NCBI GenBank assembly: GCA_040225955.1
Contig: JBECUL010000025.1
Coordinates: 1 to 32,135 of the forward strand
Reading direction: 5' to 3'
Length of the DNA: 32,135 bases
Source: Candidatus Asgardarchaeum abyssi
Lineage (GTDB): Archaea; Asgardarchaeota; Asgardarchaeia; Asgardarchaeales; Asgardarchaeaceae
Position 1 is the stretch's first letter. Each line of letters begins with the position of its first letter. Positions 1-32,135 of this stretch are shown in pieces. The notes beneath the pieces are model-generated. The model was given only the letters and a program-made list of their open reading frames with translations, had not been told where the DNA came from and made no database searches. The position numbers were made by a program, and so were the translations under genes.

Positions 1-2
1 AT

Positions 3-59
3 GCGAGAGAAGAGGCTCAAAAGTATGGTATAAGATTAATCGCATCTTATGAACGATGA
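3..59 (+). CDS. 3' end of a gene entering from the left edge (AREEAQKYGIRLIASYER*), possibly a PD-(D/E)XK/Mrr-like C-terminus
   Basis: Open frame from the window edge to TGA at 57-59. The peptide resembles the terminal helix-strand of archaeal restriction-endonuclease-like domains. Confidence 0.3.
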   Translation, partial: AREEAQKYGIRLIASYER

Positions 60-267
60 AGCCAACATAAAAATCAGAGAATATTCTGTCTACCATTGAG
101 ATACATATATTTTTCTCCTCCGTTTGATTGTCTTTATGAGATAACCATTAAAAACCTTCTCGCTTTCTCTGATAAATTCGAAAATGAGTGATATAACATT
201 ATTTTTACTATGGAACACCAATTCAATTCTTCTAATCTTTTAGAGCCCATGACTATAGGAAATTTTT

Positions 268-288
268 AATATAATGGATAATTATATT
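268..288. promoter_or_regulatory. Palindrome at the TA operon promoter, candidate antitoxin operator
   Basis: AATATAAT-GGATA-ATTATATT (8-bp arms) just upstream of the ATG at 293, overlapping a TATA-like TTTTTAAT. It is AT-rich, so chance is possible. Confidence 0.35.
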
Positions 289-292
289 CCAT

Positions 293-592
293 ATGGTGAA
301 AAATATGGAACAAACAGAACTGAGAATTAAAATCGATAAACAAGGTAGACTAGTAATCCCGAGTAGCGTACGTAAAGCCATGGGCATAACTAACGAAACT
401 GAAGGAATACTAAGAGTGAGGGGAAGAAAAATTATCATTGAAATCGTTAAAAATAATGTTAAGGAAAGTGTTGAAAAGTGGTACGAGGAAATGAAAAAGA
501 TGAAAGTTCGAGCCTTCTCCTCGAAAGAAGAAATTCCTATATCAAAATGGATGAGTGATAAATATGCAAAGAAGAAACTTGGACTTCGTTGA
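293..592 (+). CDS. vapB: AbrB/MazE/SpoVT-family antitoxin
   Basis: KIDKQGRLVIPSSVRKAMGI swapped-hairpin signature. Overlaps the downstream PIN gene. Confidence 0.9.
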   Translation: MVKNMEQTELRIKIDKQGRLVIPSSVRKAMGITNETEGILRVRGRKIIIEIVKNNVKESVEKWYEEMKKMKVRAFSSKEEIPISKWMSDKYAKKKLGLR

Positions 593-1046
593 AGGTATCG
601 TGGATGTTGGTATTATCGTAATTGCACATGTAGATAATCCAGCTAGGTCTGAAGCACTAAATTTCTTGAAAAAGGTACTGCTTAGAGAAATTAGGGCGAT
701 AATACCAATATCTGCATTTCTGGGCGCATACTATATTCTCACAAAATATCTTAAAGTCCCTAGATTAGACGCAAAGCGAAGTCTCATAAGGACTCTTGAA
801 GTTGAAACACCCTCATTCCATGAGGATATAAAAGTGGAAAACGTTATAGATGCTCTGGATTATGCCGCTACATATAATATTGAATCATGGGATGGATATT
901 TGATTTCTCTCGCTAAAGATTTCAATACAGATATAATTTACAGTATAGATGAAAACTTTAAGAAAGTCCCTGGAATTGTGCTTATAAATCCAATTTCTGA
1001 TGAAAAGATGAAAGAATATCACAAGTGGATCTCTAATCTAAAATAG
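555..1046 (+). CDS. vapC: PIN-domain toxin (true start possibly TTG at 579)
   Basis: IVDVGIIV (first acidic residue), YNIESWDGYL and IYSIDENF PIN motifs. Coupled to the AbrB gene. Confidence 0.88.
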   Translation: MINMQRRNLDFVEGIVDVGIIVIAHVDNPARSEALNFLKKVLLREIRAIIPISAFLGAYYILTKYLKVPRLDAKRSLIRTLEVETPSFHEDIKVENVIDALDYAATYNIESWDGYLISLAKDFNTDIIYSIDENFKKVPGIVLINPISDEKMKEYHKWISNLK

Positions 1047-1255
1047 TGATTTAACGCTGCAATTTAAAATGCAAAATTGATTTGATTATCGCTGATGCAT
1101 TAAAAACCAGATTTAAAAATAATTATACTGAGGAATGTAAAATGTATCTCATAAAATGTTTTACTCCATGAATAAGAGATTTTCGACAGTCATAGTCACT
1201 ACATTATTATCGAGGATAAGAAAGTTTTTATTGTGTAAAATTAAAATCATACATT

Positions 1256-1705
1256 GTGGTTTTTATGCAAAGCGAGGAAATCGATAAAATCCTCAGAGGG
1301 AAAGCATTGAAAATATACCTTTTACTTCTAAAAAATGGAAATCCTATGGGAGTTCGTGAAATTCAACGCAAGCTAAATTTCTCGACACCCAGTCTTGTTG
1401 TTTATCATTTAAATAAGCTAATCGATTTAGGTATCGTTTCAAAAACGGAAAACGACCTATATTACGCTACCGAGCTTGTCAAAAGCACATATCTCCGGGA
1501 TTTCATTAAAATTAAGGGGTTCATATTTCCGCGTTTCTTGTTCTATTCTGTTTTCTCGACAACAGCACTATTGGTCCTTTTAATAAGATTTAGACCACTT
1601 TATCTGATAGCAGAATACATCTTCTCGGTGGTAATATTATCTATATTTTCTGCTCTGATGTGGGTTGAAACCTATAGATTTTGGAGAAGATACTTCTTAG
1701 AATAA
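1256..1705 (+). CDS. Membrane-anchored winged-HTH (ArsR-like) transcription regulator
   Basis: PMGVREIQRKLNFSTPSLVVYHLNKLIDLGIV HTH followed by two C-terminal hydrophobic helices. Confidence 0.85.
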   Translation: MVFMQSEEIDKILRGKALKIYLLLLKNGNPMGVREIQRKLNFSTPSLVVYHLNKLIDLGIVSKTENDLYYATELVKSTYLRDFIKIKGFIFPRFLFYSVFSTTALLVLLIRFRPLYLIAEYIFSVVILSIFSALMWVETYRFWRRYFLE

Positions 1706-1885
1706 TTAACTTTTTCATTTAAGGATTTTGATGCTTAAGTTTTGGCTAAAATTATTCGCATGTGTAATTATAGCAATATATTTTACATACTCTGTACTTG
1801 CTTAACTACTCGACTCAACATCAAAACATTTTTACAACTCTTAAAGGTAACTGATTTTTAATATTCTTAACTCAATGTTCTAATT

Positions 1886-1905
1886 TTTTGAACATTTGTT
1901 CAAAA
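1886..1905. promoter_or_regulatory. Candidate operator upstream of the DUF3160 gene
   Basis: TTTTGAACA-TT-TGTTCAAAA, perfect 9-bp arms. Confidence 0.5.
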
Positions 1906-1959
1906 GCATAGTATAATATACGGCTTATTTCATACTGTTATTTAGGTTATTAGAGAGTT

Positions 1960-4185
1960 GTGATTATCATGTTTTGGGTCTTATTGAGGAGAATATTTCT
2001 TTATCCTTTAGATGAGATCAAGAAGAGAAGCAAGATTGCGGCGACCACTGCGGTAGCTTCGGTTCTTATTATTATGATTATAGTGGGGTATGCATTTTTG
2101 CCCTATACAGAGCATCTATTTGGTGGTATTAGTGGGCAATTTACTCTGAGGGAACGTGCATTAACCTACGGTATTTCCTTCTTTAGCGGTGATATTAACG
2201 AGATAGATGTGGTGACTGGAAATGTGACGCAGTACAGCTTACCTTTGAACCTTGCAGAGATAGAGAACTATCAAGATCTTCTGGAATTAAATCTTCCTGA
2301 GAGTGTTATAGATAGACTTTTGGAGAACGGATTTGTTGTAACTTTTCTGAACATGCCAGAAGAGTTCTTGATAAGTTTTGCAGACTACTATGAGAATTTG
2401 CCACCAGAATTTCCTAGATTTGTGACCGCTGATATGGTTTTGCATACATTTCATTCTCTCTTTGCGGCACTTCTAATGAACTGTGAAACAGAGTATTTCA
2501 TTCCCTGGTTAAATATAACGTTCAAAGAATTATTACAGAAGGCAATTCAGCTTTATCTTAATGACCCAATGACATCGGAAATCGTGAGTGAGGCTATTAT
2601 TCGGTTAATTGCATATCTTATTGTGCCTCTAAAGCTTTTGGATCCTAATTACAATTTGCCATCAAATACACCAAGCGTTGCAGTAGCTATGGCATCCGAG
2701 GAGTTAGAAAAAATTTATAATCATGTAGGAATTGAGGAATCTGCAATTTTAGAGCACCGTGAAGATTATACACAATACGTTCCTAGAGGCTACTATACCG
2801 TAAATGAAAGCCTTTCAAGATATTTCCTAGCAGCGATGTATCTTGGCAGAATGTATTTTCCTGTAGTAATGCCCTTGAACGAAACATTTGCTGATGTTGC
2901 AACTATTGCAGCTTTTCTTCTAACAAACCTTGTTTATAATACAAAGAATATATTAACTCACACAGGAGAGCTTTCTGCATTTGAAATATATGAGCGAATT
3001 TATCATATCATTGCATTTTTCGTAGGATATTCAGATGATTTGACATTTTATGATTATAAATTCGTTCTGGATACAATTTACGGGCAAAACGTTTCTTTGA
3101 ATGACTTTGCAGATGATGACAAGCTACAAGTTGCACAATCAAAACTCATAGAACTAGATCACTCAAGGATATCCGCAGTAGGATATCGATATAGTATTGA
3201 GGAGGTAGGATTACGCTTTCTTGGGCAACGTTTTATTTTGGACTCCTATGTTTTTCAAAAATTAGTATATCCAGAAGTGTTCGACCGATATATGCCAACG
3301 GCACTTGACATAGCCGCAGTATTTGGTTCTGAAAGAGCAAGAGAGCATCTTAGCCCAGAGCTAAATTCGATACCACAATATAAGGAAAAATTGAAGAATG
3401 TTTCAGCAGAATTAAAAACTCTCAATGTTACGGCTTGGACATGGAACTTGTATAATGGATGGCTCTATACTATAAATGCCACACTTAAGGAAAATTATAC
3501 TGGATACCCAACTTTCATGCAGACCGATGCATGGAAAGATGAAAAATTGTCAACGTTTTTCGGTTCGTGGACCGAGCTGCGACATGATACAATATTATAT
3601 GCAAAGCAATCTTACACACGTCTCACGGCTATAATTCCTGAATCGAGAAGAGGATATATTGAGCCTTTACCTTTGCTTTGGTCCAGATTAAAAGGTCTAG
3701 TGCTTCAGATGAAAAATGGTCTCAAGGCACTTGGTGTTCTTCCCGAAGAATACGAGGAAAAACTTAACTCTTTCTATGAAAAGTTAGACTTTTTGCTTGC
3801 AATGTCAATTAAAGAGTTAAAGAATATTCCTTTGAATGAAACTGAAAATACTATGATTTATTACTTCCACAATTGGCTTAGTGACATAATGTACGGCATA
3901 CATACTGTGCATCAAAAAACAACACTTATAGCGGATGTTCATACGGATCCGAATACAGAGCAAGTCCTAGAAGAAGGTGTTGGTTACATTCATTTATTAA
4001 TCGTAGTCTATCCAAAACCAGATGGTACACTTGAAATTGCTATGGGACCTGTATTTTCCTATTATGAATTCACTCGAAGTATGTCGTTAGGAAGATTAAC
4101 TGATGAAGCATGGGCTGACATGCTTAGGTCGGGAGAAGCACCGTCATATCCTTCATGGACGAGTTCGTATCTTGTTCCACCATGA
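1960..4185 (+). CDS. DUF3160-family membrane-anchored/secreted protein
   Basis: EDYTQYVPRGYY, SWTELRHDTILYAKQSY, IADVHTDP, GPVFSYYEF and RLTDEAW motifs, with an N-terminal TM helix. Confidence 0.9.
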   Translation: MIIMFWVLLRRIFLYPLDEIKKRSKIAATTAVASVLIIMIIVGYAFLPYTEHLFGGISGQFTLRERALTYGISFFSGDINEIDVVTGNVTQYSLPLNLAEIENYQDLLELNLPESVIDRLLENGFVVTFLNMPEEFLISFADYYENLPPEFPRFVTADMVLHTFHSLFAALLMNCETEYFIPWLNITFKELLQKAIQLYLNDPMTSEIVSEAIIRLIAYLIVPLKLLDPNYNLPSNTPSVAVAMASEELEKIYNHVGIEESAILEHREDYTQYVPRGYYTVNESLSRYFLAAMYLGRMYFPVVMPLNETFADVATIAAFLLTNLVYNTKNILTHTGELSAFEIYERIYHIIAFFVGYSDDLTFYDYKFVLDTIYGQNVSLNDFADDDKLQVAQSKLIELDHSRISAVGYRYSIEEVGLRFLGQRFILDSYVFQKLVYPEVFDRYMPTALDIAAVFGSERAREHLSPELNSIPQYKEKLKNVSAELKTLNVTAWTWNLYNGWLYTINATLKENYTGYPTFMQTDAWKDEKLSTFFGSWTELRHDTILYAKQSYTRLTAIIPESRRGYIEPLPLLWSRLKGLVLQMKNGLKALGVLPEEYEEKLNSFYEKLDFLLAMSIKELKNIPLNETENTMIYYFHNWLSDIMYGIHTVHQKTTLIADVHTDPNTEQVLEEGVGYIHLLIVVYPKPDGTLEIAMGPVFSYYEFTRSMSLGRLTDEAWADMLRSGEAPSYPSWTSSYLVPP

Positions 4186-4194
4186 TTTTATAAT

Positions 4195-4208
4195 ATTTTT
4201 TGTTTTTT
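4195..4208 (+). terminator. Oligo-T archaeal-type terminator
   Basis: T7-G-T6 tract just after the stop at 4185. Confidence 0.5.
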
Positions 4209-4303
4209 CAATTGAAAGATCTAACTAATTAGGGTTTGACAAATGGGCAAAAAGACTATAATTGACGTTGAAGTTATAGTTCTTGTATGCTCATAAAGTT
4301 TTT

Positions 4304-5428
4304 TCATACAGGAGCTGAAGAGTGTAAAAAATTCATTTTACATTTTTTTGTAGTGGAAATCTTAAAAATGGCCAAGCGATCTACTTCTGCTAATTGCAGT
4401 GAGATAGACCACTGATAATCTCCCGGATTAATATTTATACCTGGTAGAGACATACTTTTGCTTGAGCTAGTAACTTTTTCCAGAAAGCTTGTATCTATTA
4501 TTTCCGACGCGTTAAATTTCTCTATGTATCCTAGTTCTGTCATGAAGTCGATCAACTCTTGAATTGCTGTTTCATTTATTTGATTTGTATAATTAATTCT
4601 ACTCATGGAATCTAAAATTACATCTTTTGTGGTTTCTAGCTTGGTTGCTAAAATTTGTGCTGTTTCATCTTGATGTTCTTTAAGCCAGTCTGTTGCAAAA
4701 ACAGTTAGGTTAACAAGTCTTTCAATAGCCTCAGGGTACTTATCAATTAGCTCTTGCTTCACAACGAGAGCACTTCCAGGCATGTATGGCCAGATATCTT
4801 GACTTTTTATGAGAATATCAAAGCCAAAAGATTTTGCAATAGCAACATAATGTTCAGGAACTGCGATAGCATCAACTTGATGTTCTCTTATTGCATTAAT
4901 CTGGTCCATGGGCTTCATCCGTAAAATCGTAATATTATTTAGGTTGTATTTTTCGATTACTTTGTTGAGTAGCAAGTCAGCCATACTACCTTCTCTGACA
5001 CATCCAATCTTTTTACCCTCTAAATCATAAACCGACTTTATTATACTCTTATTTACAACTATTGCATATCCGTATTCATGTGTCATTGCAACAATTCTCA
5101 AGTTAATTCCTCTTTTATAGGAAACAATTGCTGGTCCAACGCAAAGCCATGCAACTTGAATATCTCCTCTTGCAATTGCAGCTGCCAATGCAATTCCCGT
5201 TGCATAGCTTTCAAAGGTAGTTAAATTCAGTCCTATATTTTCAAACCAACCTTTTTCGTAAGATATCCATGCAGCAGCAGCGTGATCATTAAACTCAACT
5301 GCCATGCCAACAGAATACATTCGTTTTTGCTCACTTAAAAACCAGATGATAGTTACTCCAGTTGCACTTATTAAGCCTAAAATAATTAATGCCAGAATTA
5401 TTTTCTTTGTAGGAATCACTATTGTCAC
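4304..5428 (-). CDS. ABC transporter substrate-binding protein, SsuA/TauA/NMT1-like (start possibly GTG at 5419)
   Basis: N-terminal TM anchor and the motifs EKGWFENIGL, GDIQVAW, DLEGKKIG and VDAIAVPEH. No permease or ATPase adjacent. Confidence 0.85.
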   Translation of the reverse strand: MTIVIPTKKIILALIILGLISATGVTIIWFLSEQKRMYSVGMAVEFNDHAAAAWISYEKGWFENIGLNLTTFESYATGIALAAAIARGDIQVAWLCVGPAIVSYKRGINLRIVAMTHEYGYAIVVNKSIIKSVYDLEGKKIGCVREGSMADLLLNKVIEKYNLNNITILRMKPMDQINAIREHQVDAIAVPEHYVAIAKSFGFDILIKSQDIWPYMPGSALVVKQELIDKYPEAIERLVNLTVFATDWLKEHQDETAQILATKLETTKDVILDSMSRINYTNQINETAIQELIDFMTELGYIEKFNASEIIDTSFLEKVTSSSKSMSLPGININPGDYQWSISLQLAEVDRLAIFKISTTKKCKMNFLHSSAPV

Positions 5429-5715
5429 CTCTGTACGGTATTGGATTGCCGATCTGTGATATAAACATTTGTTAATAGAAGAAACTTAAAACTAAACATC
5501 ATTATTTAACATGAGGATGATTTCAGATTGTTCATGGCGATATATAGAAGAACATCTTATGTCAATATTATTGGCTTAGCGATGAATTATAAATCGCATT
5601 ACTACACATTAATTTTATTATTATTTTGAACTTTTTATAAAAATAATAAAATCATTTTTCATATAATCAACTTACAATAAAACCTTTTTATATCTTAGAG
5701 ATAATAATCACTACG

Positions 5716-7503
5716 ATGGTCAGAATGTCAATATCAGCCGCTTTAATAAAGAAATTACATTTCCTTAAGCGTTGGGCTTTGTTAGCCGCCGTAATCGGTG
5801 TTGTCTCCGGTCTCGGTGCCGTCCTGTTCTATTATTTACTTATGCTAAGTACTTCCTTCTTCTTAGGGTATATTATTAATTATTCTCCCCCAACAGCAGG
5901 TGGTGAAGTTGGAATTCTACAACAAAATAATCAATGTAGATGGATGCTCTTACCCTTTGTTACAATGATTGGTGGACTTATCTCGGGTGTTTTGGTATAT
6001 CACTGGGCTCCAGAAGCTGAGGGGCACGGCACGGATGCTGTAATTTCTGCGTTTCATAGGTCCAAAGGAATTATTAGAAAAAGAGTGCCTTTAATAAAGG
6101 CCTTATCATCAGCTGCACTTATAGGCTCTGGTGGTAGTGCTGGTCGAGAAGGACCAATAGCACAAATTGGGGCTGGCTTTGGCTCTTGGCTTGCCACGGC
6201 ACTCAATCTTAGCGACCGAGATAGAAGAATTGCTGTCATTTGCGGAACTGCTGCTGGCATTGGAAGTATTTTTAAAGCTCCTCTAGGCGGGGCAATATTT
6301 GCGATTGAAGTGCTCTACAAGCATGATGTAGAAGCAGAAGCTCTAATTCCCTCATTTATATCTTCTACTATTGCATATTCCATCTTTGCTTTATTTTTTG
6401 GATTTGATCCTATATTTGACACACCACCTTATAGTTTTACAGATGTTTTCGAGCTTGTATTTTTCATAATTTTAGGAGTAATATGTGCCCCCATAGCAAT
6501 TCTTTACATTAAAGTGTTTTATGGAGTTCGGGATAACTTCTTCGGACGATTACATATCCCCATGCATATAAAACCAGCTTTAGGAGGTTTTGTAGTTGGT
6601 ACAATGGCTCTTATAACTCCTGAAGTTCTTTGCTCTGGATATGGGTGGATCCAATTAGCGATAAACGGAGAAATGATTTTGTCAATAATGATAATACTTA
6701 TTTTTGCTAAGATTATCGCAACGGCGTTTACTATTGGTTCTGGAGGAAGTGGTGGTGTATTTGCACCTTCTATTTTCATAGGAGCTATGATCGGTGGTGC
6801 ATTTGGCATATTTCTTAAAATGATATTCCCAAATATACCATTAAGTCCAGGAGCTATGGCTCTAGTTGGCATGGCTGCATTCCTTACAGGTGCTGCAAAA
6901 GTACCAGTTGCATCAATAATAATGATTTCAGAGATGACTGGCAACTATAATCTCTTAGTTCCTCTTATTATCGCTTGTGCCGTTTCATACATTTTTTCAG
7001 GGACTTACACAATTTATGAAAAGCAAGTACCTACAAGAGCTCATTCTCCAGTTCATCGCGGCGAATTTACAGTTGATATTTTAGAGAAAATAACAGTTGA
7101 AAAGGTCATGGCTAGGGATGTGATAACGGTAACTCCCGAGACAACGGTCTATGAGGTATCAGAGCTTATTAGCAAAACTGGGCATTTAGGATATCCAGTT
7201 ATCAAAGATGGAAAACTTGTAGGTATTGTCACGTATGCTGATGTAATTAGAGTTCCTATGGAAGATATTAAAAAAGTAAAAGTCGGAGATATAATGTCAC
7301 ATAGACTCATAACTATAACTCCTAAAGAAAATCTGTGCTCTGCACTTAGAAAGATGTATGAATATAAACATGGGCATCTTCCAGTTGTAGATCCTGAGGA
7401 TCCCACTCATCTTGTTGGAATGATCACCAAAAATGACATAATTCGAGGGCATGAAGTAATTCGAAGAGTGGTTCGTAGAAGGTTTACTCGCAAACACCGT
7501 TAA
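5716..7503 (+). CDS. clc: ClC chloride channel/transporter with C-terminal CBS pair
   Basis: GSAGREGP, FKAPLGGAIFAIEV and GGSGGVFAP motifs, many TM helices, two CBS repeats. Confidence 0.95.
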   Translation: MVRMSISAALIKKLHFLKRWALLAAVIGVVSGLGAVLFYYLLMLSTSFFLGYIINYSPPTAGGEVGILQQNNQCRWMLLPFVTMIGGLISGVLVYHWAPEAEGHGTDAVISAFHRSKGIIRKRVPLIKALSSAALIGSGGSAGREGPIAQIGAGFGSWLATALNLSDRDRRIAVICGTAAGIGSIFKAPLGGAIFAIEVLYKHDVEAEALIPSFISSTIAYSIFALFFGFDPIFDTPPYSFTDVFELVFFIILGVICAPIAILYIKVFYGVRDNFFGRLHIPMHIKPALGGFVVGTMALITPEVLCSGYGWIQLAINGEMILSIMIILIFAKIIATAFTIGSGGSGGVFAPSIFIGAMIGGAFGIFLKMIFPNIPLSPGAMALVGMAAFLTGAAKVPVASIIMISEMTGNYNLLVPLIIACAVSYIFSGTYTIYEKQVPTRAHSPVHRGEFTVDILEKITVEKVMARDVITVTPETTVYEVSELISKTGHLGYPVIKDGKLVGIVTYADVIRVPMEDIKKVKVGDIMSHRLITITPKENLCSALRKMYEYKHGHLPVVDPEDPTHLVGMITKNDIIRGHEVIRRVVRRRFTRKHR

Positions 7504-7603
7504 TTAATTCAGAAATTCAACAATTCAAAATCATTATATTATATATTAATAATATAAAAGAATATTAGAAAGTAATAAAAATTAGTAATGCAGAGGAATT
7601 AAC

Positions 7604-8452
7604 TTGCTACGAAGAATAATGATTCTTTTAAACAGACCAGACATATTTACGGTTGTTTTTATTATCTGCGGTATTATCTTTGCAAAATTATACTGCGAAG
7701 AGCCAGTAATATTCTTTATTGGCTCTATTCTTGTTTTTGTTATACCGCTGTCTATAAGAGTCACTACGTTAAGATATCTAAAAGCTAAGGAGATTACGAA
7801 TACATCTAAATATATTGATAAATTAAAGTTGATAAATGAGATCTTAAAGGAATACGAGAAATTAACAGGCATATCATTTAATGTTAAAGTTGTAGCAATT
7901 AATGAACCTAATCTTACAGCGAACATTTTCACCTCAAGTCTATACGTAACTAAAGGATTTTTGGATAACATGGATATACTCACAAGAGATGAGATAAAAG
8001 CAATTTTAGGGCACGAGATAGGCCATAAAATACGAATGGGGGATATTATTCTTCAAACAGCATTCCCCCCTCTGTTTTCCATATTCATGATGATTGTTGC
8101 GTTTTTTGTAATTTCCTTTTTATATGTTCTCTTCTGGAGACTTCTTCCTCTATATTTAATTTTTGACAATATCGAATTATTACTTTCCTTCATAATCTAT
8201 GTATCATATTATCTTTCCTTTTTTAGCGTCTCAAGGTATAAAGAGTATAAAGCTGATGAAGAGAGTATTAAACTGGGGAATGAGAAGCACCACTTGGTAT
8301 CGGCTCTTAGAAAGCTTGAAGCTTTATGGGTGAGAAAAGAAAAAAGATATGGCAGAATATTAAGTTTTTTAGACAACCTATTTAACACCCATCCAAGAAT
8401 TAGAGACAGAATAAAGAGAATCAACGATCTCCAGCGGAGTCACATCATCTGA
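7604..8452 (+). CDS. M48-family (HtpX-like) membrane zinc metalloprotease
   Basis: HEIGH zinc motif, EYKADE third ligand, NTHPRIRDRI C-terminal motif, four TM segments. Confidence 0.9.
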   Translation: MLRRIMILLNRPDIFTVVFIICGIIFAKLYCEEPVIFFIGSILVFVIPLSIRVTTLRYLKAKEITNTSKYIDKLKLINEILKEYEKLTGISFNVKVVAINEPNLTANIFTSSLYVTKGFLDNMDILTRDEIKAILGHEIGHKIRMGDIILQTAFPPLFSIFMMIVAFFVISFLYVLFWRLLPLYLIFDNIELLLSFIIYVSYYLSFFSVSRYKEYKADEESIKLGNEKHHLVSALRKLEALWVRKEKRYGRILSFLDNLFNTHPRIRDRIKRINDLQRSHII

Positions 8453-9401
8453 TCCTATATTGCTCGAACTTTATTTTGTTATTGACCAAGTAAGGATAAA
8501 CTACGAGCGTGTAAAACTCAATATTGTTGTTTCTCCCTATTAATTCCTTAATTGCGGGAATATCAATCTTTTTTAACCCACTTTCTGAACTTTTCACTTC
8601 GTACAATAATACTTTATTGATAAATCCCCACTCATCTCGAGAAATTACCAAGATATCACAACGATATTTAGTTGTTACTAAGAAGTCTAAGAGATTTAAA
8701 TGTCTTTTTATCTTATTAGCAACTTTGTCAAGCATATTTCTCTTTATAATGTATGCTGCATTAAGAGGATTAATCAATAGAAGAAGCTTTACATCTTCCT
8801 GTTCAAGAATGTCTTTATTATTCTCAATTATTCTAATCCATATCTCTCTTATCGTCTTACGTCTCTCAGACGGCTTTAATTTGTCATCTATATTAAATAA
8901 AGATGAGAAGATTTGCTCATCAAAGGTTATATCTATATTTTTGATGCCTCTTAATATATCATTAGATGATACATTTTGTATATTCTTCATTAGCAAGGAC
9001 TTGAACTCGTTTTTCTTCAGATTATAGATATTTTCTTTTGCCTTATCAAATATCGTTTGAGGCAACGAAATCAAGTGTGCATAAGGACAGAAGAAACCAT
9101 GTACCTCCTTTATACAATTAGATGAAGGAAGAGATGGCATTTCTATGCGTGATTTTACTTTTATTGTAATGAAATTCTTCTGTGCATCGCCTAAACTATT
9201 ATATTTTTCAGATTTATCAATAATAACTGATCTTTTAGGATATTCGATCCTTAAATATGGTTGCCAAAGTATATTATAATACCCGTTAAGATCATTAATA
9301 ATAAGCAAATATGCTAAGATTTCAGCCATGAAACCTTTAAAAACACTAAGTTGTTTCATATACTCTATGTTAAGGTACCCACTTCTTATCCTTGCAAGCA
9401 T
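8445..9401 (-). CDS. Putative PD-(D/E)XK-fold nuclease with a ~200-aa insertion
   Basis: N-terminal KGFMAE helix and C-terminal RCDILV...LLYEVKSS (D...ExK) core. Confidence 0.55.
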   Translation of the reverse strand: MLARIRSGYLNIEYMKQLSVFKGFMAEILAYLLIINDLNGYYNILWQPYLRIEYPKRSVIIDKSEKYNSLGDAQKNFITIKVKSRIEMPSLPSSNCIKEVHGFFCPYAHLISLPQTIFDKAKENIYNLKKNEFKSLLMKNIQNVSSNDILRGIKNIDITFDEQIFSSLFNIDDKLKPSERRKTIREIWIRIIENNKDILEQEDVKLLLLINPLNAAYIIKRNMLDKVANKIKRHLNLLDFLVTTKYRCDILVISRDEWGFINKVLLYEVKSSESGLKKIDIPAIKELIGRNNNIEFYTLVVYPYLVNNKIKFEQYRIR

Positions 9402-9528
9402 GTTGCATCAAGATTTACATATAGGTTATTTTGATATTTATTATTTCTGTCGTATTTGTCATTTTCTGATAATCAAAACCAATAGATTTATTTTCCTTAT
9501 TGAGACATATTTAACAGAGTTATATACA

Positions 9529-10452
9529 ATGGAGGATTTAGTTATTTTAATTGTTGAAGAACGAATCAATACTATTGCTAAATTACTGTCAGAGCTAGGA
9601 TTTGATGGAATTATAGAGTTTGATAAAAGGGATCCAGGGTATAAAATGTTAAAACTCATTGCTAGAATGAGGGAAATAGAAGGCGTATATGCAATTGCAC
9701 TTTGTGCAGGGATTAATGACTTCCAGCTCTTAAAAGGTGGTGCTGAAGAATATTGGCATACCTTATATTTAACTTATAGAGAGTTTCGTAGCGAAAAAGG
9801 TGTTATTGGGAGAGATGCTACTAAACTGTTCGAATTATTCTTCTTATTCTTAAAGAAGGCTATTAATGCGAGGCTTCATAGTATCAAATTAAAACGAACC
9901 AAGGCTCTTTGTAAATCATCCTTGATGAAAGATCTTTTGAGCAACTTGAATAAATACAAGCAAAATCCATTAGTCCTTTGGAAGACTCTTGCGAAAGTGT
10001 TAAGAACTGGGACGTCAAAGAAAACAATAGTAGTTTCAATGAAACTTTTTGATATCGCAAATTTAGTCGTAGAAGGAAAGTATCTTGATTTTCCGAAGAA
10101 TATCCCGATTCGTGTGGATATTCATACTATTGATGTTTCTATATCATCAGGTATTGTTAGTAAATATACTAGCAGCAGTGATATAATTAAAGCTTGGCTA
10201 AACGTTTTAGATATCGTAAATCTAGAAATTTACCCAAAAGTGAATTTACTTAGAATTGACAGCATTGTATGGCAGATTGGAAAAATTATCTATCAAGCAA
10301 GGTTTGATAAAACTCTCTCAGAGCAATTACTAGTAAAATATTTTGTAGAGGAGATTGATATCGAAAGAGAAATTGCAGAGCGAATGGCAAAAGAGTTTAC
10401 TTATAATGTAGATGAAGTAATGACCTATAGAAAAAAGATTTCCCAGTATTGA
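9529..10452 (+). CDS. AGOG-family N-glycosylase/DNA lyase, divergent (start taken at ATG 9529 rather than 9328)
   Basis: RDPGY, DFQLLKGGAEEYW, KKTIVVSMK, IPIRVD and LRIDSIVW line up with the AGOG blocks DPQ, SYQL..GEEWW, KTIVFAxK, IPIPVD and LHLDSxLW. Confidence 0.85.
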   Translation: MEDLVILIVEERINTIAKLLSELGFDGIIEFDKRDPGYKMLKLIARMREIEGVYAIALCAGINDFQLLKGGAEEYWHTLYLTYREFRSEKGVIGRDATKLFELFFLFLKKAINARLHSIKLKRTKALCKSSLMKDLLSNLNKYKQNPLVLWKTLAKVLRTGTSKKTIVVSMKLFDIANLVVEGKYLDFPKNIPIRVDIHTIDVSISSGIVSKYTSSSDIIKAWLNVLDIVNLEIYPKVNLLRIDSIVWQIGKIIYQARFDKTLSEQLLVKYFVEEIDIEREIAERMAKEFTYNVDEVMTYRKKISQY

Positions 10453-10521
10453 TTAATCGGTTGACATGAGTCTCTAGACGCAAGTATGAACTATTTCGTA
10501 TCCTTATTAAGTGTTTATTCG

Positions 10522-11430
10522 CTATAAATGAAATGTGAGTATGATGGAAATTATGGAGATTACAGTAGCAATGACAGCTAAGAAGTAAGTAATATGAGTT
10601 AGTTTCATCATGTGAACATCTATCGTTCTTCCACCCATGGTTTCCTCCATGTGATGCCATAGGTCTGTAAGTATTCTTTCATTCAATTTATTTTCGAACA
10701 TATTACTCTCCTTGTCCTGCAGTTTTTTTACATAAAGGCAGTGTTGGTAGATTCCGTTAATTATATCTCTGATTAGTTTTTTACTTGGTACACCATCAGC
10801 ATATATTATTGTACTTGGAATACTTATTCGTACGCCATGAACCTTGCCTACAGCTCTGAAAAATTTTGTCTCAACCAAGTCAAAAAACAAGGTTTCTGTC
10901 TCGACAGAGAATGGAAGGTAGCTATCGTTAATCAGCTTTTTCCCATCATGTATAATTATCAATGGATAAGAATAGAAGAAAATTATCTCTCCATTAGGAT
11001 TGAAGTTTTTACTCTTTACGAGTAACTTATTAGAGTTAACAATATATTTTTCAATTAAATGGTTTCCCATTGAAAATAGTATGCCACGTATTTGCCTAAT
11101 CCCCTTTCTAGCTTGAGAATACTCTATCCTTAAGGAAAGTGAAATTATTACTCTATGATGATAATAGCCTATTGTTAAGGAGTCTAACAGAATATATTTG
11201 CTAAGATTGTCATACTCGCTGAGTACATCAAAAACCTTGGAAGGGTCTAATGTAATGACATAGTAAGAGTCTTGCATGATAGGCTCTTCTATTAAGAGGC
11301 CATCCTTATTTATACTTGCAACTATTTCCTTTCTAAATGATTCTAGCTCTGCCTTAGTGAAAACAATCTTATCATCCTTAAATCTCAATAGGGATAAAAT
11401 GTAGTAATCTATGAATACGTATTTACTCAT
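10522..11430 (-). CDS. Hypothetical protein with a single C-terminal TM helix
   Basis: 302 aa, soluble alpha/beta-like body ending in ITYFLAVIATVISIISIIL. Start overlaps the HAD stop by 8 bp. Confidence 0.75.
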   Translation of the reverse strand: MSKYVFIDYYILSLLRFKDDKIVFTKAELESFRKEIVASINKDGLLIEEPIMQDSYYVITLDPSKVFDVLSEYDNLSKYILLDSLTIGYYHHRVIISLSLRIEYSQARKGIRQIRGILFSMGNHLIEKYIVNSNKLLVKSKNFNPNGEIIFFYSYPLIIIHDGKKLINDSYLPFSVETETLFFDLVETKFFRAVGKVHGVRISIPSTIIYADGVPSKKLIRDIINGIYQHCLYVKKLQDKESNMFENKLNERILTDLWHHMEETMGGRTIDVHMMKLTHITYFLAVIATVISIISIILTFHL

Positions 11431-12115
11431 GTGTCACCACTTTCTTTATGAAAGCTATAGCGTCTAAAACACATTCAAAATTATGAGTCGGGTTATAGTG
11501 TTTTATCTTGTCTCCTATTGAAATACTAATTCCCGATTCTATAAGCATTGGAATATCGTTTTCGTCATCACCAACAGAGATCACATAATCTTTATCTATG
11601 TTTAAGATATCCCTAAGTTTTTTAACTGCAACCCCCTTATCAATATTAGCAGGTATTAAATCAATTGAATCCTCATGAACAAAAATCTTGATATTGCCAC
11701 GTTCTTTTTCTGGTATCATATCATTTAAAGTTTTTAAAATTTCTTCCAATAAGTTTACTTGTTTTGGGAAGATTGTCAATTGAACTTTATTAGGTTGGAG
11801 CCATACTTGATTGTCAAACTTTTTCATAATTTCTCTTTCAATGGCCGATATGACGTCTGGTCTTTTGATCATAATTATTTCCTCAAGGGTTTCTGGGAAA
11901 AATATAACACAACCGTTTTCTCCTATGATTGCAGGCGATTTCACACCAATTCCTCTAACAAAACCAGCAATATATGATACATTTTTCCCAGAAGCAAAAA
12001 CGATATCGGCACTTTCATTAAGATCCCTTAAAGCCTCTATGATTTTCATATCAACTGGTTTTCCAAACTCTGCCACCGTACCATCAATATCAAAAATTGT
12101 TAGAAACCTCTTCAC
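11423..12115 (-). CDS. HAD-superfamily subfamily IIB (Cof/phosphoglycolate phosphatase-like) hydrolase
   Basis: DIDGT, ASGK, IGENG, DKGVAV and GDDENDIPM motifs. GGTGA SD upstream of a GTG start. Confidence 0.93.
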   Translation of the reverse strand: MKRFLTIFDIDGTVAEFGKPVDMKIIEALRDLNESADIVFASGKNVSYIAGFVRGIGVKSPAIIGENGCVIFFPETLEEIIMIKRPDVISAIEREIMKKFDNQVWLQPNKVQLTIFPKQVNLLEEILKTLNDMIPEKERGNIKIFVHEDSIDLIPANIDKGVAVKKLRDILNIDKDYVISVGDDENDIPMLIESGISISIGDKIKHYNPTHNFECVLDAIAFIKKVVTHE

Positions 12116-12191
12116 AATAAATCACCAATTGGTGATGCTGAAAAGCTCCTTATTAGTTTGATTTGACAAGTTATATTAATGTATTTCTGAT

Positions 12192-13142
12192 TTAGATATT
12201 TTTCAAAATTTCTAATACATTATCTCTAACTTTATTATGAATCTCTTTTCGTGCAAGTATAATATCGATAGGCTCTTCACCAAAAATTCTTGCATTTGCT
12301 AAATTACCGCTTACTCTTGAAACAGCTAGACCCAGCCCTTTCGAGAGGGGATAAATAGCAGCAATGTCATGAGGCATTAAAGATGCTCCTTTATCCCGAG
12401 CTATGAGAGCTCTTAAATCCAGAAGTCCTTCTATTCTTCCCTCAAAAACTAGGGCTTGATCTAGAGCAGTGCCACCTGTTCCCATAAATACGCTATATTT
12501 TTTAGACATCTCGGATGCTACTTTGCCTATAATGTCGTATCCCGAATTTGAATAACAAGCAAACGCAAGTATGGGTTTTTGTATATAGCTGAAATCAGGT
12601 AACGTATATTCTGAGCCATTTAGTAAAGTTATATATCTACCACTATCAACTTGCAGTCCTATGAAGTAGTTCCTAGATCCGAGAGAATAGTGAATTCCAA
12701 CTTTCATGTCCGTAAGTGTTGCATCAGAATACGATTTGTCCGTCCATCCACCAATGAAAAATGCTCTTGATGGAAATACTGATTTATTTATCATGAGCCA
12801 ACGACTATGGTCCGTGCTATAACATATTGGGTCTAAGAAGTATGTAGGCACACCATCTAATAAATCATCTTTAATATTCCCATGACTCACAGAGAAGCTC
12901 TTCTCTTGCTCTTCCAAGAGAACATTTGCTTCAAAGGATAATTTTTTAGAAGCCTCTGAGAAATACTCTCTAAGCTTTTCGTCAATGATGTAATCAACTG
13001 CCCATTTTTTCTCTCCAACACCTTCGATTTCGCTAACGATACCCTTTGTCCATTTCCCCTTAACCATCGTACTGAAACTATATATCTTCTCAGCAACCCA
13101 CAAAAGGGATAAAACATATTTGTTTATTTTAGTGCACCTCAA
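12192..13142 (-). CDS. Divergent inositol monophosphatase/FBPase (FIG) superfamily protein
   Basis: VLLEE, YFLDPICYS (for DPIDGT), GGTALDQALVFEGRIEGLLDLR and PHDIAA motifs. Confidence 0.75.
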   Translation of the reverse strand: MRCTKINKYVLSLLWVAEKIYSFSTMVKGKWTKGIVSEIEGVGEKKWAVDYIIDEKLREYFSEASKKLSFEANVLLEEQEKSFSVSHGNIKDDLLDGVPTYFLDPICYSTDHSRWLMINKSVFPSRAFFIGGWTDKSYSDATLTDMKVGIHYSLGSRNYFIGLQVDSGRYITLLNGSEYTLPDFSYIQKPILAFACYSNSGYDIIGKVASEMSKKYSVFMGTGGTALDQALVFEGRIEGLLDLRALIARDKGASLMPHDIAAIYPLSKGLGLAVSRVSGNLANARIFGEEPIDIILARKEIHNKVRDNVLEILKNI

Positions 13143-13265
13143 ACAATTTGTTGATCAATTGACTATCAATTAAGATAATAATGTATTATGAGTGAAAATA
13201 TTTAGACTGAATATCTATAAATTTTATGCATTTTTAGCAGGAATAAACTTAGAAGAGAATTGAGT

Positions 13266-13397
13266 ATGAAAAAGAAGAGGAAAAATGTTAATTACTTACG
13301 CTCGTTTTTTATTATTTTCTTATTAACTTTTATGAATTGCGTTCTTTTGCAGTTATCGAAATCGCTAACTATTTATTATATTATTAATTTTACATAA
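13266..13397 (+). pseudogene. 43-codon ORF resembling an orphan signal peptide
   Basis: MKKKRKNVNYLRSFFIIFLLTFMNCVLL: basic n-region followed by a hydrophobic stretch. Confidence 0.25.
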
Positions 13398-13432
13398 ATA
13401 AAAAATTAATAATAAATATAAGAGGGTCTAAT

Positions 13433-13795
13433 ATGCAGAAAACGTTGCTTTAGGCATAGTAATCATACTATTTTTTGCAGCTGTGATGCTGCTCCAAGAT
13501 TTAATGAGGCTTATTTTGTGCAAATAAAAAGGAAATAGCGAGATAATCTTAAATGATACAATTGTCATTGATTTTGGAGATATAATAGTTTATGAGAACA
13601 TGACAATCCATTATGAATCTACTAATACACCGATTTTTATGGTATATGGCACGCTTAAGTTAATTAACTGCGTAATAATTCCATCGAATCCAGTTGATTT
13701 CAGAATCCATGATGATGTTTTTAGCAGAGATTCTTACATTTATAGTAATTATTGTGGGCGTTATTATGATCATTTTAAAAAGAAGGAAAAGCTGA
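13433..13795 (+). pseudogene. Collapsed surface-protein gene (signal peptide, beta-rich start, TM tail)
   Basis: MQK/frameshift/NVALGIVIILFFAAVMLL, then IILNDTIVIDFGDIIVYENMTIHY...GTLKLINC. In another frame, MFLAEILTFIVIIVGVIMIILKRRKS* ends at 13795. Confidence 0.65.
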
Positions 13796-13863
13796 CAATC
13801 CGTTAAATTGTAAGTCCTTGGAAAAAAATAAATGTTTATTCACGAAAGCAGTATTAGTGATCA

Positions 13864-15096
13864 TTGATGGGTGAGTATATTCCAATAATTTCACCAGAAG
13901 GACAAATAAAGGGTTTCATAAGTGTAGGGTCGGACTTTTTTACACTTTTATTACCAGATGGTACACAAAAAACATTTTTCTGGTTAGAGCCTAATGTGGC
14001 ATACTCGGTTACTCAATTTCTTGACGATAACTACTGGATTCATTTTGATTCCGATTCGCTATATCTTCTAAATTATTTAGATTTGACACCATCGCTCTTT
14101 GGGTACGTGGCTTATGACATAGATGAATATGTGAATATCATAAAGAGCCGAGTTAAAGATAGAATTAAGGGATGCAAAGTACTCTTTTCTTATAGTGGTG
14201 GAAAGGATAGTAATGCAAGTCTTGTGATTTTAAGTAAACTTCAAGAGCTGATCAGTTTCAAGCTATATGTTGCATACGTACATGTACCAATTTTAGACTC
14301 CAAAAAGAATATCGACATTGCGGAGAAATTAGTAAGAAAACTCGGATTGGATTTGATTGTATTGGAAGCTGATAAAAAGCTTATTAAGAAACGTATCAGC
14401 GATGAAGGGCTTCCTCATAGAGGACATCGATGGTGTACATACCAAAAGATTAAGCCAATAAGGAAATTTAAACGTGAATACAATATTGATTATGAGGTAA
14501 TTAATGACAGAGCTTTTGAGACTTTTAAAAGACTCATAAGCTTGGTGCAATATGCAAATCAAAGAATCTTCATTAGTGGACGTAAATTTAAACCTATTTT
14601 TCCGCTGACATTCCTTGATATTGTTAAAATAAATAGAGATTTCGGCTTAGTGCATCCATCTTACACTTTTGGTAATACACGTGTTTCTTGTACCTTGTGC
14701 CCGTATCGCTCTTTTGTAGAGGTGAACCATAACGAAGTAAAATCATTGAGCGAATATAATTTCATTTGTCAAGTGTTAGAATATGAATATCAAAAATGGT
14801 ACAGTGACCTGCTATCTTATAAGGACTTCGCGAAATTTGCCATGTGGAGATATGGAAGGTATCAGAGCGAACAGATTGTTAGATTTAGGAAATTTCTTCA
14901 CAAAAGGAAAGATAATTTAGAGAAAATAACGTATAATGATGTTGTTGAATATCTCAGAAGCCCCTGGGTTTATCCCTTGCCACAAGCACCTAGTTTTGAT
15001 ATAGACTTTGTGTTTCAGAAAATAAGAGAAAGTTTAGAAAATGACTATCTAACAGTAATAAATCTTAATCTCGTTTCTAGAAGTTTTAGAACATGA
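13864..15096 (+). CDS. Phosphoadenosine phosphosulfate (PAPS) reductase-family PP-loop protein
   Basis: SYSGGKDS PP-loop, RWCTYQKIKP and RVSCTLCPY cysteine motifs. Confidence 0.9.
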   Translation: MMGEYIPIISPEGQIKGFISVGSDFFTLLLPDGTQKTFFWLEPNVAYSVTQFLDDNYWIHFDSDSLYLLNYLDLTPSLFGYVAYDIDEYVNIIKSRVKDRIKGCKVLFSYSGGKDSNASLVILSKLQELISFKLYVAYVHVPILDSKKNIDIAEKLVRKLGLDLIVLEADKKLIKKRISDEGLPHRGHRWCTYQKIKPIRKFKREYNIDYEVINDRAFETFKRLISLVQYANQRIFISGRKFKPIFPLTFLDIVKINRDFGLVHPSYTFGNTRVSCTLCPYRSFVEVNHNEVKSLSEYNFICQVLEYEYQKWYSDLLSYKDFAKFAMWRYGRYQSEQIVRFRKFLHKRKDNLEKITYNDVVEYLRSPWVYPLPQAPSFDIDFVFQKIRESLENDYLTVINLNLVSRSFRT

Positions 15097-15236
15097 TGAA
15101 TACTTTTCTTTTTAAATAATATACATCGCATATTATTTTCCCACATTGATATAGCTCAAATATTATATACGTAAACGTCTCAGTGTTTTTAAATGTTTAA
15201 ATCATTAAATCAAGGAATTTGTATGAGGTTATTTTA

Positions 15237-15469
15237 ATGAAGGAAAGTAAGTTTTATTCAAACAGAGGTTAATCTAGAGTTATATCAGCTTCTTAAATGT
15301 ATTTCTTGCAAAGAGAAAAAAAGCCTCAAGAAAATATTCAGAGAAGCTCTAGAAGAGTACGTCAAGAAATATAAAAAGAAAAATAGAGGGAGACCCTATT
15401 TTTAAACTAATAGGTAGTATTGAAACTAATGAAGTAAATTGGAGTGAGCAGGATAATTGGAGACTTTAA
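15237..15469 (+). pseudogene. Frameshifted ribbon-helix-helix antitoxin
   Basis: IQTEVNLELYQLLK...SLKKIFREALEEYVKK, then a frameshift, then DPIFKLIGSIETNEVNWSEQDNWRL*. Confidence 0.7.
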
Positions 15470-15625
15470 TGAGATATATCTTGATATTTCCGCACTTATA
15501 GCTTTTTAGACGAGAGTTATAGAAATTATAGCAAAGCAGTTAAATTCTTTAGGGATTCTATTGATAGTGATAGCACATTTGATTCTAATTTTAAGCTCAG
15601 AGTTTTTAATATACTCCTTAAGTGA
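15469..15625 (+). pseudogene. PIN/VapC toxin remnant with internal deletion
   Basis: TAATG overlap with the antitoxin. IYLDISALIAF/LDESYRNYSKAVKFF joins directly to the C-terminal TFDSNF motif. Confidence 0.7.
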
Positions 15626-15716
15626 TGATTCTGTTAGTATAAGCTTATCGAACTTGAAAACATATAATTGGCTTAAATAAAAATATAAATGAATCATCTT
15701 ATGAATAAAATTAAGT

Positions 15717-16553
15717 GTGTGTATGATGTTAGATGAAATAGATGAAATTGTTAAATCTTGGTATAGAGAAAAAGCACAGTATGAATGGGAGCGCTTGCAG
15801 CAAGATCCTTATCATCAATTAGAATTTATTATAACGTTGCATTTTCTTAAAAAATATTTGCCTAAAACTGGTTTGGTTCTTGATGCTGGAGGGGGACCAG
15901 GGCGGTATACAATAGAGCTTGCAAAAAGAGGGTATGATGTTATTTTGTTGGACTTGGTTCCTGAATTATTAAAAATTGCGAAAGAACAAATAAAAAAAGC
16001 AGGTGTGCAAAATAAAGTTAAGCAGATTGTTGAAGGCTCCATAGACGATCTATCAATGTTTGAAAATGAAACATTTGATGCTGTACTTTGTTTAGGAGGC
16101 GTGTTGAATCATCTTTTAGACGAAAGACGAAGAGAAAAAGCTGCAAGAGAGCTTATAAGAGTTGCAAAGAAGGGGGCTCCTGTTTTTGTTTCGGTCATAA
16201 GTAGGCTTGGTGTACTGAGAACAATATTCTTAAGATTTCCTGAGAGTCTGAAATTCTGTAAACATCATTGGGAAGTGGGAGATTATATCCCCGGAGTGCA
16301 TGGAAGAGGATTCACAGCGGCTCATTGGTTCTTACCTGAAGAGCTAAAAGAACTATTTGAGAGACAGGGAGTAAAAATTCTAGAGATGACTGCTTTAGAA
16401 GGGCTATCGTCTCATCATCGGGAGGAAACAAACAAACTATATGAGAATCAAGAAAACTGGAAATTATGGCTGGAAATATTATTAGAGACTTGTAATCATC
16501 CTTCAATTATCGGAGCAAGTGAGCATTTTCTTATGGTCGCTAAGAAAATATAA
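15717..16553 (+). CDS. Class I SAM-dependent methyltransferase
   Basis: VLDAGGGPGRY motif I, ILLDL, FDAVLCLG and ELIRVAKKGA. Confidence 0.92.
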   Translation: MCMMLDEIDEIVKSWYREKAQYEWERLQQDPYHQLEFIITLHFLKKYLPKTGLVLDAGGGPGRYTIELAKRGYDVILLDLVPELLKIAKEQIKKAGVQNKVKQIVEGSIDDLSMFENETFDAVLCLGGVLNHLLDERRREKAARELIRVAKKGAPVFVSVISRLGVLRTIFLRFPESLKFCKHHWEVGDYIPGVHGRGFTAAHWFLPEELKELFERQGVKILEMTALEGLSSHHREETNKLYENQENWKLWLEILLETCNHPSIIGASEHFLMVAKKI

Positions 16554-16575
16554 TAATTATATTCCGAATGAAAAT

Positions 16576-16710
16576 TCAACTAGCTAATTCTTTAACCTTT
16601 GCTTTAACGGTTTCTACGAAATCCTATGCCAATTCAATAGCCTCCTCAGCCTCTTCTTTGATATGTAAGTAATAAGCCCCCATAATCAGCATTCTCTTCT
16701 TAATCTATAA
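16576..16710 (-). pseudogene. HEPN-domain C-terminal remnant
   Basis: Across frameshifts it reads YRLR/ENADYGG.../KEEAEEAIELA*DFVETVKAKVKELA, an R-x-x-A-D-Y motif plus terminal helix. Boundaries are approximate. Confidence 0.6.
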
Positions 16711-16780
16711 TTTAAATAATCATTGTTAAAAACGATGTTTCACCATTATTTTGGCTAAAAATATCTGATTTTTTATATTT

Positions 16781-19700
16781 ATGACATTATTTCTTATAAA
16801 AGAGAATACGGAGGCAATCATTTTGAGATACTCTAAGCTCTTAATATTTTTACTTTTATCCTCCGTTATTTTATACTTTGGACTATCGGAAAAATATTTT
16901 GCAGTAGATAACTTGAATATTCAAAATTTTAATTCTGCGACGACGAATAATATAAACACTACAAATAAGAAATTCGTTTCTGAGGAGGCACACGTAACCT
17001 ACAGTAGTAAGAGTAACAACGTCCTTTTGAATAAGGAATTTATTAAACAGAATTATAATATTACAATATTTAGCACGATAAATAGTATTGGAGCTACGTC
17101 TTTAACAAGCGACGATATAATCATTACTGAACCAACAATTATCGCAAACCAGAACATGACAATAAGTGGCAACCTAATAGTGTTAAATAGTCTCTCAATA
17201 ATAAACTCCACATTATGTTTTAACTCAACATCAACTACATTGCTATTTTTTAAAATTGAATCGTATGTTGTAATCGAAAACTCGGACATTTTTGTCTCGA
17301 ATGGAAATTACGAGCTTGTAATAGACGAGAATGCAGAGAGAGTTGAAATAACAGATAGTAATCTGTATGGGTTTTTAGCAATAGTAATATCTTCAAGTGG
17401 AGAGAACGTATTGCTAAATGGCTCAAATATCCATAATTTAAACTCGGGAGTTACTATTTATAATGCAGAAAACGTTACGCTCGAAGGAAATCATATATCT
17501 TCCAATATGCATGGTGTATTGATTCAAAATTCATCATATGTTACGCTAACAAGTAATATTATTGAGATGAACACTTTATATGGGCTCAAGTCCATTAACT
17601 CTTATAACATATCGGTAAGAAGTAATGTTATTCGGGAGAATCAGATTGGGTCGTACTTTATTTATTCCGAAAATATCACCTTTAGTGGAAATTATATAAG
17701 TGAGAATACGGAAAGAGGGGGCGTTTTTGAAAACTCTACTAATCTCGTAATAAAGGATAATATATTTGAGAATAATGAAATCTTTGGCTTAAATATTTAT
17801 AACAATTCGGATGTTCTCGTTGCTGAAAATACTTTCATCAAAGACCAAATATGGGTAATGGGATCTTATGAGGCTTTGTTAAGTAAAACAGCTATTGAAA
17901 ATAATTTTCTTAACGGGAAAAAGATCATTTTCCATGTTGGTATAGACAATATTAGTATCGAAAAGCAAGAAATAGGGCAGCTAATTATCGCGTATTGTAA
18001 TAATTTCGTTCTGAAGGAGGTTAATTGTAGTGCAATCCAGTTATATAAAGCTTCTAATATTTCCATAGTTGATTCTAGTTTTGGGAATTCAGACTCGGCT
18101 ATCGTTATTTGGTATTCAGAACTTGTAGAAATCGAAAATTCCAACATAACAGTATCAGATCTTGGTGGAATTCGCTTATTTAGAAGCAAAAATATTACTG
18201 TAAACGAAGGTGTCATCAATAACTGCGGTATTGGGATATTCATTGCTGAAACTTCTGATGTAGTTGTTTCGAGCGCTACCATTGAGAGTAACATATACTT
18301 CGATATTCTTTTGCTCTCAGCATCAAACGTATGGATAATAAATAATGAAATAAAAGTCTCTTTCGAAGGTGTCAGCATAATAGACCTCCTTGGTAGTTCA
18401 TATTTTGAAAATATAAGTATCTCTAACAATCTAATCGAAGGTGATGCAACTAATAATGCATTATTTGGAATAAAGGTATTGCTGAACGAAGAAGGGTCCT
18501 CTATAAAAAATATGGTTGCGAAAAATAACAGGATGGACAATATCTCACATGGTACTGCTGTTATGCCTACTAAAGGAATTGCGTTAAATATGACAATATA
18601 CAATAATACAATATCATATTCTAGTAGCTATGGGATATTGCTGAAGGGCAACATTAGAAATGTAAATATCACCATGAATAATGTTTCTGAGAGTTATAGA
18701 GGAATATACATGGAGCGTATAAACGGTAGTGTTGTAGTAAGAAATGTTCTTCATAATAACGTTTATGGAATTATCGTCAACGAATCCTATGACAATCTTA
18801 TTTATGAAAACTGTTTTCTTAACAATAGTATTCAAGCATATAATATAGGCAACAATTTTTGGGATAATGGGTCTTATGGTAACTTCTGGGACGATTACAT
18901 AGGATATGACGAAAATAATGATGGAATAGGCGACGTGCAATACTCGATATCTGAGAATGGAACAGACAATTTTCCGTTAATTTATTGCTTCATTCTGAAT
19001 GATAAAAGCCCACCAATGATATTCCTAACAGCAAGTATAATGAACAATTCAATTGTATCGGAAGATGTTATTATAATAACATGGAATATTGTTGACAAAT
19101 ACTTTAAAAAAGTAGATATCTCCCTTAATAATTCCCTCATGTTTACATCTAAAAACCCGAACGAGAGCTTGTTGTTGCCATTATCCTCAGAAGGCCAATG
19201 GACTATCAAAGTTGTCGCAACCGATATAAGCAATAACACAAGCTGTAAGATATGGGTCATTTATTGTGATTTTACAGATCCAATAATTAACATAATAACA
19301 TCAATCAAAAATAATACACCCACAAATGAAAGGAACGTAACTTTGAAGTGGAACATACAAGATAGATATTTTGGTGCTCTCGATGTTTTCATGAATGGTA
19401 CTCTAATTTTTTCTTCGGATAATATAACTGGAAGCCATAATCTAATTCTCAGTGATGGCACTTGGAATGTGACAGTATATGTAAAAGATAAAGCTCGAAA
19501 CTCAAAGACAACTACCTTTATTTTCGTTATTGATACAAAGCCACCTACAATTTGTATATCATCAACAATTAAAAACATGAGTCTGTTGAAAGAACCCAAC
19601 TTCTTAATAAACTGGTATGTTATTGATCTTTATCCTGCCAATGTTTCATTCTTTTTAAATGACACAAAGATATTCTCAACTTCCGCTCTATGTGGGTCTT

Positions 19701-21823
19701 ACTTTTTCAATCAAACACTTGCTGAGGGTAAATATGCTATATGGGTTTTCGCTAGGGACCTTGCGGACAATCTAAACCAGTGTGTCTTACTATTTGAGGT
19801 AGATATCACACCCCCCGATCTGTATATAACTTCTACACCAAAAAATCAGACCATTATGAGTAATCCGCAGGTTGAAATTAATTGGACTGTTTATGATAAA
19901 CATGGATGGAATATTACTATATTTCTAAATGATACTGCCTTGGGAGTATGGAGCACTAATGGGAGCATTACGATTAATTTGACTTATGGAGAAGGTATGT
20001 ATTTTATGAAACTTGTTGCACTCGATGAGGCGAATAACTCACGAGCTTCATTCCTTATATATGAGCTTGATAGAACCGCTCCAATACTTAATATCACATC
20101 ATTTCCAAACAATAATTCATTCACCAGCATCCAAGAACTACAAATTTTCTGGTTGACCGAGGATGAACATTTCTCCTCATTATCCATTTATAAAAACTCT
20201 ACGTTAGAGTACGTAAGTACTCAGTTATGTGGAAATTATACTTTAAAGCTAGATGTTGGATATTGGATCATTCTCATAAAAGCTGAGGATGCTGCTCACA
20301 ATATATGCATTATAAAATTAGTATTACATGTTATACATACTGAGTCCCGCATATTAATCGCATCCTCTATTAAAAACGGGAGTGTGACTAACCTTCCAGC
20401 AATCACGTTATCATGGTTTATTAACGATACCATCTTTAAAAATCTATCAATTTTCATGAACGGAAACTTAATTTTGCAATCACAAAATCGTACTGGATGT
20501 TTGACAATAGATTTAATCAGCGAGGGGAGAATCATAATTGAGTTGGTAGCTGTAAACTTACTAGATAATGTAAGTAAGAGCATTATAACTTTCGATAGGG
20601 ATATAACTCCTCCGACGCTTAATGTTACAACAACATTCTTTAATTCATCTATCATTAATGATACAAGCATAAGTATATTATGGAACTGCTCCGATAAGCA
20701 CAAATGGTATCTCTCTATCTATGTTAATAATACATTAGTCAATACATGGAGCTCCAATGAGAGCACTATTTTAAGCTTATTAAACGGTGATGGTATCTAT
20801 ATAATTAAAATCTCTGCATATGATGATGCTGGAAATACAAGAAAGTATATTTACCTTATCACAGTCGATACTAAACCACCTACAATGTACATCGAAACAT
20901 CCTTAGGTAATAACACTTATATCAATACACCCATAGCTAACATTAGCTGGAATGCCTATGACGAACATTTCAGTTACATTATAATCCTTCTAAATGATAG
21001 TTTGATCATTTCAGCTAATAACATGACAGGAAGTCATTTGGTTAAAATACCAAACGATGGCACTTGGATTGTAAGCATAGTAGGTTATGACCTAGCGGGA
21101 AATGTAATTGAAAAAAGAATAGTACTATTTATAGATACTGTCTCACCTTCTATCAAGATTTTGTCACCAGAAAATCTGTATCTTAACTATACAACATTTT
21201 CCATATCTTGGATTTCTTCTGATGATTGGAGTGGAATAGATCACTATGAAATAAGAGTAGGCTATAATAATAACTGGTCGTACATAGGCCTTGAAAGTAG
21301 CTATGTGTTTTACAATTTATCAGAAGGAGAACACACAATTTTCGTTAGGTGTTTTGATAAAGCGGGCAATACGAATATGACGAATGTTACCATTGTGATA
21401 GATCTTATACCGCCTTCAATAGAGATGTTATCACCTGCAAATAACACTATAATTAATTCGAGAGACAATATCAACATCCTATGGAAAGTGAATGATAATT
21501 TCGAAATTGACAAAATTACAATTACCGTTAATAACTCTAAACTCGATGACTTCTTCACTAAAAGTGGCTCCTATAATCTTACACTCATAGAGTCAGGAAT
21601 ATACATTATTAAAATTGTTGCAATGGATAAAGCTGGAAACTCTGCTGAGGCATGCTCAATAGTACACGTAATCGATATTAATACCACTCAAGAACCAATG
21701 GAACTTTATAAGTCTTATATCATTATTACAACTTCCCTCGCTAGCATAATTTCAATAACCGCTATAGTTGTATACATTAAAAAGCGGAAAAGAAATATAG
21801 AAAAATTAGTTTTATTCCAGTAG
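16781..21823 (+). CDS. Giant cell-surface glycoprotein: NosD/pectin-lyase-like beta-helix, about 10 Ig-like repeats, C-terminal TM anchor
   Basis: Signal peptide, xIxxNxI beta-helix repeats and GNFWDDYIGYDENNDGIGD. Roughly 88-aa repeats begin D-x-T-x-P and contain DxAGN. Tail IISITAIVVYIKKRKR. Confidence 0.92.
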   Translation: MTLFLIKENTEAIILRYSKLLIFLLLSSVILYFGLSEKYFAVDNLNIQNFNSATTNNINTTNKKFVSEEAHVTYSSKSNNVLLNKEFIKQNYNITIFSTINSIGATSLTSDDIIITEPTIIANQNMTISGNLIVLNSLSIINSTLCFNSTSTTLLFFKIESYVVIENSDIFVSNGNYELVIDENAERVEITDSNLYGFLAIVISSSGENVLLNGSNIHNLNSGVTIYNAENVTLEGNHISSNMHGVLIQNSSYVTLTSNIIEMNTLYGLKSINSYNISVRSNVIRENQIGSYFIYSENITFSGNYISENTERGGVFENSTNLVIKDNIFENNEIFGLNIYNNSDVLVAENTFIKDQIWVMGSYEALLSKTAIENNFLNGKKIIFHVGIDNISIEKQEIGQLIIAYCNNFVLKEVNCSAIQLYKASNISIVDSSFGNSDSAIVIWYSELVEIENSNITVSDLGGIRLFRSKNITVNEGVINNCGIGIFIAETSDVVVSSATIESNIYFDILLLSASNVWIINNEIKVSFEGVSIIDLLGSSYFENISISNNLIEGDATNNALFGIKVLLNEEGSSIKNMVAKNNRMDNISHGTAVMPTKGIALNMTIYNNTISYSSSYGILLKGNIRNVNITMNNVSESYRGIYMERINGSVVVRNVLHNNVYGIIVNESYDNLIYENCFLNNSIQAYNIGNNFWDNGSYGNFWDDYIGYDENNDGIGDVQYSISENGTDNFPLIYCFILNDKSPPMIFLTASIMNNSIVSEDVIIITWNIVDKYFKKVDISLNNSLMFTSKNPNESLLLPLSSEGQWTIKVVATDISNNTSCKIWVIYCDFTDPIINIITSIKNNTPTNERNVTLKWNIQDRYFGALDVFMNGTLIFSSDNITGSHNLILSDGTWNVTVYVKDKARNSKTTTFIFVIDTKPPTICISSTIKNMSLLKEPNFLINWYVIDLYPANVSFFLNDTKIFSTSALCGSYFFNQTLAEGKYAIWVFARDLADNLNQCVLLFEVDITPPDLYITSTPKNQTIMSNPQVEINWTVYDKHGWNITIFLNDTALGVWSTNGSITINLTYGEGMYFMKLVALDEANNSRASFLIYELDRTAPILNITSFPNNNSFTSIQELQIFWLTEDEHFSSLSIYKNSTLEYVSTQLCGNYTLKLDVGYWIILIKAEDAAHNICIIKLVLHVIHTESRILIASSIKNGSVTNLPAITLSWFINDTIFKNLSIFMNGNLILQSQNRTGCLTIDLISEGRIIIELVAVNLLDNVSKSIITFDRDITPPTLNVTTTFFNSSIINDTSISILWNCSDKHKWYLSIYVNNTLVNTWSSNESTILSLLNGDGIYIIKISAYDDAGNTRKYIYLITVDTKPPTMYIETSLGNNTYINTPIANISWNAYDEHFSYIIILLNDSLIISANNMTGSHLVKIPNDGTWIVSIVGYDLAGNVIEKRIVLFIDTVSPSIKILSPENLYLNYTTFSISWISSDDWSGIDHYEIRVGYNNNWSYIGLESSYVFYNLSEGEHTIFVRCFDKAGNTNMTNVTIVIDLIPPSIEMLSPANNTIINSRDNINILWKVNDNFEIDKITITVNNSKLDDFFTKSGSYNLTLIESGIYIIKIVAMDKAGNSAEACSIVHVIDINTTQEPMELYKSYIIITTSLASIISITAIVVYIKKRKRNIEKLVLFQ

Positions 21824-21965
21824 CACACTTTTAGAGAAAGCAAGAGTTTAATTGAAACATCCAACTAATATTTTATTATTTCTTTTGTAGAAGATGTAGA
21901 AGAGTATTGAGCAAATAGCAATTGTGATTCGGAAATGGCTAGTAAGAAAATAATTGACATCTTTA

Positions 21966-22758
21966 ATGAAAAGGAATGTTATAGGAAAGCTTAGAGATCT
22001 ATTGATGAAAAACTTAGATGATCTACCGTTAAACTGATTTGTATTTAACGCATCCCGTTTTAAAATCAAAAATTTATGGTAGTGACTTTAAACCTATAAT
22101 TCTAGAATTTTTAGGAAGACATGATATCGGCGATATCTGTAAGTTGGTAAATTCAGCAGCTCTAACAGTTATCACTTATATCATTGCGGATAAAAGACCT
22201 AAAATTATAGATAGGATCTTGGACTGGATAAAAAAACAAAGGTTGTATGACAATGGATGGCATTGGTTGCCTAAGAAAGAGACTCCTGAGAAAAGTGAAT
22301 CATGAAGTACAGCCCTAGTGTTTGCAACATTTAAAATCGCCCGAGTTGATATGAACTTTGACTCAATTGTAAAGTTCTTAGATAGAAATTGGAAACTAAA
22401 TAGGTGGGGCGGATTTCCTGAGGTAACCTTGATTTATCTAAGTTATGCTGGTTACAATAAACATGATTGGCTTGTTCAAGAACCAGTGGAGTATCTGCTA
22501 GAAACTCAACTTCAAAATGGAGCATAGGCTGGTTATTCATCAAAGACTGCTAAGGGTGGCATCTTTAGAACGTGTATAGTCTTAAATGCTCTCACATCTT
22601 TAGGTTTCACAATCGATGATGATGTTGTCTCAAAGGGACTAAAATTTATTGAAAGTAAGATACAAAGGATATTAAATGCAAAATGGGGCAGAGTGCTGTT
22701 ACAAGCATTAGGTGGGTTGGCTAGTGCATTGCTTAGCTTGGGTCTGGAGGATGTTTAA
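21966..22758 (+). pseudogene. Prenyltransferase/squalene-cyclase-repeat (alpha-alpha barrel) protein, disrupted
   Basis: QW-type repeats WIKKQRLYDNGW and YLLETQLQNGA*. One frameshift near 22032, in-frame TGA (22303-22305) and TAG (22525-22527). The frame continues to TAA at 22758. Confidence 0.8.
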
Positions 22759-22919
22759 GATATTATATTGTCAATTTAAGGTCAATAACAGAAAGTTAAA
22801 AGTATATAATTTTGCACGTTCGAAAAAAGAATAAGATATTTTAGTTAAAAATCCGTAATTTTCATATTAGAACTATAAAGGCAAGAAATATTCTCTTTAT
22901 AGAATACGTCAAAAGTACC

Positions 22920-24023
22920 ATGAGGCATGAAAATATGCATGCTGAATCGGGACGAAATGTTAAGAATATATTAAAATGGTGCATAGCCGTTGCATTCACG
23001 TTTTATTTTTTAATCCAACTTGTATTGGGGTACGAAGTAACTCTCATTGTAGCACTTATCGGTGGAATTGGTGGTCTATTTCTAGCACTTGCGGCATCAG
23101 AGGAGGCTATAAAAAGTGTTGAAGCGCTAGGCAAGAAAACTGGAATCTCTAATTATGTCGTTGGGGTTGTTTCAAGTCTTGCATCAAACTTACCGGAGAT
23201 AGTTGTAGCAGTTATTGCAGCTCTAAAAGGTTTTACAGAGTTTGCGGTACTAGTAGCTGTAATTACAGCCGGATTTAATACACTATTATTAGGTATTGTA
23301 ATAGTAATAGGAAATGTTAGAGGTCGTAGCATAAAGGTTCCTGATGAATTAATTTTCATTGAAACTCCAGTTATGAGAAGTACTATAGCTATGCTTGCGC
23401 TCGTGGTATGTTTTGGAATATTATCAGATTTATTTTCTCAAGGTCAAGTTTTTGACATTCCTCATGAGGTATCATTTTTGCTGGTATTAACATATATGGC
23501 ATATTTATTCTTCATATTCAAGTACAAGAGAGCCTTAGATGTAGCTCACGAAGAGGTTTCAATCAAAGATATAATAATACCCGCAATAATTGGTTTCGGT
23601 GGCATCTTTATAGCTGGTGAATCACTATCACGTGTGGTAGAAATTTCTGTAGAGATCTTTGGGCTTTCTGAAGCTTTCTTAGCACTATTAATCGGTTTAG
23701 CAGGATCGGTTCCTGAGCACATAATAGCTGTTGTTTCCGCAACGAAGAGAGAAGTGGGGAGAATTCATTTAGGCTTGGGAAATCTCTTAGCTGGAGTTAT
23801 GCAGTCATATCTTCTCCTTATAGGGATCATTGGAACCTTGGTAAGTATAGTCTTGGACGAGTTCATACTCTTTGAATTAGTTGCAGGTGCACTATTAATT
23901 TGGATTATGAAAACCAGTATCACGGATGATAAGGAATTGAGCATATATGAGGGCATGATGATAATAATCACGCAAATCTTTGCATTCATGATACTAATTG
24001 AAACGATTTTAATTGCTGCATGA
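22920..24023 (+). CDS. Cation/Ca2+ antiporter (CaCA, Na_Ca_ex family)
   Basis: Alpha-repeats SLASNLPE and LAGSVPEH, GFNTLL/LGNLL, about 11 TM helices. Confidence 0.9.
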   Translation: MRHENMHAESGRNVKNILKWCIAVAFTFYFLIQLVLGYEVTLIVALIGGIGGLFLALAASEEAIKSVEALGKKTGISNYVVGVVSSLASNLPEIVVAVIAALKGFTEFAVLVAVITAGFNTLLLGIVIVIGNVRGRSIKVPDELIFIETPVMRSTIAMLALVVCFGILSDLFSQGQVFDIPHEVSFLLVLTYMAYLFFIFKYKRALDVAHEEVSIKDIIIPAIIGFGGIFIAGESLSRVVEISVEIFGLSEAFLALLIGLAGSVPEHIIAVVSATKREVGRIHLGLGNLLAGVMQSYLLLIGIIGTLVSIVLDEFILFELVAGALLIWIMKTSITDDKELSIYEGMMIIITQIFAFMILIETILIAA

Positions 24024-24054
24024 GAAAAATAAAGATGTGCTAGTTCATATTTCA

Positions 24055-24498
24055 TTACTTAGGATCTCTAATGGCATCAAAAAAGCATTTTGATGAGGGA
24101 CATTTTTCTTTTAACTCTTCTAAATCAAGTTGAGCTGCTAATTGGCTTACAGTTCTACGATAGCCTTTAATATATTTTCTTCCTAAACATTCGCTGAGTC
24201 TCTTTTCTGGATAATCTTCATTTTCTGGATTTTTTGAACAAGTTGGAATAGCTGTTAGAAGCCAAGATTCTATTTTTCTATTAATTATACAGAAAAATAC
24301 CCTTTCTTGCATGTTTTCATTACTTAGCTTTCTTAAAATACCTTTAAACTTGTTTTGCAAGATTTTTGGGCTATCGTTATTTCTATCAACTAGTATAATG
24401 ACTTTATTACACTTATAATCCAAAAGTAAAGAGTGTACATAAATAGCGGTTTTTCTAACATTAAAAATATTATTTTTCCCATGTGAACAGATTATTTC
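24055..24498 (-). pseudogene. C-terminal 147 codons of an interrupted DUF4276/TOPRIM-like gene
   Basis: EIICSHGKNNIFN...VIILVDRNND...IESWLL...PE...KCPSSKCF, in frame with the N-terminal piece at 27608 once the insert is removed. Confidence 0.85.
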
Positions 24499-24776
24499 AA
24501 GAGAGGGATTAGTGACACATAACGATGGTGAATAATATAATGTTTGTAGTATAAAAAGTCTATTATTTTTGTTCTCGCAATAAAGTTTGTTATAATATAT
24601 ATGTATATGTGCGTGTTGTGAGAAGATAATTTTTTAACGCTCTATTCGAAATTAAAAAACATGTTTGTCATAGAGTTTTCGTTATGTGAAGGATGTAATA
24701 TAAATTAAGAATAATTTTTTGACATTTAATCGAATGCCAAAACACCATTACCTTCTCCTAACTCCTTTTTTGTCGT

Positions 24777-25211
24777 ATTGAGGATATTAGACAAGTTGGT
24801 GATGACTCACTTATAACCTTTAGAGATGGCGACGTTAATTCAGTCTCTATACAATTAATGAGTGATTGTCTTATTAACTTGGTACGTTTATCACTACTAA
24901 TAGTGCTTACAAATAACGACATTTTATTGCTCGAAGAACTAGAAATTGCTTTACATCCTAATTATAAAGGAATTGATATTCTGGCCGATTTGATTCTGAC
25001 ATTTTCAAACAGTGTACATTTTTTATATCCACATATAGTACAGAACTAATCCAAGCTATACTTGAGAAGGGTAAAGAGAGATAAACTTAATAAAATTAAT
25101 ATAATATAATCGATCTCTTTAAACATGAAGATTTGGTTAATCTTGAAATTCTCTCTGGAGATGATGTTCTAGAGGAAAGATGAAATATAAACAGATCTTA
25201 GAGGATGCTAG
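24777..25211 (+). pseudogene. C-terminal remnant of a second ABC/AAA_21 ATPase
   Basis: QLMSDC (signature), ILLLEELEIALHP (Walker B/D-loop), frameshift, ISTYSTELI (H-loop position), ending TDLRGC*. Confidence 0.75.
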
Positions 25212-25565
25212 CATAATCTATTAGCTCTTTGCGAAGTAATCTGTATGGCAAGGACTTTCTAATTGCAAAACCATGCCTTTTACTTTCTGTGATTTTTTCT
25301 TTTTATGAATCCTTAATATGTTAGGTGCACTCAGCAGTAGAAGAAATATAGAGACTGCTGAGGAGACATTTATCGGATAGATTATTCACGGAAATCAATT
25401 CTGTTAAGCGTGAAATACTGAACTTTTTCGAGAGGAGGCAATACAAATTTGAGTTATGAATTGGACAATATTTTTCTGAATGACTATGATGATGCAGACG
25501 AGTCCCGCTACTTTTCCACTAACCTTTTTTCAAGTACCGAATTGAGAAAATCAGGAATCGTTTGC

Positions 25566-25868
25566 CTATGGGAAGAACAGTATATTGTAGTTCACGTACA
25601 GGTATACAGTAGCCATTGCATAGTATATCAACATGGCCAAGATCATCATGAGAAGACTTCTCCTGAGGTTTTTCTTTATCTTCGGCCAGAGAATGGGCAG
25701 AACAAATAGCACAGTAATGATAATGACATATAACGGAACAATAATATAAAGAAAGTAATACATGGGCGGCGCCGGCTCTCCCGGCGGTGGTGGTGCCGAT
25801 TCTACGGATAAGTACAACTCCATGCCAACAAAACGAATAATCGATGCGAATACACTATTAACAAACAT
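25566..25868 (-). CDS. Small membrane protein with a proline-rich segment and two TM helices
   Basis: SAPPPPGEPAPP then two hydrophobic helices. AGGTGA SD, 15 bp after the transglutaminase stop. Confidence 0.7.
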   Translation of the reverse strand: MFVNSVFASIIRFVGMELYLSVESAPPPPGEPAPPMYYFLYIIVPLYVIIITVLFVLPILWPKIKKNLRRSLLMMILAMLIYYAMATVYLYVNYNILFFP

Positions 25869-25883
25869 GATTCTTCACCTGTA

Positions 25884-27292
25884 TCACTCTCGCTCTTCAT
25901 TATAATAAGGATTTGTACTGTTATACGTGAAGTGATACTCAAAATCGTACCAGTAATGCAAGTACCCATCGCCGGTTACATCTCCATAAGTAACGTTCGT
26001 ATATAGTGCATCATCAGCACCTTGTAATACATTGACGCTAATAACTTCACCAAAGGCCCGATAATATGTTGGTATATCATATAATGGTCCCGTAGGATCT
26101 GCATGTATCCATCGCTCGCCATTCCAAATCTCCGCAAACTCATGCCCCATCAGAAGAAGGCCAAATAACTTGTATTTAATATAAATCTGTCTGGCAGGGA
26201 TATTCATTGCCCGTGCAAATGAGACGTATAGAACAGTATATTCGTCGCAGACGCCTTGATACAGACCATTTGTTATAGTTTCTAATATTTTTTCGTCGGA
26301 TAAAGTAAATTTACGATATAGTTGTGTGTCATTATAGTTAAAATGGGCTTTAATCCAAGAAGTTAAGGCCAACCCTAAATTATATACAACTGTAGATAAT
26401 GGAAAATTATTACTTTCATACGGATAGTCGCATGCTTCACCCGCTTTTTTGAGAATGCTCCACTTGTTAAAATGATAAAGGTCAGACAGCTCATAGTAAT
26501 TTTCAAAAGTGCTTACTAAATACTGCACGTTGCCAAACTCGCTTCTTTTAAACCTCTGCACAAAGTTAAATCCCATATCAAATGTTACGTCGAGCCCACC
26601 ACTTATATCTACAATAACTTTTTTCAGACCTACCATGGTTATCCAATCGGAACGTAAACGTATACGTATTTCACGCCATATGGTCTCAATGTGATTGTTG
26701 TAGTCTTTTGGGCATATGCCTCCCTTTTGCTATAAAAGTATCCGTAAGGTGGGGGTGCACTAAGATACTTGTCCCACACACTGCATGCGATTGTAACACT
26801 GAAAGTATAAGTAAATGGAAGATAGCTTTTGAATTTAACTTTAATCGTTATAGTGCTCCCTCTGGTCCAATATGCGGGGACTATAGGCTCTACTATAATG
26901 ATACCTGTGGTAGCTATTCTAATATTTTCAATGTTATCTGATCTTGTTTTAGGTGGTAGTTCTAAATACTCTATATACTTGTCGTAGATATTGATTTTGG
27001 CTCTGCTGATAATATGGTATTTAACACCATCAGAAAATATACTCTCTAACATCGATACTGGCACGCTACCATTCTCTTCTGGGGTTATGGTAACTCTTGG
27101 AGTTTGTAAATAAGCAGAAGGATATCTATTTGACGAGAACTGAGATAGCGGGGCTGAAATATTCGTTGCAGATATCGAGACCGAGCTCTCATTGCTGAAT
27201 ATTACCGAATCATGGGGCAATAATGTAACTATATACGAAAAAGTAGTTATCATCAATAATATTACTAGAGATACTAATCTTTTTCGACTCAT
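25884..27292 (-). pseudogene. Secreted transglutaminase-like (papain-fold Cys-His-Asp) protein split by a 1-bp frameshift near 26640 (possible sequencing error)
   Basis: Signal peptide MSRKRLVSLVILLMI at 27292. GGA TAA CC ATG becomes GGA ATA ACC ATG with one extra A. Triad GVCDEY, GHEFAE, ADPT. Confidence 0.8.
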
Positions 27293-27458
27293 ATTACCCC
27301 ACTCACAATTACTGCTACCCAAAATTAATTTATGTGGTATAGCATTAAAAAAAATTTGGAAGTTTTCCTCTAACACCGAGAAAAGCGAAATACCTTAGTT
27401 TCAACTGGAAAAGTATGATTATTGTTTTATGCCTAAAATTGGCCGAATTTTGATGATA

Positions 27459-27503
27459 GTTATGTGTCTCGTTTTGTGTCGTTATTTTGTGACATAATAA
27501 CGA
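27459..27503. repeat. Clustered direct repeats and a 25-bp palindrome at the right end of the insertion
   Basis: GTTATGTGTC-TC-GTTTTGTGTC, then TCGTTATTTTGTGACATAATAACGA (27479-27503). Confidence 0.75.
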
Positions 27504-27521
27504 ATTCTTCGCTAATTTTTC

Positions 27522-27608
27522 CTACTCAGGAATAATACCCATTTTCTTAAGAATTTTCTCAAACACACTTTTTTCTGTTGGACCTTCTACTATTAATCCT
27601 ATTTTCAT
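27522..27608 (-). pseudogene. N-terminal 28 codons of the interrupted DUF4276/TOPRIM-like gene
   Basis: MKIGLIVEGPTEKSVFEKILKKMGIIPE* contains the TOPRIM VEGxxE motif. ATGA overlap with the ATPase stop. Confidence 0.88.
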
Positions 27609-28711
27609 GGAACTCCACCGAAAACATTTGACATCCACTGTTCTCCAAGAGGAACGCCTTCCTCTAAAAGACGTTTGACAGCATTTAATTCTTCTTTTTT
27701 CCGAATTCTTCTGAAAATACTTTGACCGTTCTGCTTTTCTATAACGATTATATCATCCACTGATACATGATTGAGAAGTGCTGGTGAGTGTGTTGTCAAA
27801 ATAATTTGTTTATCGGAGCTCTTCAATAGGTTTATTAATAATTCTAATAACCATGGATGGATTGAAACCTCCGGTTCCTCAAAAGCAAGAACATATGAAT
27901 CAGTATGCAATGCAGTGATATATGCAAGTAACCTAAATGTACCATCAGATATCTGATGATATGAGAAATTTACATCAAACCCTTTTTCTCTAATGCCTAT
28001 ACTTACTTCATTTTCCTTCTCAATTGGCGTTAATAGCTCTTCAACCTCTGGAATTGCCTCTTTTAGGGTACTTTCAATTTCGTCAAATACTTTTCTTCTT
28101 TCAGTTAATAATGTGTGTAGTACTTGTGCTAAATTTGAACCATCTTCAGAAAGTATGTATTGTTTCCTAATTCCGCATGTTGAACGCATGGCTTTTGGTG
28201 AAAAATTAAAAGTATTGATTGATGTAATAAAATCGCTTGCAAGCCTTATATTAATATCGTTCATTTCATATCTTAAAATTTGTTTACCCAAAGGCAAGCC
28301 GCTTATACTATCCTTTTTTCCCTTTATCATCACAGAATATCTATCCTCATCCGTTTTAACTTCGAAAATAGGTGTGCCATCAACAATGAGTTTTTCAAAG
28401 TCAAGAATTGTGGAGTCCCTAAATTTCTTAATTCTAAAGGTATATGAATAATAATGATTATTTAAACTAAAATCGATTGCAATTTCAATGGGTTGTTGAT
28501 TGCAAGCAAATGTTACCGCACTAAACCCTCCCAACTTAGTTAAAAACTCATCAAAAAACTCTTTAGAACTAATAAATTTTAATAGCTCTATGAAGTTGCT
28601 CTTCCCACTTGCGTTAGGTCCAATTATTACATTAAATTTACCAAGTTCAACTTCCATTTCTTTAAAACTCTTGTAGTTTTTAACATGTAATCTTTTGATC
28701 ATTATTAACAC
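27605..28711 (-). CDS. ABC-type AAA_21/AAA_15 ATPase (COG4637-like), likely start ATG 28702
   Basis: KNYKSF, GPNASGKSN Walker A, ISDGT signature, LAFEEPEVSIHP Walker B, TTHSP. Confidence 0.95.
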   Translation of the reverse strand: MLIMIKRLHVKNYKSFKEMEVELGKFNVIIGPNASGKSNFIELLKFISSKEFFDEFLTKLGGFSAVTFACNQQPIEIAIDFSLNNHYYSYTFRIKKFRDSTILDFEKLIVDGTPIFEVKTDEDRYSVMIKGKKDSISGLPLGKQILRYEMNDINIRLASDFITSINTFNFSPKAMRSTCGIRKQYILSEDGSNLAQVLHTLLTERRKVFDEIESTLKEAIPEVEELLTPIEKENEVSIGIREKGFDVNFSYHQISDGTFRLLAYITALHTDSYVLAFEEPEVSIHPWLLELLINLLKSSDKQIILTTHSPALLNHVSVDDIIVIEKQNGQSIFRRIRKKEELNAVKRLLEEGVPLGEQWMSNVFGGVP

Positions 28712-28968
28712 CTAATTATAATACCTTGCTTTCTTATATTATATGTTTTTGCTATATTTTGATTTACATATCATAAAAACTTATTAATTCCATAATTTCT
28801 CAAAAAAAGAACTATAAATCTGTAAAAACAAAAATAAACAGTTTTAAACATTTAAACTTGAAAATTGTCGATGTATTTTCTTATTCTCTAAAAAGGAAAA
28901 ATAATTTTTGGAAAGCAAATAAAAGAACTCTTTCTAAACATATCTTAGAAAAATTTTGGGTGATAGAA

Positions 28969-30030
28969 ATGAATGTAAAAAAATTTAGCATTCTTATAGG
29001 AATTCTATTAATAGCGGCCTTAGTAATAGGCTCCATGCCACAAGCTATTTCTGCATCAGATACTCCTTACCTTCAAGATGATCCAAGGAGACCTATGCAA
29101 CCACCAGTAACAACACCGCCAACCTACAGCAAAGGTATTGCAAAAATAGAAACCGAAAAAATAACAGTTGCGGTTACTGCAGATGGAATGGTATTACATT
29201 TTCTGTTTTGGAACACTAGCGACCCATCAATAGTTTATCATGCAAAGTTTGTTCAAATGATGGAATATATTGACTCAAACGGCGATGGCATTTTCCAATA
29301 CAACGAAATGGTTCCTGCATCGGTACTTGCTGTATCTGCAATCGACTTCTCATTTTCAGGATTTGAAAACATTACAGACAATGATGGAAATGTAATAGGA
29401 ATAAAATTTAGCTTTAATAGCACTAACGTTAGCGATGTAAGACAAAGCAATTTAGAATTAGATGTGGTGTGCTATCTCTTCTTTGAAGATTCTGAAATTA
29501 ATGGAATTGCAGTAAATGGTCTCACAGAATTAAAATTCACCATTGTTATAAAGAACTGGAAATGGGTCAGAGATGATAGTGACTTGGTTGTTAGATTTGA
29601 CTTGACATGGAGTAACACAACTGACAAACCAAGATGCAGGGCTAACAGTGAAGAAGTTGATATGCAAAAGAACATGGAAGGAAACGAAAAGAAACTTCAG
29701 AGTAGGACGCAAAACAAATATAGATGCATGGAACTTGTACATGATAAACAAATTGGATATTTTGACTATGTATCCACAGCCATAGCTGATGGTCAAACGG
29801 TTAGTACTAATGCTTCGTATGCTACATATGGAGACCTTCTGAGAGTATACTTCACATATCCACACTTTGAAAATGAACTAATCCATGATCCAATTATCGG
29901 AATAGCTAGCGAAACAGAAGAGGCTGGTGACCTAATCTCGCAATATATACCTACAGACTATTTAACCATAAGTATCATAGTTATCGTAGTTATAATAGTA
30001 GCTATTGTTGTCAAAAAGATACGCAGCTGA
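28969..30030 (+). CDS. Secreted, C-terminally anchored hypothetical protein
   Basis: GGTGA SD before ATG 28969. Signal peptide, DSNGDG Ca-loop-like motif, LIHDPIIG, TM tail plus KKIRS. Confidence 0.85.
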   Translation: MNVKKFSILIGILLIAALVIGSMPQAISASDTPYLQDDPRRPMQPPVTTPPTYSKGIAKIETEKITVAVTADGMVLHFLFWNTSDPSIVYHAKFVQMMEYIDSNGDGIFQYNEMVPASVLAVSAIDFSFSGFENITDNDGNVIGIKFSFNSTNVSDVRQSNLELDVVCYLFFEDSEINGIAVNGLTELKFTIVIKNWKWVRDDSDLVVRFDLTWSNTTDKPRCRANSEEVDMQKNMEGNEKKLQSRTQNKYRCMELVHDKQIGYFDYVSTAIADGQTVSTNASYATYGDLLRVYFTYPHFENELIHDPIIGIASETEEAGDLISQYIPTDYLTISIIVIVVIIVAIVVKKIRS

Positions 30031-30060
30031 CTCTTCCTTTTTCCAATTTTTTATTTTTTT
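30031..30060 (+). terminator. Oligo-T terminator
   Basis: CTTCCTTTTTCCAATTTTTTATTTTTTT directly after the stop. Confidence 0.55.
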
Positions 30061-30137
30061 GTCGGCTTATTTTATATATAAATGGATAAAAATTCAATAT
30101 AGCTAAATAAATATGTCTACGTTTTTTAGTTTTAGTG

Positions 30138-30545
30138 CTAAAAGATTCTATTAACAAGCCCATCAAAGTGAGAGTCAAAAGATGCAATATATTCTATACT
30201 ATATCTTTGTACTATTGCGAGATTTGTGCAATCTGTAAAACTCATTTTTTTATTTGATAATCGCTTAAATAAATTCCATGCAGTTATAAAAATATCTGCA
30301 TCGACATAGATCATCTTAATGATTTTTGATGATAATATATAATTTCCAATATCTTCGGCAAAAAAATAGTTTTTAGTTCTAATAAGAGCCACCGTTACCG
30401 CCTCATCAAAAACATAATCAGATGTGTACGCAATTCCAAAATCTCCAGATAGGATTTTTTTCATAATTTCTTTAGCTCTTTTGTGATTTAGGTCATCTTC
30501 GTTCCGCAATGCAATAAAGATATTAGTATCAATAAAAATTCCCAT
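30138..30545 (-). CDS. vapC: PIN-domain toxin
   Basis: IFIDTNIFIA, VFDEAVT, MSFTDC and IASFDSHF motifs. Confidence 0.95.
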   Translation of the reverse strand: MGIFIDTNIFIALRNEDDLNHKRAKEIMKKILSGDFGIAYTSDYVFDEAVTVALIRTKNYFFAEDIGNYILSSKIIKMIYVDADIFITAWNLFKRLSNKKMSFTDCTNLAIVQRYSIEYIASFDSHFDGLVNRIF

Positions 30546-30832
30546 TACTCTCCCCCGTATAGTACTCTATCTATTGAAATAGATGCATCTTTTATCCCCC
30601 ATTTTTTAGGCTTATTTAGCAGTTTCCATGCAATGTCATCCTCTACTGAAATTTTATTTTCTTCAATCCCTAATTCCTTTAAAAAGGAAGTTTTATTTTT
30701 TAATGCAAACTTTATTGCAGCTTCTAATGCTTTTTTCTTACTTATCTTGATACCTTTCTCTATAAGCAACTTAGCTATCATTTTCTCTAATTCTGCATTT
30801 ATCTTTTTATCAATTTTAACAGTAATTGACAT
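30545..30832 (-). CDS. vapB: VapB-type antitoxin
   Basis: TAATG overlap with vapC. N-terminal TVKID strand plus helices, C-terminal DASISIDRVLYG. Confidence 0.85.
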   Translation of the reverse strand: MSITVKIDKKINAELEKMIAKLLIEKGIKISKKKALEAAIKFALKNKTSFLKELGIEENKISVEDDIAWKLLNKPKKWGIKDASISIDRVLYGGE

Positions 30833-31013
30833 TTTTTACACCAATATACTTTTGTAATTTGATACTTTTATCTTTTTCTACTTGTAATTTAATAGGTCAA
30901 TGATAGTACTCAGATATATACATTAGACTTTTTAGTAAAAAGACACACAAAAAATCTTAGTACAATATAAAATGAAGGATAATGACTTATTCTTATCAGT
31001 AATAAAAAAGGAG

Positions 31014-32135
31014 TTAATATTGTGCAAGCAAGCTATGTAGATGTTTAACAATTTCGGAAGCTGATGGACGTTTATTTATGTCCTTTTGAAGCATGCTTAG
31101 TATCAGACGCCATACGTCCTCTGGAATGCTGTTGTCATAAACTGGTGACTCATATAAGATATTCTTAACAGCCTTTGCAACATCCTCGCCGAATGGCAAT
31201 TTTCTTGTTATCAACTCATAAAGAACTACACCCAATTGCCAGATATCAGTCCACGGTCCTATGCCTCCAAAGCTGGCGTCAAACTGTTCTGGAGCAGAAT
31301 AAGCTATTGTCCCAATATAGCCCTTGGATGTAGCGGAATGCTTGAATATTTTAGAAAGTCCCCAATCACTTAGTTTGAAAATATCACCTTTGAACAAGAT
31401 ATTTTCTGGCTTTATGTCTCTATGCACCAAATTAAATTCACTATGCGCATAATTTAGAGCCAAAGCTATTTGTAGTACTATCTCTAAGGCTTCTTTGATC
31501 TGAAAACTCTTCTTGTTAAGTAAGTCCCTAAGAGAACCTTCCATGCATTCCATAACAATATATGGGACCGGATCAATACCGTAATCCAATAAACGCACTA
31601 TGTTCTGATGCTGAAGAACACTCCATATCGATATTTCCTTTACAAATGTTTTCCTAATCTCTTCTGTCACCTGATTGAATACCTTTAAGGCAACTGTTCT
31701 TCCTTGATTATCTTTGCCTCAAATACTGAGGCAAAACCTCCACTGCCTATAAATCTAACTATTTTGTAATTTGGTATAGTCACGGTCACTTTTTCATATG
31801 ATACACTTGGGGCTGTTTCTTGGAGTGCCTTACCAGTGTCTGCTCTTATAACAGTTTCTGGTACAGCCTTTTCACTCACACTTGGTGTAACTAATTTTGT
31901 ACTCTCTGATACTCTTCGCGTAGGCTCCTTGGAAAGTGCACCGCTTATGTACGTAGCTACTACTAGCGTTATGTCTGGAGTCTTAAAAATGGTTATGATC
32001 CCAAAGGAAAATAATGAAGCAATCACACCTACAACTGTAGAGTACGTCAAATACTCTACAATATAGGAAAGAAAATTTATCTGATTTACAATATCTGCAA
32101 TGATAACTATGAGTATTAGTGACAGAAATGCAGAA
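31014..32135 (-). pseudogene. Multi-TM membrane-anchored Hanks-type Ser/Thr protein kinase, 5'-truncated by the window edge, with a 1-bp frameshift near 31714
   Basis: The frame is open to the window edge with TM helices and IGSGGFASVF. After the shift: TVALKVF, KEISIW, HRDIKPEN, SDWG, YSAPE, DIWQLG, KRPSA. Confidence 0.85.

Follow-up and report, generated by a model that had tools for sequence, protein, structure and literature searches.

In the Asgard archaeon Candidatus Asgardarchaeum abyssi, a nuclease gene that adjoins an intact ATPase gene is cut in two by inserted DNA. How did this DNA come to lie there, and does it regulate the gene pair or end it? The window, i.e., the whole stretch of 32,135 nucleotides analyzed here, is contig JBECUL010000025.1 of assembly GCA_040225955.1 (positions 1 to 32,135, forward strand); the interrupted locus, the insert, and the junctions are all read on the minus strand. 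The initial annotation of the locus described a recent, trans-mobilized element of an unfamiliar type, which might act as a reversible switch on a defense pair.

The interrupted gene and its partner

The first gene of the pair encodes an ABC/AAA_21 ATPase of 365–368 aa (27605–28711, minus strand; Pfam AAA_21, 5e-33) that also matches Pfam AAA_15. The PADLOC model for HEC-01A, PDLC04175, covers its full length (residues 4–368, E 1.2e-58), and homologues at 50% identity span 99% of it; a search of species genomes returned no close relative. The ATPase stop codon and the TOPRIM start codon overlap (ATGA), and the ATPase remains intact despite the insertion. The small DUF4276/TOPRIM gene adjoining it, which is HEC-01B-like, is split after codon 27, i.e., between codons 27 and 28, by 3,026 bp. 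Its N-terminal piece comprises 28 codons (27525–27608, minus strand), reading MKIGLIVEGPTEKSVFEKILKKMGIIPE and then TAG, a stop that comes from the insert (27524–27522). This piece matches the first strand of the OLD-like TOPRIM and DUF3226 families in Pfam and, as judged from the homologue alignment, holds the conserved IVEG glutamate. The C-terminal piece of 147 codons (24058–24498, minus strand; EIICSHGKNN...DPK) carries the IILVDxxxD motif, is free of further lesions, and matches positions 56–191 of the 192 in the Pfam DUF4276 profile (E 2e-7, above the cut-off); against the PADLOC HEC-01B model it gives 6e-7, compared with 5e-8 for an intact homologue. The insert lies between the TOPRIM glutamate strand (IVEG) and the acidic DxD-type motif (ILVDRNND) and supplies a stop codon at once; the nuclease is therefore dead.

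When rejoined, the two pieces give a protein of 174 aa. It aligns end to end, with no gap at the junction, with the intact 171-aa DUF4276 protein of locus L024, which itself adjoins an ATPase 50% identical to that of the window, and it is collinear also with two further Asgard homologues. The rebuilt protein is thus contiguous with its homologues, and it is the TOPRIM partner of an ABC-type, HEC-01-like ATPase that was hit, in line with the disrupted ATPase–nuclease pair of the initial annotation. DUF4276 is named among the TOPRIM partners of AAA15/21 ATPases (PMC11464382). The candidate defense pair HEC-01 consists of the ABC ATPase HEC-01A and the TOPRIM protein HEC-01B, and it conferred no protection in published E. 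coli assays (Payne et al., bioRxiv 10.1101/2024.01.29.577857). Since HEC-01 itself was unprotective, the "defense" label is a putative one for the present locus.

At the base level, the inserted DNA spans 24500–27525 (minus strand), a stretch without counterpart in the sister lineage. Comparison with the empty site places the upstream TGA copy at 27526–27528 and the downstream copy at 24497–24499. With a slash marking the edge of the insert, the upstream junction reads ATTCC-TGA/GTAGGAAAAATTAGCG and the downstream junction CACTAATCCCTCTCT/TGA-AATAATC. The target lost 0 bases and gained a perfect 3-bp direct duplication of the one TGA in the empty site; its length is known from one event, from which a fixed length of target duplication cannot be judged. 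The earlier proposal that a precise insert splits two same-strand gene halves is consequently borne out to the base, and the TCA that the junctions had been said to share is this TGA duplication, read on the plus strand.

Empty and filled sites in two lineages

The empty site, ATTCCTGAAATAATC, is present in two assemblies of a sister lineage that is roughly 98% identical. Both L021 (Logan SRR21462135; 8.1 kb, in synteny with the window on both sides) and L022 (ENA ERZ23499525) read ...GGTATTATTCCTGAAATAATCTGTTC... across the site, the empty-site sequence being ATTATTCCTGAAATAATCTG, and both supplied the comparison that defines the upstream TGA copy. Their flanks are 97–99.5% identical to the window. 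The sister lineage has kept an untouched site, which means that the insertion event is real; the empty site, predicted from an in silico deletion, exists in nature in L021 and L022. On the filled side, one or both junctions are crossed in assemblies made independently from at least five samples, all with at least 99.6% identity to the window: L017 (JGI 3300033145) spans both, L018 (GCA_054384775.1), L044 (ERZ23491052), and L045 (ERZ2433807) span the N junction, and L043 (ERZ1742239) spans the C junction. Misassembly, a worry attached to the original observation, is ruled out by these independent crossings of both junctions. Some local irregularities were seen in the assemblies: the end of L020 is Nextera adapter, the head of L018 carries 56 nt of foreign sequence, L044 has an N gap, and the sequence with which L045 continues after 25966 may be chimeric. 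With filled or empty status judged from assemblies, every assembly of the filled lineage contains the insert, none of them shows the empty-site allele, and the sister lineage lacks the insert.

Both gene halves are 98–99.5% identical to the uninterrupted sister allele. For both genes pS is about 0.04–0.05 and pN/pS 0.1–0.2 (0.10 for the C-terminal piece), comparable to neighboring genes. These values, as far as sequence comparison goes, support a precise and recent insertion, as had been proposed from the lack of other visible lesions in either half, a lack that the alignment and the pN/pS values confirm. No recombination breakpoint was seen at the insertion site, where identity to the sister lineage is 98–99.5% on both sides; a drop in identity starts about 350 nt farther along. 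The junctions of a second indel (21824–22912) are not comparable to those of the insert.

Two states in two lineages give no direction by themselves, and the insertion might be ancestral, with the sister lineage having lost the insert by precise deletion between the 3-bp repeats. However, the distant homologues (L024 and two loci of genome G046) are collinear and uninterrupted at this point, the purifying-selection-like pN/pS in both halves would not be seen in a long-dead gene, and only very rarely does a deletion run precisely between repeats with 3 bp of homology. Collectively, these points make an ancestral insertion extremely improbable.

The sister lineage has not preserved the pair either. 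In two independent assemblies, its ATPase gene carries one frameshift and its TOPRIM gene at least two. The same pair having been broken there by independent frameshifts, it seems dispensable. The TOPRIM gene is split as well in a further homologous pair, L023, and together with the sister-lineage frameshifts this suggests that loss of the TOPRIM gene is common and unregulated. The available sequences point to a locus that is decaying and dispensable, not regulated.

Content and ends of the insert

Judged by its sequence, the insert is a mosaic of mostly decayed pieces, not a defined cargo. It opens with a noncoding leader (27377–27525, minus strand) that holds a hairpin with a 7–8-bp stem (27503–27479) and two tandem GTTWTGTGTC motifs on the plus strand, at 27459 and 27471. 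A 217-aa ORF follows (26642–27292, minus strand; 245 aa if started at the GTG at 27376), which has a membrane anchor at its N-terminus and is homologous to the N-terminal half of a family of 438–501-aa paralogues (tblastn; contigs C5, C9, and C99). The next ORF, of 250 aa (25887–26636, minus strand; Pfam Transglut_core, 2e-11), is out of frame with it. In the three paralogues of the genome this transglutaminase-family gene is a single ORF, whereas the insert has two, joined at IG(stop)/MVGLKK where the paralogues read an unbroken IGYTTVGLKK; their continuity at this point indicates that a 1-nt frameshift divided what was once one gene into the two ORFs. A 100-aa ORF (25569–25868, minus strand) with predicted membrane helices belongs to no family, and the segment 25968–25567, which takes in this ORF and the final 27 codons of the one before it, is found again in a different context, in loci L046 and L047, at 92.5% identity. 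Adjacent to it lies a fragment of about 53 nt (25490–25542, minus strand) of a multi-copy element, drawn from the region of its terminal hairpin; there are at least seven other copies at 86–92% identity (blastn), several of them at contig ends.

The tail of a dead IS630/DDE_3-type transposase and its IS end, ...TTTTTCTGAATGACTA, occupy 25331–25486 on the plus strand. About 155 nt are recognizable, all from the C-terminal region, and several in-frame stops fall at the YSPxLNPxExxW motif. The relic is 79% identical to a copy on contig C21 over 82 nt (E 4e-10) and 62% identical over 34 aa; the C21 copy matches both DDE_3 and P0123, itself a DDE_3 protein, and the IS end of the relic occurs also on C21 and in L046. 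The remainder of the insert (24500–25330, no strand assigned) is an AT-rich stretch of about 0.8 kb without assignable gene, in which the only ORF, of 54 aa (24922–24758), belongs to no family, and in which one GTTATGTGTC motif (24524–24512, minus strand) lies 12 nt from the insert end. No recombinase domain was found in any insert ORF. The original statement that the insert encodes no transposase or integrase accordingly holds for functional genes, but not for the dead transposase tail.

Could IS630 have been the agent of insertion? This family duplicates TA at its target, the duplication here is TGA, and the IS end at 25486 lies about 1 kb inside the insert; IS630 was rejected on these grounds. 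With its IS end internal to the 3-kb insert, the relic would be a passenger and not the agent. Moreover, it holds multiple stops against only about 2% divergence in the flanks, from which it was probably dead before the insertion and had no role in it. The genome holds no intact IS630 copy, intact Asgard DDE_3 proteins gave no match to 24500–25330, and a match on contig C157 proved unrelated. An exact search of 185,579 species genomes for the IS end gave 0 matches, and a whole-library search with the C21 fragment gave four weak matches only. The closest relative of the cargo in JGI metagenomes is only 49% identical, with no longer relatives found; its 90% clusters contain this lineage alone, plus L046 and L047.

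The ends of the insert are poorly marked. The best terminal inverted match is 8 nt, equaled by 868 of 2000 shuffles (30 nt), and the ends carry no significant direct repeats. The best inverted match overall is subterminal, 13 nt long, and reached by 2–4% of controls. The GTTWTGTGTC motif is also subterminal: three of its eight occurrences in 2.6 Mb fall within 70 nt of the two insert ends, in inverted orientation. This is the sole hint of ends (post-hoc p about 0.01–0.04), and the five other genomic sites have nothing in common. A degenerate scan of viral contigs for the tandem motifs gave 18 matches, which resemble unrelated tandem repeats. A search for other copies with the terminal 60 nt, by short-word BLAST, returned chance matches only. 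A second copy of either end was found neither in the genome nor, by end sequence, in IMG/VR, and a second copy of the cargo neither in the genome nor, by cargo protein, in JGI metagenomes; no candidate emerged for a trans-acting enzyme with matching ends, and the assembled genome lacks a donor locus. As the assembly (G000) is 93% complete and repeats are under-assembled, failing to find further copies does not prove their absence.

Known classes of mobile or intervening sequence fit poorly. Ends of the IS200/IS605 or PATE type were rejected: a hairpin lies near the 27525 end only (z -2.5), and folding at the 24500 end is no stronger than in shuffled sequence. No Rfam family of group I or group II introns was hit at E up to 1, and the junction–junction pairing expected of an archaeal bulge-helix-bulge intron was matched or bettered in 37 of 200 shuffles.

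These observations bear on the suggested switch, in which the insert would belong to a new family of recombinase-free, trans-mobilized cargo elements whose precise excision turns the pair back on. Removing the insert and one TGA does give the intact 174-aa ORF, both halves are free of further lesions, and the rare subterminal motifs are inverted relative to each other. Against this, none of the places searched holds a second family member, the cargo is itself decayed, and the assemblies of the filled lineage include no empty allele; the frameshifts of the sister lineage and the split TOPRIM gene in L023 argue in the same direction. With no excision machinery in sight, we consider such a switch very unlikely. 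The claim of an unfamiliar type of element fares no better: the ends carry no significant repeats, neither end nor cargo recurs in the genome, JGI metagenomes, or IMG/VR, and the content is a mosaic of decayed pieces.

Routes of integration and known systems

The reading that we favor, if tentatively, is a one-off and recent staggered-cut integration, by an enzyme supplied in trans, of a 3,026-bp segment that is non-autonomous and for the most part decayed. The segment would have entered the TOPRIM-nuclease gene in a single event, between its codons 27 and 28, the clean 3-bp duplication being the probable trace of a staggered cut and fill-in. Such a footprint suggests an enzyme acting in trans, e.g., the transposase or integrase of another element acting once, and the rare subterminal GTTWTGTGTC motifs may be the sites that it recognized. 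The outcome would be gene decay, not regulation. What counts against trans-enzyme integration is that significant terminal repeats, a second copy, and a partner enzyme were not found, and that 3-bp repeats can arise without any transposase.

A close rival is illegitimate recombination, in which a 3-kb piece of an IS-rich region, whether from this lineage or from a relative, was caught in a break of the gene or copied in by template switching, with TGA as microhomology and with no dedicated element or enzyme. The content resembles an arbitrary stretch cut from an IS graveyard (half of an element end adjoins the end of a dead IS, with a frameshifted gene next to them), the insert occurs once and has undefined ends, its GC content is near that of the host (35% versus 34%), and the cargo family is native to the genome, with three paralogues. 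However, simple end joining would not leave a full target with a perfect duplication, for which the break must be staggered or the DNA copied in; blunt joining alone would amount to a 1-in-32 coincidence, the rare motif would be at both ends by chance, at the p value given above, and the donor locus is absent from the assembled genome. We regard this route as possible, although less likely than staggered-cut integration by an enzyme in trans.

The hairpin and tandem motifs near one end could also be sites for a recombinase or replication protein, the same 3 nt flank the insert on both sides, and inverted repeats are lacking. These features raise the possibility that a site-specific recombinase encoded elsewhere integrated a small circle of DNA (e.g., part of a plasmid, or an excised element) at a 3-nt core, TGA; the predicted circle junction is CCCTCTCT-TGA-GTAGGAAAA (in short, CTCTCT-TGA-GTAGG). 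Yet neither the insert nor its surroundings contain a recombinase gene, the searches gave no related contig of circular or viral type, and to our knowledge a 3-nt core is below the size of the att sites of tyrosine recombinases. Integration of a circle is thus improbable. Equally doubtful is a family of non-autonomous cargo transposons in Asgard archaea, of which the insert would be the first member seen. Such elements would be recognized at subterminal GTTWTGTGTC sites in place of terminal inverted repeats, would leave a 3-bp (TNA) duplication, and would depend on a partner enzyme yet unassembled; were such a family real, precise excision would be possible.

Irrespective of the route, the locus gives a base-resolved case of DNA gain and candidate immunity gene loss in an uncultured Asgard archaeon, with the states before and after both present in nature. 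Two sister lineages are losing the ATPase/TOPRIM pair, each in its own way, which bears on the turnover rate of defense genes in these genomes. The locus also advises caution, for "no transposase visible" is not the same as "a new kind of element" when the cargo is debris that includes a dead transposase. A second copy or a partner enzyme, if found, would raise the importance of the insert.

As in the skin element in sigK of B. subtilis and the Anabaena nifD element, multi-kb DNA lies in an ORF whose gene would be restored by its removal. Both of those elements bring a site-specific recombinase of their own and are excised in response to a developmental cue, whereas the present insert lacks a recombinase, has no att-like repeat longer than 3 nt, and shows no sign of excision. 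It is closer to non-autonomous DDE transposons and defective composites mobilized in trans in being a discrete insertion with a short perfect duplication, no working transposase inside, and IS debris beside passenger genes. It differs from them in lacking terminal inverted repeats, a second copy, and a known partner transposase, and its 3-bp duplication misfits IS630, the sole family visible inside it. With the IS630/Tc1-mariner insertion sequences, which have been surveyed in archaea (PMC13343696), it shares the relic of a YSPxLNPxExxW-type C-terminus and a conserved IS end, but only about 155 nt are recognizable and the IS end is internal. The gene pair itself compares best with HEC-01, which is placed within the OLD-like ATPase/TOPRIM systems (PARIS, Gabija, and OLD). 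Unlike HEC-01, it is archaeal (Asgard), stands outside any Hma system, and has a broken B gene; like HEC-01, it consists of two genes with the ATPase first, a stop/start overlap, and the conserved TOPRIM glutamate and acidic motif.

Interruption of the TOPRIM gene and its empty counterpart

The window is a complete contig (C25) of a 2.64-Mb metagenome-assembled genome with 189 contigs (34% G+C, completeness 93%, contamination 7.8%). On the minus strand, an open reading frame at 28711-27605 encodes an ABC/AAA_21 ATPase (365-368 aa); the labels of its homologues include Freyarchaeota and Njordarchaeota, consistent with an Asgard archaeon. The ATPase stop codon overlaps the start of the next gene (ATGA), which runs for 28 codons (MKIGLIVEGPTEKSVFEKILKKMGIIPE) before a TAG. 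This short piece matches the first strand of OLD-like TOPRIM in Pfam. Approximately 3 kb further, on the same strand and in the correct order, a long piece of 147 codons (EIICSHGKNN...DPK) covers positions 56-191 of 192 in the Pfam DUF4276 model, over the cut-off. The rejoined protein (174 aa) aligns gap-free across the junction with an intact 171-aa DUF4276 protein, encoded next after a 50%-identical ATPase on another contig (L024), and with two other Asgard homologues. Conserved blocks in this alignment are IVEG, IIL-D, ESWL, NPE, and EKC. The insertion falls between the TOPRIM glutamate strand and the acidic motif and, therefore, the nuclease cannot be made.

Exact-protein look-ups, by way of a 97%-identical ATPase, located the sister lineage in other samples, on contigs L021 (8.1 kb, Logan SRR21462135) and L022 (ENA ERZ23499525). 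Gene order in L021 follows that of the window on one side (kinase, PIN gene, 390-aa gene, and ATPase) and on the other (Na/Ca exchanger and giant beta-helix protein), and the 3-kb segment is absent from it. The empty site in the sister lineage reads ...GGTATTATTCCTGAAATAATCTG..., while the filled site in the window reads ...ATTCCTGA / GTAGGAAAAATTAGCG...CACTAATCCCTCTCT / TGA AATAATCTG... (slashes mark the junctions), with two copies of TGA instead of one. Hence, the insert corresponds to 27525-24500 (3,026 bp). Directly beside it, on both sides, the window and the sister lineage are 98-99.5% identical. The precise interruption of a DUF4276/TOPRIM gene, as initially proposed, is thus confirmed in full. 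An assembly artefact is ruled out, since several further assemblies, each matching the window at 99.6% identity or more, show the filled structure too: L017 (JGI 3300033145) covers both junctions, L018 (GCA_054384775.1), L044, and L045 cover the N junction, and L043 (ERZ1742239) covers the C junction.

The two lineages also differ elsewhere. In the tract 22913-24140, the Na/Ca exchanger gene has a pS of 0.275 relative to the sister, compared with approximately 0.04 in the genes on either side, and from near 24140 identity falls from 99.5% to 82-95%. This tract looks like a homologous-recombination import ending approximately 350 nt from the insertion. A second structural difference, whose junctions are not clean, lies at 21824-22912, where approximately 1.09 kb with two small ORFs (88 and 69 aa) corresponds to 173 unrelated nt in L021.

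Composition of the insert

Read on the minus strand, the insert begins with a 149-nt leader carrying one hairpin, followed by ORFs of 217 aa (membrane anchor), 250 aa (transglutaminase core in Pfam), and 100 aa (membrane), and ends with approximately 1.07 kb without a credible gene. In three paralogues in the same genome (contigs C5, C9, and C99; 25-47% identity), the parts encoded by the first two ORFs form one protein of 438-501 aa, and the join reads IG*/MVGLKK in the insert versus IGYTTVGLKK in the paralogues, a 1-nt frameshift in the insert copy. The 217- and 250-aa ORFs are accordingly not a gene pair but a frameshifted copy of a single gene. The paralogues lie in two-gene units (C5:5746-8194, C9:20986-23475, and C99:3810-6378), in which the first gene (438-501 aa) combines an N-terminal domain of no known family with the transglutaminase core and the second (358-360 aa) has a signal anchor; the insert copy of the unit is frameshifted and without the second gene.

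The final kilobase of the insert contains two remnants of other elements. Positions 25490-25542 (53 nt) represent the end of a multi-copy unit, of which at least seven other copies (86-92% identity) exist, several sitting at contig ends. Where the unit is complete, a hairpin (GGAAAGTAGCGGGA...TCCCGCTACTTTTCC) forms at this end and precedes a repeated gene starting M(P/L)xTNTSSLIDAEEYLKIIEQKLDNSQYY; in Pfam, its protein gives weak zinc-ribbon hits only and no transposase. The element, found at C20:1-1708, C49:9210-9410, C6:56400-56605, C73:950-1150, C75:9030-9230, C52:100-234, and C21:25960-26146, may represent an uncatalogued IS family. Abutting the 53-nt fragment, on the plus strand, 25331-25486 comprises an IS end and the dead tail of an IS630/DDE_3 transposase gene. 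It is 79% identical to contig C21 over 82 nt (E 4e-10) and, over the YSPQLNPVEEIW region, 62% identical over 34 aa, the window copy having stops; the C21 copy, for its part, hits both DDE_3 and a bona fide DDE_3 protein. L046, a contig sharing part of the insert, carries the same IS end. C21:26233-26485 and L046:1640-1772 are other dead relics of this element, sharing the end ...GGACAATATTTTTCTRAATGAYTA. A search of the window's genome turned up no intact copy, and the end has no exact match in 185,579 species genomes. The insert is therefore recombinase-free in function, as initially claimed, although that reading missed the dead transposase tail. Nothing could be assigned in 24500-25330.

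A 402-nt module, 25968-25567 (the last 27 transglutaminase codons and the 100-aa ORF), has counterparts with 92.5% identity in L046 (238-639) and L047 (150-551), contigs from two samples in which its surroundings are different. L045 (1722-2540) diverges from the window within 2 nt of the module edge into an unrelated open frame; the module may truly end here, or the assembly may be chimeric at a GDVTGDG-coding word. The recurrence is a further sign that the insert is a mosaic, and its "cargo" is debris.

Route of insertion

The insert ends have no significant inverted or direct repeat, neither end has a second copy in the genome, and the end sequence is not in IMG/VR. Close relatives of the cargo are missing from JGI metagenomes, where the best match is 49% identical, and, beyond the filled lineage, from the protein collection. 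Tests for an intron, for a BHB element, and for an IS200/IS605-type element all came out negative. Across the genome, the motif GTTWTGTGTC is found at only eight sites; three lie no further than 70 nt from an insert end, as a tandem pair at one end and a single inverted copy at the other. With post-hoc motif choice allowed for, 2-4% of controls reach the same alignment score, and we regard the placement as a lead, not evidence. The insert is recent, precise, and non-autonomous, as first suggested, but with ends lacking significant repeats, no recurrence in the genome, and debris-like content, an unfamiliar type of element is not supported.

No base was lost at the target and a perfect 3-bp repeat was gained, the pattern left by a staggered cut followed by fill-in. 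This footprint leads us to favor, tentatively and at less than even confidence, integration by an enzyme supplied in trans. The enzyme would make a staggered cut in the TOPRIM gene, and fill-in would double TGA around the 3,026-bp insert. The IS630 relic is rejected as the agent: its end is internal, the family duplicates TA, and it was already full of stops at insertion, because the flanks differ from the sister by only ~2%. A close rival, itself somewhat improbable, is that a fragment from an IS-rich region was captured or copied via TGA microhomology, which fits both the single-copy insert and its debris-like content. A third route, in which a recombinase integrated a circle, is possible but quite unlikely.

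Decay of the gene pair

In both independent sister-lineage assemblies the ATPase gene has a 1-nt deletion at window ~27982 and the TOPRIM gene at least two (~27574 and ~24441). These frameshifts fall in homopolymer runs and are identical in L021 (4308-5878) and L022 (together compared with window 28711-24058); a compensating +1/-1 pair near the 3′ end is seen in L021 alone. Between the filled and sister lineages, pS is ~0.04-0.05 and pN/pS 0.1-0.2 for both genes, as in their neighbors, and both inactivations are accordingly recent and independent. In a more distant homologous pair from another metagenome (L023:3504-4027), after a 50%-identical ATPase, the DUF4276 gene is split by a frameshift (41 + 128 aa), apparently a third independent decay of this partner gene.

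The initial annotation raised the possibility of a reversible switch. No empty allele was found among assemblies of the filled lineage, the sister lost the pair by frameshifts, and regulated, reversible excision is not supported. The simplest reading is a dispensable locus in the course of being lost, by differing routes. The insertion itself is well documented but of an ordinary kind. By PADLOC models, the pair corresponds to HEC-01A (E 1e-58) and HEC-01B. [quoted passage not shown]
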